Positions 1 to 64,000 of a stretch of DNA of 64,000 bases are shown piece after piece. How positions within the stretch are numbered: the first letter of the stretch is position 1; the number at the start of each line of letters is the position of its first letter. The notes beneath the pieces are model-generated. The model did no database searches. It had not been told where the DNA came from and worked only from the letters and a program-made list of their open reading frames with translations. This stretch comes from Escherichia phage SF, in sequence record MH359124. The stretch is one strand, 5' to 3'. The position numbers and the translations under genes are program-made.

Positions 1-36
1 TTTGACTATGAAAATTAACAGCAACGAACAAATTCT

Positions 37-62
37 TAAAAAGGCCCTTATGGGCCTTTTTG
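37..62 (+). terminator. Rho-independent terminator
   Basis: AAGGCCC-TTAT-GGGCCTT hairpin then TTTT; follows the upstream gene whose stop is at 16..18. Confidence 0.6.
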
Positions 63-194
63 AAACTAAAGCGGCTAAAGTGATTAAAGAGCCTGTTCAA
101 TTGTAATACTACGCTGATGCATTTCTTCATAGCGTTCTTGGAAGTATCGATGCTGAAGCTTTACGTTATATCAACATCGCTAAGAAATTCAAAT

Positions 195-219
195 AAGCTT
201 TATGAATTGAGTATATAAT
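195..219 (+). promoter_or_regulatory. Middle (MotA-dependent) promoter for gene 42
   Basis: MotA-box-like AAGCTTTA, 11-nt spacer, -10 TATAAT at about 214..219. Confidence 0.5.
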
Positions 220-237
220 AACTGTATTGAGGTAAAC

Positions 238-954
238 ATGGGAAAACATAACACAATGAAATATATTAAAGCCGCAGATTTTCAATCCGCATTTAAAGCT
301 GTCAATCGTGAAATTTTAGAAAATCCACAGTTCGTTACTGATTCTCGTATTGGACGTTGTAATGAAATTGGGTCTATGACAGTAGTTGTTGATACCCCTT
401 CATCATTCAAAATGACCGACCCACGTATTAATCGCATCTCTTATGAATATGCTGAAGATTTCTGGAAATTTATGATTTCTGGTGGTACTGATGCAGAAGA
501 AGCATTTAAGGCATATCCTAATGTCGCTAAATTTATTTCTAAACCAAAATCAGATGCTTTGCCTACGAACTTCAACACTTTCTATGGTCCTCGCATTGCG
601 GCCCAGTTACCAGCTCTTCTCAAAGAACTTAAAGAGAAACCTAATTCACGAAGAGTTGTGTTCCAAATTCTAGAAAGTTCAGATCAGGCTTTGCTTGATT
701 CAGACGAAACACTTGAATATCCATGTACTGACTCAGTGACTTATTATATTCGTGATGGTAAGCTTTATACCCACTGTCATATGCGTTCTCAGAACTGTGC
801 TGTTGTTATGCAGTTGGATTTTTATCTCCAAGGAAAATTACTTCATTATATCGCTAACGAATGTGGTGTAGAAGTTGGTGATTATACTCATACCATGGTA
901 AGTGCCCATGTGTTTGAACGTGATTTTGATTATGTTAAAGGATTCCTTGACTAA
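238..954 (+). CDS. 42: Thymidylate-synthase-family pyrimidine hydroxymethylase, probable dCMP hydroxymethylase (gene 42 position)
   Basis: 238-aa ORF; TS-fold core motifs (PCT..YYIRD..MRSQN) resemble dCMP hydroxymethylase, but N-terminal half looks diverged from T4 gp42 as remembered; synteny 42-[beta-gt locus]-uvsX; middle promoter upstream. Confidence 0.75.
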   Translation: MGKHNTMKYIKAADFQSAFKAVNREILENPQFVTDSRIGRCNEIGSMTVVVDTPSSFKMTDPRINRISYEYAEDFWKFMISGGTDAEEAFKAYPNVAKFISKPKSDALPTNFNTFYGPRIAAQLPALLKELKEKPNSRRVVFQILESSDQALLDSDETLEYPCTDSVTYYIRDGKLYTHCHMRSQNCAVVMQLDFYLQGKLLHYIANECGVEVGDYTHTMVSAHVFERDFDYVKGFLD

Positions 955-1853
955 TGGCTATTTTCCGCGTACCTATCTTGAGTATGCGGTCTTATGAAAC
1001 TGGACAGTATGCTATCCTTAAGGATGGCAACTTCCAACTTCATTTGCACCGTGCTAATCCAGGTGATGTGATTACATATCCACGTAATGCATCTGATATT
1101 AAAGAATGTGAACGTCTTTTCCCGGAATTTAAGTTTGTTCCATTATGGTATAAAGATAACGCATATAACACTCGTAAATATTTCTGGTCTGAAAATGAAT
1201 TTGTGGTTGATTCATTAATTGATTATTATGATTGTGATTTTCTAATCACAGATATCACTGGATATGACGGCACTTTTGACGTAGAATTCAATTTCAATAT
1301 CACTGCGGACCCTAATAAACCACGTTTTTATATTGACGAATTCTTAAAAACCGACATGTTGTCTGTTAATCGTTCACTTCAAACTACTGTGTTGAATGAA
1401 CGTCAAAAAGAAGTGCTGGTTAACGCAGGTGCAGATGGTAATAAGATTATCGTAACCCGGAAAGTTATACGTCCTTCCATCATGCAGCGTCTTGTAGGTG
1501 ATTTGGCTCCTATTCATCTAGATGGTATTTTTCATCCATTTCGAATTAGTGACCCGTGTTATCGTTTTGAACAAGTGGTTGAATGTGCAATTCAATTAGG
1601 TCAACCGCTTTATATAACCGATCCAAATAATAGCTTCGACAGAAATAAGTATCCTGAAGAAGCGCTGATTCGAATTTTTAATCCAACTAAAACTGAGTAC
1701 TATCAAATTCTTAAAGGACGGCCGAAGATTCAATATTTCGAAAATCCTGAAGAAGTATTCCATCCAGGTCTTGGCGAGTTCATCTACTTTAACGCTTTAA
1801 TTTCTTCACCGTATAATATACCTAAATATGAAGATGTCGTAATCGAGGAATAA
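954..1853 (+). CDS. Hypothetical protein at the beta-glucosyltransferase locus; candidate DNA-modification transferase
   Basis: 299-aa ORF starting at the stop of gene 42 (overlap ATGG); no similarity to T4 beta-gt that I can recognise; function inferred only from position. Confidence 0.5.
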   Translation: MAIFRVPILSMRSYETGQYAILKDGNFQLHLHRANPGDVITYPRNASDIKECERLFPEFKFVPLWYKDNAYNTRKYFWSENEFVVDSLIDYYDCDFLITDITGYDGTFDVEFNFNITADPNKPRFYIDEFLKTDMLSVNRSLQTTVLNERQKEVLVNAGADGNKIIVTRKVIRPSIMQRLVGDLAPIHLDGIFHPFRISDPCYRFEQVVECAIQLGQPLYITDPNNSFDRNKYPEEALIRIFNPTKTEYYQILKGRPKIQYFENPEEVFHPGLGEFIYFNALISSPYNIPKYEDVVIEE

Positions 1854-1854
1854 A

Positions 1855-2403
1855 ATGGCTAAAATTATTTTAGTAGATGGCCCGGATAATGCTGGTAAAA
1901 CAACTTTCATTAATGACATAATGGAAATTAGTGAAAGATATGTAAAGATTGATTTCCCTAAACGAACAGTTGATGGACGTTTCGACGTTAAGTCTCGAAA
2001 TGAAGTTGGCTGTTTCGAAACGATGTTGAATTATTTAGACCCTACTAAGATTTATCTGTTAGACCGTGGATATATTAGTAACTGGGTTTATGGACGTATT
2101 CGACAAGATGCGGACTCGGTTCTTGACGTTTATGAACAGGATTATGTTCGTCTTTGCCAAAACCACGATGTGTTCACAATTATTTTAACACGTAACGAAA
2201 TGACTGAAAGTTTTGAAGACGACCTTATTACTTTGTCTTCATTCGGTTTTAATACAGTAATTTCATATTTTGAAGAGTTTGCAATCCATAACGAAATCCA
2301 AACGTATCAATTACTTAATCATGATGGTGCTAACAAAGTTATAGGATTTAATGCAAGCGAACGTAATAATTTGATTACAGAAATCATCAAATGGGCTCGT
2401 TAA
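1855..2403 (+). CDS. P-loop kinase-like protein (dNMP/thymidylate-kinase-like)
   Basis: 182-aa ORF; Walker A GPDNAGKTT near N-terminus and LLDRGY motif typical of nucleotide kinases; 1 nt after previous stop. Confidence 0.55.
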   Translation: MAKIILVDGPDNAGKTTFINDIMEISERYVKIDFPKRTVDGRFDVKSRNEVGCFETMLNYLDPTKIYLLDRGYISNWVYGRIRQDADSVLDVYEQDYVRLCQNHDVFTIILTRNEMTESFEDDLITLSSFGFNTVISYFEEFAIHNEIQTYQLLNHDGANKVIGFNASERNNLITEIIKWAR

Positions 2404-2422
2404 GAGCCTGTTTAAAGTTTTT

Positions 2423-2450
2423 AAATGCTGTATAACCATTAGTATATAAT
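2423..2450 (+). promoter_or_regulatory. Middle promoter candidate for uvsX
   Basis: AAATGCTGTA box, 12-nt spacer, -10 TATAAT at about 2445..2450. Confidence 0.4.
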
Positions 2451-2503
2451 CATCTTATCTTTTAAACATGAGTAAAATATAATGATGCCTATGGAAAAAT
2501 ACA

Positions 2504-3676
2504 ATGTCTGATTTAAAATCTCGTCTGATTAAAGCTTCTACTTCTAAAATGACCGCAGACTTGACTAAGTCTAAGTTGTTTAATAATCGCGATGAAGTCC
2601 CTACTCGTATTCCGATGTTGAATATTGCATTAGGTGGTGCACTGAATGCTGGGTTGCAATCAGGCTTAACTATTTTTGCTGCTCCTTCTAAACACTTTAA
2701 AACGTTGTTTGGACTGACCATGGTTGCAGCATATATGAAGAAATATAAAGATGCAATTTGTTTGTTCTATGATTCTGAATTTGGTGCTTCAGAATCTTAT
2801 TTTCGTTCAATGGGTGTTGATTTAGACCGTGTAGTTCATACTCCGATTCAATCTGTCGAACAACTTAAAGTTGATATGACTAATCAGCTTGATGCTATCG
2901 AACGCGGTGATAAAGTTATTATCTTTATCGATTCAATCGGTAATACTGCATCTAAGAAAGAAACTGAAGATGCATTGAACGAGAAAGTCGTAGGTGATAT
3001 GTCTCGTGCTAAGGCACTTAAATCTCTTTTCCGTATTGTGACTCCTTATCTGACTATTAAAGATATTCCGTGTGTTGCAATCAACCATACAGCAATGGAA
3101 ATTGGCGGATTGTATCCTAAAGAGATTATGGGTGGTGGTACAGGTATTCTTTATTCTGCCAACACGGTATTTTTTATCTCTAAACGTCAGGTTAAAGAAG
3201 GTACAGAATTGACCGGTTATGACTTCACGTTGAAAGCAGAAAAATCTCGTACGGTTAAAGAAAAATCTACTTTCCCAATCACGGTTAATTTCGATGGTGG
3301 TATTGACCCATTCAGTGGCTTGTTAGAAATGGCAACTGAAATTGGTTTTGTAGTTAAGCCTAAAGCTGGTTGGTATGCTCGTGAATTCCTTGACGAGGAA
3401 ACAGGCGAAATGATTCGTGAAGAGAAATCATGGCGTGCTAAAGCTACTGATTGTGTAGAATTCTGGGGACCGTTGTTTAAACACAAACCTTTCCGAGATG
3501 CAATTGAAACTAAATATAAGCTAGGTGCTATCTCTTCTATTAAAGAAGTTGATGACGCTGTTAACGACCTTATTAATTGCAAAGCAACAACTAAAGTTCC
3601 GGTTAAAACTTCTGATGCTCCGTCTGCAGCAGATATAGAAAACGACCTTGACGAAATGGAAGATTTCGATGAATAA
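2504..3676 (+). CDS. uvsX: UvsX RecA-like recombinase
   Basis: 390-aa ORF; N-terminus and RecA-fold motifs match T4 UvsX from memory; correct synteny. Confidence 0.95.
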   Translation: MSDLKSRLIKASTSKMTADLTKSKLFNNRDEVPTRIPMLNIALGGALNAGLQSGLTIFAAPSKHFKTLFGLTMVAAYMKKYKDAICLFYDSEFGASESYFRSMGVDLDRVVHTPIQSVEQLKVDMTNQLDAIERGDKVIIFIDSIGNTASKKETEDALNEKVVGDMSRAKALKSLFRIVTPYLTIKDIPCVAINHTAMEIGGLYPKEIMGGGTGILYSANTVFFISKRQVKEGTELTGYDFTLKAEKSRTVKEKSTFPITVNFDGGIDPFSGLLEMATEIGFVVKPKAGWYAREFLDEETGEMIREEKSWRAKATDCVEFWGPLFKHKPFRDAIETKYKLGAISSIKEVDDAVNDLINCKATTKVPVKTSDAPSAADIENDLDEMEDFDE

Positions 3677-4010
3677 TCTCGATGATTTAAATCTAGAAAT
3701 CGTTGATGAATCCCCTTCTTCGGAAGGGGAAGACATTCGCAAAGAACGAGTGTTTAATGAATCTCTTAAAATTATCCGTTCAGCAATGGAAAATGTCATT
3801 CAAGAGATTCTGATTACGCTTGAAGATGGTTCTCATCATATAGTCTATATTACAAAACTAGACTGGGTTGATGGTAAAATCGTAATGGACTTTGCAGTTC
3901 TTGACCAGGACAGAAAAGCAGAACTTGCACCACATGTTGAAAAATGTGTTACAATGCAAGTACAACAAGCTTTTAATGAACGGACCAAGAAAAAATTTAA
4001 ATTCTTTTAA
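3669..4010 (+). CDS. 40: gp40 head vertex assembly chaperone-like
   Basis: ORF track 3648..4010; likely start at ATG 3669 overlapping the uvsX stop; position between uvsX and 41. Confidence 0.6.
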   Translation: MNNLDDLNLEIVDESPSSEGEDIRKERVFNESLKIIRSAMENVIQEILITLEDGSHHIVYITKLDWVDGKIVMDFAVLDQDRKAELAPHVEKCVTMQVQQAFNERTKKKFKFF

Positions 4011-4019
4011 GGAGTTATC

Positions 4020-5462
4020 GTGGTAGAAATTATTTTGTCTCATCTAGTATATGACCAGGCTTATTTTTCTAAGGTCTGGCCTTATATGGATTCTGAGTAT
4101 TTTGAGCGTGGACCGGCAAAAAACGTCTTTAAAATTATAAAGAGCCACGTTAACGAATATAATGCAATGCCATCTATCAATGCGTTAAAGGTGGCTTTAG
4201 ATAACAGTTCTTTAACTGAAGCCGAATACAAAGGAACTTCAGACCTAATTGAAAAATTGGCTGATACTCCTGAAGACCACGAATGGTTGGTTAAAGAAAC
4301 TGAGAAATATGTCCAGCAAAAAGCGATGTATAATGCTACATCAAAAATCATTGAGATTCAGTCTAATGCTGAACTACCTCCAGAACAACGTAACAAGAAA
4401 ATGCCTGACGTAGGAGCTATTCCTGATATTATGCGTCAAGCACTTTCAATTTCGTTTGATAGTTATGTTGGGCATGACTGGATGGAAGACTACGAAGCAC
4501 GCTGGCTTTCTTATCTGAACAAAGCACGTAAGGTCCCGTTCAAATTAAACATTCTGAATAAAATCACTAAAGGTGGTGCTGAAACTGGTACACTGAATGT
4601 TTTAATGGCTGGTGTTAATGTTGGTAAATCTTTAGGCCTTTGTTCACTTGCTGCAGATTATCTTCAAACAGGTCATAATGTTCTTTATATTTCCATGGAA
4701 ATGGCTGAAGAAGTTTGTGCTAAGCGTATAGATGCAAACATGCTTGACGTATCACTTGATGATATTGATGATGGTAACGTATCTTATGCCGAATATAAAG
4801 CCAAGATGGAAAAATGGCGTTCAAAAACAACATTAGGACGTTTAGTAGTTAAACAGTATCCTACTGGTGGAGCTAATGCTAATACATTCCGTGCATTGCT
4901 TAATGAGTTAAAACTTAAGAAGAACTTTGTGCCATCTGTAATCATGGTTGATTACTTAGGTATTTGCGGGTCTTGTCGTATCAGAGTTTACACTGAAAAT
5001 AGTTACACATTAGTTAAAGCTATCGCAGAAGAACTTCGTGCATTAGCAGTAGAATCTGAAACAGTTCTATGGACTGCAGCTCAAGTAGGACGTGCAGCAT
5101 GGGATGCTTCGGATATGAACATGAGCGATATTGCAGAATCGGCAGGTTTACCAGCAACGGCAGATTTCATGTTGGCCGTAATTGAAACCGAAGAACTTGC
5201 ACAAGCTGAACAACAACTTATCAAACAAATCAAATCACGATATGGTGATAAGAATAAGTGGAATAAATTCCTGATGGGTGTACGTAAAGGCAACCAGAAA
5301 TGGATTGAGATTGAGCAAGAAGGCATGAACACACCTAACACAGTAAATGAAAACGCAGGTGCTCAGATGCGTCAGGCAGAGGTGAATCGTACGGAACGCG
5401 TAGGTAAAGCCAAAGCAACACGTGCTGACCTAGATAGCTTAGCCAACGAGTTAAAATTTTAA
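4020..5462 (+). CDS. 41: gp41 replicative DNA helicase (DnaB-like)
   Basis: 480-aa ORF, GTG start after AAGGAG; N-terminus MVEIILSHL and Walker A GVNVGKS match T4 gp41. Confidence 0.95.
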   Translation: MVEIILSHLVYDQAYFSKVWPYMDSEYFERGPAKNVFKIIKSHVNEYNAMPSINALKVALDNSSLTEAEYKGTSDLIEKLADTPEDHEWLVKETEKYVQQKAMYNATSKIIEIQSNAELPPEQRNKKMPDVGAIPDIMRQALSISFDSYVGHDWMEDYEARWLSYLNKARKVPFKLNILNKITKGGAETGTLNVLMAGVNVGKSLGLCSLAADYLQTGHNVLYISMEMAEEVCAKRIDANMLDVSLDDIDDGNVSYAEYKAKMEKWRSKTTLGRLVVKQYPTGGANANTFRALLNELKLKKNFVPSVIMVDYLGICGSCRIRVYTENSYTLVKAIAEELRALAVESETVLWTAAQVGRAAWDASDMNMSDIAESAGLPATADFMLAVIETEELAQAEQQLIKQIKSRYGDKNKWNKFLMGVRKGNQKWIEIEQEGMNTPNTVNENAGAQMRQAEVNRTERVGKAKATRADLDSLANELKF

Positions 5463-5466
5463 TAAA

Positions 5467-5490
5467 AAGGAGACTTCGGTCTCCTTTCGG
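5467..5490 (+). terminator. Rho-independent terminator after gene 41
   Basis: AAGGAGAC-TTCG-GTCTCCTT (UUCG tetraloop) then TTTCGG. Confidence 0.6.
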
Positions 5491-5491
5491 G

Positions 5492-5521
5492 GTTTACATC
5501 TTCCTCTAGGCATGATATGAT
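5492..5521 (+). promoter_or_regulatory. Early sigma70-type promoter
   Basis: GTTTAC, 18-nt spacer, TATGAT; drives ORF 5551. Confidence 0.55.
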
Positions 5522-5550
5522 GTACTTACACAAACCAAGAGGAAAACATT

Positions 5551-5925
5551 ATGAATATGTCTCAAGCAATTTTTACTGCAATCACCGAAAACACAACTGT
5601 TGAAGTAGTTTCTCCGCTGGCAACCTACGTTATTCTTGCTCCTAAAACTATTGTATCTCGTATGGAAAACATGGGCAAACGTATCGTACAAATTGTTGGA
5701 GCTGGAAATCAAAAACTTGATTATCTGCGAACCATCAAAGCTTATGAACATTTCCAACTCGAAAAAGGTTCTCCTATCCAGGTAGAACTCGTAAATGGTG
5801 ATATCGTTCGAGCAATGTTCCATCATTTCTATGCATTGAATGACCCATCTAAAGCTGTTCGTTTAATTGCATACGACGCAAACCAAACCGAAATCAACGC
5901 AGATATATCTAAATTACATTTTTAA
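5551..5925 (+). CDS. Hypothetical protein
   Basis: 124-aa ORF with own early promoter and SD; no T4 counterpart recognised between 41 and dmd. Confidence 0.6.
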   Translation: MNMSQAIFTAITENTTVEVVSPLATYVILAPKTIVSRMENMGKRIVQIVGAGNQKLDYLRTIKAYEHFQLEKGSPIQVELVNGDIVRAMFHHFYALNDPSKAVRLIAYDANQTEINADISKLHF

Positions 5926-5954
5926 GTTTACTTCTCCAGTAGTTGTGTTATGAT
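5926..5954 (+). promoter_or_regulatory. Early promoter with stem-loop (PeSL-like)
   Basis: GTTTAC, 17 nt, TATGAT; -10 enclosed by IR CCAGTAGTTG/CAACTACTGG (5936..5972); drives ORF 5981. Confidence 0.65.
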
Positions 5955-5980
5955 AGACCTATCAACTACTGGAGAACAAA

Positions 5981-6298
5981 ATGAAAACCATCGACTGTAA
6001 AGCAGAATTTAAGATTTTTTATCACGGATCAAGTAGTTCAGCTAACATAGAAAATATGCTTTGTCCTCCTGAGGAAACAGGAGTTCTGTCTGAAACTGGA
6101 CGTAAGAAAAACTTGGATCGTGTATTCTTTACTGAAGATATCGGTTTAGCAAAGATTTATGCAGGACGAGCAGCACGCTCTTGTGGAGGTGAACCACGTC
6201 TCTATCGAGTAATTTCTCCGGTAGACGTAGTTCAAATGAATAATACTAAAGGTGCTACAGTTTATCACGCTGAATGGGCATTTTGCGAGGAAATATGA
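5981..6298 (+). CDS. Hypothetical protein, possible minimal ADP-ribosyltransferase (Arr-like) fold
   Basis: 105-aa ORF; N-terminal FYHGS motif and later hydrophobic Y-x-V-x-SP segment reminiscent of Arr-family; weak, unverified. Confidence 0.55.
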   Translation: MKTIDCKAEFKIFYHGSSSSANIENMLCPPEETGVLSETGRKKNLDRVFFTEDIGLAKIYAGRAARSCGGEPRLYRVISPVDVVQMNNTKGATVYHAEWAFCEEI

Positions 6299-6483
6299 GC
6301 AAATTAACTAAAGTTACTTTTATCGGTTGGTTTAAAAGCGGCGAGATGTTCACTAAAGATATCATGTTATCAGGTGATCGCGAAGAAATCGAGTGGGTTG
6401 CGGTACAACTTGCCGAAGTGAACAACGCATTAGTTAAAGCATTTGTTAATGACGAGAAAGTTTTCGAAGCAGATTTTCGATAA
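6295..6483 (+). CDS. dmd: Dmd, discriminator of mRNA degradation (antitoxin against RnlA/LsoA)
   Basis: ORF track 6274..6483; start at ATG 6295 gives 62 aa; VTFIGWFKSGEMFTKDIM...ALVKAF closely resembles T4 Dmd. Confidence 0.75.
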   Translation: MSKLTKVTFIGWFKSGEMFTKDIMLSGDREEIEWVAVQLAEVNNALVKAFVNDEKVFEADFR

Positions 6484-6496
6484 TTTTAAAATAACC

Positions 6497-6526
6497 GTTT
6501 ACAAGCACCACATACTGTGTTACTAT
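6497..6526 (+). promoter_or_regulatory. Early promoter
   Basis: GTTTAC, 18 nt, TACTAT; drives lipoprotein ORF 6555. Confidence 0.55.
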
Positions 6527-6554
6527 CTTTCTATCAACTACAGAGGAAATTGAA

Positions 6555-6923
6555 ATGAAAAAATTAATCGCTTTAGCAATGGTATTTGGATTAACCGGAT
6601 GTGGTGCCCATGGCTTTATCCCTAATAACGTTGGCCAACTGATTTACAATCCGAATGTTAAACAGTATGAACAACCTAAAGTTGAAGTGGAAGACCCGGT
6701 TACTGTAGGTAATCGAATGATTCAAGCTGATGCTCATGCTCAACGTTATCGTGATTCTGATACTGTGGCTGTGTCAAAAGAACAACGCGTTAAAGAACAT
6801 TGCTTACAGGCTACTGAAATCGCATTCATTCGCTATGTTGAAACAACTGGTAAAGAGCCTACCCAGAAACAAATCGCAAATAACTACGTCCAGTGTATTG
6901 AACGTTTAAACAAATTTAATTAA
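6555..6923 (+). CDS. Putative lipoprotein
   Basis: 122-aa ORF; signal peptide with lipobox LTGC; own early promoter. Confidence 0.65.
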   Translation: MKKLIALAMVFGLTGCGAHGFIPNNVGQLIYNPNVKQYEQPKVEVEDPVTVGNRMIQADAHAQRYRDSDTVAVSKEQRVKEHCLQATEIAFIRYVETTGKEPTQKQIANNYVQCIERLNKFN

Positions 6924-6926
6924 TTG

Positions 6927-6956
6927 GTTTACGCCAAAGTTAAAACAAGATATTAT
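6927..6956 (+). promoter_or_regulatory. Early promoter
   Basis: GTTTAC, 18 nt, TATTAT; drives ORF 6985. Confidence 0.55.
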
Positions 6957-6984
6957 AAACATAACAAATCAAGAGGAAATTAAC

Positions 6985-7233
6985 ATGGAATTATTCGTAG
7001 CTAGTTCAGTAGCGGTTTTAATCGCAGGTATTGGTTCAATCATCATTTACATGTTGCCTTGGGTAATCGCACTTATTCGTGGCACAAAAAGCACAACAGC
7101 AATCTTCTTTGTATCTTTACTCTTTAACTGGACGATGATTGGTTGGATTGGAACTTTAATTTGGTCTATCGTTGCCGAAAAGAAATCTGCCCAGCAGCCT
7201 CAACAAGTAATTATTATTCGCGAAAAAGAATAA
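6985..7233 (+). CDS. Small two-TM membrane protein
   Basis: 82-aa ORF, two hydrophobic helices; own promoter. Confidence 0.6.
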   Translation: MELFVASSVAVLIAGIGSIIIYMLPWVIALIRGTKSTTAIFFVSLLFNWTMIGWIGTLIWSIVAEKKSAQQPQQVIIIREKE

Positions 7234-7237
7234 ACTT

Positions 7238-7267
7238 GTTTACATTATAGATGGACTATAGTATAGT
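7238..7267 (+). promoter_or_regulatory. Early promoter (PeSL-like)
   Basis: GTTTAC, 18 nt, TATAGT inside IR GGACTA..TAGTCC; drives sp. Confidence 0.65.
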
Positions 7268-7296
7268 AGTCCTATCAAATTAACTAAGGAGTTAAA

Positions 7297-7590
7297 ATGA
7301 AAAAGTTATCATTGGCAGCAATCTTACTTGCAGTATCATGTGCACCAGCTCCAGTTACGGCAGGTTATGATAAAGACCTCTGTGAGTGGTCAATGACTGC
7401 AAATCAAGAAGATGTTGAACAACAAATCTTCTCTGATATCATGAACATCACTAAACGAGACCGTCCTAATATGGTTAATAAAGTTGTTGAACAACTTAAG
7501 TCTGGCGGTATCATGCAGTACAATTATGTTTTGTATTGTGACCCTAATTTCGATAACAAAGATATCGTAACCGAAATCACAGGTGAATAA
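7297..7590 (+). CDS. sp: Spackle periplasmic protein (superinfection exclusion / lysozyme inhibitor)
   Basis: 97-aa ORF; signal peptide; GYDKDLCEWSMTA...SGG.MQYNYVLYCD matches T4 Sp. Confidence 0.8.
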   Translation: MKKLSLAAILLAVSCAPAPVTAGYDKDLCEWSMTANQEDVEQQIFSDIMNITKRDRPNMVNKVVEQLKSGGIMQYNYVLYCDPNFDNKDIVTEITGE

Positions 7591-7591
7591 T

Positions 7592-8242
7592 ATGATTTAT
7601 TATATGCACAAAAATGCGCCGTTTAAATATGGTAAATTTCCTAATGCACAATGTTATAATATAACGCCTAATGAAAATAATAACGGATATCATATTGGTG
7701 TAATTTTTGTAATTGTTAAAGATAACGAAATCGTTGCCTGGGCAGATTTTAAAGGTACAACGTATGATGTTAATCCTGTGCCTTTCACATATTACAATAT
7801 AATGGATTTGGCATATGATTATAATTGGTTTAATCATGACGCGTTGGCTCATATTGAAGGTGTAGGATTTGACATCTCTTATTCTAGATATTCATTATGT
7901 CCTATGAGCCGAGCTCACGGTAAAGATGCATCATATCTTTCATTTCGGAAACGTGTAAACTTCAAACGTAGTACAGAGTATGTCGGTGGACTCTTTGTTA
8001 AAGATAATAAAATAACCCGTATTAGTTATCCTTTAAGTGTAGGTCAAAAAGATGTTGATGTTGATTTAGACTTAACTGAAAATAACATTAATCGTATTGC
8101 TTCTGTATATTTTGATATCGATGAAAAAATTGTAGTGTGTGGATACGAATTACCACCTGAAGAAAAGGCTGAAGCAATTGAAGTTGAATTAGAAATTTCT
8201 GTTGATGACCAAATATTTAATGCATTTATGAATCGAGGTTAA
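7592..8242 (+). CDS. Hypothetical protein (61.2-like position)
   Basis: ORF track 7583..8242 (GTG); ATG at 7592 preceded by AGGTGA. Confidence 0.6.
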   Translation: MIYYMHKNAPFKYGKFPNAQCYNITPNENNNGYHIGVIFVIVKDNEIVAWADFKGTTYDVNPVPFTYYNIMDLAYDYNWFNHDALAHIEGVGFDISYSRYSLCPMSRAHGKDASYLSFRKRVNFKRSTEYVGGLFVKDNKITRISYPLSVGQKDVDVDLDLTENNINRIASVYFDIDEKIVVCGYELPPEEKAEAIEVELEISVDDQIFNAFMNRG

Positions 8243-8243
8243 A

Positions 8244-8441
8244 ATGACTACTGCAATTTGCACTGGTTCCAAAATTAGTGTTTTTACAAGTTTTGAAGAT
8301 TATGAAGTTGTTTCAAAACACCAATACCATATTAGCGTAAAAGCTAATGACGGTGTAATTTGGAATATTCCACAGTATGAAGGCACTACATATGAAGTCA
8401 AAGATATAAATGGTGACAAAGCAATCTTTGTAATTGATTAA
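8244..8441 (+). CDS. Hypothetical protein
   Basis: 65-aa ORF tightly packed between neighbours. Confidence 0.5.
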   Translation: MTTAICTGSKISVFTSFEDYEVVSKHQYHISVKANDGVIWNIPQYEGTTYEVKDINGDKAIFVID

Positions 8442-8460
8442 ATATACTCAGGAGGTACCT

Positions 8461-8928
8461 ATGGGTATTATTAACACTGCAATAGATTCTGTTTATGCAT
8501 ATAAGTTTATTCGACTAATGCAAAAACCTTTTACCGAATGGAAAGCATACGAAGCCAAAATCATCGATGAACGTGGAAGTGTTCTTAAACGTCCTTCTAC
8601 TCCAGAAGAGAAAGCGGCTTATACACCTTTTCATGCTTCAGTTCGTTCAATGAAGCGAATGATGAGCACTGTTCCAGGTCTTAATGGAATGGCCTCAATG
8701 ATGTCTGCCTGGAGTGCTGTAGCTTCACGCTATAACATTACGGAAGAACAACAGAAAGAAATATTTAAAGAACTCCCTTTATTTGAGGATATGGTTGCTG
8801 GTGATTCAGGTGGCAGCCCTCAAGCTATTGCATCAGGAACAACTACAGGTGCAGTCGTAAATAAAGGCCCAGAACAAATTCCTTCCAAGAAAAGAAAGCG
8901 AATTAAAGTAAATATTAATAAGTTGTGA
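8461..8928 (+). CDS. Hypothetical protein (61.1-like position)
   Basis: ORF track 8434..8928; ATG 8461 preceded by GGAGG. Confidence 0.6.
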   Translation: MGIINTAIDSVYAYKFIRLMQKPFTEWKAYEAKIIDERGSVLKRPSTPEEKAAYTPFHASVRSMKRMMSTVPGLNGMASMMSAWSAVASRYNITEEQQKEIFKELPLFEDMVAGDSGGSPQAIASGTTTGAVVNKGPEQIPSKKRKRIKVNINKL

Positions 8929-8967
8929 TATGATGGCCTTATTAATTTAAGGCCTCTGGAGAATACT

Positions 8968-9990
8968 ATGGCTGAATGGATAGATAATGAATTTGCTTAT
9001 CGTGCGTTTTCTCACCTACCTCGTTTTAGACAAATCAATAATTCAAGCACATTTAAATTAACATTTCGTTGTCCAGTTTGTGGCGACTCCCAGACCGATG
9101 CAATGAAAGCTCGCGGATGGTATTATGGCGGTACTCCTGGTAATGTACATTGTTATAATTGTCAATACCACAATACAATTTCCGGATACTTAAAAGAGTA
9201 TGATGAAGAGCTTTATCGCGAATACCTAATGGAAGTTCGTAAAGAAAAAGCTAGAATGGAACCAAAGATTGAAAAGGTTCCTGAACATAAACCAGAACCG
9301 GAGAAAAAGACTATAAATTCTTTGCCGTCTTGTTCTCGTCTGGACAAGCTGCCTGAAGAGCATCCTATTGTGAAATATGTTAAGTCTCGATGCATTCCTA
9401 AAGAATCATGGAACAGATTATGGTTCACATTAGAATGGCCTAAATTGGTCAACAAGATTCAACCTGGTACGTATAAGAAAGAGATTCCCGAACCACGTTT
9501 AGTGATTCCTATTTTTAATAAAGACGGGAAGGCTGAGTCATTCCAAGGACGTGCACTTCGTAAAGATGCTCCTCAGAAATATATCACTATTAAAGCGTTC
9601 GAGTCTGCAACAAAAATTTATGGTGTTGAACGTGTTAAGGAAGGAGACGTCTGGGTAATGGAAGGCCCTATTGATAGTTTATTCATACCCAATGCAATCG
9701 CTATTACAGGCGGCTCAATAGATTTAGATGTGGTACCATTTAAAGAACGTCGGGTATGGGTAATGGATAATGAACCTAGGCATCCAGATACTATAGCTCG
9801 CATGAAGCGATTAGTTGATGCAGGCGAACGTGTTATGTTCTGGGACCGAGCTCCATGGAGATCAAAGGATGTGAACGATATGGTAATGAAAGAAAATGCA
9901 ACACCACAAGAAATTTTAGAATATATGAAACAGAATATTTCAAGTGGGTTGCATGCTAAAATGAGATTATCTCGTTATTCTAAGATTTAA
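8968..9990 (+). CDS. 61: gp61 DNA primase
   Basis: 340-aa ORF; zinc-ribbon CPVCGDS..CYNC and Toprim region match T4 gp61. Confidence 0.95.
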   Translation: MAEWIDNEFAYRAFSHLPRFRQINNSSTFKLTFRCPVCGDSQTDAMKARGWYYGGTPGNVHCYNCQYHNTISGYLKEYDEELYREYLMEVRKEKARMEPKIEKVPEHKPEPEKKTINSLPSCSRLDKLPEEHPIVKYVKSRCIPKESWNRLWFTLEWPKLVNKIQPGTYKKEIPEPRLVIPIFNKDGKAESFQGRALRKDAPQKYITIKAFESATKIYGVERVKEGDVWVMEGPIDSLFIPNAIAITGGSIDLDVVPFKERRVWVMDNEPRHPDTIARMKRLVDAGERVMFWDRAPWRSKDVNDMVMKENATPQEILEYMKQNISSGLHAKMRLSRYSKI

Positions 9991-10184
9991 ACAAGCCCTA
10001 TAATAGCAAATGCCAAATCAACTACGGTATCCAATGGAACAGAAGGAACCATAACACCATGGGCAACTAACAATGGCGCAATCCCGAAGTTCCATGAAAT
10101 AATGCCACCTACAACTATTGCAGCGATAGCAGTTTTCTTTTTATTGCCTTTAATAGCGTTGATTAACGATGGAAGTTTAAACAT
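9987..10184 (-). CDS. Small hydrophobic membrane protein encoded antisense to the early gene block
   Basis: 65-aa ORF on - strand filling the 61-56 intergenic gap; strong SD (TAAGGAG) 7 nt upstream of ATG; near-consensus AATAAATA late-promoter-like box upstream. Confidence 0.45.
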   Translation of the reverse strand: MFKLPSLINAIKGNKKKTAIAAIVVGGIISWNFGIAPLLVAHGVMVPSVPLDTVVDLAFAIIGLV

Positions 10185-10212
10185 AATATCTCCTTAGTTA
10201 CCTATTATTTAT

Positions 10213-10239
10213 TACGCTTTATAAAATTAATGTTAGAAT
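10213..10239 (+). promoter_or_regulatory. Middle promoter candidate for gene 56
   Basis: TACGCTTTA box, 12-nt spacer, -10 TAGAAT. Confidence 0.4.
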
Positions 10240-10273
10240 TAACTTCTCTTATACTGAATTGAAAGGAAAAATA

Positions 10274-10795
10274 ATGGCGCACTTTAACGAATGTTCACAA
10301 CTTATTTCTGGTGTTGATAAAGCAGAAGAAGCTTATTTTAATGCTCTGATTCATGAAGATAAAGACCCATTGCAGGTAATGCTTGATATGCAGAAATCTT
10401 TACAGGTTCGTCTGGCAAATGACAAGCCTGAACATAACAAACATCCTGATGAATTGGCCACTGCTGGCGATGTTGTTGATTGGCTGCGTAATCAGAAAGA
10501 TTATATCGATGATGAATTCCGTGAACTGCTGACTTCACTTGGTGGTATGAGCAATGGTGAAAAAGCCGCTAGCTCTGTATGGAAGCCGTGGAAAGCACAA
10601 CATGCTGAATATCGAAATCGACGTATCGATGAACTGTCTCCTGAAGACCAGCTTGAAATTAAATTCGAGATGATTGATATCCTCCACTTTGTTCTGAATA
10701 TGTTCCAAGGCCTAGGTCTTTCCGCTGAAGAAATCTTTAAACTTTACTACTTGAAAAACCAACACAACTTTGAACGCCAGGATAATGGTTACTGA
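10274..10795 (+). CDS. 56: gp56 dCTPase/dUTPase (MazG-like)
   Basis: ORF track 10259..10795 (TTG); ATG 10274 gives MAHFNEC... matching the T4 gp56 N-terminus. Confidence 0.9.
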   Translation: MAHFNECSQLISGVDKAEEAYFNALIHEDKDPLQVMLDMQKSLQVRLANDKPEHNKHPDELATAGDVVDWLRNQKDYIDDEFRELLTSLGGMSNGEKAASSVWKPWKAQHAEYRNRRIDELSPEDQLEIKFEMIDILHFVLNMFQGLGLSAEEIFKLYYLKNQHNFERQDNGY

Positions 10796-10802
10796 TTAGG
10801 GT

Positions 10803-10810
10803 TATAAATA
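10803..10810 (+). promoter_or_regulatory. Late promoter (TATAAATA) for soc
   Basis: Exact TATAAATA 31 nt upstream of the soc ATG. Confidence 0.7.
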
Positions 10811-10841
10811 CACCTGTAATTAAACAACAAAGGAGTTAATT

Positions 10842-11078
10842 ATGGGTGGTTATGTAAACATCAAAACCTTTACACGTCCGGCTGGTGAAGGCAAAGAAGT
10901 TAAAGGTATGGAAGTTTCTGTACCGTTTGAGATTTATTCAAACGAACATCGGATTGCAGATTCTCATTACCAAATCTTTCCATCAGAAAAGGCAGCATAT
11001 TCTACTGTAGTTTCTGATGCAGCTGATTGGAAAACTAAGAATGCTGCAATGTTTACCCCTACACCAGTAAGCGGTTAA
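10842..11078 (+). CDS. soc: Soc small outer capsid protein
   Basis: 78-aa ORF; GYVNIKTF...HYQ.FPSEKAAYSTV matches T4 Soc; TATAAATA late promoter 31 nt upstream; terminator downstream. Confidence 0.85.
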   Translation: MGGYVNIKTFTRPAGEGKEVKGMEVSVPFEIYSNEHRIADSHYQIFPSEKAAYSTVVSDAADWKTKNAAMFTPTPVSG

Positions 11079-11086
11079 ATAATTTA

Positions 11087-11114
11087 AGGAATCCTTCGGG
11101 ATTCCTTTTTTTTG
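11087..11114 (+). terminator. Rho-independent terminator after soc
   Basis: AGGAATCC-TTCG-GGATTCCT then T8. Confidence 0.8.
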
Positions 11115-11122
11115 TTTCTAGA

Positions 11123-11152
11123 GTTTACAACCACTAAAAACTGTGTTAAGAT
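11123..11152 (+). promoter_or_regulatory. Early promoter
   Basis: GTTTAC, 18 nt, TAAGAT; drives ORF 11181. Confidence 0.5.
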
Positions 11153-11180
11153 ATTCTTACTTACTCAAGAGGAGAACAAT

Positions 11181-11408
11181 ATGTTAAATCGTTGGATTAA
11201 ACCTAATAACACATTAGGTGCTTTGATTGCTCAAGAAGTTTCGTTGAAATACGGTCTTGGATATTATGATGATGTAGTCGTACACTCGTTCATGATGGAT
11301 GGCGAAGACGTCAAATTTAATGCCGAAATCCGTTGGGACGATGGTGGTGTTCGTTTTGTTCGAGGAACAATTAATGCTTACGATGCTGAAGAAGTTGTTT
11401 GCTGTTAA
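11181..11408 (+). CDS. Hypothetical protein
   Basis: ATG 11181 after AGAGGAG; in-frame part of ORF 11112..11408. Confidence 0.55.
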   Translation: MLNRWIKPNNTLGALIAQEVSLKYGLGYYDDVVVHSFMMDGEDVKFNAEIRWDDGGVRFVRGTINAYDAEEVVCC

Positions 11409-11421
11409 ACCAGGCGAAGGT

Positions 11422-11622
11422 ATGATGCCTATTCCTGATACACACGAAAAAAGTTGGGAATATATCGGTGACGGAATGATGGAAGAAGTTGTTCGTCCAA
11501 AAACAAAACAGGTTAATGCTTCAAGCTCTTCAAGTTATAATCATTCATACGTATCATCTTGGCCTGGTGATTCCGGGTCAAGTTATTCTGATTGTGGTTC
11601 AAGCTCAGGGAGCTGTGAATGA
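11422..11622 (+). CDS. Hypothetical Ser-rich small protein
   Basis: In-frame ATG of ORF 11299..11622 just after the previous stop. Confidence 0.45.
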   Translation: MMPIPDTHEKSWEYIGDGMMEEVVRPKTKQVNASSSSSYNHSYVSSWPGDSGSSYSDCGSSSGSCE

Positions 11623-11798
11623 ACAGAATAGTAAAATGGTTTAAAAGCTGGAATGATGGAGTCGGACCAGAAGATTGGTTAGATGTTTTTGAAGAGAAAA
11701 TGGTCAAAGAACTCCAGAAACATGAAGAGAAGCTCGTCGAAGATGAAGGCGAACGTATTGTAAAACTTTATATGGGTGAACCATCGAGGAAATTATAA
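11619..11798 (+). CDS. Hypothetical small acidic protein (59 aa)
   Basis: Below the ORF-track cutoff; ATGA/TAATG overlaps with both neighbours typical of T4 early operons. Confidence 0.4.
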   Translation: MNRIVKWFKSWNDGVGPEDWLDVFEEKMVKELQKHEEKLVEDEGERIVKLYMGEPSRKL

Positions 11799-12262
11799 TG
11801 GATGCTATGCTATTTAAAATGTATTTGCTTGAAGCCAAGTCGTTTAAACATATACCAGTAGAAGATAAGACTCCACTAGAAATAGCTATTCTCATTAACA
11901 AATGTCTAAATAATCCGCAATATATCGTAGAAGAATTCTGCAAATTGCAGATTCCTAAAGGTTACAAAATTCGTGTAGAGCGAGTTGGAGCTATTACTCG
12001 TTCTAAAAATTCTCCGTTTAGTCTTGAAGAAGGCATAAAGGACTTAGGTTATGAATCTACGGAAAATGCCGTTTATGTGAATCCAGAAAAGCGTTTAGAT
12101 TTGTTTGAAAAGCGAGACCATAAGTATTTTGCCAAAAAATACTTTATTACGTCATTAGCAGATTTAATCCATTTGCAACGAGCTATTTGGAAATTTTTTA
12201 AGACAAAAGGTGTAGCGCTAGAAACATTCTCCGAACCTGCTAGTTTTTATCTCGGTGAATAA
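11798..12262 (+). CDS. Hypothetical protein
   Basis: 154-aa ORF, translationally coupled. Confidence 0.6.
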   Translation: MDAMLFKMYLLEAKSFKHIPVEDKTPLEIAILINKCLNNPQYIVEEFCKLQIPKGYKIRVERVGAITRSKNSPFSLEEGIKDLGYESTENAVYVNPEKRLDLFEKRDHKYFAKKYFITSLADLIHLQRAIWKFFKTKGVALETFSEPASFYLGE

Positions 12263-12443
12263 TATGGACTTGATGAGTATGTTTGATGAGCCTGAAGTTG
12301 AGGCTCCTAAAGTGCATCGTAGTGAACTTGTTGATGAACTAGATAGTATTATACAACGTCACGGCTTTAGTTTACCTGTTGAAGCCCTGAAAGACCTTGC
12401 CTCTTATTATGACGACCCTCCACCATGGAGTCCTTGGAAATGA
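12255..12443 (+). CDS. Hypothetical protein
   Basis: 62-aa ORF. Confidence 0.45.
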   Translation: MNNMDLMSMFDEPEVEAPKVHRSELVDELDSIIQRHGFSLPVEALKDLASYYDDPPPWSPWK

Positions 12444-12603
12444 AAGAGAAATTTAAAGAGAAATTCTTACTAGAAATCAAGGAAAAAGACTTTGAGACAT
12501 GGTATCGAATGGTGAAAGGGTTGACATTGCTTTTTAAAGCATCCTTATTCATGTTAGAACAACCTGGTCCTGATGGACCTTTAGTAGGAAAGCTTAAAAA
12601 GTA

Positions 12604-12632
12604 GTTTACATTCCCTCCTCTCGTGTTATGAT
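12604..12632 (+). promoter_or_regulatory. Early promoter
   Basis: GTTTAC, 17 nt, TATGAT; drives the modB-like gene. Confidence 0.6.
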
Positions 12633-12659
12633 AGGCTTATCTTTAAATGGAGGTCTATC

Positions 12660-13241
12660 ATGACATGTCAATCTGAACTTCAAGAACGCGAATACCTAAC
12701 AAATCTGATTGATAGCAAATTCACCCGCCAAGAACAAAACATTCTCTGGGCTTGCACAGATTCTAAGGAAGACCCGGATTTCCACTATGAATTAGACCAT
12801 CTTGTTCGTAAGCATATGACTTCTACAGTACCAGTAGAACTCTACCGCGGTGTAACTCCAGAAGAAGTAGAACGTCTTTCCCTTCTTTCTGTTGGATGTC
12901 ATTGGTCTCCTGGACGAGTAACATCATTCACAACTGATTTCAGTACAGCTCGTCAATTCTCCGGGAGTTGGGAGTATCAGACGTACACTATTCTTAGTCT
13001 CAGGAATGCTCCATTCATTTTTGATTACTACCAAAACATGGTTAACATTGTACTTGCCGGAAAGAACCCTAAGCATGTTATGGAAGAAACACGTGTTGAC
13101 GTCCTAGATATGATTGAATCTGAACAAGAGTACATGGTCTCAGGTATCTCTAGATTTGAGATTGTGGAAATTGAAGACTTAGAATATGACCCTTTATCTC
13201 AGTTATACAAAATCATTCATTTAAAAATGTTGAATTTTTAG
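12660..13241 (+). CDS. modB: ModB-like ADP-ribosyltransferase (R-S-ExE type)
   Basis: 193-aa ORF; YRG, FTTDFSTA and EQEYMV motifs in R-S-ExE order; tandem paralog of next gene; synteny soc..modB-modA-srd. Confidence 0.55.
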   Translation: MTCQSELQEREYLTNLIDSKFTRQEQNILWACTDSKEDPDFHYELDHLVRKHMTSTVPVELYRGVTPEEVERLSLLSVGCHWSPGRVTSFTTDFSTARQFSGSWEYQTYTILSLRNAPFIFDYYQNMVNIVLAGKNPKHVMEETRVDVLDMIESEQEYMVSGISRFEIVEIEDLEYDPLSQLYKIIHLKMLNF

Positions 13242-13270
13242 TGTACAAACTCTTCCGACGATGATACTAT
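13241..13270 (+). promoter_or_regulatory. Early promoter
   Basis: GTGTAC, 18 nt, TACTAT; drives the modA-like gene. Confidence 0.5.
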
Positions 13271-13298
13271 ACTTTTATCAACCACAGGAGAAACCTAA

Positions 13299-13907
13299 AT
13301 GTTTATGCCGTATAATGAATGTGAAATTGAGGAAATGGTTCGACGTGCTCAATGCCTGGATTATCAAGATATGCTTCAGTACAAAATCGATGAGCAATTC
13401 AGTGACATTGAACAAAGTGTACTATGGCAGTGTATGGAAAACAAGCCTGATAGCATCCAACAAGATTTAAGTGCAATCGTTCGTAGAAATTGGTCTTCTT
13501 CAGTTCCTGAGACAATGTATCGTGGAATCTCTAAGAAAACTATGGCCACACTCGATGATAAAGGCATTGGTAGTATTATTAAATTTGACAGAGTAATGAG
13601 CTTCAGCCCAGTGTTCGGTGTAGCACGTAACTTTGCTTCATATAATTTTTACGGAACATTTAATATGTTCTGCATCAAAGATGCACCATTTGCTTTCAAC
13701 TTCCGTGAACATATGCTTAATATGATTCTGGCTGCACCATCTTGCGAGTTCAATGGAGCTTTCCCTGAAGCGACAAGACGGTCTAATGCTAGACTTATAT
13801 CTGACGAATGTGAATTTATGCTCCCTATAGGGACTACACTGCGTGTAGATTCTATTATTCAAGATGGACGTTATACAATCTGGAATCTGTCTATTGTCGG
13901 TTACTGA
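13299..13907 (+). CDS. modA: ModA-like ADP-ribosyltransferase (R-S-ExE type)
   Basis: 202-aa ORF; YRG, FSPVFGVA and ECEFML motifs; paralog of 12660..13241. Confidence 0.55.
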   Translation: MFMPYNECEIEEMVRRAQCLDYQDMLQYKIDEQFSDIEQSVLWQCMENKPDSIQQDLSAIVRRNWSSSVPETMYRGISKKTMATLDDKGIGSIIKFDRVMSFSPVFGVARNFASYNFYGTFNMFCIKDAPFAFNFREHMLNMILAAPSCEFNGAFPEATRRSNARLISDECEFMLPIGTTLRVDSIIQDGRYTIWNLSIVGY

Positions 13908-13981
13908 CTGGATTGGAATAACCGGATGGAACTCAGAACCATTATAACACATAAAAAATTAAAGCATTTTACGAAAAAAGT

Positions 13982-14010
13982 GTGTACACTACCTGAGGGC
14001 ATGATATTAT
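13982..14010 (+). promoter_or_regulatory. Early promoter (PeSL-like)
   Basis: GTGTAC, 17 nt, TATTAT followed by AGACCTATC; drives srd. Confidence 0.55.
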
Positions 14011-14059
14011 AGACCTATCAGCTAAATGACCTAACGTCCGTAAGACAGAGGAAAATATT

Positions 14060-14806
14060 ATGTTATCAAATAATAAAATTAACAAAATCAATCGTCGTCT
14101 TGACCACACCAGAGCTTCTGCGAAGAGACGCTCTAAGGATTTTAACTTAGATTTTAATTACCTTAAAAACATCCTTGATCAAAAGGTCTGCGCTTACTCA
14201 GGTGAATCTTTCAATAACTCTGTTGAAGGTGAGAAATTATCCTTAGAACGTTTTAATAACGATATCGGCTACATTAAAGGTAATGTTATCCCGGTTAAGA
14301 AAAAATATAACACGGCTCGTTCTGATTTAACATTAGAAGAACTTATTGATAAACGTGATGCCATTGCAAGACGTATCGCTAATCCTTCTGCCCGTAAAGT
14401 AGAGAAACTTAATCTCGACGAGAAGAAATGGGCCCAAATTAAAAAGGTTTATGGTACTATTTTAAAAATCCGAGCAAAACGTGAAAATCGTGTTAAGCAT
14501 ATGGCGAACATGATGAAAAATCAACCTTTATCTAACGAATCTAAACTTAGAATTGTTGCTTTGAAAGCACGCATTAATGGCTCACATCAAGCAGAAGGCC
14601 ATGAACTTACTAAACTCAACGTTCTTCTTAAAGGCTCTGACTGGAAAACTAAAACTAAATTAACTGACGCTGAATCGCTTTTCGATACATATGATAAAGT
14701 TATCCAAGGTCTGCAACGTTTTGAAAAGATCGGTTTCATTGGTAAATTAAAATTGAAACGTGGCTTACCACTTAGCGCATCATTATTCCAACTGATTAAA
14801 GGTTAA
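14060..14806 (+). CDS. srd: Srd-like protein
   Basis: 248-aa basic ORF at the T4 srd position (T4 Srd about 251 aa); assignment by synteny and size. Confidence 0.5.
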   Translation: MLSNNKINKINRRLDHTRASAKRRSKDFNLDFNYLKNILDQKVCAYSGESFNNSVEGEKLSLERFNNDIGYIKGNVIPVKKKYNTARSDLTLEELIDKRDAIARRIANPSARKVEKLNLDEKKWAQIKKVYGTILKIRAKRENRVKHMANMMKNQPLSNESKLRIVALKARINGSHQAEGHELTKLNVLLKGSDWKTKTKLTDAESLFDTYDKVIQGLQRFEKIGFIGKLKLKRGLPLSASLFQLIKG

Positions 14807-14808
14807 TT

Positions 14809-15120
14809 ATGGTTTATGTATATGCAATAGTTTATCGAGATATGGAAGGATTTACTGTCCCGGTTCCACTTGATGAGCATCGTCCTGCAGTATTTTTTAG
14901 AAAGGATATTGCAGATAAAGTTTTCGATACTTTGAAAACACAGTATAAAACAGATTTAAAAATGGGAGTTCTAAGAATGGTCGAAACTCCGCGTAAGTTC
15001 TGGTTTAATAAGCTTGAAATGAAACACGTTAAACTAGATGCGGAGACGCAAAGATTGTATCAACGAATCCTGGATACAGGCCGTATTGTTAGTATTCCAA
15101 TTGCAGGGACTTTACGATGA
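14809..15120 (+). CDS. Dda.1-like hypothetical protein
   Basis: 103-aa ORF directly upstream of and overlapping dda. Confidence 0.5.
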   Translation: MVYVYAIVYRDMEGFTVPVPLDEHRPAVFFRKDIADKVFDTLKTQYKTDLKMGVLRMVETPRKFWFNKLEMKHVKLDAETQRLYQRILDTGRIVSIPIAGTLR

Positions 15121-16430
15121 CATTTGATGATTTGACTGAAGGTCAGAAAAACGCCTTCAACGTTGTTATGAACGCCATTAAAGAAAAGAAACATCACGTA
15201 ACTATTAATGGGCCTGCTGGCACAGGTAAAACAACCCTTACTAGATTCATCGTTGAAGCCCTTATTTCTTCTGGAGAATCAGGTATTATTTTAGCAGCCC
15301 CTACACATGCTGCTAAAAAGGTTCTAAGCAAACTTGCGGGTCAAGAAGCATCGACTATTCATAGCATTCTTAAAATCAACCCAACTACATACGAAGAAAA
15401 CGTATTGTTTGAACAGAAAAAGGTCCCCGACTTAGCCTTGTGCCGTGTACTGTTATTTGATGAAGCGTCAATGTGCGACCGTTCTCTGTTTAAAATAATG
15501 TTAGCTAGTATCCCTAAATGGTGTACAGTAATTGGAATCGGCGACCGATGCCAGATTCGTCCGGTAGACCCAGGCGAATCAACTGCGTATCTAAGTCCTT
15601 TCTTCACTCACAAAGACTTCGTGCAATGCAACCTTACAGAAGTTAAACGTAGCAATGCACCAATTATTGATGTTGCGACTGATATTCGTAATGGTAAATG
15701 GATTTACGATAAAGTAGTTGATGGACACGGTGTTCATGGATATACAGACCTTAAATCGTATATGATGAACTATTTTAACGTCGTTAAAACTCCTGAAGAC
15801 CTTTTCGAAAATCGAATGATGGCATTCACAAATAAGTCGGTGGACAAGTTAAATTCAATTATTCGCCGAAAACTTCTTGAAACAGAAAAACCGTTTATTA
15901 AAGACGAGGTCATTGTTCTACAAGAGCCATTTACTAAGACATATAAGCTAGATGGTAAAAATATGACCGAAATGCTTTTCAATAACGGCCAATTCGTTCG
16001 TATTCGAGATGCTGTAGAAACGTCTACATTCGTTAAAGCACGTGGTGTTTCAGGCGAATATATGATACGATACTGGAATCTTACAGTAGAAACATATGGG
16101 GATGATGAAGAATACATCCGCGAAGATATAAAGGTTATTTCTTCTGAAGAAGAGCTTTATAAATTCAATTTGTTTTTAGCTAAGACCGCAGAAACATACA
16201 AATTTTGGAATAAAGGTGGTAAAGCTCCATGGAGCGAATTCTGGGATGCTAAACGTATGTTCACTAAGGTGAAGGCACTACCAGTATCAACCTTCCATAA
16301 AGCCCAGGGTATGTCTGTTGACACAGCCTTTGTTTATACACCGTGTATCCATTATGCCGATTCAGAATTAGCTAAACAGTTATTGTATGTCGGCACAACT
16401 CGTGGTCGTTTTGACGTCCATTTTATTTGA
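15117..16430 (+). CDS. dda: Dda DNA helicase (SF1B)
   Basis: 437-aa ORF; Walker A GPAGTGKTT and helicase motifs; matches T4 Dda size and N-terminus. Confidence 0.9.
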   Translation: MTFDDLTEGQKNAFNVVMNAIKEKKHHVTINGPAGTGKTTLTRFIVEALISSGESGIILAAPTHAAKKVLSKLAGQEASTIHSILKINPTTYEENVLFEQKKVPDLALCRVLLFDEASMCDRSLFKIMLASIPKWCTVIGIGDRCQIRPVDPGESTAYLSPFFTHKDFVQCNLTEVKRSNAPIIDVATDIRNGKWIYDKVVDGHGVHGYTDLKSYMMNYFNVVKTPEDLFENRMMAFTNKSVDKLNSIIRRKLLETEKPFIKDEVIVLQEPFTKTYKLDGKNMTEMLFNNGQFVRIRDAVETSTFVKARGVSGEYMIRYWNLTVETYGDDEEYIREDIKVISSEEELYKFNLFLAKTAETYKFWNKGGKAPWSEFWDAKRMFTKVKALPVSTFHKAQGMSVDTAFVYTPCIHYADSELAKQLLYVGTTRGRFDVHFI

Positions 16431-16439
16431 GAGAAAATT

Positions 16440-17117
16440 ATGAGCACTGATGTTATTATAGATTTTGAAACATTCGGCAATACATCAAAAGCGGCTGTTA
16501 TTGACCTTGCGGTTATTGCATATAATTCCGACCCTGAAGTTGTTGAATCATTTGAAGAACTTGTTCAACGAGGTAAGCGAATTAAATTTAATCTAGCTTC
16601 TCAGAAAGGGAAGCGAGTTTTCGCTAAATCTACTATGAAATGGTGGAAAGAACAATCGGCTGAAGCACGTAAAAACTTGGCTCCGTCTGAAGACGATGTC
16701 ACTACGCTTGAAGGCATTAAAATCTTTTTAGATTATTGCCGAGCTAATAAAGTTGACCAATGGAAATCACAGATGTGGTGCCGTGGTATGAGCTTTGACT
16801 TCCCGATCTTGGTCGATTTGATTCGTGACCTCTATCGTGATGAAGGTGTTCCTGAACCAGAGATTGATACTGATAAATTAGAACCGGTTAAATTCTGGGC
16901 TCAACGCGATATTCGTACGGCAATCGAAGCTTACTCGTTGACACGAGGATTAAGTATGTGTCCATTACCGATAGGTACGCTAAAAGGATTCGTTGCCCAT
17001 GATAGTATTCATGATTGTGCTAAAGATATTTTGATGTTAAAATATGCTCAGCGTTATGCGCTTGGTCTTGAAGATGTCCCTGAGAATCCAGACCCGTTAA
17101 GTGTAAAACAGCGATAA
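16440..17117 (+). CDS. dexA: DexA exonuclease A (DEDD family)
   Basis: 225-aa ORF; IIDFETFG exonuclease motif; T4 DexA is about 227 aa; synteny. Confidence 0.85.
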   Translation: MSTDVIIDFETFGNTSKAAVIDLAVIAYNSDPEVVESFEELVQRGKRIKFNLASQKGKRVFAKSTMKWWKEQSAEARKNLAPSEDDVTTLEGIKIFLDYCRANKVDQWKSQMWCRGMSFDFPILVDLIRDLYRDEGVPEPEIDTDKLEPVKFWAQRDIRTAIEAYSLTRGLSMCPLPIGTLKGFVAHDSIHDCAKDILMLKYAQRYALGLEDVPENPDPLSVKQR

Positions 17118-17122
17118 AATCA

Positions 17123-17152
17123 GTTTACAACCAAGGACGGTTGGAGTATAAT
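17123..17152 (+). promoter_or_regulatory. Early promoter
   Basis: GTTTAC, 18 nt, TATAAT; drives ORF 17184. Confidence 0.65.
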
Positions 17153-17183
17153 CTTTCTATCTTAACCAAACAGGAAAAACATT

Positions 17184-17678
17184 ATGAATATCAATACTAC
17201 GGCTACTTACATCCTGAAAGACGAAAAACAAATCAACTGGTACGGTGCTTCAGTGCGAGCTTATGAAAAGTTTTGTGAAATTTTAGGTGCCACTCAAGGT
17301 AATAGTTTCACTATTGTTAACTTCATTAAACAAGCTGAAGGCCCTTGGTTATTCTTAGAAATTAAAAATTCATATGGTACAATTTCTACTACTGCCATTC
17401 CAAGCACCGACTTTGAACTCTTGATTGAAGAAGTAGAACCCGTTAAAGACATCTGTATTGATATGGATATCGCTTGTATGTACGGTACTCTGATTAAGCA
17501 TATTGAGCCTACTGATTTATTGTGTAAATATGTTTCAATTCGACGCCCATTCGCTGGTCCAGTAAATGGATGGGTAACTGACCAATGGATTGAAGACGGT
17601 GTTGAACTTCTGAACGTTGTTCACGCAAGTGATTTTAGTGTAGTTCCACGTAGTGCTGTGGTTAATATCCTTAATTAA
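17184..17678 (+). CDS. Hypothetical protein, paralog family member A
   Basis: 164-aa ORF; C-terminal GWVTDQWIEDGVELLNVVHASDFSVVP shared with the two following ORFs. Confidence 0.6.
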   Translation: MNINTTATYILKDEKQINWYGASVRAYEKFCEILGATQGNSFTIVNFIKQAEGPWLFLEIKNSYGTISTTAIPSTDFELLIEEVEPVKDICIDMDIACMYGTLIKHIEPTDLLCKYVSIRRPFAGPVNGWVTDQWIEDGVELLNVVHASDFSVVPRSAVVNILN

Positions 17679-17680
17679 TG

Positions 17681-17710
17681 TTGTACATCCAAGGACGGAT
17701 GGAGTATAAT
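17681..17710 (+). promoter_or_regulatory. Early promoter
   Basis: TTGTAC, 18 nt, TATAAT; near-duplicate of the 17123 promoter (CCAAGGACGG.TGGAGTATAAT); drives ORF 17742. Confidence 0.6.
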
Positions 17711-17741
17711 GAATTCAATTTAACAAAGAGAGAGAGAAATT

Positions 17742-18197
17742 ATGATTACTATTGGTGAAATTAAGCGTGTATCAATTGCATCCCGGTCTAAAGCCGCAGG
17801 TCGTCTGGTTGAAGTTATCGGACTTCGCACAAATGGCATGGGACGTATTAAAGAAGTTAAAGTTCGAATCATTCCTAGTTTTGGACGTCAGGATACTCAG
17901 TACGCTTACGTAAGTCCTAAATTCTTGGAAACTCCTGTGAGCGCTCATTTTGCTTCCACTGAACCTAATGTACAGTTCAAATGGGCCCTTTGCAAAGGCG
18001 TTGAATTCCAGACTGATAAAGAATTTGACTTCATCGATGAATACGGTTATCCAAGCAAAACTGATACTATGTGTGGCTTCATTAGTGACCAATGGGTTGA
18101 AGATGGTGAAAAGTTATACAATATCGTATTCTTAGGTGACTTCCGAGTTGTTAAAGAATCTGAAATCACTCGCTATGTGTCTCCTCGTAAAGCTTAA
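17742..18197 (+). CDS. Hypothetical protein, paralog family member B
   Basis: 151-aa ORF; shares the N-terminal SIASRSKAAGRLVEV motif and C-terminal GFISDQWVEDG..LYNIVF motif with 18207..18626. Confidence 0.6.
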   Translation: MITIGEIKRVSIASRSKAAGRLVEVIGLRTNGMGRIKEVKVRIIPSFGRQDTQYAYVSPKFLETPVSAHFASTEPNVQFKWALCKGVEFQTDKEFDFIDEYGYPSKTDTMCGFISDQWVEDGEKLYNIVFLGDFRVVKESEITRYVSPRKA

Positions 18198-18206
18198 GGA
18201 ATTATT

Positions 18207-18626
18207 ATGAATATTGTAAATCTCTCTACAAGTGATTACGTATATGTATCTGTTGCTTCTCGCTCTAAAGTTGCTGGGAAGTTGGTTGAAGTTCTTTCTG
18301 TAAGTTGTGGACTCTTTAGTCCACATCAAGTTAAAGTTCGTGATGCTGATGGCAACATTGGCTACGTCTCAAGCCAATTCATTGAACCAGAAGAAAAAGC
18401 GTTCAAATGGGGACTATGCAGATCGGTTTCTGTTGAAAAAGACCATGAATTCACTATTGCTGCGGCAACTGATGGAACGCCGTGGAAAACTAAGCAAATC
18501 GCCGGATTTATTAGTGACCGTTGGGTAGAAGATGGTGTTAAGCTTTATAACATCGTTTTCGCTGGACAGTTCATGGTAGTTCCTGAATTCCAAATTAAAA
18601 AATATAGCCCAGCTGCTTTCGCATAA
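18207..18626 (+). CDS. Hypothetical protein, paralog family member C
   Basis: 139-aa ORF, clear paralog of 17742..18197. Confidence 0.6.
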   Translation: MNIVNLSTSDYVYVSVASRSKVAGKLVEVLSVSCGLFSPHQVKVRDADGNIGYVSSQFIEPEEKAFKWGLCRSVSVEKDHEFTIAAATDGTPWKTKQIAGFISDRWVEDGVKLYNIVFAGQFMVVPEFQIKKYSPAAFA

Positions 18627-18630
18627 AGTT

Positions 18631-18659
18631 GTTTACTTCTCCTCTGGTTTTGATATTAT
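18631..18659 (+). promoter_or_regulatory. Early promoter (PeSL-like)
   Basis: GTTTAC, 17 nt, TATTAT flanked by IR CCTCTGGTT/AACCAGAGG; drives ORF 18686. Confidence 0.65.
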
Positions 18660-18685
18660 AACCATATCAACCAGAGGAGAATAAT

Positions 18686-19210
18686 ATGTTAGTTTACCGC
18701 GTAGAACGTAGTTTTTGTACTCAACGTGAATCATTACCAGGAATTGCTATCGAAGACGGTAAAGCCGTCAGAATTTGGGAAACCTCTTGGAATAAAGAAC
18801 CTCGTTCGCCATACGGTTGGTCGGGCACCGACAACTCTGAAGAAACATGGGAGTTCCTTGATAAGCATGGAATACTCTCAGGTAACTTCTACCATCATGG
18901 CGACAACTACAATGTCTCTAATCGTCCTACAGTAAATGAAGACAAACTCCTTGAACAAAATATCTTAAGATACTATAGAATTGAGCACACATTTGAATTG
19001 AGTGAAGATTGGGCTCAAGGGTTCTATTTTGGATTTGAAAGTGTTGACGCGGTTTATGCATGGTTTGATGACCAGGTGGATGTTGAACTCTTGAAAGCTA
19101 AAGGATACTACATAGCGGTCTATGAAGCACCTGATTTCATCCTCGGAAGTTGTCAATTAATGTTTAGACGTTCATTGGCAGAACAAGTTGATTTTATTTT
19201 GCTAAAATGA
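18686..19210 (+). CDS. Hypothetical protein
   Basis: 174-aa ORF with own promoter and AGAGGAG SD. Confidence 0.6.
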   Translation: MLVYRVERSFCTQRESLPGIAIEDGKAVRIWETSWNKEPRSPYGWSGTDNSEETWEFLDKHGILSGNFYHHGDNYNVSNRPTVNEDKLLEQNILRYYRIEHTFELSEDWAQGFYFGFESVDAVYAWFDDQVDVELLKAKGYYIAVYEAPDFILGSCQLMFRRSLAEQVDFILLK

Positions 19211-19240
19211 TGTACAACAACTATGGTCTATGATACTATA
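19210..19240 (+). promoter_or_regulatory. Early promoter candidate (PeSL-like)
   Basis: ATGTAC and TGATACTATAGACC inside IR GGTCTAT..ATAGACC; spacing non-ideal; drives ORF 19268. Confidence 0.4.
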
Positions 19241-19267
19241 GACCTATCAAAACAAGAGGAGAATATT

Positions 19268-19495
19268 ATGAAACGTCAAATCATTAAAAACGTAACTACT
19301 GATTCAAACATCGATGAGTTTGAAGATGTTCTGTTTAATCCTGATTTAGTTGTTGTACAGAAAAACTGGACCGAATTTTTATGCTACACTGAAGTGGTTT
19401 ACGTTTACGAAAAACTCGGCGATGAAATGCCTATCTATGGTATCTTCCGTGAAATCACTGAAAATGGTACAACTTATTGGAAGGAAACTTACTAA
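19268..19495 (+). CDS. Hypothetical protein
   Basis: In-frame ATG of ORF 19223..19495 after AGAGGAG. Confidence 0.5.
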
Positions 19496-19905
19496 TGGCT
19501 AATAAATTCCGCGTTAACTCATGGTACCAATTTATAGATAAACGTGCCCAAGAAGAGTTTATTAAAGACCACACTGATAATGGGATTTATGCACGACGTC
19601 TTGGCATGGAACCATTTAAAGTATTAGATGTTGACCATCTTGGACGTCCTACTAAAATTGTGACATCTACTGGCACGGTTGGATACGCAACAGGCGGTGA
19701 TATCCTTGATGAAAACTTTATCTGGCTCTCCACGAATGAATCAGAGTTCTTTGACGAAGTTGAAAATCCATATCAAGCGTCCGAAGAGCAAGATTCTGGT
19801 AAACTTGACGAATTGTCTGAATTTCCAGTGATGACGATTACTATCGAAAATAACGACCAGGCATGGTCTTTGTATCAAATGTTGAAAGCACATTTTAAGG
19901 AATAA
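19495..19905 (+). CDS. Hypothetical acidic protein
   Basis: In-frame ATG (TAATG overlap) of ORF 19477..19905. Confidence 0.5.
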
Positions 19906-19907
19906 TA

Positions 19908-20087
19908 ATGCCATTATACGACTATAAATGTCAATCTGAAGATTGTGGCCATGAATATGAAAAAATTAAAAGAATTTCTGAACGAGAAAACGATGTTTGC
20001 CCTGAATGTCATCGTTTGTCTACTCGTCGGGTTTCTGCTCCTAAACATGTGAACGGTGGTTTTTACGACTTACTTAAGAAGGGATAA
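19908..20087 (+). CDS. Small zinc-ribbon protein (CxxC...CxxC)
   Basis: 59-aa ORF below the track cutoff; two CxxC pairs (CQSEDC, CPEC). Confidence 0.5.
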   Translation: MPLYDYKCQSEDCGHEYEKIKRISERENDVCPECHRLSTRRVSAPKHVNGGFYDLLKKG

Positions 20088-20089
20088 TT

Positions 20090-20515
20090 ATGGCTTTTAA
20101 AGGTTTTGAAGTTGGTAAGAAATATCGTATTATCAAAGGACAGGAAGATAATTTCTTGAGAATTCTTAATACGACTGGTAAACGTCTTAATACTAATCTG
20201 CATACTACTTTATTGTCCAAAGATTTTATTGTGGAAGAGATGATTGGTTACGGCGTTTCGGTTATTGCCGTAGAAGCCGTAGGCGATTATGGCCGAACTA
20301 TTCATAGTATGCAAGGTGATATTCTGCTTTATGGTGCAGAATTTAAATTCTTTGAAGAAGTTCCGGAACCAGATACATCTGTCGATTTCAAAAAAGGCTC
20401 TGTAGAATTTGTTGACGGTTCGGTGATCGTATCAGGTGATGTGGTCATTACAGTTAAAAGTGAACAAGGGCGTTTGGCTGCAATTGATGCACTTCAGAAA
20501 ATTAAATTTAAATAA
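20090..20515 (+). CDS. Hypothetical protein
   Basis: 141-aa ORF followed by a terminator. Confidence 0.6.
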   Translation: MAFKGFEVGKKYRIIKGQEDNFLRILNTTGKRLNTNLHTTLLSKDFIVEEMIGYGVSVIAVEAVGDYGRTIHSMQGDILLYGAEFKFFEEVPEPDTSVDFKKGSVEFVDGSVIVSGDVVITVKSEQGRLAAIDALQKIKFK

Positions 20516-20532
20516 GGGCTTCGGCCCTTTTT
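20514..20532 (+). terminator. Rho-independent terminator upstream of gene 39
   Basis: AAGGGC-TTCG-GCCCTT then TTT. Confidence 0.6.
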
Positions 20533-20556
20533 GCTTTAGATTTCGGATGATAGAAT
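20532..20556 (+). promoter_or_regulatory. Middle promoter for gene 39
   Basis: TTGCTTTA MotA box, 12-nt spacer, -10 TAGAAT. Confidence 0.55.
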
Positions 20557-20578
20557 ACCTTCATAACGAGGAGACGAC

Positions 20579-22396
20579 ATGATTAAAAATGAAATTAAGG
20601 TATTGTCAGACGTAGAACATATTAAGAAACGTAGTGGCATGTATATTGGTTCTTCGGCCAAAGAAGCCCATGAGCGTTTTTTGTTTGGTAAATATCAACA
20701 AGTTGAATATGTTCCTGGTCTGGTTAAATTAATCGATGAGATTATTGACAACTCGGTTGATGAAGCTATTCGTACATCATTTAAGTTTGCAAATAAAATT
20801 GATGTGCAAATTAAAAATAATCAAGTTTCGGTGGAAGATAACGGACGTGGTATTCCTCAAGGTTTAGTTACTGACCAAACAGGTGAACAAATTCCTGGGC
20901 CTGTAGCAGCCTGGACTATTCCAAAGGCTGGCGGTAACTTTGGTGATGACTCTGAACGTAAGACCGGTGGTATGAACGGCGTCGGGAGTAGTTTAACTAA
21001 TATCTTCTCTACGTTGTTTACAGGCATCACGTCAGATGGCGAAAATGAAATCACTGTTAACTGTTCAAACGGAATGGAAAACAAATCATGGTCTTCTAAG
21101 AAATCTAAAGGTAAAGGCACTAAAGTAATCTTCACTCCTGATTTCTCTTCATTTGAAGAGCATAATTTATCTCAAATTTATTTAGATATTACTTTAGACC
21201 GACTTCAAACATTGGCAGTCGTTTATCCTGATATCAAGTTCACATTTAATGGTAAAAAGGTTGATGGTAATTTTAAACGATTTGCTAAACAATTTGGCGA
21301 AGATAACATCATTCAAGAAAATGATAAAGTCTCTATAGCATTCACAACATCACCAGATGGCTTCCGTCATTTAACTTATGTGAATAACATCCATACTAAA
21401 AATGGCGGTCATCACGTTGAATGTGTAATGGATGATATCTGCGAACATCTTTTGCCTGGTATTAAAAAGAAATATAAGGGTATTGAAGTCACTAAAGCTC
21501 GTGTTAAAGAATGTCTCACAATGTTGATGTTTATTAGAGACATGAGCAACATGCGTTTTGATTCTCAGACTAAAGAACGTTTAACGTCAACGTATGGCGA
21601 TATTCGTAATCATATCCAATTAGATACTAAGAAAATTGCTCAGGCACTTCTTAAAAACGAAGCCTTGATTATGCCTATTGTTGAAGCAGCATTAGCTCGT
21701 AAATTGGCAGCAGAAAAAGCTGCAGAAACTAAAGCAGCTAAAAAGGCAACTAAAGCTAAGGTTCATAAGCATATTAAAGCTAACCAATGTGGTAAAGATG
21801 CAGATACGACATTGTTTTTAACAGAAGGTGATTCTGCAATTGGTTATCTCATTGATGTTCGTGACCGTGAACTACACGGCGGATTTCCATTACGTGGTAA
21901 GGTGATGAATAGCTGGGGTATGTCATATGCTGATATGATGAAGAACAAAGAGCTCTTTGATATCTGTGCTATCACAGGTCTTATTCTTGGTGAAAAGGCA
22001 GAGAATACGAACTATCGTAATATTGCAATTATGACCGATGCCGATCATGACGGTCTTGGAAGTATTTATCCGGCTTTGCTTGCTTTCTTTAGTAATTGGC
22101 CTGAATTGTTTGAACAAGGACGTATTCGCTTTGTTAAAACGCCTGTAATTATTGCACAAATTGGCAAAACTCAAAAATGGTTTTATACTGTAACTGAGTA
22201 TGAAGAAGCTAAAGATACACTGCCTAAGCATAGTATTCGATACATCAAAGGATTGGGCTCCCTTGAAAAGTCAGAATATCGTGAAATGATTCAGAACCCT
22301 GTGTACGACGTAGTTAAACTTCCTGAAAATTGGAAAGAACTCTTTGAAATGTTGTTGGGTGATGATTCAGAACTTCGTAAAGAATGGATGTCCTAA
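20579..22396 (+). CDS. 39: DNA topoisomerase II large subunit, fused gp39+gp60 equivalent (GyrB-like)
   Basis: 605-aa ORF; GHKL ATPase N-terminus and Toprim C-terminus in one reading frame (T4 splits this into 39 and 60). Confidence 0.9.
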   Translation: MIKNEIKVLSDVEHIKKRSGMYIGSSAKEAHERFLFGKYQQVEYVPGLVKLIDEIIDNSVDEAIRTSFKFANKIDVQIKNNQVSVEDNGRGIPQGLVTDQTGEQIPGPVAAWTIPKAGGNFGDDSERKTGGMNGVGSSLTNIFSTLFTGITSDGENEITVNCSNGMENKSWSSKKSKGKGTKVIFTPDFSSFEEHNLSQIYLDITLDRLQTLAVVYPDIKFTFNGKKVDGNFKRFAKQFGEDNIIQENDKVSIAFTTSPDGFRHLTYVNNIHTKNGGHHVECVMDDICEHLLPGIKKKYKGIEVTKARVKECLTMLMFIRDMSNMRFDSQTKERLTSTYGDIRNHIQLDTKKIAQALLKNEALIMPIVEAALARKLAAEKAAETKAAKKATKAKVHKHIKANQCGKDADTTLFLTEGDSAIGYLIDVRDRELHGGFPLRGKVMNSWGMSYADMMKNKELFDICAITGLILGEKAENTNYRNIAIMTDADHDGLGSIYPALLAFFSNWPELFEQGRIRFVKTPVIIAQIGKTQKWFYTVTEYEEAKDTLPKHSIRYIKGLGSLEKSEYREMIQNPVYDVVKLPENWKELFEMLLGDDSELRKEWMS

Positions 22397-22418
22397 GCTC
22401 CTTCGGGAGCTTCATTTT
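22395..22418 (+). terminator. Rho-independent terminator after gene 39
   Basis: AAGCTCC-TTCG-GGAGCTT then CATTTT. Confidence 0.6.
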
Positions 22419-22438
22419 AATTTTAATAAGGCTTAATT

Positions 22439-23539
22439 ATGAAAGTTATGTTTATCCCATCTCGTGCAGTCCCATTTAATCCTGACCGTGTACAAGGTGG
22501 TCTTGAAGCAGTACATTTAAATGTGCTGAAATATTTAGTTTCTATTGGTGCCGATATTGATTATATCGGTTTTGATAATGACACGTTTGGTGACTGGAAA
22601 GTTACACACCACCCTGTTGGACATCTGACTAAATTCAGTCTAGGTATGAGTTATACTATGGCTCGTAAGATTGTTGAACTAGCCGGCATCCATGAATACG
22701 ATTTTGTTGTTACTATGGAACCGACTAAACTAACCGTTCAGGCAATTAAAGACGCAGGTCTCTCTAAAGTTCATAAGAATTTTATGGCAACACCATTTGA
22801 ACCTGTATCTCGTGGCATTGTTCAAATTTGGGACCAGACTATTCAAATTCATAAGAATGGTGGTAAGAGTTATGCTCCTACTAAAGCCTTCCGTGAATTT
22901 GAACGCAAATATTGTTATATGACTTCAGGTCTGACTGACAAAATTGATTATGATTATTGGCGAGCAAATCCGTTGTTTGAAGCCGAAGATTATCCGGTTA
23001 TTTGTTTGAATGAGAAACCTGAAGTTCTTCCTGCGACTGATCTGATTATTAGTGCACAACGTTATGACACTAAAATGCGTCGTACTGATGTTGCTCTTGA
23101 AGCGATTAAAGCACTAGGCGAAAATGGTGTAGGATACTGTCCAAGCAAATGGGCACCACCAGCTAAATATCCTGTTATTATTGATGCTCCACACAGTGAA
23201 ATCATGGAACGTCTTAAAACAGCTAAAGCACTTATTAATACGTGTCCTGACACAGGTACGGTAGAGAATAGTTCTATTGAAGCCATCTCTAAAGGTGTCC
23301 CTGTAATCCAGTTAGTTTTTAAGGATTATCCTCATGCGACATTCGAATACGACCCAGATACTGTGCGTGTAGAAATTGATTCCTCTACTCCTAAGAAAGA
23401 AGTAGTTGCGCTTTACACAAAAGCTGTATTAGAATTCACTGACACATACGAAGCTCGAGTTAAACGTGCTGAAGCAGTATGGAAGAAGTATAACCGAGAT
23501 GCAGTTGTTGCGATGTGGGATAAAATCTTCACAGCGTAA
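22439..23539 (+). CDS. GT-B-fold glycosyltransferase-like protein, candidate DNA sugar transferase
   Basis: 366-aa ORF; C-terminal ENSSIEAISKGVPVIQ resembles the GT4/GT-B donor-binding motif; sits where T4 has 60/mobA/rIIA.1. Confidence 0.55.
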   Translation: MKVMFIPSRAVPFNPDRVQGGLEAVHLNVLKYLVSIGADIDYIGFDNDTFGDWKVTHHPVGHLTKFSLGMSYTMARKIVELAGIHEYDFVVTMEPTKLTVQAIKDAGLSKVHKNFMATPFEPVSRGIVQIWDQTIQIHKNGGKSYAPTKAFREFERKYCYMTSGLTDKIDYDYWRANPLFEAEDYPVICLNEKPEVLPATDLIISAQRYDTKMRRTDVALEAIKALGENGVGYCPSKWAPPAKYPVIIDAPHSEIMERLKTAKALINTCPDTGTVENSSIEAISKGVPVIQLVFKDYPHATFEYDPDTVRVEIDSSTPKKEVVALYTKAVLEFTDTYEARVKRAEAVWKKYNRDAVVAMWDKIFTA

Positions 23540-23555
23540 ATCCTGAATAGCCTGA

Positions 23556-23606
23556 GGCACTATTACACATAAGATGATAGATTATATGGTCTTTAGTAAT
23601 AGTGCC
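23556..23606 (+). other. Perfect 11-bp inverted repeat with 29-nt loop
   Basis: GGCACTATTAC (23556..23566) and GTAATAGTGCC (23596..23606); loop contains GATAGATTATAT. Confidence 0.6.
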
Positions 23607-23631
23607 CTAGGAATCTACTGAAGAGAATATT

Positions 23632-23832
23632 ATGAGAACATATAACGTGGACTTGGAACTTTTTGATAAAGCTGTGCTCCGGGAATTCCGGCTTATCCAA
23701 AGGTTTTTTGATATCGAGTCAGCTGAAGCCTTTAAAGAACGCTTTAAGGAAATTCGATATAAAATACAAACCGATACAGCTACTAAAGAAGAACTTCTTG
23801 AAGTAGCAGAAATTTTTAAACGTAACTTGTGA
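23632..23832 (+). CDS. rIIA.1-like small protein
   Basis: 66-aa ORF immediately upstream of rIIA. Confidence 0.5.
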   Translation: MRTYNVDLELFDKAVLREFRLIQRFFDIESAEAFKERFKEIRYKIQTDTATKEELLEVAEIFKRNL

Positions 23833-23844
23833 TGAGAGAAAAAT

Positions 23845-26058
23845 ATGATTATTGAAACGGCTAAAGAAACGATTATCGGTTCAGGCGGTAAGAGCACAGC
23901 ATTTACTATTCAAGGCAATAGCAAAGTTTATAAGATTTTGTCTAATGACCTTTATACAAACAAAGAATTGGCTTGTGTACGTGAATTAATCACAAACTGT
24001 ATTGATGGACAAATTCTTAATGGTTGCACTGATAAGTTTATTGTTCAGGCTCCAGGTCGTTTAGACCCACGTTTTGTAGTTCGAGACTTTGGTCCTGGTA
24101 TGAGTGATTTCACCATTCGAGGTAATGACGAAGAGCCAGGAATCTATAACTCATATTTTGCTTCAACTAAAACATCGAGTAACGATTTCATTGGTGGATT
24201 CGGACTCGGTTCTAAAGCTCCACTAGCATATACTGATACGTTTAACATTACTTCTTATCATAATGGTGAAGTTCGTGGTTACGTAATCTACCAAGATGAC
24301 ACGGGTCCACAAATTAAGCCAACATTTGTAGATAAGATGGGTCCTGATGACAGGACCGGCGTTGAAGTAGTTGTGCCTGTTAACCCAGAAGATTTTGAAA
24401 AGTTCGCATCCGAAATTGCTTATGTTATGCGTCCTCTCGGCGATATTGCAGAAGTTCGTGGTGTTAAAGATATCAAATACTTCCCAGAATTTGATGATGT
24501 TTATTTAGCCAAGGAAGCTCCATGGGGTGAACGTGGTAATATCATGGCTGTTTATGGTGGTATTGTATATCCAATCGGAAGTGTTATTAAAGAACAAACA
24601 TGGATGATGACGCGATGCACTACAGCTTATATTAAATTCCCTATGGGTGAACTAGATGTAGCCCCGTCTCGTGAAGCATTGTCATTTGATAAACGTACAG
24701 TAGCAAATATCCATAAACGCGTTGCAGAAATCGATGCAAAATTATTTGCTGAAGATTCTAAGAAATGGATTGATTGTGAATATCCACGTCATGTATTCCG
24801 TGAAATCGATTCTCTTGGTTACTCTGCTCGTAAATACATGGAAAAAGCTGGTTCTAATATTGAATCACTGAAATATTCTAAAGAACAGCTAACTTATTCT
24901 GAGTTGTACAAACGTTTTAAAATGGGACCTGAATGGTGCAACCTTGGCGTTGTATATGATATCGTTTCAGACCCACGGCTTCGTCGTATTCGTGAAAGCG
25001 GAAGCTCGTCTTCAACTATTTCAATTAATAGCCTGCTAGGTATTAGTCGTAAGCATATTGATATTGTTATTGACGATGTGAAAGGCCGCGTACCAATGAT
25101 GCGTGCTCTGAACGATGCTTTGACTTCCACCGATGCATCAACACTCGTTGATAAGGTTCCTTCCGGATGGGGTAGTAGCGTATTATTCATTAACCCAGAA
25201 GACGAAGTTGCAATGAAACTTCTGGAACGATTAAAGGTTATTTTCGCTGGTGATAGCCTTAAATTTTATAAGACCTCCGAAATTCTTGCATTGGTTAAAC
25301 CGTGGATTGAAGTTAAAGAACGTTCATCACAGCCTCGTCCTAAATCACCGAGTGCTCATCGGTTCTTTAAGAATGAAAACGATGTTTGGGTATCAGAAGA
25401 TCTCTTTATTCCGGCCGGTAAAGCTGATGAGATTCAAGGTTATGTTGTAATTCGTAATCGTTCTAACGCTGAATGTCTTGACGCAGATAAAGGTTGGTTG
25501 AACTATGATTCTAGTTTCTTGACTCGTATTGCCGATTTGTCAGGTATTAAAGAGTTCACTGTAGTTCGCCCACAGATTGCTAAGAAAGTTCGTAAACTTG
25601 GTGAAGTAGAATGCTTGTTCGAAAAATCAATTAATGACTATATTATGCTAATCGATAAAGTAGATTATGATGAGTATGTATCACCAAGTCGTAGAGCACA
25701 GCCTTATTTGAATCATATTACTCGTAATGAAGAGCTTAACTTCCTCAGTAAGTATTTTAGCTCTAAGAACAAAGAAATCAGTAAAGATTTTGCAAAACTT
25801 TCAACAGTAAATAATCGTTGGGGATGGAATCGATTCGCAGGTGCTGATAACAGAGACCTGAACAGGAAGTTAGAATTGTGTGCTAAAATTTTCGATAAGC
25901 TTAAAGATAATGCTTACGATAATGATGATAAAATGGTTATTGAATTTGAAACCAATTATCATATTGTGTCAGAATACATGGGACGACGTGGTACTCTTTC
26001 TAAAGAACAGGTCGCTCAAATCGTTAAATTCATGAAGGCCGTGGAAGCGGCCAAATAA
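23845..26058 (+). CDS. rIIA: rIIA lysis inhibition / membrane integrity protein
   Basis: 737-aa ORF; size and ATPase-like N-terminus consistent with T4 rIIA; synteny with rIIB. Confidence 0.9.
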   Translation: MIIETAKETIIGSGGKSTAFTIQGNSKVYKILSNDLYTNKELACVRELITNCIDGQILNGCTDKFIVQAPGRLDPRFVVRDFGPGMSDFTIRGNDEEPGIYNSYFASTKTSSNDFIGGFGLGSKAPLAYTDTFNITSYHNGEVRGYVIYQDDTGPQIKPTFVDKMGPDDRTGVEVVVPVNPEDFEKFASEIAYVMRPLGDIAEVRGVKDIKYFPEFDDVYLAKEAPWGERGNIMAVYGGIVYPIGSVIKEQTWMMTRCTTAYIKFPMGELDVAPSREALSFDKRTVANIHKRVAEIDAKLFAEDSKKWIDCEYPRHVFREIDSLGYSARKYMEKAGSNIESLKYSKEQLTYSELYKRFKMGPEWCNLGVVYDIVSDPRLRRIRESGSSSSTISINSLLGISRKHIDIVIDDVKGRVPMMRALNDALTSTDASTLVDKVPSGWGSSVLFINPEDEVAMKLLERLKVIFAGDSLKFYKTSEILALVKPWIEVKERSSQPRPKSPSAHRFFKNENDVWVSEDLFIPAGKADEIQGYVVIRNRSNAECLDADKGWLNYDSSFLTRIADLSGIKEFTVVRPQIAKKVRKLGEVECLFEKSINDYIMLIDKVDYDEYVSPSRRAQPYLNHITRNEELNFLSKYFSSKNKEISKDFAKLSTVNNRWGWNRFAGADNRDLNRKLELCAKIFDKLKDNAYDNDDKMVIEFETNYHIVSEYMGRRGTLSKEQVAQIVKFMKAVEAAK

Positions 26059-26067
26059 GGAAACATT

Positions 26068-27003
26068 ATGTACAATATCAAATGCTTGTCCCAAGAAGAA
26101 CAGTTAGAAGCTTACAACCTGGTCAAATCAGGCAAATGGACCCGTAAAGAAATTGCCGATTACTTCGACATTTCAACAGATACTCTTCGTAAGATTGTTA
26201 AGAATTTTAAAGCTGAAGAGAAAGCAGCTAAATTTGAAGACGAAGAACAGGTCCCAGAAAATAATGAACCTATTATTACAGGTCATCGTCCAGAAATCGT
26301 ATGGAACGCGTCATCTAAATTTATTTCAATCATTGAAGGACGCGTAGCATACAATGCGACCCCATCAAGTCATGCAAATTTTGAAGAAATTAAAGCTAAT
26401 TTGGTCGCAGGAAACCTTAGTAAAGCTGTCGAACTTATTAACATCAAGAAAGCTATTACTAAGTTTGTTGACGGTAATGTTACTATTGAAGGTGGTAGTT
26501 TATTTTATCAAGGTATAGAGATTCGTTCAGGACTGGTTAATCGTATTATTGATTCCATGGAAAAAGGCGAAGACTTTAAATTCTATCTGCCGTTCCTTGA
26601 AAACCTGTTAGAAAACCCAAGCGAAAAAGCTGTACAACGTTTATTCGACTTCTTGGTTGCAAACGATATTGAAATCACTGAAGATGGGCATTTCTATGCG
26701 TGGAAAGTAGTTCGTAAAGACTATTTAGATTGCTATAGCGGTACATTTGATAACTCGCCTGGTAAAGTTGTTTCAATGCCTCGTACTCGTGTTAACGATG
26801 ATGATACTCAAACCTGCTCCCGTGGTCTACATGTTTGTGCTAAATCATATATTCGTTACTTTGGTTCTAGCTCAGATAAAGTTGTTAAGGTTAAAGTTCA
26901 TCCACGTGATGTTGTATCTATCCCAGTTGACTATGGCGATGCTAAGATGCGTACTTGTCGTTATGAAGTAATTTCAGACGTTACTGAATTATTTGCAGAA
27001 TAA
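26068..27003 (+). CDS. rIIB: rIIB protein
   Basis: 311-aa ORF (T4 rIIB 312 aa); synteny; terminator downstream. Confidence 0.9.
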   Translation: MYNIKCLSQEEQLEAYNLVKSGKWTRKEIADYFDISTDTLRKIVKNFKAEEKAAKFEDEEQVPENNEPIITGHRPEIVWNASSKFISIIEGRVAYNATPSSHANFEEIKANLVAGNLSKAVELINIKKAITKFVDGNVTIEGGSLFYQGIEIRSGLVNRIIDSMEKGEDFKFYLPFLENLLENPSEKAVQRLFDFLVANDIEITEDGHFYAWKVVRKDYLDCYSGTFDNSPGKVVSMPRTRVNDDDTQTCSRGLHVCAKSYIRYFGSSSDKVVKVKVHPRDVVSIPVDYGDAKMRTCRYEVISDVTELFAE

Positions 27004-27008
27004 TAATT

Positions 27009-27030
27009 GGGGACTTCGGTCCCCTTTTTT
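27009..27030 (+). terminator. Rho-independent terminator after rIIB
   Basis: GGGGAC-TTCG-GTCCCC then T6. Confidence 0.8.
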
Positions 27031-27044
27031 CTTTAGGGGTAATT

Positions 27045-27332
27045 ATGATTCATCCATTTGACGTATCAGAATCCAAAATTGCTAATCTTCGTGGTCATCA
27101 TAAGTGTAAATCAGTTTATTGCGCTAAATTGGTAAAACATCCTGGCGATGCACACTACGGCTGGTTAGAATGCGACGAAGTTGTTATTGAAATTCCGCCT
27201 GTAGATGCAGAATATCTTGAAGAAGGTGATCGCATTTATTTTGGCGAACTACACATCAGAGGTATCTATGGTAAAGACGAACTTGGGGCTGTTGAGACTG
27301 AAGAATCTTCCGACATTTATCCTGTCGAATGA
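27045..27332 (+). CDS. Hypothetical Cys/His-containing protein
   Basis: 95-aa ORF; HHKCKSVYC...H...C pattern; 3' end overlaps the denB candidate in another frame. Confidence 0.45.
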   Translation: MIHPFDVSESKIANLRGHHKCKSVYCAKLVKHPGDAHYGWLECDEVVIEIPPVDAEYLEEGDRIYFGELHIRGIYGKDELGAVETEESSDIYPVE

Positions 27333-27825
27333 GTTTTTGACTAGTGAAATGAAGGTGAAGATTGCTGACACTGCTCGGTATTCCCTGAGCCAAAATCCTG
27401 GCCAAAACAAAGAAGATGTAGTTCGACGTTGTAAGGTTGCGGTCTTTGCAGAGTATGTAGTAGCAAATTGGCTAGACGGATATGTTAATAAAGGTATTGA
27501 AGACGTAGAAGACCCATACACGTATGCATGGGACGTGTTAGCCCATCCCAAGTATTGCGGAATTCGTGTAGAAGTCAAGACACACCAGATAGATTCTAAA
27601 TGGATTTCGGTTACCACAGGATACAGTGGTGATTATCCGGGTGGTAATGGAATCAATATAGGGCCCTTCTTGAACCATCGAGTCGCAGACTGCATTATTA
27701 TATTAGATGTCAAAGAAACCTCACCTGACGTCTTCTCTTATTCTATAAAGTTCGTGGGAGACCATGAAGACCTAAAGAAAATCGTCCGCAAGAGCAACTA
27801 CAACGGGTGGTATCTTCATCTTTAA
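27268..27825 (+). CDS. denB: DenB endonuclease IV-like (start ambiguous: 27205, 27268 or 27350)
   Basis: ORF track 27205..27825; ATG 27268 preceded by AGAGG gives 185 aa, the T4 DenB length; position between rIIB and ndd. Confidence 0.5.
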   Translation: MVKTNLGLLRLKNLPTFILSNEFLTSEMKVKIADTARYSLSQNPGQNKEDVVRRCKVAVFAEYVVANWLDGYVNKGIEDVEDPYTYAWDVLAHPKYCGIRVEVKTHQIDSKWISVTTGYSGDYPGGNGINIGPFLNHRVADCIIILDVKETSPDVFSYSIKFVGDHEDLKKIVRKSNYNGWYLHL

Positions 27826-27837
27826 TTTCATAAAAGT

Positions 27838-27868
27838 GTTTACAACTAAGTAGGACTATGATACAGTA
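27838..27868 (+). promoter_or_regulatory. Early promoter (PeSL-like)
   Basis: GTTTAC then TAGGACTATGATACAGTAGTCCTATC palindrome; -10 degenerate; drives ORF 27894. Confidence 0.45.
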
Positions 27869-27893
27869 GTCCTATCTAAAAGAGGATAGCATC

Positions 27894-28157
27894 ATGAAAT
27901 TTAAATTTTTCTACGCAAAACATAAAGTAACAGGCGAATTTGTTTCAATGTACAACACCGCAGATGATGAAGGGATGATTTATACCCATTTAGGCCTATC
28001 TCATTGGGACTCAGACGTGCCTTATATGTCATCTGAAGCCGAAATAACTCGTCTGGTTAATGGACATATGAACGACCATTTTAGTGTTATTCTTTCTAAA
28101 GACCTTAAAGAGGTTATCAACAAAGGATATATGGAACTCGCGGAAGTTGAGATATGA
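27894..28157 (+). CDS. Hypothetical protein
   Basis: 87-aa ORF with own promoter. Confidence 0.55.
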   Translation: MKFKFFYAKHKVTGEFVSMYNTADDEGMIYTHLGLSHWDSDVPYMSSEAEITRLVNGHMNDHFSVILSKDLKEVINKGYMELAEVEI

Positions 28158-28346
28158 GCTCTAAAATGTGGATAGGAATATGGTTTCTTAGTATCCCTAT
28201 GATTTGTATAATATTTTCAATTGCATTGAGGTACTTATGAAAAATGCACTTATTGTACTAAGAACAATTTGCGATACAGGTTTTTACATCGCATGTTCGT
28301 TCACTGGAACATGGTTGGCTTTAACATATTTTAATGTAATTTAATT

Positions 28347-28376
28347 GTTTACAACACAGTAGGATTATGGTATAGT
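28347..28376 (+). promoter_or_regulatory. Early promoter (PeSL-like)
   Basis: GTTTAC, 18 nt, TATAGT inside TAGGATTATGGTATAGTAGTCCTATC; drives ORF 28405. Confidence 0.65.
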
Positions 28377-28404
28377 AGTCCTATCAAAACACGAGGAAAA
28401 CAAA

Positions 28405-28605
28405 ATGGCTAAGCTTTTTAAAGATGTTGAAATTGGTGAAAAATTTGTCCTGAATAATGGTCAGCAGCTTATTCGTGTAGCTTCTATAGCCGGACAAACT
28501 CATAACTGCATAGCCCCAACGTGTTGGACCCGATTCTTTATTGAGGATGACACCGAATGTTTAACTGTTGAAGAGCTTTTTGAACGTTCTGATATAACCG
28601 AATAA
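28405..28605 (+). CDS. Hypothetical protein
   Basis: 66-aa ORF with own promoter. Confidence 0.55.
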   Translation: MAKLFKDVEIGEKFVLNNGQQLIRVASIAGQTHNCIAPTCWTRFFIEDDTECLTVEELFERSDITE

Positions 28606-28607
28606 AA

Positions 28608-28637
28608 TTGTACAAACTCTTGAGAGCAGAGTATAAT
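28608..28637 (+). promoter_or_regulatory. Early promoter (PeSL-like)
   Basis: TTGTAC, 18 nt, TATAAT inside IR GAGAGCA..TGCTCTC; drives ndd. Confidence 0.6.
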
Positions 28638-28681
28638 GCTCTCATGGATTACAAAAACATTAATCAATTGAGGAAATTAGC

Positions 28682-29128
28682 ATGTCCAAATATTTAACTC
28701 GTAAAGACCTTCTGGCAGTTGGCGGTGAAGTTGTTGCAGTAGTTCGTAATGGCGAATACGGTTCTGAAGTTTCTAAAGAGTTTCGTTCTCGTGAAGGTTT
28801 TTACTTCTTTGTTAAAGGTTCATCTGATTGGCGTCAAGTAGCAGCACGATTCTTTGTAGGACGTCAACGTTCTAAACAAGGGTTGGATGCAATTCTTTCT
28901 CACATTCGTCAAGGCCGTTCGCAACTAGCCCGTACTATGGGCACTAACAATATTGAATATGATGTAATCTTTGTTGCAGCTAAGAACATGAAACCACTGA
29001 CCACTGGTTATGGTAAAGGACAATTGGCTCTGGCATTCACTCGCAATCATACATCAGAATATCAAACACTCACTGAAATGAACCGTCTTCTGGCAGATAA
29101 TTTCAAATTCATTCTGCAGAGTTATTAA
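28682..29128 (+). CDS. ndd: Ndd nucleoid disruption protein
   Basis: 148-aa ORF; ...GNQRSKQG..LSHIRQ.RSQLART...[38 protein letters not shown] matches T4 Ndd. Confidence 0.85.
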
Positions 29129-29135
29129 TTTATAT

Positions 29136-29168
29136 AGGCCTATTAAGTTAGGCCTTTAATTTATTTTT
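29136..29168 (+). terminator. Rho-independent terminator after ndd
   Basis: AGGCCT-ATTAAGTT-AGGCCT hairpin then T-rich run. Confidence 0.55.
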
Positions 29169-29180
29169 GAGGTAATTAAA

Positions 29181-29330
29181 ATGGTAACATGGATTATTGC
29201 ATTGTTGTGTTGGTCGTTTTTATTCATTAACACTTTAGTTACAGGCGAAACAACAGTATTTCAACAGGCTGTATCACAAGGTACCTTAGCGGTCTTAGCT
29301 CTTTTTAACGTATTAAAAGGCGAGCAATGA
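29181..29330 (+). CDS. Small hydrophobic membrane protein (ac-locus position)
   Basis: 49-aa ORF below the track cutoff; single TM. Confidence 0.4.
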   Translation: MVTWIIALLCWSFLFINTLVTGETTVFQQAVSQGTLAVLALFNVLKGEQ

Positions 29331-29467
29331 TTAAGAAAATCTTAGCAGGAGCCTTCGGGCTCTTGTTGTTGCTTACGGTCCTGTACTACGGTGTGATGTT
29401 TGGGCTAATCCAAGTAGTGCTTTTCATTTCAGATGTTATAATGGCTATTCGTTCATTAATATGGTGA
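29327..29467 (+). CDS. Small hydrophobic membrane protein
   Basis: 46-aa ORF, ATGA overlap with previous; ends 4 nt before gene 52. Confidence 0.4.
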   Translation: MIKKILAGAFGLLLLLTVLYYGVMFGLIQVVLFISDVIMAIRSLIW

Positions 29468-29471
29468 AAAT

Positions 29472-30797
29472 ATGCAATTGAATTCTCGTAATCTAAAAAG
29501 TATTATTGATAACGAAGCCTTAGCATATGCGATGTACACCGTTGAAAACCGTGCAATCCCAAACATGATTGATGGATTTAAGCCGGTTCAACGTTTTGTG
29601 GTTCATCGTGCGTTAGATTTGGCTCGTGGTAATAAAGAAAAATTTCATAAACTTGCGTCAATTGCAGGCGGTGTTGCAGATTTAGGTTATCACCATGGTG
29701 AATCTTCTGCACAAGATGCAGGTGCATTGATGGCTAACACATGGAACAACAACTATCCACTGTTAGATGGCCAAGGCAACTTTGGTTCTCGAACAGTCCA
29801 AAAAGCTGCAGCATCTCGTTATATTTTTGCTCGTGTAAGTAAAAATTTCTATAACGTATATAAAGATACTGAATATGCTCCAGCTCATGAAGATAAAGAA
29901 CACATTCCACCAAAATTCTATCTTCCTATTATTCCAACAGTTCTTTTGAATGGCGTCTCTGGTATTGCAACCGGTTACGCAACAAATATTCTGCCTCATA
30001 GTTTTAAATCAGTCAAAAAGGCTGTATTACAAGCTCTTCAAGGTAAAAATGTCACTAAGCCAAAAGTTGAATTCCCGGAATTCCGTGGTGAAGTACATGA
30101 AGTTGATGGGCGTTATGAGATTCACGGAACATATAAGTTCACATCCCGAACTCAAATGCAGATAACTGAAATCCCATATAAATTCGACCGTGAAACGTAT
30201 GTGAGTAAGGTTCTTGACCCATTGGAAGACAAAGGTCTAATCTCATGGGAAGATGATTGTGGTGAACACGGCTTTGGGTTTAAGGTGAAGTTCCGTAAAG
30301 AGTACTCGCTTCCTGATGATGAAGAGCTACGTCATGAAAAAATCATGAAAGATTTTAGTCTCATCGAACGTCGTTCGCAAAACATCACAGTGATTAATGA
30401 AAAGGGTAAATTAGCGGTCTATGATAACGTAGTGGACTTAATCAAAGATTTTGTTGAAGTCCGTAAGACTTATGTTCAGAAACGTATTGACAACAAAATC
30501 CTTGAATCTGAAAAAGCATTTAAACTGGCTTTTGCTAAGGCACACTTCATCAAAAAAGTTATTACAGGTGAAATTGTGATTCAGGGCAAGACTCGTAAAG
30601 CTTTGACTGAAGAGCTAGCACAAATCGAAATGTATAAAGAACATGTCGATAAACTGGTAGGCCTTAACATCTTCCATATCACTTCCGACGAAGCACGTAA
30701 ACTAGCAGAAGAAGCTAAGGCTAAGAAAGAAGAAAATGAGTATTGGAAGTCTACTGATGTTGTGACAGAGTACACTAAAGACTTGGAGGCACTTTGA
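29472..30797 (+). CDS. 52: DNA topoisomerase II medium subunit (GyrA-like)
   Basis: 441-aa ORF; GyrA N-terminal motifs; matches T4 gp52 size and N-terminus. Confidence 0.95.
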   Translation: MQLNSRNLKSIIDNEALAYAMYTVENRAIPNMIDGFKPVQRFVVHRALDLARGNKEKFHKLASIAGGVADLGYHHGESSAQDAGALMANTWNNNYPLLDGQGNFGSRTVQKAAASRYIFARVSKNFYNVYKDTEYAPAHEDKEHIPPKFYLPIIPTVLLNGVSGIATGYATNILPHSFKSVKKAVLQALQGKNVTKPKVEFPEFRGEVHEVDGRYEIHGTYKFTSRTQMQITEIPYKFDRETYVSKVLDPLEDKGLISWEDDCGEHGFGFKVKFRKEYSLPDDEELRHEKIMKDFSLIERRSQNITVINEKGKLAVYDNVVDLIKDFVEVRKTYVQKRIDNKILESEKAFKLAFAKAHFIKKVITGEIVIQGKTRKALTEELAQIEMYKEHVDKLVGLNIFHITSDEARKLAEEAKAKKEENEYWKSTDVVTEYTKDLEAL

Positions 30798-30872
30798 GTG
30801 CCCTAGCCTTAGGATTTCTCGGTGCAATAGCTGCACTAGTGATTTGGCTGTATTGGTTGGACAAACATGATT

Positions 30873-30896
30873 AGGGAGCTTCGGCTCCCTTTTGTG
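30873..30896 (+). terminator. Rho-independent terminator after gene 52
   Basis: GGGAGC-TTCG-GCTCCC then TTTTGTG. Confidence 0.7.
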
Positions 30897-30916
30897 CATT
30901 TTTTTCTCACAAAACA

Positions 30917-30945
30917 GTTTACTTTTGCTTCAAACATGATATTAT
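30917..30945 (+). promoter_or_regulatory. Early/middle promoter cassette
   Basis: GTTTAC, 17 nt, TATTAT, with embedded TTGCTTCA MotA-box-like element; drives the motA.1-like gene. Confidence 0.65.
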
Positions 30946-30984
30946 AGACCTATCAAAACAAAACAACCAAATTGGAGAAATAAA

Positions 30985-31200
30985 ATGTCTAAAATGAAAT
31001 TAACCCAAAACACAACTACTCGTTTCGGTAAAGTTAAACCTGGTATGAATGCTCCCCGTAAAGCACTTGTTGAAGAATTAAATTTCTTAGAAGTTGAAAT
31101 CAATTCTTTAGTGGTTCGCGGTTCAAATGGACATCATTTAGAAAAGCTTCGTTCTAAAAAGGCAAAACTTATTGGCCTTATTAAAGAAATGAGTTTGTAA
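30985..31200 (+). CDS. MotA.1-like small basic protein
   Basis: 71-aa ORF between 52 and motA. Confidence 0.55.
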   Translation: MSKMKLTQNTTTRFGKVKPGMNAPRKALVEELNFLEVEINSLVVRGSNGHHLEKLRSKKAKLIGLIKEMSL

Positions 31201-31238
31201 ATTTTACCAGGGCTTTTGGAAAAAGAGCCCAAAATAAA

Positions 31239-31267
31239 GTTTACTTTTGCTTCAAACGTGATATTAT
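31239..31267 (+). promoter_or_regulatory. Early/middle promoter cassette
   Basis: Near-identical copy of the 30917 cassette; drives motA. Confidence 0.65.
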
Positions 31268-31304
31268 AGACCTATCAAAACAAATACTAATTTGGAGAAA
31301 TAAA

Positions 31305-31937
31305 ATGTCTAAAGTTACTTACATCATCAAAGCTTCTGAAAACGCTCTGAATGAAAAAACTGCTGCAATAATGGTTTATGTCATTAAGAACAACTTCACC
31401 ACGGCTGCCAATGTCCGTGAAGCTCTGGAAGCGGAATACAATGCATCGGTTGTTAACTCTAACATTGGTGTATTGATTAAGAAAGGTTTAGTCGAAAAAT
31501 CCGGTGATGGACTTGTAGCAACAGGCGAAGCAATGGATATTATCCAAAAAGCTGCAGACCTCTTTGCCCAAGAAAATGCTCCAGAACTTCTTCAGAAACG
31601 TAACACTAGAAAAGCACGTGGAGTTACTCCTGAAATGCACGAATTAGCGAACTTTGTTTTTGAAAATATTAAAGATAAAGTTGAAGTTAAAGAAATTGGT
31701 GAAAACCGTAGTAACTTGGAAGTTCGATTTGCAAAACGAGTTCTAGGTATTCGTCAGATCGAAATTCGTCGAAATGGTTCTCTTAGAATCTTTGCATACA
31801 ACATGTCAGAAACTGAATCAAAGCTGTTTACTTCTCTTGAAAATGATGTTAAGATTAAGATCGGTGGTAAATATACATACATTGACTTCCCTAATGTGTC
31901 CAAAGAAATCATTACCCTTGTAACTAACGTACTGTGA
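31305..31937 (+). CDS. motA: MotA middle-transcription activator
   Basis: 210-aa ORF; MSKVTYIIKAS...VVNSNIGVLIKKGLVEKSGDGL matches T4 MotA. Confidence 0.9.
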   Translation: MSKVTYIIKASENALNEKTAAIMVYVIKNNFTTAANVREALEAEYNASVVNSNIGVLIKKGLVEKSGDGLVATGEAMDIIQKAADLFAQENAPELLQKRNTRKARGVTPEMHELANFVFENIKDKVEVKEIGENRSNLEVRFAKRVLGIRQIEIRRNGSLRIFAYNMSETESKLFTSLENDVKIKIGGKYTYIDFPNVSKEIITLVTNVL

Positions 31938-31947
31938 GGAATACATA

Positions 31948-32277
31948 ATGAATAAGCTGAATATTATTAACGAACTTCGTAAATGTGCAGAACCTACTCA
32001 GGAAGGATGGGATATTTGGTACCACGGGGCTTATTTAGGGACAATTGTAAAGATTAAAGCAGGCCAATATATGATTATTCGTGAAAATAATGACGCACCA
32101 TTTGGCCTTCGTAAAAACTACATGGCAGCGATCAGTTCATTTGTTGATGCAGCTTACGAAATCTATAAAGAAGATTATAAAGAATATCAGCAGTCACAAC
32201 CGGTTATTCGTTCGATTGGTGTAAATAAACAAGCACAAAAATCTATTTGGCAACGTATTAAGGAATGGTTTAAATGA
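31948..32277 (+). CDS. Hypothetical protein
   Basis: 109-aa ORF. Confidence 0.5.
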
Positions 32278-32735
32278 AATCATTTAAAGAACGTTTAGAG
32301 CTATTAGATTTGGCCTTGTCTCGTGAGACTCCTGAAAGTCTAGCAGAAAAATTCCAGTCCTACGGTTATAATTATTCTGCTGATGATATAATGAATGAAG
32401 TTCCTGAAATCTGTTGGCAAACGTGCTATTGGAATAATGACCAAAAAGTTCAACGTGTTATAGTATGTGCAGCTAATAGGTTTAAATTGAAGAGTGGTGG
32501 AACTCTGGTTATTCCTGGAGTTCGTCATTACTCTAAAGATATGGCTGAAGTACTTGATATAGTTGGTCCTCAATTAGTCTCGCAACAAGTTTGTGGCGAC
32601 GACCAAGGCTTTATCGACCAATACTCTAACTACTGGACTCGTGAAGAAGCAATGATTATTGCAACGTATGCTGGACAGGTACGTATTGAACGTGGCGGAA
32701 GTGAGAAAGAACTTTATTCAGAGGACCTGTATTAA
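32274..32735 (+). CDS. Hypothetical protein
   Basis: 153-aa ORF. Confidence 0.55.
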
Positions 32736-33016
32736 TGAATATTAAACAACTCCAGAAAGATGCTATTGAATCACGTATCCAAGATATCAAACGTCTTAAT
32801 CATATGATGGAAGAAAACTATGGTATGTATGCTAATCAGCCCGGTTGGGACGCTTTAGACCATCCTTATTTGGTTAATTTATGTAAAGGTGATACGTTAG
32901 CAATTATTCGTGATGGGTTAAAACCTTTCTTGCGTGACATGTATATTAAAATGAACGAAGAAATTATTAGCTCGTTGCAATATCAATTAAGGAAATTAGA
33001 TGATGAGAATAATTGA
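32735..33016 (+). CDS. Hypothetical protein
   Basis: 93-aa ORF. Confidence 0.5.
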   Translation: MNIKQLQKDAIESRIQDIKRLNHMMEENYGMYANQPGWDALDHPYLVNLCKGDTLAIIRDGLKPFLRDMYIKMNEEIISSLQYQLRKLDDENN

Positions 33017-33227
33017 TTCTAAAATAGATTATTTTAATTCTGTTAATGATAAGAATAAAGCTTTAATTCGCCACTTTATTACTGAGATGGGATATACCGA
33101 CTCTAAAGATTTGAAAGAGCACATTATCGAATGTTCTGTGGCTAAAAAGTTTTCTTTTACCGATAAATGTTTAAATGAGGTTATAAATCATTATGAACAA
33201 TCTTGTAGCAAAACACGATTTCAATAA
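33000..33227 (+). CDS. Hypothetical protein
   Basis: 75-aa ORF. Confidence 0.45.
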   Translation: MMRIIDSKIDYFNSVNDKNKALIRHFITEMGYTDSKDLKEHIIECSVAKKFSFTDKCLNEVINHYEQSCSKTRFQ

Positions 33228-33301
33228 GGCTTCTGTTCATAAGGACAAGAAGAAATCAGAACTTCAATCTAAACGCAAACAAAAACATAAGGGTAAAGAC
33301 T

Positions 33302-33601
33302 ATGTTTACTAAAATCAAAGAAAATCCTGCCACTGAACTTGTTATTCGATGCGAAGAACTTGCAGAGCTTTATCAGGTTAACCGAGAAGTATATCGTAGC
33401 GTTGTTGCAGATATGGCAGACGAAGTATGTTCTCGTATTCCTTTTAGTGTTGATTTCAATCACATGAAGCCTGGTGAAATCACTATTGTATTTGGTTCTG
33501 ACTATACCGAAGAACGGGCTCTTAATGCCTTAGAATATGAAATGTCATTCTTCGACATACAGGACTATATTGATAGTTATAAGGAACGATATGAGCCATA
33601 A
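33302..33601 (+). CDS. Acidic protein, possibly Arn-like (anti-restriction)
   Basis: 99-aa acidic ORF at the arn-equivalent position next to asiA; identity not verified. Confidence 0.4.
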   Translation: MFTKIKENPATELVIRCEELAELYQVNREVYRSVVADMADEVCSRIPFSVDFNHMKPGEITIVFGSDYTEERALNALEYEMSFFDIQDYIDSYKERYEP

Positions 33602-33755
33602 TCTTCAGAACGTAGTAGAGGCAGAACGTGAGCGTGAGGCTTTAGTCTATAATGAACTATTAGCCACGTTCTTGGCCTTACACTCATACGAACAGGAAGA
33701 CTACACTGATTACGTTAAAAGTGTAGAAAAAGCTGTTTACAATCATCATTGTTAA
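33591..33755 (+). CDS. Hypothetical small acidic protein
   Basis: In-frame ATG of ORF 33537..33755 just before the previous stop. Confidence 0.35.
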   Translation: MSHNLQNVVEAEREREALVYNELLATFLALHSYEQEDYTDYVKSVEKAVYNHHC

Positions 33756-33798
33756 TGGTACTATACTCGTATCAACCAAATGGAATGAATAAAACGGT

Positions 33799-34071
33799 AT
33801 GAATAAAGATATTGAAATTGTACGTGAAATTATTACTGTTGCTTCTATTTTGATTAAATTCTCGAGGGAAGATATTGTTGAAGACCGAGCAAATTTCATC
33901 GGATTCTTGAATGAGATTGGAATTAAAAAAGATGGTCGGCAGCTAAATCAGAATTCGTTCAGAAAACTAATTACAAATTTAACTGCCGAAGAAAAGAAAA
34001 CACTGATTAGTGAATTCAATGAAGGTTTTGAAAATATTTATCGCCATTTGACGATGTATTCTAACAACTAA
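33799..34071 (+). CDS. asiA: AsiA anti-sigma70 factor
   Basis: 90-aa ORF; VREIITVASILIKFSREDIVE.RANFI.FLNEIG matches T4 AsiA. Confidence 0.9.
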   Translation: MNKDIEIVREIITVASILIKFSREDIVEDRANFIGFLNEIGIKKDGRQLNQNSFRKLITNLTAEEKKTLISEFNEGFENIYRHLTMYSNN

Positions 34072-34731
34072 TTATTTAGCCCGCCCTAATATCCTTGCTG
34101 CTTGGTTGCATATTGCAGCCAAGCGTTCTTCATTTAACACATCCGACCCCTTATACCAATACATAGAAACAGTTCCCGCATATATGTTATCCAAATTGAA
34201 GTAAGGACAACTATACATATACGCCAGTTCTGGAGTTTTTGATTTGGTGGGTAAGAAAGCAAAATCTGTTTTAGAAGTAAAGTGAAGTCCACTTAAATGG
34301 ACCGAATATTCTGCTGTCGTTTTATCAACAGGAAATCCTCCCATAGATTTTTCAGTTACTGTGCTAGGTAACTTACCTTCATACGCAATAAGGTCGACGA
34401 AATAATTTAGATTTTTAGGTCTGAAAGAATACACCGAACTAAAATCCGCCCTTGATGTGACGTGGACTATTTGTAGTTGTTCTAAAGCCGCAGATTCAAA
34501 TCGTGTATTTCTTTCTTTTTGAATTACTTCTGTGTAAGTATCATATTTCGACCTCACGTAATAATCCATAAAAATATTCCCTTTGTACCATATTAGTGCC
34601 ATTAGGAACAAAAGAACTACAACAGCAACTCTGGAAATAAGAATATTTCCAGAGGCGTTATCTTTGAAAATGCGGTCTAGCAACCCAAATAAAATATCAC
34701 TAGGCGAAAATGATACTTTTGGTGCTGCCAT
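34072..34731 (-). CDS. t: Holin T
   Basis: 219-aa ORF; MAAPKVSFSPSDILFG..SRVAVV..L near-identical to the T4 holin; convergent with asiA. Confidence 0.9.
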   Translation of the reverse strand: MAAPKVSFSPSDILFGLLDRIFKDNASGNILISRVAVVVLLFLMALIWYKGNIFMDYYVRSKYDTYTEVIQKERNTRFESAALEQLQIVHVTSRADFSSVYSFRPKNLNYFVDLIAYEGKLPSTVTEKSMGGFPVDKTTAEYSVHLSGLHFTSKTDFAFLPTKSKTPELAYMYSCPYFNLDNIYAGTVSMYWYKGSDVLNEERLAAICNQAARILGRAK

Positions 34732-34761
34732 AGACCCTCCTTTTAAGGATATTTATTCAAA

Positions 34762-38881
<4,120 letters not shown>

Positions 38882-38889
38882 AAGTCCTC

Positions 38890-39546
38890 TTAATAATAGC
38901 CGAAATCTTGAACAGAATCCTTAATAACAATTTGGTCAAATCGTGGAACATGCGAGGGTTGAGATGCAGGATTCTGTGAGAAAAAGTTTGGGGCGGTTAG
39001 CGCCCCGGTCATCGTATCTCCTGAACGGAGTACACGACTGTTTGCATTAGCATTAACTGTATTTATTTGACTATCAACATAATCTTTGCGAGTAAGGTCG
39101 TAATTATTTAAAGGTGCTAACGTTGTGGCTCTGAATTGAGATGCTTCAATAACGCCTTTAGAACTTATATTACCGGTGCGAGTATCAATTACAACAGTTC
39201 TTTCACCTGTACCTTGAGATGATTTAAACCCAATACCATACCACGAAACAATATCCATGTTTGTTTGGTCGAATGTCGCGGCGTCACCGCCACCAGAAAA
39301 AATACCATTTGTTTGGTCATCTGATGTTTTGACTGCAACACCTTCGTTAAAGATTACCTTTTTGAGATATGTCCCACCATTTGCTTTAGATACGAAATCG
39401 TTATCAGCCGCTTTTGGCTTGTTATATTCGGTGTATAATTTAAATGTTTTATATAGGATGTCATCGCCAGCTGGCATTAAAGGAAAATTGCCTTGATGCC
39501 ATATGACGGAACCACCAACTGTACTTCCGGCTTTTAAATCGGCCAT
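38890..39546 (-). CDS. 36: gp36 long tail fibre hinge/distal connector
   Basis: 218-aa ORF; size and position as T4 gp36; late promoter upstream. Confidence 0.8.
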   Translation of the reverse strand: MADLKAGSTVGGSVIWHQGNFPLMPAGDDILYKTFKLYTEYNKPKAADNDFVSKANGGTYLKKVIFNEGVAVKTSDDQTNGIFSGGGDAATFDQTNMDIVSWYGIGFKSSQGTGERTVVIDTRTGNISSKGVIEASQFRATTLAPLNNYDLTRKDYVDSQINTVNANANSRVLRSGDTMTGALTAPNFFSQNPASQPSHVPRFDQIVIKDSVQDFGYY

Positions 39547-39572
39547 TTCGTGTCTCCTTATTAATATTAAAG

Positions 39573-39580
39573 TATTTATA
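39573..39580 (-). promoter_or_regulatory. Late promoter (TATAAATA) for gene 36
   Basis: Exact TATAAATA on the - strand between the gene 35 terminator and the gp36 SD. Confidence 0.7.
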
Positions 39581-39586
39581 CGCGAA

Positions 39587-39606
39587 AAGGAGACCGAAGT
39601 CTCCTT
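39587..39606 (-). terminator. Rho-independent terminator after gene 35 (- strand)
   Basis: On the - strand AAGGAGAC-TTCG-GTCTCCTT then TTCG; same 20-mer as the gene 41 terminator. Confidence 0.6.
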
Positions 39607-40730
39607 TATTCTGTGTACTCTTTAAATTCCTGCCCAAATACCTTACCTGTGTCGTTAGATAACTGAGTAGGCAAGTCCATTATATCATTACCGGTTAATG
39701 ATTCATCAATGTAATTAACACGAATACCGTTTATACCAAACTCGGCTGGTTTTGCTATACTTCCGTTACATGATACTTCAGTGAAAATAACATTTCTTAG
39801 TCCACCTTGACCGACTGAGGCCGTACGGTAACAATATACTGTAAAGCCATCAGCTTCAGCTGGTATTTCAACATATTCTTCATATAGCTTCCACTCCCCG
39901 GCAGTTCCATCAAAGTTTATATCTTTAGATGATATAGGAGAGCTAGATGGAGACTTAAAGAAACGAATTGAAAGTCTTGTGGTTCCTTCCTCTAATAATT
40001 CTTCATCAGCCATTAATTGAAATTTCAAATAAAGAAAATCTGTAGGCTTTAATCCATAGTTTGCGATAGGAGTAACAAGGGATGATGTAGGCATCCTTTT
40101 TATTTCATTGTTAGTTCCTCCAACAGGAGATAAAAACGTTTCTAGAGCTTCATATGTACGTCTAGGATAGCCGGTAGCACCTATATCAGCAATAGAGTCA
40201 TATACAATATCTAATGGAGTTGCGTAATCAGAAATTGTTTTCTTATTACTGTATTTTATGTGTTCTAATGCAATAGTATTTTTACCTGAAACATAAAACG
40301 CTGAATATGAAATATCAACAAGACTAGCAACTTCAATTGACGGTATAACTGAACTCCCAGCAGCTTTAAACCATTCAATTATTTCTGGTGGCAAATTAAA
40401 TTTGTTATTAGAAATAAATGCGAAAATGAAATTATCTGCGTATGTATTAACAAACGAAATAAATGCAGCTGAAGTTGCATTATTTGTAGGCGCAAAATTG
40501 TATAATTTACTATCAACTATAGTTCCATTTTCAGGATTTATCACCCTAACATTTAGTCCAATACCAAAAGACTGCAACCCTAAAGGCTCGTTTTGGAACA
40601 AAATGTACGGATTAGTTGTTGAAAGCGGGCATGAACCCGCTATACTTAGCTTAAATCTAACTGAATTGCTTTCCGATAAAAACGGCGTTTGGACGTATCC
40701 CTGTCCAAACCTTGCCATAAATTTTTCCAT
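39606..40730 (-). CDS. 35: gp35 long tail fibre hinge
   Basis: 374-aa ORF (T4 gp35 372 aa); synteny. Confidence 0.8.
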   Translation of the reverse strand: MEKFMARFGQGYVQTPFLSESNSVRFKLSIAGSCPLSTTNPYILFQNEPLGLQSFGIGLNVRVINPENGTIVDSKLYNFAPTNNATSAAFISFVNTYADNFIFAFISNNKFNLPPEIIEWFKAAGSSVIPSIEVASLVDISYSAFYVSGKNTIALEHIKYSNKKTISDYATPLDIVYDSIADIGATGYPRRTYEALETFLSPVGGTNNEIKRMPTSSLVTPIANYGLKPTDFLYLKFQLMADEELLEEGTTRLSIRFFKSPSSSPISSKDINFDGTAGEWKLYEEYVEIPAEADGFTVYCYRTASVGQGGLRNVIFTEVSCNGSIAKPAEFGINGIRVNYIDESLTGNDIMDLPTQLSNDTGKVFGQEFKEYTE

Positions 40731-40738
40731 ATAACCTC

Positions 40739-43700
40739 TTATTCAACCCATATAAATTTAACTGTTTTGTTAACCGGGTCTGGAACAATTCTCACATTTC
40801 CTAATTGTAAGAAGTCTCGAATAGTAAGGTTTCCAATAACAGCATTATCAGATGGGATAGCACCGACATCGCTAGGTGAAGGTGGGTTGCCACTATCAAA
40901 TACCATTGCAAATGAAGTCCAAGCATCTTTATTTTTCTGCCAGGTACGAGTATATCGAATGCTACCACCATTTGCACCTGTAGGATAACAAATCCAATCC
41001 TGATAAAGCGAATCTAAGCTATTGCCGAATTGAGTCAAAGTACCAGGATATTTAATTTCTTGGTCACGGTTACCTTTGTTATCACGCGTCCAGTATCCAG
41101 GGAATTGGCTATATACAGCAGAATCGTTAATGTCAATAGACCAAAAACCTACAGTAGAAGCTGTTGGTTTATCGGTATAAACAGTGGCAGTTTTAACGCC
41201 GTTAGAAATAATTCTGCTATTTACAGTTAGCCCACCGGTAGTTATTGTTGCACCACATGTGATTTGAACACCGTTGTCAAGACGAACTAATCCTGTGGCA
41301 TTGTTAATCGTGATCGGGCGTAAGTTATTAAACGTCCCGGTCTGGTCACCTGAGTTAGTTAATGCAATATAAGAACTGTTACCAGCATTATAAAGCATAA
41401 CACCATAGTTACCGTTAATAGCTCTGAATGCAATAGGAGAACTAGAAACAATTTCGCCTGTAGCACTAATAGGCCCAGTAAAGGTAGAAACACCTGTAAC
41501 ATTTAACCCATTCGTAGAAACAATACCTGTTGAATAAAGTGTTCCATTAATATTAAATGATACTCTATTATCAGCAGCGCGCTGAGAATAGAAATGGTAT
41601 CCGGTTTCGTCACCCGCTTCAAATACTGTATCACGGGCACCATCTGTAGCGCTATTACCCCATGCTCTAACAACGAAATTCTCTTTATTACTAAGAGATT
41701 GGGTTCCTTTAGTGAAAATTATTTCGGAACCGCTAGAGTCATTAAGAGTTAATCTACGAGTAACAGATGCTTCGGAACCAAAAGAAGCAGTGCTTGTAGA
41801 TACTAAAGGAGCACTCAGGTTGGTCTGTTTAGTAAGGCTTAAAGAACCATTAACCGTCTGGTCGATGTCTCTACGGATGAACTGAAGAGAATCTAGACCA
41901 TCTAACAAATTACTATCAGCTGCTTTAGCTTTCAACGGTAAGTAGTTAGCAAGTACACGGTTTAATTCATATGGAGAAATAGCATAACTATTTTTCTCGT
42001 ATAGCTCTAAGTTCTGTGTAGAACCGACTGTATCATTACCAACGAATGTAATTGAACCGGATGAAGTTTTAACAAAACCTCTTATCGCCGTAGTAGCAGC
42101 CCATGTTGGTTCACTCTGCACAATCCATTTTAAATTCTTAGGTGATACAGCAGTATTAGCAGAAGTTCCTGTTACAGTTTCAGCCTGCGTAGCGACCTTA
42201 ATCACGCCTTCAGACGTTTCAGTGGACTTAGTCCCTAAAAGCTTTTTAGGAGTAATAAGAACATCATCTAAAGTTCCTGCATTAGATTCTGCCTGGGTCG
42301 CTACGCGAAGTGTACCACGTTGTGTTTCATTTGCTTTAGAAATATCAAGAGTATAATGGTTCCACAAGGTTCCTTCTTCAATAAGTCCGGAATCAGAATT
42401 AACACTGGTACGGTCAGAAGAATCAAAATGAGTTTTAATTTTCAGTGGAGTCGAGATACGAGTATCATCAGTTCCAGTATCAAATTCAACTTGCGTAGCA
42501 ATTTCGGCTATGCCAGATAATCCTTCCGTAGCTTTCCTATCATTTAACGTCTTAGGCGTTACTGCTCTAGTATAATCAGTTCCAGTGTTAGTTTCTGCTT
42601 GCGTAGCAATTTCAATTAAACCAATACGTCCATCAGTAGAAGTTTTCTTATGCAGAGTTTCAGGGGTAACTACAGCATTAGCCCAACCGGCTTGTGATTC
42701 GCCAGCGATAACTTCACTTTCAATAGCAAGAATTACTGCACCCTGCTGAGTAGGGGTAGCTTTATACTGGTCAAGAGCCTTTGGAGAAATAGTTAAATTA
42801 TCTACGGCTTTGTTATAAACGTTAGTCCCAGCATTACCACGAATAGTAGCAGCTGTAGTACCAGTCGTAGATGTGTATTTTACAATACCAGATAAAACTT
42901 CAGAACCTTGACGGCCATCCAATTTCTTAGGAGTAATAATAGTGGTGTCATCTGTTCCGGCATTAGTTTCAGCCTGAGTTGCAACTTCAGCAACACCTCT
43001 ACGGGTTTCAGTTGCTGTACGTTCGTTCAATTTCTTAGGAGAAATAATCAAGTCGTCTTGGAATGCAAAATCGGTATTCTGGTTAACTTGTGCAGTTGTT
43101 GCAATACGAGCAATACCACGACGAGTTTCAGTTGCTGTACGATTTGCTAATGTTTCCGGAGTAATAGCCAGTTCTTTACCAGGAGCATTTTCTAAATCGA
43201 CATTTGCTTGCGCTTGAGAAGCAAGAGCAATAACACCTAAACGAGCTCGAGTGGTATTGCTCGATGCATCGACTCGTTCGACGGTTACGGTGTTTTGTTG
43301 AACTACCCAATATTTTGTTTCAGATGAATAATCTTCTATATAAGCTAACTCAAGTACAGGTACATACGAAGTATCACCATTAAATTCTAGCTCACTAACA
43401 GAAACCCATTGTGCATCAGGTGGATACTCCGAACGTTTTGGGAACTGTAATAAAGAAATACTGCTAGCAATTGTATCGCCTTCAGCAGCTTTAATTTTTA
43501 CAGTTTGCCCTTTACGCATATAATTCAACGATATTTTAACAGTATCGCCAGACAAAATATCTGTAGGCAAAGTAAGATTTACCGTCGAGATTGTATCATT
43601 ATTAGTTCCAAAAACAAGAACTTCTTCATTAGGGCGTAAATCAGTATCATTACGAACTATACGTAAACGAGATTTCTGGTCACCTTCCCAAACACGCCAT

Positions 43701-44572
43701 AAACTATTGGCAGAATCATAAACAAAGAATGCTTCCGCAGTATTACGTCCTTCTGCTACATGAACACCAGCTTCTCGTATAGAAGTTGTATCATCGTAAG
43801 TTTTGACAATTGTGTGATATAATGGGTTTAATTTGTCTAAAACCACTAAATTAATAATATCGCCATTATTAGCATTACGAGGCAATGTAATATTAATAGG
43901 AGCGGCTGATGTAAAACGTCGAATGATAAAATCATTAGGTTGCGCTTGATATGGCGTAGCAGGAGTTACTGTGACTGCATTACGTTCGTAATCAGAAACA
44001 TACATTTGCCATAGGCGGTTGCTAAAAATGAAGACCATTTTAGATTTTGGGTGCGTCATTAAAACTGAACGAACCTGTTGTCCTCTAAAGTTTACAATAC
44101 TTTGAGCCGCTGCAGTAATTTGAACTTTTACATAGCCTACTCTACCGCCAATATCAGATAAAATAACTGTATCGCCATCTAAAGGATTTTGAGGCAAAGT
44201 GAAATTAATATCAGTGCCAGCTGAAGTATCAACCGCAATAGAGTTACCTACTGATAATTGGAAATCTCCGCCTTGAACTGTAATCCATTCTGCATCTGTA
44301 CGAGTTGCCTTCCATTTAGCCAAAGAGAAAGGGCCTGCCGGAGCTGGAATATCGCTTAAAGCTTGATAAAAACGATTATCATAAAGAACAATAAAATCTT
44401 TTGTATACGCGCGCGTCTCGTCATAATTCTGTACGGTGTTTTCTTGCACCAAAAAGTCAACGTTCACGCCATCGGTGCCAACTGTGCGGTCAGCAAGCGC
44501 AACGTTAACTATCTTATCACCGCCTGCGTCAAGACCATCTTCGGCCCTGAACTTACGTTTGATGTCAACCAT
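40739..44572 (-). CDS. 34: gp34 long tail fibre proximal subunit
   Basis: 1277-aa ORF; repeated ...ATQAE(T/S)N.GTD... segments; late promoter upstream. Confidence 0.9.
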   Translation of the reverse strand: MVDIKRKFRAEDGLDAGGDKIVNVALADRTVGTDGVNVDFLVQENTVQNYDETRAYTKDFIVLYDNRFYQALSDIPAPAGPFSLAKWKATRTDAEWITVQGGDFQLSVGNSIAVDTSAGTDINFTLPQNPLDGDTVILSDIGGRVGYVKVQITAAAQSIVNFRGQQVRSVLMTHPKSKMVFIFSNRLWQMYVSDYERNAVTVTPATPYQAQPNDFIIRRFTSAAPINITLPRNANNGDIINLVVLDKLNPLYHTIVKTYDDTTSIREAGVHVAEGRNTAEAFFVYDSANSLWRVWEGDQKSRLRIVRNDTDLRPNEEVLVFGTNNDTISTVNLTLPTDILSGDTVKISLNYMRKGQTVKIKAAEGDTIASSISLLQFPKRSEYPPDAQWVSVSELEFNGDTSYVPVLELAYIEDYSSETKYWVVQQNTVTVERVDASSNTTRARLGVIALASQAQANVDLENAPGKELAITPETLANRTATETRRGIARIATTAQVNQNTDFAFQDDLIISPKKLNERTATETRRGVAEVATQAETNAGTDDTTIITPKKLDGRQGSEVLSGIVKYTSTTGTTAATIRGNAGTNVYNKAVDNLTISPKALDQYKATPTQQGAVILAIESEVIAGESQAGWANAVVTPETLHKKTSTDGRIGLIEIATQAETNTGTDYTRAVTPKTLNDRKATEGLSGIAEIATQVEFDTGTDDTRISTPLKIKTHFDSSDRTSVNSDSGLIEEGTLWNHYTLDISKANETQRGTLRVATQAESNAGTLDDVLITPKKLLGTKSTETSEGVIKVATQAETVTGTSANTAVSPKNLKWIVQSEPTWAATTAIRGFVKTSSGSITFVGNDTVGSTQNLELYEKNSYAISPYELNRVLANYLPLKAKAADSNLLDGLDSLQFIRRDIDQTVNGSLSLTKQTNLSAPLVSTSTASFGSEASVTRRLTLNDSSGSEIIFTKGTQSLSNKENFVVRAWGNSATDGARDTVFEAGDETGYHFYSQRAADNRVSFNINGTLYSTGIVSTNGLNVTGVSTFTGPISATGEIVSSSPIAFRAINGNYGVMLYNAGNSSYIALTNSGDQTGTFNNLRPITINNATGLVRLDNGVQITCGATITTGGLTVNSRIISNGVKTATVYTDKPTASTVGFWSIDINDSAVYSQFPGYWTRDNKGNRDQEIKYPGTLTQFGNSLDSLYQDWICYPTGANGGSIRYTRTWQKNKDAWTSFAMVFDSGNPPSPSDVGAIPSDNAVIGNLTIRDFLQLGNVRIVPDPVNKTVKFIWVE

Positions 44573-44606
44573 GGTAGTCCTCTTATCATTATGTGTTCTA
44601 TTTTAC

Positions 44607-44614
44607 TATTTATA
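44607..44614 (-). promoter_or_regulatory. Late promoter (TATAAATA) for gene 34
   Basis: Exact TATAAATA on the - strand about 35 nt upstream of the gp34 ATG. Confidence 0.7.
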
Positions 44615-44629
44615 AATGAGTAAAAGACT

Positions 44630-44659
44630 ATTTACGCTTTCGAACTAGTATGTTACTAT
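44630..44659 (+). promoter_or_regulatory. Early-type promoter candidate for rnh
   Basis: ATTTAC, 18 nt, TACTAT; overlaps a CGCTTT MotA-like element. Confidence 0.4.
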
Positions 44660-44692
44660 GATCTAAGTTGACTAACTGAACAAGAGGTTCAT

Positions 44693-45610
44693 ATGGATTT
44701 AGAAATGATGTTGGATGAAGATTACAAAGAAGGTATTGCACTTGCTGATTTTAGTAACATTGCATTAGCAGCCGCATTAAACAACTTTGAAGACGGCGAT
44801 AAAATTACTGTTCCGATGGTTCGACATGTAATCTTGAATTCAATTCGTAAAAACGTAGTTATGTTCCGTAAGCAAGGCTATACAAAATTTGTATTGTGTA
44901 TGGATAATGCTACTTCAGGTTATTGGCGACGCGACTTTGCTTACTATTACAAGAAAAATCGTAAAACTGATCGTGAAGCTTCAAAGTGGGATTGGGAAGG
45001 ATATTTTACTGCACTTCATCAAGTCGTTGATGAGATTAAGAAATACATGCCATACGTTGTAATGGATATCGACAAGTATGAAGCGGATGACCATATCGGT
45101 GTATTAACTAAATATTTGTCATTAGCTGGACATAAGGTATGTATTGTTGCATCAGATGGTGACTTTACACAATTACACAAATATCCTAACGTTAAACAGT
45201 GGTCGCCGCCACAGAAAAAATGGGTTAAAATTAAGAACGGTTCTGCTGAAATTGATTGCATGACTAAAATTCTTAAAGGTGACCGTAAAGACGGCGTTGC
45301 ATCTGTTCGAGTTCGCGGCGACTTCTGGTTTACCAGAGTTGATGGTGAACGAACTCCGAGCATGAAAACAACGATTATTGAAGCGATTGCTAATGACCGT
45401 TCTCAAGCCGAAGTATTATTAAGTGCAGAAGAATATAAACGGTATCAAGAAAATTTGGTTCTCATTGATTTTGATTATATCCCTGATAATATTGCTTCAA
45501 CCATTATAGAGTATTATAACTCATATAAACAACAACCTAAAGGCAAGATTTATTCATACTTTGTAAAATCTGGTCTTTCTAAATTAACAAGTGTAATTAA
45601 CGAATTCTGA
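44693..45610 (+). CDS. rnh: RNase H (5'-3' exonuclease, FEN family)
   Basis: 305-aa ORF, same length as T4 RNase H; synteny. Confidence 0.9.
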   Translation: MDLEMMLDEDYKEGIALADFSNIALAAALNNFEDGDKITVPMVRHVILNSIRKNVVMFRKQGYTKFVLCMDNATSGYWRRDFAYYYKKNRKTDREASKWDWEGYFTALHQVVDEIKKYMPYVVMDIDKYEADDHIGVLTKYLSLAGHKVCIVASDGDFTQLHKYPNVKQWSPPQKKWVKIKNGSAEIDCMTKILKGDRKDGVASVRVRGDFWFTRVDGERTPSMKTTIIEAIANDRSQAEVLLSAEEYKRYQENLVLIDFDYIPDNIASTIIEYYNSYKQQPKGKIYSYFVKSGLSKLTSVINEF

Positions 45611-45617
45611 GGTAAAC

Positions 45618-45887
45618 ATGGCTAAGAAAGAAGCAGTTGAATTTAATCAAGATGTGCATGGTGAAGAACTGGCTAAACTAGTCAAGGAAGCTTCCGATAA
45701 CAAACTTAAAATTTCTGGTTATAATGAACTGATTAAAGACATTCGTACTCGTGCTAAAGAAGAGCTTGGCGTCGATGGAAAAATGTTTAATCGTTTGTTA
45801 GCTCTTTATCATAAAGACGCTCGTGACCAATTTGAAGCTGAAAACGAAGAGGTAGTCGAGCTTTATGACACAGTTTTCACTAAGTGA
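45618..45887 (+). CDS. dsbA: DsbA dsDNA-binding late transcription protein
   Basis: 89-aa ORF, same length as T4 DsbA; synteny rnh-dsbA-33. Confidence 0.7.
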   Translation: MAKKEAVEFNQDVHGEELAKLVKEASDNKLKISGYNELIKDIRTRAKEELGVDGKMFNRLLALYHKDARDQFEAENEEVVELYDTVFTK

Positions 45888-46203
45888 TATTAAACCGGTT
45901 GATGAGGCCGGTTTATCTGAACAAGAATTAGCGGTAAAACACGATAAAGATGATATCGCTAAATTGCTTGACCGACAAGAAAACGGATTCATTATCGAAT
46001 CCATGGTTGAACAATTTGGTATGTCTTATTTAGAAGCAACAACTGCTTTCTTGGAAGAAAATTCTATTCCAGAAACACAATTTGCTAAATTTATTCCTAC
46101 AGGAATTGTTGAAAAAATTACAAGCGAAGCAATTGACGAAAACATGCTTCGCCCATCAGTTGCTCGTGGTGAAAAAACTAATACGTTAGATTTCTTATTA
46201 TGA
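45865..46203 (+). CDS. 33: gp33 late transcription co-activator
   Basis: 112-aa ORF; MTQFSL.DI.PVDE.GLSE... matches T4 gp33. Confidence 0.85.
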   Translation: MTQFSLSDIKPVDEAGLSEQELAVKHDKDDIAKLLDRQENGFIIESMVEQFGMSYLEATTAFLEENSIPETQFAKFIPTGIVEKITSEAIDENMLRPSVARGEKTNTLDFLL

Positions 46204-46853
46204 TTAAAATACGCATGCCTCCTGATGGAGAACGTTATATTAACGGAAAATCGGTATACAAACTATACTTGATGTGCAAACAACATTTTAATGGTCGGTA
46301 TGACGTAATCAAATATAACTGGTGCATGCGTGTTTCGGATAATGCGTATCAAAAACGCCGAGATAAATATTTCTTTGAAAAACTAGCAGAGAAATATAAA
46401 TTGAAGGAACTCACCTTGATATTCATAAGCAACTTAGTTGCTAACCAAGACGCATGGATTGGTGAGATATCAGACGCTGATGCATTAGTTTTCTATAGGG
46501 AATATATTGGACGTCTCAAACAAGCCAAGGAGACGTTTGCTGAAGATGTACGTAACATCTACTATTTCAGTAAGAAAGTTGAAGTTAGTGCGCTTCAAGA
46601 GATATTTGATTATAATAACAACGTTCAGTCGAGCTACATATTCAAATTGCTACAAAGCAATATAATTTCATTTGAGACTTTCTTATTGTTGGACTCGTTT
46701 TTGAATATTATAGATAAGCACGACGAACTCACCGATAACTTAGTCTGGCAAAATTATTCTACCAAATTAAAGGCATATCGAAAACTACTTCAAATCGATG
46801 GAAATGCTGCTAAGAAATTGTTCATAGAAACAATCAAATCATGTAAGTATTAA
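46200..46853 (+). CDS. 59: gp59 helicase loader
   Basis: 217-aa ORF; MIKIRMP..GERYI.GKSVYKLYLM.KQH matches T4 gp59. Confidence 0.9.
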   Translation: MIKIRMPPDGERYINGKSVYKLYLMCKQHFNGRYDVIKYNWCMRVSDNAYQKRRDKYFFEKLAEKYKLKELTLIFISNLVANQDAWIGEISDADALVFYREYIGRLKQAKETFAEDVRNIYYFSKKVEVSALQEIFDYNNNVQSSYIFKLLQSNIISFETFLLLDSFLNIIDKHDELTDNLVWQNYSTKLKAYRKLLQIDGNAAKKLFIETIKSCKY

Positions 46854-46882
46854 GCTTTATTTCTTGTGTGTTAAAATTACTT

Positions 46883-46890
46883 TATAAATA
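46883..46890 (+). promoter_or_regulatory. Late promoter (TATAAATA) upstream of gene 32
   Basis: Exact TATAAATA in the gene 32 leader. Confidence 0.55.
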
Positions 46891-46898
46891 AATCATAC

Positions 46899-46970
46899 CA
46901 GCTACGAGGTATAAGTGTCGTAGCAACCAACTGTAAAATTTAATTAATAATCTAAATAAAGGCAAATAAA
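46899..46970 (+). promoter_or_regulatory. Gene 32 translational operator-like leader
   Basis: Hairpin GCTACGA(N10)TCGTAGC at 46901..46924 followed by about 45 nt of unstructured A/U-rich RNA up to the ATG, as in the T4 gp32 autoregulatory site. Confidence 0.5.
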
Positions 46971-47870
46971 ATGTTTAAACGTAAAAGTACCGCAGACCTC
47001 GCAGCTCAGATGGCTAAACTGAATGGTAACAAAGGTTTCTCTTCAGAAGATAAAGGTGAATGGAAGCTGAAACTCGATGCATCCGGTAATGGTCAAGCGG
47101 TAATTCGTTTCCTGCCGGCAAAAACAGATGACGCACTTCCGTTTGCAATTCTTGTTAACCACGGGTTCAAGAAAAACGGCAAATGGTATATTGAAACCTG
47201 TTCATCTACACACGGCGATTATGACTCTTGTCCGGTATGTCAGTACATTAGTAAAAATGATCTGTACAATACAAACAAAACAGAATATTCTCAACTGAAA
47301 CGTAAAACTTCTTATTGGGCTAATATCCTGGTTGTTAAAGACCCACAAGCTCCAGATAATGAAGGTAAAGTATTCAAATACCGTTTTGGTAAAAAGATTT
47401 GGGACAAAATCAATGCAATGATTGCAGTCGATACTGAAATGGGTGAAACTCCTGTTGATGTAACTTGCCCATGGGAAGGTGCTAACTTTGTGCTGAAAGT
47501 TAAACAGGTTTCTGGTTTTAGTAACTACGACGAATCTAAATTCCTGAATCAATCTGCGATTCCAAACATTGATGATGAATCTTTCCAGAAAGAATTGTTC
47601 GAGCAAATGGTTGACCTTTCTGAAATGACTTCTAAAGATAAGTTCAAATCGTTTGAAGAATTGAATACTAAATTTAATCAAGTTCTTGGTACTGCCGCTC
47701 TTGGTGGTGCTGCAGCCGCAGCAGCTTCTGTTGCAGATAAAGTTGCTTCTGACCTTGACGATTTTGATAAAGACATGGAAGCCTTTAGTTCTGCAAAAAC
47801 TGAAGATGACTTCATGAGTTCCTCGTCTTCTGACGATGGCGACCTCGATGACCTGTTAGCTGGTCTATAA
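46971..47870 (+). CDS. 32: gp32 single-stranded DNA-binding protein
   Basis: 299-aa ORF; roughly 85% identical by eye to remembered T4 gp32; acidic C-terminal tail. Confidence 0.95.
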
Positions 47871-47876
47871 TAAATT

Positions 47877-47898
47877 GGGAGACTTCGGTCTCCCTTTT
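47877..47898 (+). terminator. Rho-independent terminator after gene 32
   Basis: GGGAGAC-TTCG-GTCTCCC then TTTT. Confidence 0.8.
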
Positions 47899-47925
47899 GA
47901 GTATCTGTAAATTGCCAAAAAAGTT

Positions 47926-47954
47926 GTTTACTTCTTCCCTAGATGTGATATTAT
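47926..47954 (+). promoter_or_regulatory. Early promoter (PeSL-like)
   Basis: GTTTAC, 17 nt, TATTAT; drives ORF 47984. Confidence 0.65.
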
Positions 47955-47983
47955 AGTTCTATCAACAACATGAGGAAATCAAA

Positions 47984-48376
47984 ATGGAAATCGGAAAATC
48001 TTATATCATTAACCCTTTGTTTAAAGACGACTTTGTTCAAGAAGCGCCACACAATAACGCTAAGATGTTAAAATTGATTGAACTCCATGGGCCTAGTTTT
48101 GTTGTAAACGGAATGGAACCTGATTATGATAGCGATACGCCAAACGTAGTAAGTGTAACTATGGAAGACGGTACTGTATGTTCTGCCGCTGGTGAAATTG
48201 AAACTTATTTTGAGATTTATTATGATGAGTTCAAATACTTTACTGAGGTAGATTTAGTAAAGTCTCAACCTACTAACAAAGGTATAGCTTTAGGTGTAAC
48301 AAAAATACATTGTATCGTAGATGAAACCAACGTCGACGAAATCATCAAACTTTTGCAAAAAACTTTTAAAAAGTAG
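47984..48376 (+). CDS. Hypothetical protein (frd.x region)
   Basis: 130-aa ORF with own promoter. Confidence 0.6.
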   Translation: MEIGKSYIINPLFKDDFVQEAPHNNAKMLKLIELHGPSFVVNGMEPDYDSDTPNVVSVTMEDGTVCSAAGEIETYFEIYYDEFKYFTEVDLVKSQPTNKGIALGVTKIHCIVDETNVDEIIKLLQKTFKK

Positions 48377-48405
48377 TTTATAACAAGATAGGGCTATGTT
48401 ATAGT
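48376..48405 (+). promoter_or_regulatory. Early promoter (PeSL-like)
   Basis: GTTTAT, 18 nt, TATAGT inside IR TAGGGCTAT..ATAGTAGCCCTA; drives ORF 48440. Confidence 0.6.
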
Positions 48406-48439
48406 AGCCCTATCAAATAAAAGTAAAGAGGAGAATAAA

Positions 48440-49622
<1,183 letters not shown>

Positions 49623-49637
49623 TTATATAGGTGTTAA

Positions 49638-50498
49638 ATGAAACAATATCAAGATTTGATTAAAGATATCTTAGAAAATGGCTATGAAACAGACGACCGT
49701 ACAGGTACCGGCACTATTGCTCTATTCGGAACTAAATTGCGATGGGACCTTACTAAAGGATTTCCTGCAGTAACAACCAAGAAGCTTGCATGGAAAGCTT
49801 GTATTGCCGAGCTATTATGGTTCATGTCTGGTTCTACCAATGTTAATGATTTGCGTATTCGTACTCATGGTAGTCTTATTCAAGGTAAAACTATTTGGGA
49901 CGACAACTATGAAAATCAGGCAAAAGACCTTGGATATCATAGCGGCGAACTTGGTCCTATTTATGGTAAGCAATGGCGTGATTTTGGTGGTGTAGACCAA
50001 TTGGTCAAAACTATTGACCGTATTAAAGCTCTTCCTAATGATCGTCGTCAAATAGTTTCTGCATGGAACCCGGCCGAAATTGACCAAATGGCTCTTCCTC
50101 CTTGTCATATGTTCTATCAATTTAACGTGCGTAATGGGCATCTTGATTTACAATGGTATCAACGCAGTGTAGATGTTTTCTTGGGTCTGCCATTCAACAT
50201 TGCCTCGTACGCTGCCTTGACACATATTGTAGCGAAGATGTGTAACCTTATCCCAGGTGATTTAGTGTTCTCAGGCGGCAACACGCATATCTACAGCAAT
50301 CATGTAGAACAATGCAAAGAAGTTCTTCGTCGTGAACCTAAAGAGTTGTGTTCTCTTGAAATTAATTGGCCTAGTAATTTTGAGAATTGGCCTACAAAAA
50401 TCCAAATGGACTGGGTTACTGGAACGATGACACATTCTGATTTCGTTCTTAAAAATTACGAATCTCATCCAACTATCAAAGCTAAAATGGCGGTATAA
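49638..50498 (+). CDS. td: Thymidylate synthase (intronless)
   Basis: 286-aa uninterrupted ORF near-identical to spliced T4 Td; PPCH active site. Confidence 0.95.
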   Translation: MKQYQDLIKDILENGYETDDRTGTGTIALFGTKLRWDLTKGFPAVTTKKLAWKACIAELLWFMSGSTNVNDLRIRTHGSLIQGKTIWDDNYENQAKDLGYHSGELGPIYGKQWRDFGGVDQLVKTIDRIKALPNDRRQIVSAWNPAEIDQMALPPCHMFYQFNVRNGHLDLQWYQRSVDVFLGLPFNIASYAALTHIVAKMCNLIPGDLVFSGGNTHIYSNHVEQCKEVLRREPKELCSLEINWPSNFENWPTKIQMDWVTGTMTHSDFVLKNYESHPTIKAKMAV

Positions 50499-50753
50499 AT
50501 GATTTTACGTTTTATTAATTCATATGGCACCACAATTTTTGAAATGAAAAATCCTACCGAACTGGATATCCCTTCACCGAATAGTGAAATCACAGTTAAA
50601 GGTGAACGATTCATTTGCTATTCACACGAACGAATTTATGAATATCGTGAATTTTGTGGTGGTTATGGTATGGAAAAAGAACCATTGGTTTATTTCGATA
50701 TCACGGTCTTGACACCTAAAGAATACGAAAAAATTATTGCTGATGATAATTAA
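50499..50753 (+). CDS. Hypothetical protein
   Basis: 84-aa ORF. Confidence 0.5.
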   Translation: MILRFINSYGTTIFEMKNPTELDIPSPNSEITVKGERFICYSHERIYEYREFCGGYGMEKEPLVYFDITVLTPKEYEKIIADDN

Positions 50754-50777
50754 CGCTTCAGTTTAAAAGTGTATAAT
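50752..50777 (+). promoter_or_regulatory. Middle promoter candidate for nrdA
   Basis: AACGCTTCA box, 11-nt spacer, -10 TATAAT; followed by hairpin ACGGGATA..TATCCCGT. Confidence 0.45.
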
Positions 50778-50840
50778 AAATTAACGGGATAAATACTATC
50801 CCGTTTGGAGTAATGTCTATCAACCTATACTGAGGAATAT

Positions 50841-53096
50841 ATGCAAGTAACTAAGAGCAGTGGGGTATCCCAAAATTTTGATGCACAGAAAATTATTCAA
50901 GTTTTAACTTGGCAATGTGAAGGAACACAAATTGACCCATATGAATTGTATGAAGAAATTAAGACACATCTTGTCGATGGGATGAGCACCAAAGATATTC
51001 AGAAGATTTGTATTAAAGTTGCAGCTAACTTGATTTCTGTCGAAGAACCTGATTATCAGTATGTCGCTGCCAAAGGGCTAATGTTTGCACTTCGTAAAGA
51101 TGTATATGGGCAGTTTGAACCGCCTGCTTTTATAGACCATATTTCTTATTGTGTTAATGAAGGCAAATACGACCCTGAGCTGTTGTCTCAATATTCGGCA
51201 GAAGAAATCATTTATCTCGATTCACAGATTAAACATGAACGAGACTTTGACCTGACTTATGCTGGTGCTATGCAGCTTAAAGAAAAATATCTAGTTAAAG
51301 ATAAAACAACTGGGAAGATTTATGAAACTCCACAGTTTGCTATCATGGCTATTGGCATGGCCTTACACCAAGACGAAACTCATGACCGTTTGAAACATAT
51401 TATTCGTTTTTATGATGCCGTTTCTACTCATCAAGTTTCATTGCCAACCCCAATTATGGCAGGTGCTCGTACTCCAACTCGCCAGTTCTCTAGTTGTGTA
51501 GTTATTGAAGCCGGTGATTCGTTAAAATCTATTAACAAAACTTCAGCATCAATTATTGAATATATTTCTAAACGAGCTGGTATCGGTATCAACGTTGGTA
51601 TGCTTCGTGCAGAAGGTTCTAAGATCGGTACGGGTGAAGTTCGACATACAGGTGTTATTCCATTCTGGAAACATTTCCAAACTGCAGTAAAATCTTGTTC
51701 TCAAGGCGGTATTCGTGGTGGTGCTGCTACAGCGTATTATCCGATGTGGCACTTAGAAGTAGAGAACCTATTAGTTCTGAAAAATAACAAAGGTGTGGAT
51801 GAAAACCGTATTCGACATATGGACTACGGAATTCAGATTAATGACCTTATGATGGAACGCCTTGGTAAAAATGATTATATTACTTTATTTAGCCCTCACG
51901 AAATGTCAGGCGAACTATACTACTCGTTCTTTGAAGATCAAGATAAATTCCGTGAGCTTTATGAGAAAGCTGAAAAAGACCCAACAATCAGAAAGAAAAG
52001 AATCAAAGCACTAGAACTCTTTGAATTGTTCATGACTGAACGTTCTGGTACTGCTCGAATTTATCCACAGTTTGTTGATAACACGAATAACTACACTCCA
52101 TTTATTCGTGAAAAAGCTCCAATTCGTCAGAGTAACTTATGTTGTGAAATCGCTATTCCGACTAATGATGTGAATGGTCCTGATGCTGAAATTGGTTTAT
52201 GCACGTTATCTGCTTTTGTATTAGATAAATTTGATTGGCAAGACCAAGATAAAATTAATGAACTTGCTGAAGTACAAGTACGTGCACTTGATAACCTGTT
52301 AGACTATCAAGATTATCCGGTTCCAGAAGCTTTAAAAGCTAAAAAGCGTCGAAACCTCGGTGTTGGTGTGACGAACTATGCCGCATGGTTAGCTTCTAAC
52401 TTTGCTTCATATGAAGACGCTAATGATTTGACTCATGAATTGTTTGAGAGATTGCAATATGGCCTTATCAAAGCTTCAATCAAACTCGCCAAAGAAAAAG
52501 GATGTTGCGAGTATTATTCAGACACTAAATGGTCTAGAGGCGAATTACCTATCGACTGGTACAATAAAAAGATTGACCAAATCGCAGCCCCGAACTACGT
52601 CTGTGACTGGGAAGAACTTCGAGCTGAACTCAAAGAACACGGAATTCGTAACAGTACACTCAGTGCTCTCATGCCATGCGAATCAAGCAGCCAGGTCTCA
52701 AATAGCACAAATGGTATTGAACCACCTCGTGGTCCAGTAAGTATTAAAGAATCTAAAGAAGGTAATTTCCGTCAAGTAGTTCCTAATATTGAACACAACA
52801 TGGGTCTTTATGACTATGCGTGGAAACTTGCTAAGAAAGGTAATAAACCTTATTTGACCCAAGTTGCTATCATGTTGAAATGGGTGTGCCAATCTGCTTC
52901 TGCTAATACTTACTATGACCCTGCAGTATTTGAGAAAGGTAAAGTGCCAATGTCAGTAATGCTTGACGATCTGCTTTACTTCTGGTACTTTGGCGGAAAA
53001 AATCTCTACTATCATAACACTCGCGACGGGTCAGGTACAGATGACTATGAATTAGAAACACCTAAAGCTGAAGATTGTTCTGCTTGTAAGCTTTAA
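50841..53096 (+). CDS. nrdA: Ribonucleotide reductase large subunit NrdA
   Basis: 751-aa ORF; ATP-cone and class Ia RNR catalytic motifs. Confidence 0.95.
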   Translation: MQVTKSSGVSQNFDAQKIIQVLTWQCEGTQIDPYELYEEIKTHLVDGMSTKDIQKICIKVAANLISVEEPDYQYVAAKGLMFALRKDVYGQFEPPAFIDHISYCVNEGKYDPELLSQYSAEEIIYLDSQIKHERDFDLTYAGAMQLKEKYLVKDKTTGKIYETPQFAIMAIGMALHQDETHDRLKHIIRFYDAVSTHQVSLPTPIMAGARTPTRQFSSCVVIEAGDSLKSINKTSASIIEYISKRAGIGINVGMLRAEGSKIGTGEVRHTGVIPFWKHFQTAVKSCSQGGIRGGAATAYYPMWHLEVENLLVLKNNKGVDENRIRHMDYGIQINDLMMERLGKNDYITLFSPHEMSGELYYSFFEDQDKFRELYEKAEKDPTIRKKRIKALELFELFMTERSGTARIYPQFVDNTNNYTPFIREKAPIRQSNLCCEIAIPTNDVNGPDAEIGLCTLSAFVLDKFDWQDQDKINELAEVQVRALDNLLDYQDYPVPEALKAKKRRNLGVGVTNYAAWLASNFASYEDANDLTHELFERLQYGLIKASIKLAKEKGCCEYYSDTKWSRGELPIDWYNKKIDQIAAPNYVCDWEELRAELKEHGIRNSTLSALMPCESSSQVSNSTNGIEPPRGPVSIKESKEGNFRQVVPNIEHNMGLYDYAWKLAKKGNKPYLTQVAIMLKWVCQSASANTYYDPAVFEKGKVPMSVMLDDLLYFWYFGGKNLYYHNTRDGSGTDDYELETPKAEDCSACKL

Positions 53097-53112
53097 GACT
53101 TTTTATTATAAT
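53087..53112 (+). promoter_or_regulatory. Middle promoter candidate for nrdB
   Basis: TAAGCTTTA box, 11-nt spacer, -10 TATAAT. Confidence 0.45.
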
Positions 53113-53149
53113 TTACTCATGGATGAGTTAAACTAAGTGAGAAAATATA

Positions 53150-54328
53150 ATGAGTACAGTTTTTAACACACAACAAGTCGATGTTTTGAATGAACCGATG
53201 TTCTTTGGTTCTGGTCTTGGTCTCGCACGTTACGATATTCAGCGTCATAAAGTTTTTGAAGAACTTATAGAAAAATCCTTGTCATTTTTCTGGCGCCCTG
53301 AAGAGGTAAACTTGATGTTGGACTCTGCGCAGTTCAATAAGCTTCCTCAGTTCCAACAGGACATCTTTACAAACAATCTTAAGTATCAATCATTATTGGA
53401 TTCTATCCAAGGCAGGGCCCCATCTGCGGTACTTATGGCACTGATTTCTGACCCTTCATTAGATACATGGGTTGCAACATGGACATTCAGTGAAACTATT
53501 CACTCTCGTTCGTATACTCATATTATGCGAAATCTTTATACAGACCCATCTAAGGTATTTGATGAAATTGTATTAGACGAAGCAATCATGAAACGAGCTG
53601 AATCAATAGGTAAATATTACGATGATGTTCTAGTCAAGACTCGTCATTGGGAAAACCAGAAAGAATTCACGGAACTAGCCAAAGCGTCAATTGGTGCAGA
53701 CCTTCAATTAAAACGTGCTATTAAGCAAGAAGCCGCTGCTAAGCGTGATTTAATGAAGTCTCTTTATCTCTGTTTGCATGTTATCAACGCCTTAGAAGCT
53801 ATTCGTTTTTACGTATCATTTGCATGTACTTTCAACTTCCATAAAAATATGGAAATTATGGAAGGTAATGCAAAGATTATGAAGTTCATTGCTCGTGACG
53901 AACAACTCCACCTCAAGGGTACTCAGTACATTATCCGTCAACTTCAATCTGGTACTGATGGTGATGAGTGGGTTCAAATTGCTAAAGAATGTGAACAAGA
54001 AGCAGTTGACATTTTTATGGAAGTAAATAGTCAAGAGAAGGAATGGGCTGCACACCTCTTTAAAGATGGTACATGTCCAGGTATCAATACGCAGAGTATG
54101 TGTGCTTTTGTTGATTACTTGACTGTGTCTCGTATGAAACAGTGTGGTTTGCCATGCCCAATCACTGATGCTCCGACCAAGCATCCGTATCCTTGGATTC
54201 GTGAATATCTGAACTCTGATTTAGTTCAAGCAGCTCCTCAGGAAGTTGAAATCAGTTCTTATCTTGTCGCACAAATTGATAATGATGTAGACCAAAATGT
54301 AATCAATTCATACAAAAAATATTTCTAA
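53150..54328 (+). CDS. nrdB: Ribonucleotide reductase small subunit NrdB (intronless)
   Basis: 392-aa uninterrupted ORF with di-iron ligand pattern. Confidence 0.95.
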   Translation: MSTVFNTQQVDVLNEPMFFGSGLGLARYDIQRHKVFEELIEKSLSFFWRPEEVNLMLDSAQFNKLPQFQQDIFTNNLKYQSLLDSIQGRAPSAVLMALISDPSLDTWVATWTFSETIHSRSYTHIMRNLYTDPSKVFDEIVLDEAIMKRAESIGKYYDDVLVKTRHWENQKEFTELAKASIGADLQLKRAIKQEAAAKRDLMKSLYLCLHVINALEAIRFYVSFACTFNFHKNMEIMEGNAKIMKFIARDEQLHLKGTQYIIRQLQSGTDGDEWVQIAKECEQEAVDIFMEVNSQEKEWAAHLFKDGTCPGINTQSMCAFVDYLTVSRMKQCGLPCPITDAPTKHPYPWIREYLNSDLVQAAPQEVEISSYLVAQIDNDVDQNVINSYKKYF

Positions 54329-54332
54329 GGAC

Positions 54333-54353
54333 GGGACTTCGGTCCCACTTTAT
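54333..54353 (+). terminator. Hairpin, possible weak terminator or RNA element between nrdB and denA
   Basis: GGGAC-TTCG-GTCCC then ACTTTATT; poor U-tract; overlaps the denA SD region. Confidence 0.35.
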
Positions 54354-54354
54354 T

Positions 54355-54765
54355 ATGAAAGATATTGCCGCCGAATATTCCTTTATTAAATATACAGAAT
54401 TGGAGCTATTAGAAGATGCAACAATTAAAACAGTTGATGTCCCTAATAAGAAAAATGTCATATACGCTATTGCTATAGATGACGAGCTTGTGTATATTGG
54501 TAAAACCAAGAATTTAAAGAAACGCATTAACTATTATCGAACAGCCATAAATCGAAAAGACCAGACTTCAGATTCAAGAAAATCACTTATGATTTTGGAT
54601 GCCTTAATGCAAGGCAAAAAGGTTGAATTCTGGGCCCGCCAATGTTTTGACCTTTCAGTCACCAACGAACTTGGTTCAATGACTATCGCAACAATGGACC
54701 TTGAAGAACCGCTTTTTATCAAAAAGTTCAACCCGCCTTGGAATATCCAACATAAGAAAAAGTAG
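54355..54765 (+). CDS. denA: DenA endonuclease II (GIY-YIG-like)
   Basis: 136-aa ORF (T4 DenA 136 aa); VYIGKTKNLKKR motif; synteny after nrdB. Confidence 0.75.
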   Translation: MKDIAAEYSFIKYTELELLEDATIKTVDVPNKKNVIYAIAIDDELVYIGKTKNLKKRINYYRTAINRKDQTSDSRKSLMILDALMQGKKVEFWARQCFDLSVTNELGSMTIATMDLEEPLFIKKFNPPWNIQHKKK

Positions 54766-54794
54766 TTTACACGCCACAAGGATTGTGGTACAAT
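54764..54794 (+). promoter_or_regulatory. Early promoter
   Basis: GTTTAC then IR CCACAAGGATTGTGG and TGGTACAAT extended -10; drives rnlA. Confidence 0.5.
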
Positions 54795-54811
54795 TTAAAA
54801 AAACTAACTGA

Positions 54812-55945
<1,134 letters not shown>

Positions 55946-56007
55946 TGGTTTACAAACACCAAGGAAGGTGTTACTATGGTTTTTATCAACATCACGAGGA
56001 GAAAATT

Positions 56008-56508
56008 ATGAATATGCAATTGATTACTAACGATATGGTTGTGGCAGCATTTGGTGATTCTACAGATGGAATCCGGGTCTTTAAGAAAGGCCGTGCAGTT
56101 GGTTATCTTACTGACCTCCGTGTTACACTGGCCAAAAATCTTAAAAAGAAAGTAAAACAAAAAGAGTATTCCACCAGATACGCTGAAGAGAAACGCGAAG
56201 CGATGCCAGAAGCAGTTAATGCTATGGTAGAATTTCTTCAAAACAATTTGACTAAATATGACGCTAATGTGTTCATTAATATTAGTCAACCAAACGTACA
56301 TATCGCAGGTATAAAATTCTACATTATTTGCGACCCTCTTACCGACAAATTCAACCGCCTCGGAATTTCAAGTCCGTATCATACAGCAGAAGAGTTGTGT
56401 GTATTGTTTGAATCGTACAAAATCCAGTGTGATGGTCCGAAAACCGTTCTTATCAATGGATTATCCCGAGATGAAATCATTGAGATTATTAAAACATGCT
56501 TAAAGTAA
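56008..56508 (+). CDS. alc: Alc, inhibitor of transcription from cytosine-containing DNA
   Basis: ORF track 55945..56508; ATG 56008 after AGGAG gives 166 aa (T4 Alc 167 aa); synteny after 63. Confidence 0.7.
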   Translation: MNMQLITNDMVVAAFGDSTDGIRVFKKGRAVGYLTDLRVTLAKNLKKKVKQKEYSTRYAEEKREAMPEAVNAMVEFLQNNLTKYDANVFINISQPNVHIAGIKFYIICDPLTDKFNRLGISSPYHTAEELCVLFESYKIQCDGPKTVLINGLSRDEIIEIIKTCLK

Positions 56509-56852
56509 ATCCGATTTATGCTATAGTAGCAGCTTTTGCTCTAGTTTCTACTGTAACAATAATGGTCTTAAACAACAAAGTTGATTCGTTGAATACCGAA
56601 TTAGCTTCTGTCAAAGAGACAGCTAAAAACAATGCTAAAGTATTAGACGACTTCAAGGTTCAATATCAGTCAATCGAAGAAATGACTTATAAGAACCGTG
56701 TTTTAGTTGACCAACTTAAGGCCGAAAATGAAAAGCTCCGTAAGGATTCGAAGAAGAAGAACGTGGTGGCAAGTAAGCCAGGATTGGTCGAAAAACAAAT
56801 CAACAGGTCCTTCGATTCCTTTGCAGAAGACCTCAGGAAGCTCTCAGAATGA
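56496..56852 (+). CDS. i-spanin (Rz-like, PseT.3 position)
   Basis: 118-aa ORF; N-terminal TM then coiled-coil periplasmic domain. Confidence 0.65.
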   Translation: MLKVNPIYAIVAAFALVSTVTIMVLNNKVDSLNTELASVKETAKNNAKVLDDFKVQYQSIEEMTYKNRVLVDQLKAENEKLRKDSKKKNVVASKPGLVEKQINRSFDSFAEDLRKLSE

Positions 56853-57139
56853 TTAAATTAACCGCAGTTGTATTATCTATTGGCATTTTAGCCGGATGTG
56901 CCCAGGATGTGCCCTTAAGCCCTAAAGAAACTTTACATCCGCCATGGCCTGAATCTATTGGTGAATATAACCAGAAATGGCAAGTAAAGGTTATTGATGG
57001 TAATCCGTGGGTTGGAATGCCGTTTGAAGACTCTCAAGAATTTCGTATCTGGTTAAACGACGTAAAAAGATATGTACATGACCAGAAGACTATGATATGT
57101 TATTATCGTAGTGGTTTAAAAGAGGAAAAATGTCAATGA
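56849..57139 (+). CDS. o-spanin lipoprotein (Rz1-like, PseT.2 position)
   Basis: 96-aa ORF; signal peptide with lipobox LAGC; overlaps the i-spanin stop. Confidence 0.65.
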   Translation: MIKLTAVVLSIGILAGCAQDVPLSPKETLHPPWPESIGEYNQKWQVKVIDGNPWVGMPFEDSQEFRIWLNDVKRYVHDQKTMICYYRSGLKEEKCQ

Positions 57140-57354
57140 CTAAAGAACAGCATGAATACCTTAAAGGACTTATCTATGACTCTGAAATGGCGGCCATGAT
57201 TTACGGGCGACAGATTCAACGATTAGAATCTTTGCCTCCGACTAATGACCGCTTGTTAGTTCAGTCTCGTGCTAATCTGAAAAATGAATATCAGAATAAG
57301 TGGGCGGTAGCGACTAAAGCTCTTCATGAGTATATTGAATCTTTAGTAAAATAG
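57130..57354 (+). CDS. Hypothetical protein
   Basis: 74-aa ORF. Confidence 0.5.
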   Translation: MSMTKEQHEYLKGLIYDSEMAAMIYGRQIQRLESLPPTNDRLLVQSRANLKNEYQNKWAVATKALHEYIESLVK

Positions 57355-57383
57355 TTTACAAACTCTCGGGAGCAGAGTATAAT
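57354..57383 (+). promoter_or_regulatory. Early promoter (PeSL-like)
   Basis: GTTTAC, 18 nt, TATAAT inside IR GGAGCA..TGCTCC; near-duplicate of the 28608 cassette; drives ORF 57412. Confidence 0.65.
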
Positions 57384-57411
57384 GCTCCTATGGATAATTG
57401 AGGAAATCTAA

Positions 57412-57710
57412 ATGAAAACATTACTAGAGAATTACATCAAACGGTCTGATGAGTATATTGATATCTGTCGTGGAATGTCACTTGCCAATTATGACAAAGA
57501 TGCAGCAAAGGCACTAGATGAAGCAGGTAAAGCTCTTCGTAAAGCGGCTAAAGAAAAAGGGTTGGATTTACAACAACTCAAAAGTCATATGATTAAATTT
57601 ATTTCTTCAAACGTTAGAAGTAAGTCAATTAATAAAAACGTTGCTGAAATTAATAAAGACCGTCGCGAGCATAACATTCGTATTCTTGAAACTTTCTTAG
57701 GAATAAAATA

Positions 57711-57711
<1 letters not shown>
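57412..57711 (+). CDS. Hypothetical protein
   Basis: 99-aa ORF with own promoter. Confidence 0.55.
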
Positions 57712-58797
<1,086 letters not shown>

Positions 58798-58798
<1 letters not shown>

Positions 58799-58989
58799 TG
58801 AAACGATTATATGAAGTGATTGAGGCTATCGAACAGCATAAAGAATATTTGTTTGTAGCCTGGCCTTTAGTAAACGGACAGTTCGGTATTGATGTGCTGG
58901 ACTATGAGCATGAAGAACGTTTGGACGGCGGTATATTTGATAACGTTGACCGGGCAATTGAATGGTTAAATGAAAACTATGTACGATAA
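58798..58989 (+). CDS. Hypothetical protein
   Basis: 63-aa ORF. Confidence 0.45.
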
Positions 58990-59194
58990 ACATCATGAAA
59001 TCGAAGATGAAGCATACAAAATGCTTCGTAAACTAGTGGGACTTAATATGAGTTCTACATTAATCAACAAGCTTACTGAAATTCGTAACGACTTGAATAC
59101 TCGTTACAAAGGCGAATATCATATAGAGTTTGTTCCTGTAGGTGAACCGACCGAGCAATTTGTTGTTCGAGTTAAAGTAAATACTGTACACTGA
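58970..59194 (+). CDS. Hypothetical protein
   Basis: 74-aa ORF. Confidence 0.45.
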   Translation: MKTMYDKHHEIEDEAYKMLRKLVGLNMSSTLINKLTEIRNDLNTRYKGEYHIEFVPVGEPTEQFVVRVKVNTVH

Positions 59195-59201
59195 GGTAAT
59201 T

Positions 59202-59477
59202 ATGTTCCCTAAATATTCTGAAATTGTAAAGGTCGTTTTTAGCCAGATTATCGCAAATCATTTCTTTGATAAGCCGGATACGGCCACCGAGCTTAAGATC
59301 CACTCTGAACTACTCTACGTTTTGAATACGCTGGTGCCCGACCAAGTGGATTCTGTGTCTGTTACACTGTTGCCAAGCTCGGCTCATGTGATTGTTGTGT
59401 TTGGACTTGACGCTGATCTAGTAATTCAATGTGAAGTTGATTTCGATTCACAAGAAATTAAATGTTTTGCAATTTAA
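59202..59477 (+). CDS. Hypothetical protein
   Basis: 91-aa ORF. Confidence 0.5.
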   Translation: MFPKYSEIVKVVFSQIIANHFFDKPDTATELKIHSELLYVLNTLVPDQVDSVSVTLLPSSAHVIVVFGLDADLVIQCEVDFDSQEIKCFAI

Positions 59478-59507
59478 GTTTACAACACCGTAGAGTTGTG
59501 ATACTAT
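59478..59507 (+). promoter_or_regulatory. Early promoter (PeSL-like)
   Basis: GTTTAC, 18 nt, TACTAT inside IR GTAGAGTT..AACTCTAC; drives ORF 59536. Confidence 0.65.
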
Positions 59508-59535
59508 AACTCTACCAACAAATGAGGAAATAGAA

Positions 59536-59772
59536 ATGCTAAGTGAAAACCCAATTACAGTACACGAATTTCAGATTAAAGTAAAAGAATTTGCTCAAGC
59601 ACTCATCAATAAAGTGTCTGAACGTTTCCAAGATGCAACATTACGAGTTATTCAAGAATCTCCACGTTCTTTTCTCATAATCGTTAATCCTAAAGATGGT
59701 GACCAAATTACTAATCTTAAATTAGGCAGTGATGGTCTTGTTGAAGCAACTCGAGTATATGGAACACTATAA
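59536..59772 (+). CDS. Hypothetical protein
   Basis: 78-aa ORF with own promoter. Confidence 0.5.
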   Translation: MLSENPITVHEFQIKVKEFAQALINKVSERFQDATLRVIQESPRSFLIIVNPKDGDQITNLKLGSDGLVEATRVYGTL

Positions 59773-59892
59773 TGAGAGCTATCTCATTACTATCGAGAAT
59801 GGTCATAAATCTGAGCACTACCAACTTAGCCTGTCTAATCCGGTTAAAGGTATTGTTGAATCAGAATCTGTTTATATCTCCTAAGGATTGTT

Positions 59893-60885
59893 ATGTTACC
59901 TGTCGTCAGAAAACTTATTTCTCCAAAAGAACTGGCTGAGATTATTCCTTTGTCGGAAGCTTACGCATCACAAGTGGCTTCTCATCGCGAACAAGTTAAT
60001 TCGATTATGAACGGTGAAGACCCACGCAAACTTATTGTTGTAGGTCCTTGTTCAATTCATGACCCTATTGCTGCTGTTGAATACGGCAAACGTCTGGCTG
60101 AACTTCAAACTCGTCTTCCTAATGTTCTGTTAGTGATGCGCGTTTATTTTGAAAAGCCTCGAACTACCGTAGGTTGGAAAGGTCTTGTAAATGATCCATA
60201 TCTTGACGGAAGTTTTGATATGAACCACGGTCTTATAGTTGCACGAACATTGTGTCGTAAACTTCTACGTATGGGACTTCCATTAGCAACTGAAGTATTA
60301 GACCCATTCACGATTAAGTATCTTTCTGGTATTTTCTCATGGGTTGCTATTGGCGCCCGTACGACTGAAAGTCAGACACATCGTGAAATTGCTTCAGGTC
60401 TACCGATGTGCGTAGGCTTCAAGAACGCAACCAATGGTTCTATTAAAGTAGCTACAGACGCGATGTATAGTGCCGCCTGGCCTCATCGGTATATGGGTAT
60501 GGACGTCGATGGTACTGTAGGCATTGTTGAAGCTGAAGGTAATCAGAATACGCATATCGTATTGCGTGGCGGGACTAACGGCCCGAACTATCATTCTTCT
60601 GATATTCAAGAAGCTTCTAACAAAGCAAGTGCATTAGGTCTGAATCATTATGTAATGGTTGACTGTAGCCATGCAAACGCTGATGGGTATTATAGCAATC
60701 AAATTGGTATTGGTAAAAATTTAGCAGCTAATGATTTGGTCAAAGGAATTATGATAGAATCATTCCTACATGAAGGAAATCAAAAAATTTCTGATAATAT
60801 GTCCTATGGCGTTTCCATTACCGATGCGTGCATCAGTTGGGAACAAACTAAAGAGCTGTTAACTTATATTAATAAGGTTCAATAA
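59893..60885 (+). CDS. 3-deoxy-D-arabino-heptulosonate-7-phosphate (DAHP) synthase, class I (AroG/AroF-like)
   Basis: 330-aa ORF; long collinear matches to E. coli AroG from memory (VVGPCSIHDP..A..EY, VMRVYFEKPRTTVGWKGL.NDP, GARTTESQ.HRE.ASGL, HI.LRGG, SITDACI.WE); SD AAGGA. Confidence 0.85.
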   Translation: MLPVVRKLISPKELAEIIPLSEAYASQVASHREQVNSIMNGEDPRKLIVVGPCSIHDPIAAVEYGKRLAELQTRLPNVLLVMRVYFEKPRTTVGWKGLVNDPYLDGSFDMNHGLIVARTLCRKLLRMGLPLATEVLDPFTIKYLSGIFSWVAIGARTTESQTHREIASGLPMCVGFKNATNGSIKVATDAMYSAAWPHRYMGMDVDGTVGIVEAEGNQNTHIVLRGGTNGPNYHSSDIQEASNKASALGLNHYVMVDCSHANADGYYSNQIGIGKNLAANDLVKGIMIESFLHEGNQKISDNMSYGVSITDACISWEQTKELLTYINKVQ

Positions 60886-61466
60886 TGAAAGCTAGCACAT
60901 ATCTTCAAATTGCTTATTTGATTTCTCAAGAATCAAAATGTTGTTCATGGAAAGTTGGTGCCGTCATTGAAAAAGATGGACGCATTATCTCTACTGGATA
61001 TAATGGTTCACCGGCCGGTGGCGTTAACTGTTGTGAACATGCATCTGAAAATGGTTGGTTGAAGAATAAACCAAGCCCGGTCATCGTTGCTGGCCATAAA
61101 GAAGGCACTACAGCATTTGGACGGGTAGATAATTTTGTTTTAGCTAAAGAACATCGGGCCGCTCATAGTGCATGGTCTGCTAATAATGAAATCCATGCAG
61201 AATTGAATGCAATTTTGTTTGCAGCTCGTAAAGGTAATTCTATTGAAGGTGCTACGTTATATACGACGCTTTCTCCGTGTCCTGATTGCACTAAAGCTAT
61301 TACGCAGTCAGGTATTAAAAAGGTTGTATACGCAGAATTATATGATCGATCTCCTGAAAATTGGGCAGACATTCTAAAACAAGCCGGTATTGAAGTAATT
61401 CAGTACTCTCGTAATAATCTTCGTTCTCTGAATTGGGAACAAATCCGAAACTTTTGTGGTGAATAA
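60885..61466 (+). CDS. cd: dCMP deaminase
   Basis: 193-aa ORF; HAE...PCxxC zinc motif; same length as T4 Cd. Confidence 0.9.
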   Translation: MKASTYLQIAYLISQESKCCSWKVGAVIEKDGRIISTGYNGSPAGGVNCCEHASENGWLKNKPSPVIVAGHKEGTTAFGRVDNFVLAKEHRAAHSAWSANNEIHAELNAILFAARKGNSIEGATLYTTLSPCPDCTKAITQSGIKKVVYAELYDRSPENWADILKQAGIEVIQYSRNNLRSLNWEQIRNFCGE

Positions 61467-61764
61467 TATGATTTTAACTGAACAAGAAACTATGGTTCTT
61501 CGTGAACGTATTAAAACTATTCTGTCTGTAGGCGTTCATTGTGTTGTATTTGAAAAGGCTAACGGCGAGGTACGCACTATGTTTGCTTCTCGCGATGAAC
61601 TTGAAGTCAAATATGAAAATAACAATCCAGCAACAGAAGTTCGTTATGAACCTCGTGAATCAGTTCGAGCATTCGACACCAAGTTAGGTCAGTGGCGTTC
61701 TTTCCGCCTTGATAAAGTAATTTCGGTTGATGGTACTCCGGTAGAACGTTTGCTTCTTATGTAA
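61456..61764 (+). CDS. Hypothetical protein
   Basis: 102-aa ORF. Confidence 0.5.
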   Translation: MVNNMILTEQETMVLRERIKTILSVGVHCVVFEKANGEVRTMFASRDELEVKYENNNPATEVRYEPRESVRAFDTKLGQWRSFRLDKVISVDGTPVERLLLM

Positions 61765-61765
61765 T

Positions 61766-61791
61766 ATGCTTTACGAATAGTATGGTATTAT
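61766..61791 (+). promoter_or_regulatory. Middle promoter for gene 31
   Basis: Perfect ATGCTTTA MotA box, 12-nt spacer, -10 TATTAT. Confidence 0.55.
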
Positions 61792-61821
61792 TAATCTATC
61801 GTCAAACAACAAGGAAATAAG

Positions 61822-62154
61822 ATGTCTGAAGTACAACTCCCAATTCGTGCTGTTGGTGAATATGTCATTCTGGTTTCTGAACCCGCTCAAGCAGGTGATG
61901 AAGAAGTTACCGAATCAGGACTTGTGATTGGTAAACGTGTTCAAGGTGAAGTTCCTGAACTATGTGTAGTTCATTCTGTAGGTCCTGATGTTCCTGAAGG
62001 TTTTGTTGAAGTCGGTGATTTGACTCCACTACCAGTTGGACAAATTCGAAATGTTCCGCATCCATTTGTGGCTTTAGGTCTTAAACAACCTAAAGAAATT
62101 AAACAGAAATTCGTAACATGCCACTATAAAGCTATTCCGTGCCTTTATAAGTGA
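61822..62154 (+). CDS. 31: gp31 co-chaperonin (GroES-like)
   Basis: 110-aa ORF; near-identical to T4 gp31 from memory. Confidence 0.9.
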
Positions 62155-62162
62155 TATAAATA
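62155..62162 (+). promoter_or_regulatory. Late promoter (TATAAATA) between 31 and rIII
   Basis: Exact TATAAATA directly after the gene 31 stop. Confidence 0.5.
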
Positions 62163-62278
62163 ACTATATGAAGAGAACACTCTTCTAAGCGGTAGCCTAC
62201 AACTGAGAGACTTGTCGAAAGAAGGTGAAATTCAGACGAACGTGGCTACTAAATATTATCTCGAATTGAGACTTTAAA

Positions 62279-62527
62279 ATGATTAAACAATTACAACACG
62301 CTCTTGAACTGCAACGCAACGCATGGAATAACGGTCATGAAAACTATGGTGCATCCATTGATGTTGAAGCCGAAGCTCTTGAAATCCTGCGTTATTTCAA
62401 ACATCTGAATCCTGCTCAGGCTTCTTTGGCCGCTGAACTGGAAGCTAAAGATGAATTGAAATATGCTAAGCCTCTGGCTTCTGCCGCACGTAAAGCAGTT
62501 CGTCATTTTGTTATTACCCTTAAGTAA
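62279..62527 (+). CDS. rIII: rIII lysis inhibition accessory protein
   Basis: 82-aa ORF, T4 rIII length; synteny after 31. Confidence 0.85.
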   Translation: MIKQLQHALELQRNAWNNGHENYGASIDVEAEALEILRYFKHLNPAQASLAAELEAKDELKYAKPLASAARKAVRHFVITLK

Positions 62528-62605
62528 GTTAAATCGAGGAGCCGTCGAATTGTCTGATTAATGATTTGCGAATCATTATAGTTTTAAGACCCCAACAATT
62601 TTACG

Positions 62606-62634
62606 GTGTACCTCTTGAATGTATTTTGTACTAT
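62606..62634 (+). promoter_or_regulatory. Early promoter candidate with long downstream leader
   Basis: GTGTAC, 17 nt, TACTAT; nearest downstream ATG with SD is 62792. Confidence 0.45.
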
Positions 62635-62791
62635 CACGCGTCAGAAAAAGGTTATCTGTCTAAGTCGTGGTTGGTATGATGACGAGGTTTATGGTTATCC
62701 TGTCGTTAAATATCCAAAACCTATGTTCCCCTTGAGGGCTTGCGCAGGCAATGTCAATAAGTCCTGCATTTTCATTTAAAGAGAATTTATA

Positions 62792-62971
62792 ATGGCAAAA
62801 CAAGCTAAAGCAAAGAAAGCAGTTGAAAAGAAAGTTGATGGTACCTCTAAACGCGCTGGATACAAGCGTGGGTCGAACTCTCGTATTAATCAAACAGTTG
62901 AGAAGATCATGCGCAGAGCACGTGCAGTTCTTCGAGATGATGCTTCTCGTTTTGGAAAGGTTGTTGCATAA
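62792..62971 (+). CDS. Small basic Lys/Arg-rich protein (59 aa)
   Basis: Below the track cutoff; ATG 62792; immediately followed by a strong terminator. Confidence 0.4.
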   Translation: MAKQAKAKKAVEKKVDGTSKRAGYKRGSNSRINQTVEKIMRRARAVLRDDASRFGKVVA

Positions 62972-62976
62972 TTTTA

Positions 62977-62998
62977 GGGAGACTTCGGTCTCCCTTTT
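62977..62998 (+). terminator. Rho-independent terminator
   Basis: GGGAGAC-TTCG-GTCTCCC then TTTT; identical hairpin to 47877. Confidence 0.8.
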
Positions 62999-63030
62999 GT
63001 GTGTTTAGGGCAGAAAAAGTTTAAAAAGAT

Positions 63031-63059
63031 GTTTACTCTCCTATAGGATGTGTTACTAT
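63031..63059 (+). promoter_or_regulatory. Early promoter (PeSL-like)
   Basis: GTTTAC, 17 nt, TACTAT; drives ORF 63101. Confidence 0.65.
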
Positions 63060-63100
63060 AGACTTGTACCACCTAATCAATAAAACAACCGGAGAATAAA

Positions 63101-63472
63101 ATGAACACTATCAATTTAAATGCTACAGTTAAATGCCATGACCATGATGGATATAAATCTCAAGTTGTTAACGAGTTACAGTGGATGGTTCGTTCAGTTC
63201 AAGGTGATGTAGTTTATTGTACAACTCCTGATGGCCCTTCAGACGATTTTTGTTATCATATCGAAATCGAAAACTTTTTCACTGGTGAAATTTACCGTCT
63301 GAATTCTACAGTTTATGGTTGTATTCGTTCTAAAACTTACGAAGACGAAGAGACTGGTTACTCTGAAGATGTTGTATGGTACGAAAATGCCAGAAATCGC
63401 GCAGAGGCATTAATCGAGAAGATTAAAGCAAAAGGTGTTATTGATTCAGCTAAGTGGACAAAAATCAAATAA
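63101..63472 (+). CDS. Hypothetical protein
   Basis: 123-aa ORF with own early promoter and GGAG SD. Confidence 0.6.
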   Translation: MNTINLNATVKCHDHDGYKSQVVNELQWMVRSVQGDVVYCTTPDGPSDDFCYHIEIENFFTGEIYRLNSTVYGCIRSKTYEDEETGYSEDVVWYENARNRAEALIEKIKAKGVIDSAKWTKIK

Positions 63473-63476
63473 AAAT

Positions 63477-63505
63477 GTTTACTTTGGTACAGGTTTTGTT
63501 ATTAT
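63477..63505 (+). promoter_or_regulatory. Early promoter (PeSL-like)
   Basis: GTTTAC, 17 nt, TATTAT inside IR GTACAGG..CCTGTAC; drives ORF 63547. Confidence 0.65.
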
Positions 63506-63546
63506 AGACCTGTACCAACAAACAACTTAAACATCTGGAGAATAAA

Positions 63547-63912
63547 ATGAACTACATCAACTTTGAACGCAAATATGTTTCTAACGGTATCGCCGGTTCT
63601 ATTGATACGATTTGCTTATGGAAACATAAAAATGGTTCAGTATGTGAAATTGAGCAGTATATGACTCCTAATTACGTTTATATGCGATTTGAAAATGGCA
63701 TCACGGTTTCAATCACAATGGACGGTTCCAACTTCAAAATTGCATTAGATGACGATTTCCGTCAACGTGATTTAGGTACTCATCCTTGCTGGAATGGTGA
63801 TAATCGTAAACTTCTGGTTAAAACTTGGATTCGTCATATCCTGAGTAACCGAGCTAAACCTGAACATCTCGAAGCAATCTTTGATGTAGTTCTTAACGAA
63901 TTCGATATCTAA
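63547..63912 (+). CDS. Hypothetical protein
   Basis: 121-aa ORF with own early promoter; terminator downstream. Confidence 0.6.
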   Translation: MNYINFERKYVSNGIAGSIDTICLWKHKNGSVCEIEQYMTPNYVYMRFENGITVSITMDGSNFKIALDDDFRQRDLGTHPCWNGDNRKLLVKTWIRHILSNRAKPEHLEAIFDVVLNEFDI

Positions 63913-63922
63913 TCTTAAAAAT

Positions 63923-63941
63923 GGAGGCTTCGGCCTCCTTT
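63923..63941 (+). terminator. Rho-independent terminator
   Basis: GGAGGC-TTCG-GCCTCC then TTTG. Confidence 0.6.
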
Positions 63942-63953
63942 GAGGAAAATATT

Positions 63954-64000
63954 ATGTTTATGACCACTTATTTTGATACTCGTAAAAATTTCTGTGAAGT
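63954..64000 (+). CDS. 5' end of a further ORF (truncated by window edge)
   Basis: ATG 63954 after GAGGA; runs off the window. Confidence 0.3.
   Translation, partial: MFMTTYFDTRKNFCE

Follow-up and report, generated by a model that had tools for sequence, protein, structure and literature searches.

Why does a T4-like phage carry a gene for the shikimate pathway's first enzyme, and does the encoded protein answer to the feedback control that governs such enzymes in bacteria? The question is raised by a 330-aa open reading frame (ORF) with an ATG start in Escherichia phage SF (sequence record MH359124), a T4-like (Mosigvirus) phage of which we analysed a stretch of 64,000 nucleotides, here called the window. 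A reading made from the letters of the sequence (the sequence-only reading) had described the ORF as a full-length class I DAHP synthase (DAHPS) lying between pseT and cd with its own Shine-Dalgarno sequence, and this description was upheld (Table 1). The ORF matched Pfam PF00793 (1.7e-74; 250.6 bits, cut-off 25.5), the NCBIfam aroFGH model TIGR00034 (426 bits, cut-off 173; residues 6-327 against profile positions 9-335 of 342), PRK12755 (454 bits, cut-off 343) and PHROG 5045 (8.6e-182 over residues 1-330), all far beyond chance. The AroG- and AroH-specific NCBIfam models remained under their cut-offs (362 vs 568 and 385 vs 463, respectively), and the best solved structure by sequence was E. 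coli AroF (6agm, 1.5e-104). An AlphaFold2 model (pLDDT 92.1, pTM 0.91) was matched by Foldseek to 1gg1, 1kfl and 4hso with a TM score of 0.96 and an rmsd of 1.4 Å; these structures are E. coli AroG and the Neisseria meningitidis DAH7PS. The type I-alpha additions to the (beta/alpha)8 barrel are present in the model, with N-terminal helices at 11-17 and 22-39 and strands at 198-203, 209-214 and 220-224 that align with the beta6a/beta6b region (AroG 209-223). The first ~9 residues of the I-alpha N-terminal extension are missing, and a longer N-terminus is impossible for the ORF in its frame. By family, the ORF is a full-length type I-alpha DAHP synthase.

Table 1. Features of the DAHPS locus, in coordinates of the window
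Feature	Position	Strand	Basis or remark
Sigma-70-like promoter candidate (GTTTACA, 17 nt spacer, TG-n-TACTAT)	59479..59507	+	Consensus scan
cd.2 homologue (DUF7320, phrog_1504)	59536..59772	+	Pfam 1.5e-35, PHROG 1e-37
41-aa ORF (phrog_15876)	59759..59884	+	PHROG 4.1e-32; covers left junction and leader
Direct repeat, left copy, ATAATGAGAGCTATCTCAT	59769..59787	+	Junction alignment with RB69
1,094-bp cassette (105-bp leader and DAHPS ORF)	59788..60881	+	blastn of window against RB69
Shine-Dalgarno sequence AAGGA	59883..59887	+	5 nt 5' of the DAHPS ATG (sequence)
DAHPS, type I-alpha, 330 aa	59893..60885	+	Profile matches, AlphaFold model, residue alignment
Direct repeat, right copy, ATAATGAAAGCTAGCACAT	60882..60900	+	DAHPS stop codon and genuine cd start
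cd (dCMP deaminase)	60885..61466	+	Pfam PF00383 1.6e-26; phrog_174 8.4e-75

The catalytic residues were compared with those of AroG and followed through the 25 proteins of the phage clade. The metal ligands C53, H260, E289 and D311 are invariant in 25/25; the corresponding AroG ligands are Cys61, His268, Glu302 and Asp326. The PEP residues R83, K88, G154-A155-R156, K177 and R225 (R92, K97, G163-A164-R165, K186 and R234 in AroG numbering) are likewise conserved in every member of the clade. The E4P motif K88-P89-R90-T91 is intact, and its P-R-T is conserved in all 25 proteins. The metal- and PEP-binding residues, which the sequence-only reading had proposed to check against AroG, are all kept, and the active site is 100% conserved across a clade in which identity falls to 56%. 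Because the catalytic residues are intact, the possibility of a pseudo-enzyme was ruled out. The protein would be expected to carry out the metal-dependent reaction of PEP and erythrose-4-phosphate to DAHP and Pi.

In the window, pseT (57899-58798) is followed by four small cd.x homologues, all upstream of DAHPS. The cd.2 homologue, whose orthologue is annotated cd.2 in RB69, lies directly upstream of the cassette that carries DAHPS. The region is hyperplastic and rich in small non-essential ORFs. On the other side, the cd ATG overlaps the DAHPS stop codon by 1 nt (TAATG), and cd is probably translationally coupled to DAHPS. The gene order at the same site in T4 is pseT-cd.5-cd.4-cd.3-cd.2-cd.1-cd, with cd.1 in the DAHPS slot; no DAHPS is present in the syntenic pseT-cd region of T4, in agreement with the sequence-only reading. 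A promoter candidate is situated upstream of the cd.2 homologue. The number of matches in the promoter scan of the region equalled the shuffle expectation, and the candidate is a consensus match only, but the counterpart position in T4 (cd.3/cd.2) bears an annotated early promoter, Pe133295. The candidate is a probable early promoter for cd.2-DAHPS-cd, from which DAHPS would probably be transcribed early.

The window and the RB69 genome are collinear at 95-97%, and the junctions of the cassette are marked by an imperfect direct repeat in which 16/19 bases are identical between the two copies. The left copy is a diverged duplicate of the cd start. The 41-aa ORF across the left junction, called hypothetical in phage PHB12, matches phrog_1504 weakly at positions 41-76; the similarity of its C-terminal part to the cd.2 C-terminus makes it a probable remnant of a second cd.2 3' end. 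The cassette is carried by about 138 Mosigvirus records (gene-only megablast) and is missing from RB69 and 10 other records, or ~7% of Mosigvirus records (empty-site count). DAHPS is dispensable in these phages. It is an accessory gene, probably useful under some conditions and not essential.

The gene is already known. An identical protein (100%) has been deposited for phage PHB12 at the same locus, tblastn returned 211 phage records with a homologue, all full length, and the gene is annotated in about 200 phage genomes. The members of PHROG 5045, from Mosigvirus and related Straboviridae (PHB12, HX01, JS09, phiC120 ORF64 and KLB31), represent this same gene and are annotated as 'phospho-2-dehydro-3-deoxyheptonate aldolase'. 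Two papers list phage DAHPS among the auxiliary metabolic genes (AMGs) to which no function has been assigned. The sequence-only reading had allowed that a database search might reveal a common gene of close relatives, already characterised; common and annotated it proved to be, but an experimental characterisation was not found. Searches of the literature on phage DAHPS found annotation-level mentions only and no biochemical or genetic evidence; earlier reports end at annotation, and an analysis of the regulatory site was not found among them.

NJ bootstraps recovered the phage clade as monophyletic in 200/200 and 100/100 replicates, and the gene lies in one and the same pseT...cd slot in five genera: Mosigvirus, Kanagawavirus, Winklervirus, Marfavirus and Bragavirus. 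The GC3 of the gene (0.29) is like that of neighbouring phage genes, compared to 0.50-0.57 for E. coli aroF/aroG. A recent capture from E. coli was rejected on the basis of 51% identity to AroF, the phage-like GC3 and the age of the clade. By these sequence comparisons, phage DAHPS appears to be of AroF-like bacterial ancestry and to have long resided in one T4-like branch. Could it be a passenger (a moron) that is neutral or decaying and plays no part in infection? Its absence from RB69 and the 10 other records and its hyperplastic surroundings would suit such a gene, as would the comparison with the close Mosigvirus SHSML-52-1, in which 8/10 DAHPS differences are nonsynonymous, a ratio of about 1 on counts too small to be informative. 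However, the gene is intact in 211/211 records, dN/dS between genera is 0.11-0.21, indicating purifying selection, and within Mosigvirus DAHPS is more conserved than its neighbours. With the active site fully conserved and the position kept in five genera, we consider a passenger very unlikely.

The inhibitor site was addressed by an unbiased column scan of the 25 phage-clade proteins against their 98 closest cellular homologues. Only 6/330 columns are fixed differently between the two groups: AroG P150I, Q151K, D155G, S180P, F209Y and T223A, corresponding to I141, K142, G146, P171, Y200 and A214 of the remodelled phage pocket, in which G202 is AroF-type. The canonical inhibitor pocket, made up in AroG of P150, Q151, S180, F209 and N-terminal residues 6-10, is not found in phage DAHPS. 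The new I and K are each fixed in 24/25 members of the clade, the new P and Y in 25/25, and residues equivalent to AroG 1-9 are missing in 25/25. The comparison of this site with AroG and AroF, also suggested by the sequence-only reading, thus found it altered at P150, Q151, S180 and F209. In the alignment, these four of the six separating columns (P150I, Q151K, S180P, F209Y) coincide with published feedback-resistance positions. Feedback-resistant AroG has been obtained from P150L, S180F, F209A/S and changes at Q151, feedback-resistant AroF from Q152I and N8K, and ARO4-Q166K is the standard feedback-resistant allele of yeast. Yeast ARO4 Q166 and phage K142 share one alignment column, and Q151K equals ARO4-Q166K. 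Because the pocket is rebuilt at resistance positions and the N-terminal segment that closes it is missing, phage DAHPS is predicted not to respond to Tyr, Phe or Trp. The earlier proposal that the enzyme bypasses host feedback control gains in-silico support from both features.

Among the 98 closest homologues, Q151, S180 and F209 are invariant, but this does not hold for 150 diverse representatives, in which Q151 occurs in only 82/150 and P at position 180 in 23/150. Since non-canonical pockets are common among these cellular enzymes, as are short N-termini, the remodelling is not phage-specific, and it may pre-date capture by phage. A separate DAHPS, whose catalytic residues are intact and whose non-canonical pocket includes S180P, is encoded by an unrelated Aeromonas phage. 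Convergent evolution in this second phage, HJ05, was considered and downgraded; because cellular lineages show similar pocket patterns, its pocket state may be inherited.

The pocket columns of the phage clade are also more conserved than average, the entropy being 0.43 bits in the pocket and 0.99 bits in an average column (P=0.003 by permutation). The near-invariant new residues are as compatible with a retained pocket function, perhaps for a new ligand, as with a simple loss of regulation. An active DAHPS may have come under allosteric control by a different effector, for example a metabolite reporting the nucleotide or carbon status of the phage. Simple decay of the site predicts drift, whereas the new residues are fixed, and the adjacent cd encodes an enzyme annotated in the T4 record as allosterically controlled by nucleotides. 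Nonetheless, the conservation may be structural, because the pocket positions are also part of the dimer interface and of the path by which the signal reaches the active site. In yeast, the Q-to-K change in the K142 column behaves as a plain loss-of-inhibition allele, and the phage protein lacks the N-terminal segment that would help to enclose a ligand. We judge a new effector to be unlikely.

The role that we favour, and regard as fairly probable, is that of a catalytically competent, deregulated DAHPS sustaining carbon entry into the shikimate/chorismate pathway during infection. In the infected cell, host aro genes can no longer be transcribed and the surviving host isoenzymes are still under feedback control. 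With a deregulated phage enzyme, carbon would continue to flow into the pathway, feeding the aromatic amino acids and the chorismate-derived cofactors. Since the phage encodes only the first of the seven shikimate steps, any benefit would depend on surviving host enzymes.

The effect could instead lie on the substrate side: E4P and PEP would be consumed irreversibly and without regulation, and this sink would re-route central carbon flux, for example by pulling transketolase flux from F6P and G3P towards pentose phosphates (nucleotides) and arabinose-5-phosphate. A precedent is offered by the cyanophage AMGs by which the pentose-phosphate pathway is redirected. DAHPS lies within a nucleotide-metabolism block, coupled to cd, and most of the phages that carry it (Mosigvirus, Winklervirus, Kanagawavirus) encode an arabinose-5-phosphate isomerase that draws on ribulose-5-phosphate. 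However, this co-occurrence is loose, RB69 manages without DAHPS, and draining E4P is not obviously helpful because E4P is an intermediate on the non-oxidative route to ribose-5-phosphate. We consider such a sink, a purely inferential proposal, quite unlikely. Little more credence is given to a reading that links pocket and flux, in which the pocket would have been rebuilt under strong constraint for a new effector or a locked active state, and an unregulated or phage-regulated drain of PEP and E4P would reshape host central carbon. If true, it would be the heterotroph-phage counterpart of the cyanophage pentose-phosphate AMGs.

The sequence-only reading had also raised the idea of a PEP-aldolase repurposed to supply a sugar precursor for DNA hypermodification. 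KDO8P synthase (KdsA) belongs to the same Pfam family, PF00793, and shares the TIM-barrel fold and PEP-aldolase chemistry of phage DAHPS, and carrier phages make arabinose-5-phosphate, the substrate of KDO8PS. Unlike KdsA, the phage protein has the KPRT motif, for which KDO8PS has KANRS, and it also has a Cys among its metal ligands and the decorations of type I-alpha. It matched DAHPS-specific NCBIfam models only, and neither the KDO8PS motif nor the KDO8PS profile was found in it. A KDO8PS-like or otherwise altered substrate was rejected, given the intact E4P-type KPRT motif and the presence of every DAHPS active-site residue. DAHPS does co-occur with the arabinosylation cluster in several genera, but in 57 Acinetobacter phage records the arabinose-5-phosphate isomerase is present and a phage-clade DAHPS is not, and, by organism counts only, the isomerase is missing from most DAHPS-bearing phages of Klebsiella and Proteus. 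The published donor pathway, Ru5P to Ara5P to UDP-Araf, is complete without DAHPS, which the pathway papers never name. RB69 DNA is fully arabinosylated, carrying arabinosyl-5-hydroxycytosine (PMC13326640), and tblastn at E<=1 found no DAHPS homologue genome-wide in RB69. DAHPS is neither required for nor a constant companion of the arabinosyl-5-hydroxycytosine pathway (Afh / RB69 gp45-55). Since RB69 without DAHPS still arabinosylates its DNA, the sugar-precursor idea was discarded as exceedingly improbable.

We are left with a known gene that, from its sequence, probably encodes a deregulated DAHP synthase. As an ordinary gene that has already been catalogued, it owes its value to the observation at the regulatory site and the experiment that this observation suggests. 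The question is unusually tractable because near-isogenic phages exist with and without the 1.1-kb cassette: RB69, JK36, JK42 and moha are without it, and PHB12-like phages carry it. Phage AMGs are well studied in cyanophages and poorly understood in coliphages. If the enzyme is feedback-insensitive, a T4-like phage would be seizing the committed, tightly regulated entry step of aromatic biosynthesis, and phage DAHPS could serve metabolic engineering as a ready-made deregulated enzyme.

Among known systems, E. coli AroF (6agm) shares 51% identity over the full length and all catalytic residues with phage DAHPS, and enterobacterial AroF grouped with it in the first NJ tree. The position of AroF G212 and yeast Aro4 G226 is Gly in the phage protein too. 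Compared to AroF, the phage protein is 9-10 residues shorter at the N-terminus, has two short deletions close to the C-terminus, and carries I, K, P and Y in place of P151, Q152, S181 and F210, respectively; because of these differences, inhibition by Tyr is not expected. A second comparison is with P0153, a bacterial protein encoded on a 530-kb metagenomic contig; in the broad NJ tree it is sister to the phage clade. Like the phage enzyme, it has K at AroG 151, A at 223 and a short N-terminus, but it retains S180 and F209, has an identity of only about 50% to phage DAHPS, and lies at a mean distance of 0.87 from the phage clade, compared to 0.75 for canonical AroF-like proteins. P0153 is cellular and is encoded within a DAHPS-PDT-PDH/CM-aminotransferase operon; since this is an aromatic amino-acid operon, variants with K151 and a short N-terminus do serve aromatic biosynthesis. 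The engineered feedback-resistant alleles, AroG P150L/S180F/F209A, AroF Q152I/N8K and ARO4-Q166K, are altered in the same columns as phage DAHPS. Unlike them, the phage enzyme joins four changes to an N-terminal truncation, naturally and throughout its clade, with a predicted effect of the same kind.

The sequence-only reading had placed a full-length class I DAHP synthase ORF with its own Shine-Dalgarno sequence in the pseT-cd region, and both points were borne out. The ORF (hereafter DAHPS) is preceded by AAGGA 5 nt 5' of its ATG, and the reading frame cannot be carried any further upstream. The protein matched Pfam DAHP_synth_1 (1.7e-74) in a profile search, PRK12755 with a score of 454 (cut-off 343) and the NCBIfam equivalog TIGR00034 aroFGH with 426 bits (cut-off 173), residues 6-327 aligning with positions 9-335 of the 342 in the profile; it scored under the cut-offs of the AroG-specific and AroH-specific NCBIfam models. 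The nearest solved structure by sequence was E. coli AroF (6agm, 1.5e-104), and an AlphaFold2 model (pLDDT 92.1, pTM 0.91) superposed on E. coli AroG and Neisseria meningitidis DAH7PS with a TM of 0.96 and an rmsd of 1.4 Å. DAHPS is preceded by pseT and four small cd.x homologues and followed by cd, 31.1 and 31; its stop codon and the cd ATG overlap (TAATG). T4 lacks DAHPS at the equivalent site, which reads pseT-cd.5-cd.4-cd.3-cd.2-cd.1-cd.

Coordinates of the features discussed (window positions unless another record is named)
Feature	Position	Strand	Remark
DAHPS ORF	59893-60885	+	330 aa, ATG start
Cassette	59788-60881		1,094 bp: 105-bp leader plus DAHPS ORF; extra relative to RB69 134236-134254
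41-aa ORF	59759-59884	+	phrog_15876
55-aa ORF	59772-59939		overlaps the 41-aa ORF
Promoter candidate	59479-59507		sigma-70-like
cd	60885-61466		193 aa
31.1 homologue	61456-61764		WYL_2 / SH3 barrel
30.9-like ORF	62792-62971		59 aa
frd	48691-49278		
115-aa ORF	49275-49622	+	phrog_1928
td	49638-50498		
Predicted arabinosylation segment	1-2400		RB69 26451-24050, reverse
RB69 cd	NC_004928 133742-134251		annotated as 169 aa
DAHPS-like gene of Aeromonas phage HJ05	OQ594355 (L010) 3899-5062		387 aa
Operon headed by P0153	L019 8001-12000		JGI 3300017698 contig

DAHPS is not a new gene, and annotations of it are widespread. The window comes from a Mosigvirus and aligns collinearly with RB69 at 95-97% identity; a deposited protein of Escherichia phage PHB12 is 100% identical to DAHPS. 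A tblastn search found homologues in 211 phage records, every match full length, labelled phospho-2-dehydro-3-deoxyheptonate aldolase, DAHP synthase I alpha or aroF. The protein belongs to PHROG 5045 (8.6e-182; category 'moron, auxiliary metabolic gene and host takeover'), and the phage gene was mentioned by Olsen et al., in the phiC120 genome paper and in a Klebsiella phage paper (Kanagawavirus KLB31). The proviso that it might prove a common gene, already characterised in relatives, was correct as to its being common and annotated but not as to function, since literature searches found no functional study of a phage DAHPS. Some neighbouring genes are likely mis-annotated in deposited relatives: the 31.1 homologue is a 'tail fibers protein' in PHB12 (MK524178), the 30.9-like ORF a '1,4-alpha-glucan branching enzyme', and cd is 'ribD' in several records.

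DAHPS was aligned with E. coli K-12 AroG, AroF and AroH, and then with 24 other proteins of the T4-like phage clade and 98 cellular homologues. The residues that we take, from AroG structures, to be the metal ligands (AroG C61, H268, E302 and D326; window C53, H260, E289 and D311), the PEP-binding residues (R92, K97, G163, A164, R165, K186 and R234) and the E4P-binding residues (P98, R99 and T100) were kept in 25 of 25 phage proteins. This comparison, proposed in the sequence-only reading, leads us to reject a pseudo-enzyme; a change of aldose substrate is disfavoured by the KPRT motif, which is of the E4P type. DAHPS is very probably an active type I-alpha DAHP synthase.

An alternative role, as a PEP-aldolase supplying sugars for DNA modification, did not hold. 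In RB69-type phages, arabinosylated 5-hydroxycytosine takes the place of cytosine (Lee et al., NAR 2026, PMC13326640; Thomas et al. 2018, PMC6024577). RB69 gp51, gp52:53 and gp55 have been assigned the donor pathway Ru5P -> Ara5P -> UDP-Araf, with AfhE and AfhF as counterparts in phage HY126, and neither paper mentions DAHPS or an aldolase (PMC13326640, PMC6024577). In the phage collection, arabinose-5-phosphate isomerase occurred in 57 Acinetobacter phage records without a phage-clade DAHPS, and by organism counts Klebsiella (25 DAHPS records) and Proteus (7) fell outside the isomerase top-ten list (threshold 3 records). With RB69 arabinosylating its DNA without DAHPS, the donor-pathway papers silent and the distribution uncoupled from the isomerase, we rejected a DNA-sugar precursor enzyme as extremely improbable. 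Because the window is collinear with RB69, its first segment should encode gp45 (a kinase), gp46:47 (the arabinosyltransferase) and gp48 (5-hydroxy-dCMP synthase), in which case phage SF would carry cytosine arabinosylation genes.

In RB69, the type Mosigvirus, cd.2 directly adjoins cd, and the complete record (167,560 bp) gave no tblastn match to DAHPS at E<=1, with the cd control scoring normally. The cassette of the window lies between two imperfect 19-bp direct-repeat copies of the cd start (left ATAATGAGAGCTATCTCAT, right ATAATGAAAGCTAGCACAT; 16/19 matching). The 41-aa ORF spans the left junction and shows weak similarity to the C-terminal half of cd.2-family proteins (phrog_1504); from this match it is probably what remains of a second cd.2 3' end after the recombination that introduced the cassette. 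The 55-aa ORF begins in the duplicated cd start (MRAIS versus MKAST) and had no family match. About 138 Mosigvirus records carry the cassette and 11 have the empty site (RB69, two; vB_Eco_mar005P1, five; JK36, JK42, moha and ECO111 5-P), which makes DAHPS an accessory, dispensable gene. RB69 cd is shorter than the window and T4 versions (both 193 aa), its reading frame departing near the C-terminus (...ADILKPSWY, then stop). This is a frameshift or sequencing error, as reported for other RB69 genes (2026 NAR paper, PMC13326640). RB69 also lacks a segment of roughly 350 bp that holds the 115-aa ORF between frd and td, which there adjoin.

The slot is common to five genera, in the order pseT, small ORFs, DAHPS, 0-2 small ORFs, cd, 31: Mosigvirus (PHB12, SHSML-52-1), Kanagawavirus (CIP9), Winklervirus (X20), Marfavirus (MY02) and Bragavirus (phiP4-3). 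Members of the phage clade share 56-98% identity and are 319-343 aa long. The clade was monophyletic in 200/200 NJ bootstraps of a first tree and nested beside enterobacterial AroF; its closest cellular relatives, from several phyla, reached only 50-55% identity. GC3 was 0.29 for DAHPS, 0.16-0.33 for neighbouring phage genes and 0.50-0.57 for E. coli aroF/aroG. Between genera dN/dS was 0.11-0.21, with dS saturated, which together with the full-length state of all 211 matches makes a neutral passenger gene very unlikely. Within Mosigvirus, DAHPS was at least 99% identical in 115/138 records. Against SHSML-52-1, window 57800-62300 showed mosaic identity (3' part of pseT 80.6%, cd.4-cd.2 block 89.5%, DAHPS 99.0%, cd 96.7%), with conservation highest in the cassette; even so, nonsynonymous changes made up 8 of its 10 differences. 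One possibility is a recent recombinational spread or sweep of the cassette.

The proposed comparison of the feedback-inhibitor site with AroG, AroF and AroH revealed an altered pocket. We scanned for columns in which the 98 closest cellular enzymes and the phage clade are each fixed to at least 90%, but for different residues. Six of 330 qualified (AroG P150 to window I141, Q151 to K142, D155 to G146, S180 to P171, F209 to Y200 and T223 to A214), four of them published feedback-resistance positions. Equivalents of AroG residues 1-9 were missing in 25/25 phage proteins, and the stretch ahead of the AroG P19 column had a median length of 10 residues versus 19 in cellular enzymes. The phage-clade pocket columns were conserved above average (0.43 versus 0.99 bits, permutation P=0.003); the site has thus been remodelled and maintained rather than decaying. 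This conservation also favours a rebuilt pocket that binds a new effector, which we regard as unlikely.

We then surveyed a much broader set of 150 type I-alpha enzymes (exhaustive search, 50%-identity cluster representatives). Q151 was present in 82, S180 in 96 (P in 23) and F209 in 114 (Y in 18), and 22 had short N-termini; at most two of the six phage-state residues occurred in any one of the 150, and about a third had a non-canonical inhibitor pocket. In an NJ tree with these representatives the phage clade was monophyletic (100/100), and its sister comprised P0153 (K151, A223, 9-residue N-terminus) and P0230 (G155), although canonical AroF-like proteins were nearer in mean distance (0.75 versus 0.87). 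P0153 is a bacterial DAHPS. Its gene neighbours those of ribosomal protein L19 and TyrRS on a 530-kb contig and heads an operon that also encodes prephenate dehydratase, prephenate dehydrogenase/chorismate mutase and an aminotransferase. Non-canonical pockets thus recur in cellular lineages, and remodelling may have occurred within the phage lineage or already in a bacterial donor. This lowers their uniqueness to phages but does not weaken the predicted loss of Tyr/Phe-type inhibition. Long (600-800-aa) type I-alpha entries such as P0121 and P0123 also occur among the representatives; some, like P0121 (799 aa), have two DAHPS-like stretches, and others are fused to additional domains. The unrelated 79-kb phage HJ05 has a separate DAHPS-like gene (37% identity) that its record labels hypothetical; all its catalytic residues are intact and its pocket is non-canonical (P150A, Q151H, D155P, S180P, F209V), and human-gut 'Bacteriophage sp.' contigs gave matches at about 35% identity.

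A consensus scan placed a promoter candidate before cd.2 (GTTTACA, 17 nt spacer, TG-n-TACTAT), at the position equivalent to the T4 annotated early promoter Pe133295, and found no terminator-like site on the + strand between it and cd. Since the scan matched no more than shuffled sequence, the candidate is only a lead. We propose that an active type I-alpha enzyme, insensitive to Tyr, Phe and Trp, would be expressed early together with cd; with host aro genes silenced and the remaining host isoenzymes still feedback-controlled, it would maintain carbon flow into the shikimate/chorismate pathway. We consider this mechanism as a whole somewhat favoured, and aromatic or chorismate supply has about an even chance of being the selected benefit; a substrate sink re-routing central carbon is improbable. 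Two additions are useful, the analysis of the regulatory site and the natural knockout in RB69, and they make the 'feedback bypass' idea directly testable.

The altered resistance positions and the missing N-terminal segment support that idea, the claim of uniqueness to phages being the part that was lowered, and DAHPS is likely to be free of inhibition by aromatic amino acids. AroG P150L, S180F and F209A/S are feedback-resistant, and Gln151 is implicated (PMC9529685). AroF Q152I, P148L and N8K are likewise resistant (PMC11843938), the N8K position falling inside the segment that the phage proteins lack. Aro4 165-226 corresponds to AroG 150-211 and AroF 151-212 (ungapped match), and the phage change at the AroG Q151 column, Q to K, is identical to that of yeast ARO4-Q166K, a standard feedback-resistant allele (PMC7513737, PMC6512747).

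Follow-up and report, generated by a model that had tools for sequence, protein, structure and literature searches.

A conserved modular structured RNA with a pseudoknot core between genes rIII and 30.9 of T4-type phages, possibly a protein-binding intercistronic leader

What does the long spacer between genes rIII and 30.9 of T4-type phages carry? Few viruses have been studied as thoroughly as T4 and RB69. The window analyzed here, meaning the whole stretch of 64,000 nucleotides from Escherichia phage SF (MH359124), is DNA of an RB69-like (Mosigvirus) T4-type phage. The order rIII - 30.9 - 30.8 is kept in all annotated genera compared. In the window the locus is made of the following elements:

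62279..62527, plus strand: rIII, lysis-inhibition accessory protein, 82-aa ORF, the upstream cistron
62528-62791, plus strand: rIII-30.9 spacer, 264 nt (rIII ends at 62527, 30.9 starts at 62792)
62792..62971, plus strand: gene 30.9, encoding the basic protein gp30.9, 59 aa (annotated as 30.9 in RB69; phrog_1427)
62976..63005, plus strand: intrinsic terminator closing the rIII-30.9 transcription unit (hairpin 62976-62995, then T-run)

The annotation of the upstream ORF as rIII matches that of RB69, ATK47 and other records. RIII has recently been linked to ribosomal protein S1 and RegB (PMC9409239). By homology, the 59-aa ORF is gene 30.9, and encodes a member of a genuine conserved protein family. 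Its product matches the phrog_1427 profile over the whole length (E = 2.4e-31); 130 homologues were retrieved by profile search, none with an informative name, and the conserved core reads SKRAGYKRxSNxRI...RARxV. The abundance of Lys and Arg reported in the first-pass annotation was borne out (18 Lys/Arg, 5 Asp/Glu). Comparison of gp30.9 with Pfam, NCBIfam and PDB sequences gave nothing significant, and the PHROGs match is to a family of 'unknown function' only. The AlphaFold2 model (mean pLDDT 68) features a disordered basic N-terminal half and one helix. A role as nucleic-acid binder is plausible. An internal protein had been suggested as well. T4 internal proteins (IPI-III type) have an N-terminal capsid-targeting sequence, are cleaved by the prohead protease after Leu/Ile-x-Glu, and are expressed late. 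Gene 30.9 sits in an early/middle-type cluster, and the N-terminus of its product (MAKQAKAKKAVEKK), examined by eye, is variable among homologues, lacks a conserved (L/I)xE motif and does not look like a prohead-targeting sequence. Distant 30.9 homologues, some on contigs unlike the T4 type, lie outside the rIII-30.9 setting in uninformative contexts. None of these observations speaks for an internal protein.

The hairpin 3' of the gene has the GC-rich stem, the U-run and the compensatory conservation of an intrinsic terminator. The stem measures 8 bp, the loop is UUCG, and a T-run follows (-14.1 kcal/mol, z = -4.2). All relatives examined have this terminator 3' of 30.9, and their stems differ by compensatory changes (GGGAGAC/GUCUCCC, GGACUCC/GGAGUCC, GGGAACC/GGUUCCC); the strong terminator postulated after the 59-aa gene is thus real.

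The spacer had been described as ORF-poor, with no ORF longer than 18 codons in the about 150 nt that follow a supposed promoter. It is 264 nt long and non-coding, but the codon limit is true for ATG starts only. A GTG ORF of 57 codons (62606-62779) lies in frame with 30.9, from which it is separated by a single TAA, and a second non-ATG ORF of 37 codons has a TTG start; neither of the two is conserved. A 97-aa product (ORF D) is annotated in T4 X17657, and products of 72 aa in RB32 and RB51. According to a coding interpretation, the region would encode an N-terminal extension of 30.9, the 57-aa protein, or the 77-aa protein of a minus-strand ORF at 62660-62893. Such ORFs exist mechanically, and the interpretation is most improbable. 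Single-base indels break the frame among T4, RB51, RB32 and RB69 inside sequence 95-100% identical, and the length of the frames open through the pseudoknot described below is erratic among relatives, between 3 and 120 codons, whichever strand is read. The 57-aa ORF matched no protein family, the 77-aa ORF only a PHROG at E = 0.25, and all gp30.9 homologues, 53-61 aa across genera, align from the MAKQ start. As relatives are separated by 1-nt indels and neither strand keeps a frame open, the spacer 62528-62791 is, as judged by comparative analysis, non-coding on both strands. The 57-aa, 37-aa and 77-aa ORFs and the T4 ORF D were all rejected as genes on the grounds of frame-breaking indels, erratic frames and the lack of a significant family; in the case of the 77-aa minus-strand ORF, which had been put forward for expression tests, the open frame is not conserved among relatives.

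Comparative folding indicates that nearly all of the spacer forms structured RNA on the plus strand, in which the modules H, F, A, C, D and E follow one another:

62536..62614, plus strand: module H, long irregular helix capped by an AU-rich hairpin (62559-62578), from the MFE fold and covariation
62629..62676, plus strand: module F, hairpin, inner stem CAGA (62642-62645) / UCUG (62655-62658)
62681..62724, plus strand: module A, H-type pseudoknot, from covariation, conservation and linkage to 30.9
62681-62687 with 62699-62704, plus strand: stem S1 of module A (G62684 bulged)
62688-62689, plus strand: loop L1 of module A, UU
62693-62696 with 62718-62721, plus strand: stem S2 of module A
62705-62717, plus strand: loop L3 of module A, GUUAAAUAUCCAA, A-rich and conserved in sequence
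62728..62738, plus strand: module C, small hairpin CCC-CUUGA-GGG, from the consensus fold
62744..62767, plus strand: module D, helix GCAGG/CCUGC with conserved loop CAAUGUCAAUAAGU, from the consensus fold
62768..62786, plus strand: module E, weak hairpin AUUUUC-AUUUAAA-GAGAAU, from the predicted fold

Thermodynamic stability is unhelpful here (z = +0.5 for 62640-62810 and z = -1.4 for 62528-62680, relative to shuffled sequences), and the evidence for structure is therefore comparative. Covariation strongly supports the existence of module A as a plus-strand RNA structure. Among 30 distinct sequences 83.7% of the cells are paired, as against 34–56% when the pairing is slid, and the covariation score is 0.408, as against 0.06–0.11; none of 500 shuffles reached 0.408. 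Pairs 11-33, 12-32 and 22-52 are made by two or three pair types, with no unpaired cell. Stem S2 measures 7 bp in other genera (the equivalent of 62690-62696 with 62718-62724), and has only 4 Watson-Crick pairs in the lineage of the window.

Module A is single-copy in the 64-kb window (E = 4e-15). It was found once per locus in 69 of the 72 related loci first scanned, always on the plus strand and upstream of 30.9, and in 71 of 83 loci when 11 more-distant ones were added; the pseudoknot is common to nearly all T4-like phages of enterobacteria. It is the best-conserved segment of the region in comparisons with RB51, IME08, L055, L031 and PM2, is second only to C-D-E in the comparison with T4 (0.78–0.98), and surpasses the flanking genes in most pairwise comparisons. 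Identity to T4 and IME08 is 95–98% in the pseudoknot, 91% and 66%, respectively, in the 30.9 coding sequence, and 89–90% in rIII. Module A is kept in phages of Escherichia, Klebsiella, Enterobacter and Citrobacter, as in phages of Serratia, Proteus, Pectobacterium and Edwardsiella. Since it is conserved across phages of so many genera, it may be argued that its partner is common to all these hosts. Module A and the rIII-30.9 junction go closely together: the module is missing where 30.9 is not beside rIII (L070, L074-L078, L200-L202), and some of these loci (L070, L074/L075, L076, L078) feature a promoter directly upstream of 30.9. In RB32 the pseudoknot abuts the rIII stop codon, leaving no room for a promoter, and 30.9 must therefore be co-transcribed with rIII in this phage.

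Module H is supported by covariation as well. In 18 distinct relatives 98.7% of the cells are paired, as against 31–61% with partners slid, four pairs change on both sides, including a GC to AU change via a G-U intermediate, and the observed covariation score was reached by none of 500 shuffles; the structure was taken from the fold of the window itself, and divergence is low among these relatives. The 5' strand of the helix includes GGAG (62538-62541), the 3' strand part of a GTGTAC hexamer discussed below. H is rich in G-U pairs, which correspond to C-A mismatches on the other strand, and this fixes the plus strand as the one that is folded. Module F (-11.9 kcal/mol, z = -2.6) has the loop AAAAGGUUA and uses TACTATCACG in its outer stem; the inner stem is CAGC/GCUG in L013 and L034. 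F is an exchangeable cassette, which alternates between H and A with module B, an element of about 140 nt residing at the same place in several relatives; T4 has neither. The 5' half of the window spacer was also considered as a degenerate copy of module B, and this was rejected as H and B co-occur in several relatives.

Downstream of the pseudoknot, module C is weak (-2.7 kcal/mol, z = -0.2), and its stem, inspected by eye, varies to CCUC/GAGG (L025), GCC/GGC (L071, L072) and UCC/GGA (L036). Module D features compensatory AU to UA changes, and in other genera larger apical domains are mounted on the same helix; in a hand-curated alignment across genera, 15 distinct stems are 96% complementary, as against 54 +/- 5.5% when randomly re-paired. 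Module E is marginal (-1.9 kcal/mol, z = +0.4) and contains the Shine-Dalgarno-like GAG (62781-62783) of 30.9. In other genera, hairpins pairing the Shine-Dalgarno sequence with a complement were identified by inspection before both 30.9 and rIII (e.g. CUCC...GGAAG, CCUC-AUUU-GAGG), and the layout of hairpin, long helix and Shine-Dalgarno hairpin precedes rIII as well. Order and spacing of the modules vary, and the pseudoknot lies about 70 to about 300 nt from the start of 30.9. The structured RNA suspected in the first-pass annotation, for which a structure and covariance check across related phages had been advised, is thus sustained as a structure by covariation in A, H and D and by the conservation of the region.

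That annotation had the RNA begin at a promoter within the spacer:

62606..62634, plus strand: promoter-like motif GTGTAC-N17-TACTAT, doubtful (GTGTAC 62606-62611, TACTAT 62629-62634)

The hexamers and their distance agree with the rule for T4-type early promoters (-35 GT(T/G)TAC, 17-nt spacer, -10 TAnnnT). Three other features of early promoters in this phage are absent: an A-rich element upstream, an extended -10 (TGn) and the conserved downstream box AGACCTATCAAC. In a weight matrix built from the early promoters of the same phage, the candidate scores -8.4 bits, as against 26–49 bits for real early promoters; partial scores, compared to the training median, are -9.4 vs +9.5 upstream, -4.8 vs +11.1 in the spacer and -8.5 vs +10.6 downstream. 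Scores at least as high are found at 180 plus-strand and 220 minus-strand positions. The motif was not listed by a generic sigma-70 scan, which returned 6 sites in total vs 7.0 expected, and the loose T4-early pattern occurs at 9 distinct sites (10 matches, two of them 1 base apart) on the gene-poor minus strand of the window. T4 and RB51 have lost the -10 by deletion, L015 has a spacing of 11 nt, a -35 is absent from L013, and several relatives have cassette B in place of this segment. As scored here, GTGTAC-N17-TACTAT is doubtful as a promoter, and no more than chance would give.

An early-type promoter at this site would give rise to a discrete monocistronic transcript, starting at about 62641 and made of a structured leader of about 150 nt and 30.9 up to the terminator. 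This is possible, but rather unlikely. The neighboring 30.8 promoter (GTTTAC-N17-TACTAT, 63031) has the same spacing and -10, GTGTAC serves as -35 in several clear early promoters of the window, distant 30.9 homologues come with a promoter and a terminator of their own, and with a start near 62641 the RNA would begin with hairpin F. Against these points stand, beside the low score and the poor conservation, the positions of the hexamers: helix H includes the -35 in its 3' strand, and the outer stem of hairpin F contains the -10. As both are inside RNA helices, which covary or hold G-U pairs, RNA structure explains their conservation. Moreover, the conserved helix H is upstream of the supposed start, and must therefore be transcribed from further upstream; conserved structure fills the spacer from just after the rIII stop, and the idea of a leader starting at the promoter was abandoned. 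A promoter here would be compatible with the best explanation given below, as an added source of transcripts.

Known RNA families gave no guide. With the covariance models of Rfam 15, only chance-level matches well below gathering thresholds were obtained in 61500-64000, and none in 62612-62859 (E up to 10); six related loci and a Klebsiella phage spacer similarly gave chance-level matches only. A literature search, the scope of which left out older papers of the Nivinskas group, found no description of these RNAs (30.9, rIII pseudoknot, T4 ToxI mimics). A paper of Driukas and Nivinskas (2003), as cited in PMC9409239, deals with the expression of 30.9. BLAST searches for counterparts of module A gave nothing relevant in 72,556 plasmids, and nothing in 5,426 E. 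coli genomes. When 185,579 genomes were scanned for the exact motif, only single matches in unrelated taxa came up, their number being close to the about 280 expected by chance, and none of them extended to a full pseudoknot. A bacterial origin of pseudoknot A, or mimicry of a bacterial RNA, was rejected on the basis of these searches.

As best explanation, we propose that the non-coding spacer functions as a modular structured RNA, mainly as the intercistronic part of an rIII-30.9 mRNA ending at the 62976-62995 terminator. The invariant core would be the pseudoknot A of about 45 nt, flanked by H and F upstream and by C, D and E downstream, with hairpin E overlapping the ribosome-binding site of 30.9. 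A protein recognizing the pseudoknot and the conserved loops would control the 30.9 cistron post-transcriptionally, at the level of translation or of segment stability. Candidate binders may be gp30.9 itself, as in the autogenous operator of T4 gene 32, or a host factor such as ribosomal protein S1. We infer both that the element acts in cis on 30.9 and which partner it binds, and assign to the spacer as protein-binding, cis-acting leader of the rIII-30.9 mRNA a tentative probability of about 0.4. Like many RNA-binding proteins, gp30.9 has a basic composition and is disordered over half of its length, and module A is what would be expected of an autogenous operator, a conserved RNA structure upstream of the gene supposed to be regulated. 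On the other hand, the variable order of modules and the variable distance of the pseudoknot from 30.9 are atypical of an operator that works through the ribosome-binding site, hairpin E is marginal, the 3' half of the leader, taken as a whole, is no more stable than its shuffles, S2 is short in the lineage of the window, and cassette exchange and the ToxI mimic found in relatives fit trans-acting RNAs equally.

The T4 gene 32 mRNA leader pseudoknot is an autogenous translational operator of gp32 (PMC535899, PMC3014915). Like module A, it is an H-type pseudoknot upstream of a T4-family gene and is conserved among T4 relatives. The products of both genes are small or basic proteins of the nucleic-acid-binding type, in the case of gp30.9 putatively, and gene 32 may serve as model for the mechanism proposed here. 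We know of no sequence similarity between the two pseudoknots. They differ also in what follows, as 70 to 300 nt and structured modules lie between module A and the ribosome-binding site, whereas an unstructured A/U tract is found in gene 32.

The main alternative to the cis-acting leader is that the spacer is an array of small structured RNAs which ride on the rIII-30.9 transcript and act in trans, as decoys or sponges for host RNA-binding proteins involved in defense or housekeeping. Module A would be one unit of the array, and the cassettes F and B and a ToxI-like unit would be gained and lost. We deem it rather unlikely, on a par with the promoter model. The exchange of F and B and the changing order and spacing of modules suit such an array. 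In 35 related loci, including ATK47, T4 and Klebsiella phages, the same spacer hosts one unit that hardly differs from ToxI, the type III antitoxin RNA, and phage phiTE escapes ToxIN with such a mimic (PMC3475682). Moreover, loops are much more strongly conserved than stems, which suggests specific recognition. The ToxI repeat was verified as an array of 5.6 units of 36 nt directly upstream of a ToxN/AbiQ toxin gene in an E. coli plasmid. However, a profile built from the 36-nt ToxI unit AGGTGATTTGCTACCTTTAAGTGCAGCTAGAAATTC and its phage variants found nothing in the window spacer, and only a chance-level match at 20314 (E = 0.41) elsewhere in the window; the ToxI-like unit of ATK47, 31 nt long, corresponds exactly to the insertion missing from the window. 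ToxI and the phiTE pseudo-ToxI share with module A the nature of small pseudoknotted RNA units, in phage intergenic DNA, but ToxI occurs in tandem repeats and has a bacterial counterpart, whereas module A is single-copy, does not resemble it, and had no counterpart in the plasmids, E. coli and 185,579 genomes searched. Host defenses differ, yet A is kept across many genera, and a universal partner fits better than a strain-specific toxin. In a bolder version, T4-like phages of enterobacteria would have in this spacer an 'RNA anti-defence island' that keeps evolving: one transcript with interchangeable modules (A, B, hairpins F and G, the ToxI mimic), which would mimic or divert, in trans, RNA-binding toxins or other factors of the host, the universally kept A being a decoy for a partner. 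This version is somewhat less likely still. If modules do act in trans, they would represent a second and much more widespread RNA-based counter-defense after the pseudo-ToxI of phiTE.

The spacer may also be thought to work as DNA, as replication origin, recombination hotspot or protein-binding site. A 10-bp 'ori type 2 repeat' is annotated just before 30.9 in the ATK47 record, and cassette exchange implies that recombination occurs here. Yet compensatory changes keep pairing, the frequent G-U pairs work only in a plus-strand transcript, the topology of a pseudoknot has no rationale at the DNA level, and the orientation relative to genes is always the same; a DNA element is very improbable.

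Two other groups of elements resemble parts of the locus. The preQ1-I, guanidine-III and SAM-II aptamers measure, like module A, about 45 nt, and have a hairpin loop paired to the 3' tail and an A-rich third loop. Unlike them, module A has no Rfam match and is not adjacent to an expression platform with a Shine-Dalgarno sequence or a terminator, and nothing in the gene that follows points to a ligand. Arbiol, Comeau and Krisch reportedly described in 2010 PeSLs (promoter-early stem-loops), mobile regulatory cassettes of T4-type phages, said to be repeated in many copies within hyperplastic regions and to be associated with functional early promoters. The spacer modules are similarly intergenic, join stem-loops to a promoter-like sequence, and are exchanged among genomes of the T4 type, but they are single-copy and occur in one spacer only, and the 'promoter' among them is doubtful.

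The folds of the spacer RNA occur in at least about 770 sequenced phages, and are absent from Rfam and from every annotation examined. If the finding holds, they would make a new candidate RNA family, testable in T4 by compensatory mutagenesis, and provide a first clue to rIII and 30.9, two genes of obscure function; the 30.9 gene model would be corrected to 58–59 aa. In some records the spacer region is annotated as protein, either as '11.1 kDa protein' or, spuriously, as 'glycogen branching enzyme'.

The window comes from a Mosigvirus, an RB69-like T4-type phage; with 1 kb around the spacer as query, identity is 99.4% to Escherichia phage PHB12 and 96.6% to RB69. Plus-strand order is cd, 31.1, 31, rIII, a 264-nt gap, a 59-aa ORF, a terminator, 30.8 and 30.7.

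62279-62527, plus strand, rIII
62528-62791, the 264-nt spacer
62792-62971, plus strand, gene 30.9 (the 59-aa ORF)

The first-pass annotation had noted the basic ORF and a strong terminator, and both are present, the latter as an 8-bp stem with a UUCG loop and a U-run (-14.1 kcal/mol, z = -4.2). On comparative sequence evidence, the spacer specifies a non-coding, plus-strand, multi-module RNA, whose pseudoknot (module A) is linked to the rIII-30.9 junction. Pseudoknot A features the following elements, defined in an alignment of 30 sequences.

62681-62687 with 62699-62704, plus strand, stem S1
invariant UU, plus strand, loop 1
hairpin loop with 62718-62721, plus strand, stem S2 (7 bp in other genera)

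The 30 distinct versions align cleanly and support an H-type pseudoknot. Paired cells amount to 83.7%, versus 34–56% when the 3' partners are slid by 1–3 columns; the covariation score is 0.408, versus 0.06–0.11 after sliding, and was reached by none of 500 shuffles. Pairing is never lost at pairs 11-33 (UA 17, AU 12, GC 1), 12-32 (CG 19, GC 8, UA 3) and 22-52 (GC 22, AU 8). S2 has just four canonical pairs in the window's own lineage. Loop 3 is A-rich, measures 13 nt and is conserved in sequence (GUUAAAUAUCCAA). The earlier suggestion of a structured regulatory RNA was thus right as to structure, since A covaries across related phages.

As judged from identity levels, A is more constrained than most flanking genes. 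Segment-wise identity to T4, RB51, IME08 and a Dhakavirus-like contig is 0.95–0.98 for the pseudoknot region, versus 0.61–0.91 for the 30.9 CDS and 0.82–0.90 for rIII. Relative to T4, residues 62700-62799 are 98% identical, genes 31 and rIII 76–96%. Among phage records, 774 contain at least the 3' half of the spacer, STML-198 and Pectobacterium PM2 included. In 72 rIII-30.9 loci gathered from GenBank phages, IMG/VR and metagenomes, a sequence profile found the A core exactly once in 69, always on the plus strand and upstream of 30.9; the 64-kb window also holds it exactly once (E = 4e-15). No Rfam family matches the spacer region of the window or related loci, and in genome and plasmid searches neither A nor the 3' leader had a counterpart in bacteria, E. 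coli included, or on plasmids. The spacer RNA appears to be undescribed so far, and we class it among the conserved, structured phage RNAs of leader or intercistronic type.

The spacer is non-coding, because single-base indels break the frames and open-frame lengths are erratic among relatives. When the window is aligned to RB69, T4, RB32 and RB51, the 117 nt 5' of the 30.9 start codon are nearly invariant, and five single-base indels therein disrupt every frame; on both strands, the length of open frames across the spacer region varies between 3 and 120 codons from one relative to another. That the leader has no ORF longer than 18 codons, as stated earlier, holds for ATG starts only: a 57-codon GTG ORF (62606-62779) is in frame with 30.9, one TAA lying between them. 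Upstream extensions of 30.9, annotated as a 97-aa "ORF D" across the spacer region in the old T4 record X17657 and as a 72-aa product in the RB32 and RB51 records, are artefacts in view of these indels and erratic frames. The 77-aa minus-strand ORF proposed at 62660..62893 was rejected, as it fails the same test of open-frame conservation among relatives. The true 30.9 product measures 53–61 aa across all genera.

The spacer is a mosaic of modules, A being the universal one, and module order varies between genera. Between helix H and A, hairpin F and module B (~140 nt) serve as alternative cassettes, both missing from T4; the apical domains of helix D vary with the genus. A lies 70–300 nt from the 30.9 start and 0–220 nt from the rIII stop. 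Where 30.9 homologues are more distant and do not adjoin rIII, A is missing, and several of them have a promoter of their own just upstream instead; locus L056 has a diverged copy, recognized by eye. Across 18 distinct relatives, pairing in helix H (62536-62614) stands at 98.7%. Four pairs are altered on both sides, including a GC to AU change via a G-U intermediate, and many of the G-U pairs, read from the other strand, would become C-A mismatches. Support for H is weaker than for A, because the structure was taken from the window's own MFE fold and divergence in the set is low. Hairpin F (62629-62676) is stable (z = -2.6), and its inner stem CAGA/UCUG is changed to CAGC/GCUG in two relatives. 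In a hand-curated alignment of helix D (62744-62767), 15 stem sequences across genera are 96% complementary, versus 54% when randomly re-paired. Hairpins C and E are both weak in folding energy; E holds an SD-like GAG and, at a predicted -1.9 kcal/mol, cannot alone be a strong block.

Module B, absent from the window, is a multi-branched RNA of the rIII-30.9 spacer (566-702 in L010, Enterobacter phage PG7; 613-748 in L008, Klebsiella phage TU02). A single copy is present in each of 404 phage records (Klebsiella, Escherichia, Enterobacter, Yersinia, others), with identity of ≥90% in most, and some relatives in Mosigvirus, Dhakavirus and Tequatrovirus have it in place of hairpin F. Its consensus fold has 43 pairs, 23 with compensatory changes; no match was found in Rfam or E. 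coli genomes. Another hairpin, module G, is also absent from the window and recurs in the spacer of L008 (501-528), L009 (PM2; 722-755), L029 and L072. It features an invariant UGUACG loop, CCCAC...GUAAC flanks and a covarying 5-bp stem (CCAUG/CAUGG, CUCUG/CAGAG, CUUUG/CAAAG).

The first-pass annotation had placed a promoter ahead of the leader. The motif GTGTAC-N17-TACTAT is present (62606-62634), but a promoter-based framing is doubtful, given its low matrix score and poor conservation. The window was scanned with the T4-early pattern, and a weight matrix was made from this phage's early promoters (two poor sites entered the training set by accident; the result is unchanged). Real early promoters score 26–49 bits (leave-one-out) versus -8.4 bits for the candidate, a score reached by 180 plus-strand and 220 minus-strand positions. 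The candidate -10 is removed by a ~50-nt deletion in T4 and RB51, and replaced by another cassette in several relatives; spacing is 11 nt in locus L015, and the -35 is missing in L013. In RB32 the conserved RNA starts two bases past the rIII stop, so that 30.9 must be co-transcribed with rIII. Conservation of the two hexamers is explained by RNA structure, because the -35 belongs to the 3' strand of H and the -10 to F's outer stem. An internal promoter does not define the RNA element; that it adds transcripts in Mosigviruses is compatible with other readings and rather unlikely.

Early promoters of this phage have an unusually long consensus that goes well beyond two hexamers: an upstream A-tract, GT(T/G)TAC, N17, the extended -10 TGnTAYnAT and, directly after it, a conserved AGACCTATCAAC (examples at 5926, 12604, 13982, 18631, 30917, 31239, 47926, 63031, 63477). 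The loose early pattern gives 57 overlapping plus-strand matches (about 34 distinct sites) and 10 on the minus strand (9 distinct sites). A near-invariant octamer (GTATGATG, 62674-62681), directly 5' of the pseudoknot in most genera, includes a -10-like TATGAT; it is an unlikely promoter, because a start downstream of TATGAT would remove S1.

We favour, with a probability of about 0.4, an RNA acting in cis on 30.9. A protein would recognize the pseudoknot and the conserved loops of the spacer RNA, altering translation or stability of the 30.9 cistron; candidates for this protein are gp30.9, RIII and ribosomal protein S1, a protein bound by RIII (PMC9409239). The closest precedent is the T4 gene 32 operator. 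Tight cis coupling is disfavoured by the variable distance from A to the ribosome-binding site, the weakness of SD hairpin E and the cassette-like exchange of modules. The same three traits would suit trans-acting RNAs, a reading that gains weight from a unit almost identical to the type III antitoxin RNA ToxI in the same spacer of 35 related loci; the unit is not in the window itself, and we hold a trans role to be rather unlikely.

The ToxI-like unit, a mimic of type III antitoxin RNA, is single in these loci, T4 included, and lies just past rIII or just past pseudoknot A.

1934-1967, ToxI-like unit of ATK47 (L001)
1355-1386, ToxI-like unit of T4 X17657 (L004)
578-611, ToxI-like unit of Klebsiella phage TU02 (L008)

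Residues 62525-62540 of the window, which lacks the unit, read TAAGTTAAATCGAGG. Over about 30 nt, the Klebsiella phage unit (GGTGATTTGCTACCAAAGTGCAGCTAGAAAA) shares 93.5% identity with genuine ToxI repeats, arrayed as 5.6 copies of 36 nt in E. coli plasmid pNMEC-O75B (L079 1128-1327), directly upstream of a ToxN/AbiQ toxin gene. By eye, T4 and ATK47 units seem to keep pairing by compensatory changes (UUGC/GCAG, UCAC/GUGA, UCGC/GCGG). The accessible ToxIN, TifA and phiTE papers do not mention the unit of T4-like phages.

In the gene 31-rIII spacer (62155-62278), the rIII leader is arranged like the 30.9 leader; its parts are the late promoter TATAAATA, a hairpin at the 5' end, a long helix whose apical domain varies, and a small anti-SD/SD hairpin (UCUC-GAAUU-GAGA in the window, CCUC-AUUU-GAGG in most genera). 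Stems covary clearly across genera, by eye. Over its apical domain (62189-62265), the rIII leader shares 78% identity (E = 4e-10) with the apical domain that helix D carries in the 30.9 leaders of PG7 and of Klebsiella phages; RNA cassettes therefore move between the two leaders.

Profile searches mark the small protein as a genuine family, the already known but uncharacterised gp30.9, annotated in RB69 as "conserved hypothetical protein" and matching phrog_1427, of unknown function (E = 2e-31). The 130 hits, with core SKRAGYKRxSNxRI...RARxV, include no informative name and no Pfam, NCBIfam or PDB relative. In the AlphaFold2 model (pLDDT 68) the N-terminal half is basic and disordered and residues 34–54 form a single helix, which is compatible with, though not diagnostic of, folding on a nucleic-acid or ribosomal partner; nothing points to the virion-packaged internal protein once suggested. 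Annotation errors have spread at the locus in GenBank records (e.g. PHB12, FP43, OL964735 T4): many give 30.9 as "1,4-alpha-glucan (glycogen) branching enzyme, GH-13-type", T4-derived ones give it as "11.1 kDa protein" (97 aa), and some, as NRG-P0074 and TU02, have small spurious ORF calls in the structured spacer. Distant homologues, 40–50% identical and with the same SKRAGYKRK core, reside outside the rIII-30.9 setting.

1501-1692, homologue in loci L074/L075
4001-4171, homologue in loci L200/L201
1501-1689, homologue in locus L078

The homologues inspected (L074/L075, L078) lack the pseudoknot and have a sigma-70-like promoter of their own. One distant homologue has a shufflon-type pilV-like gene on one side and an HMG-CoA reductase gene on the other; another sits near an RNA-ligase-like gene, and another just past a DNA ligase gene.
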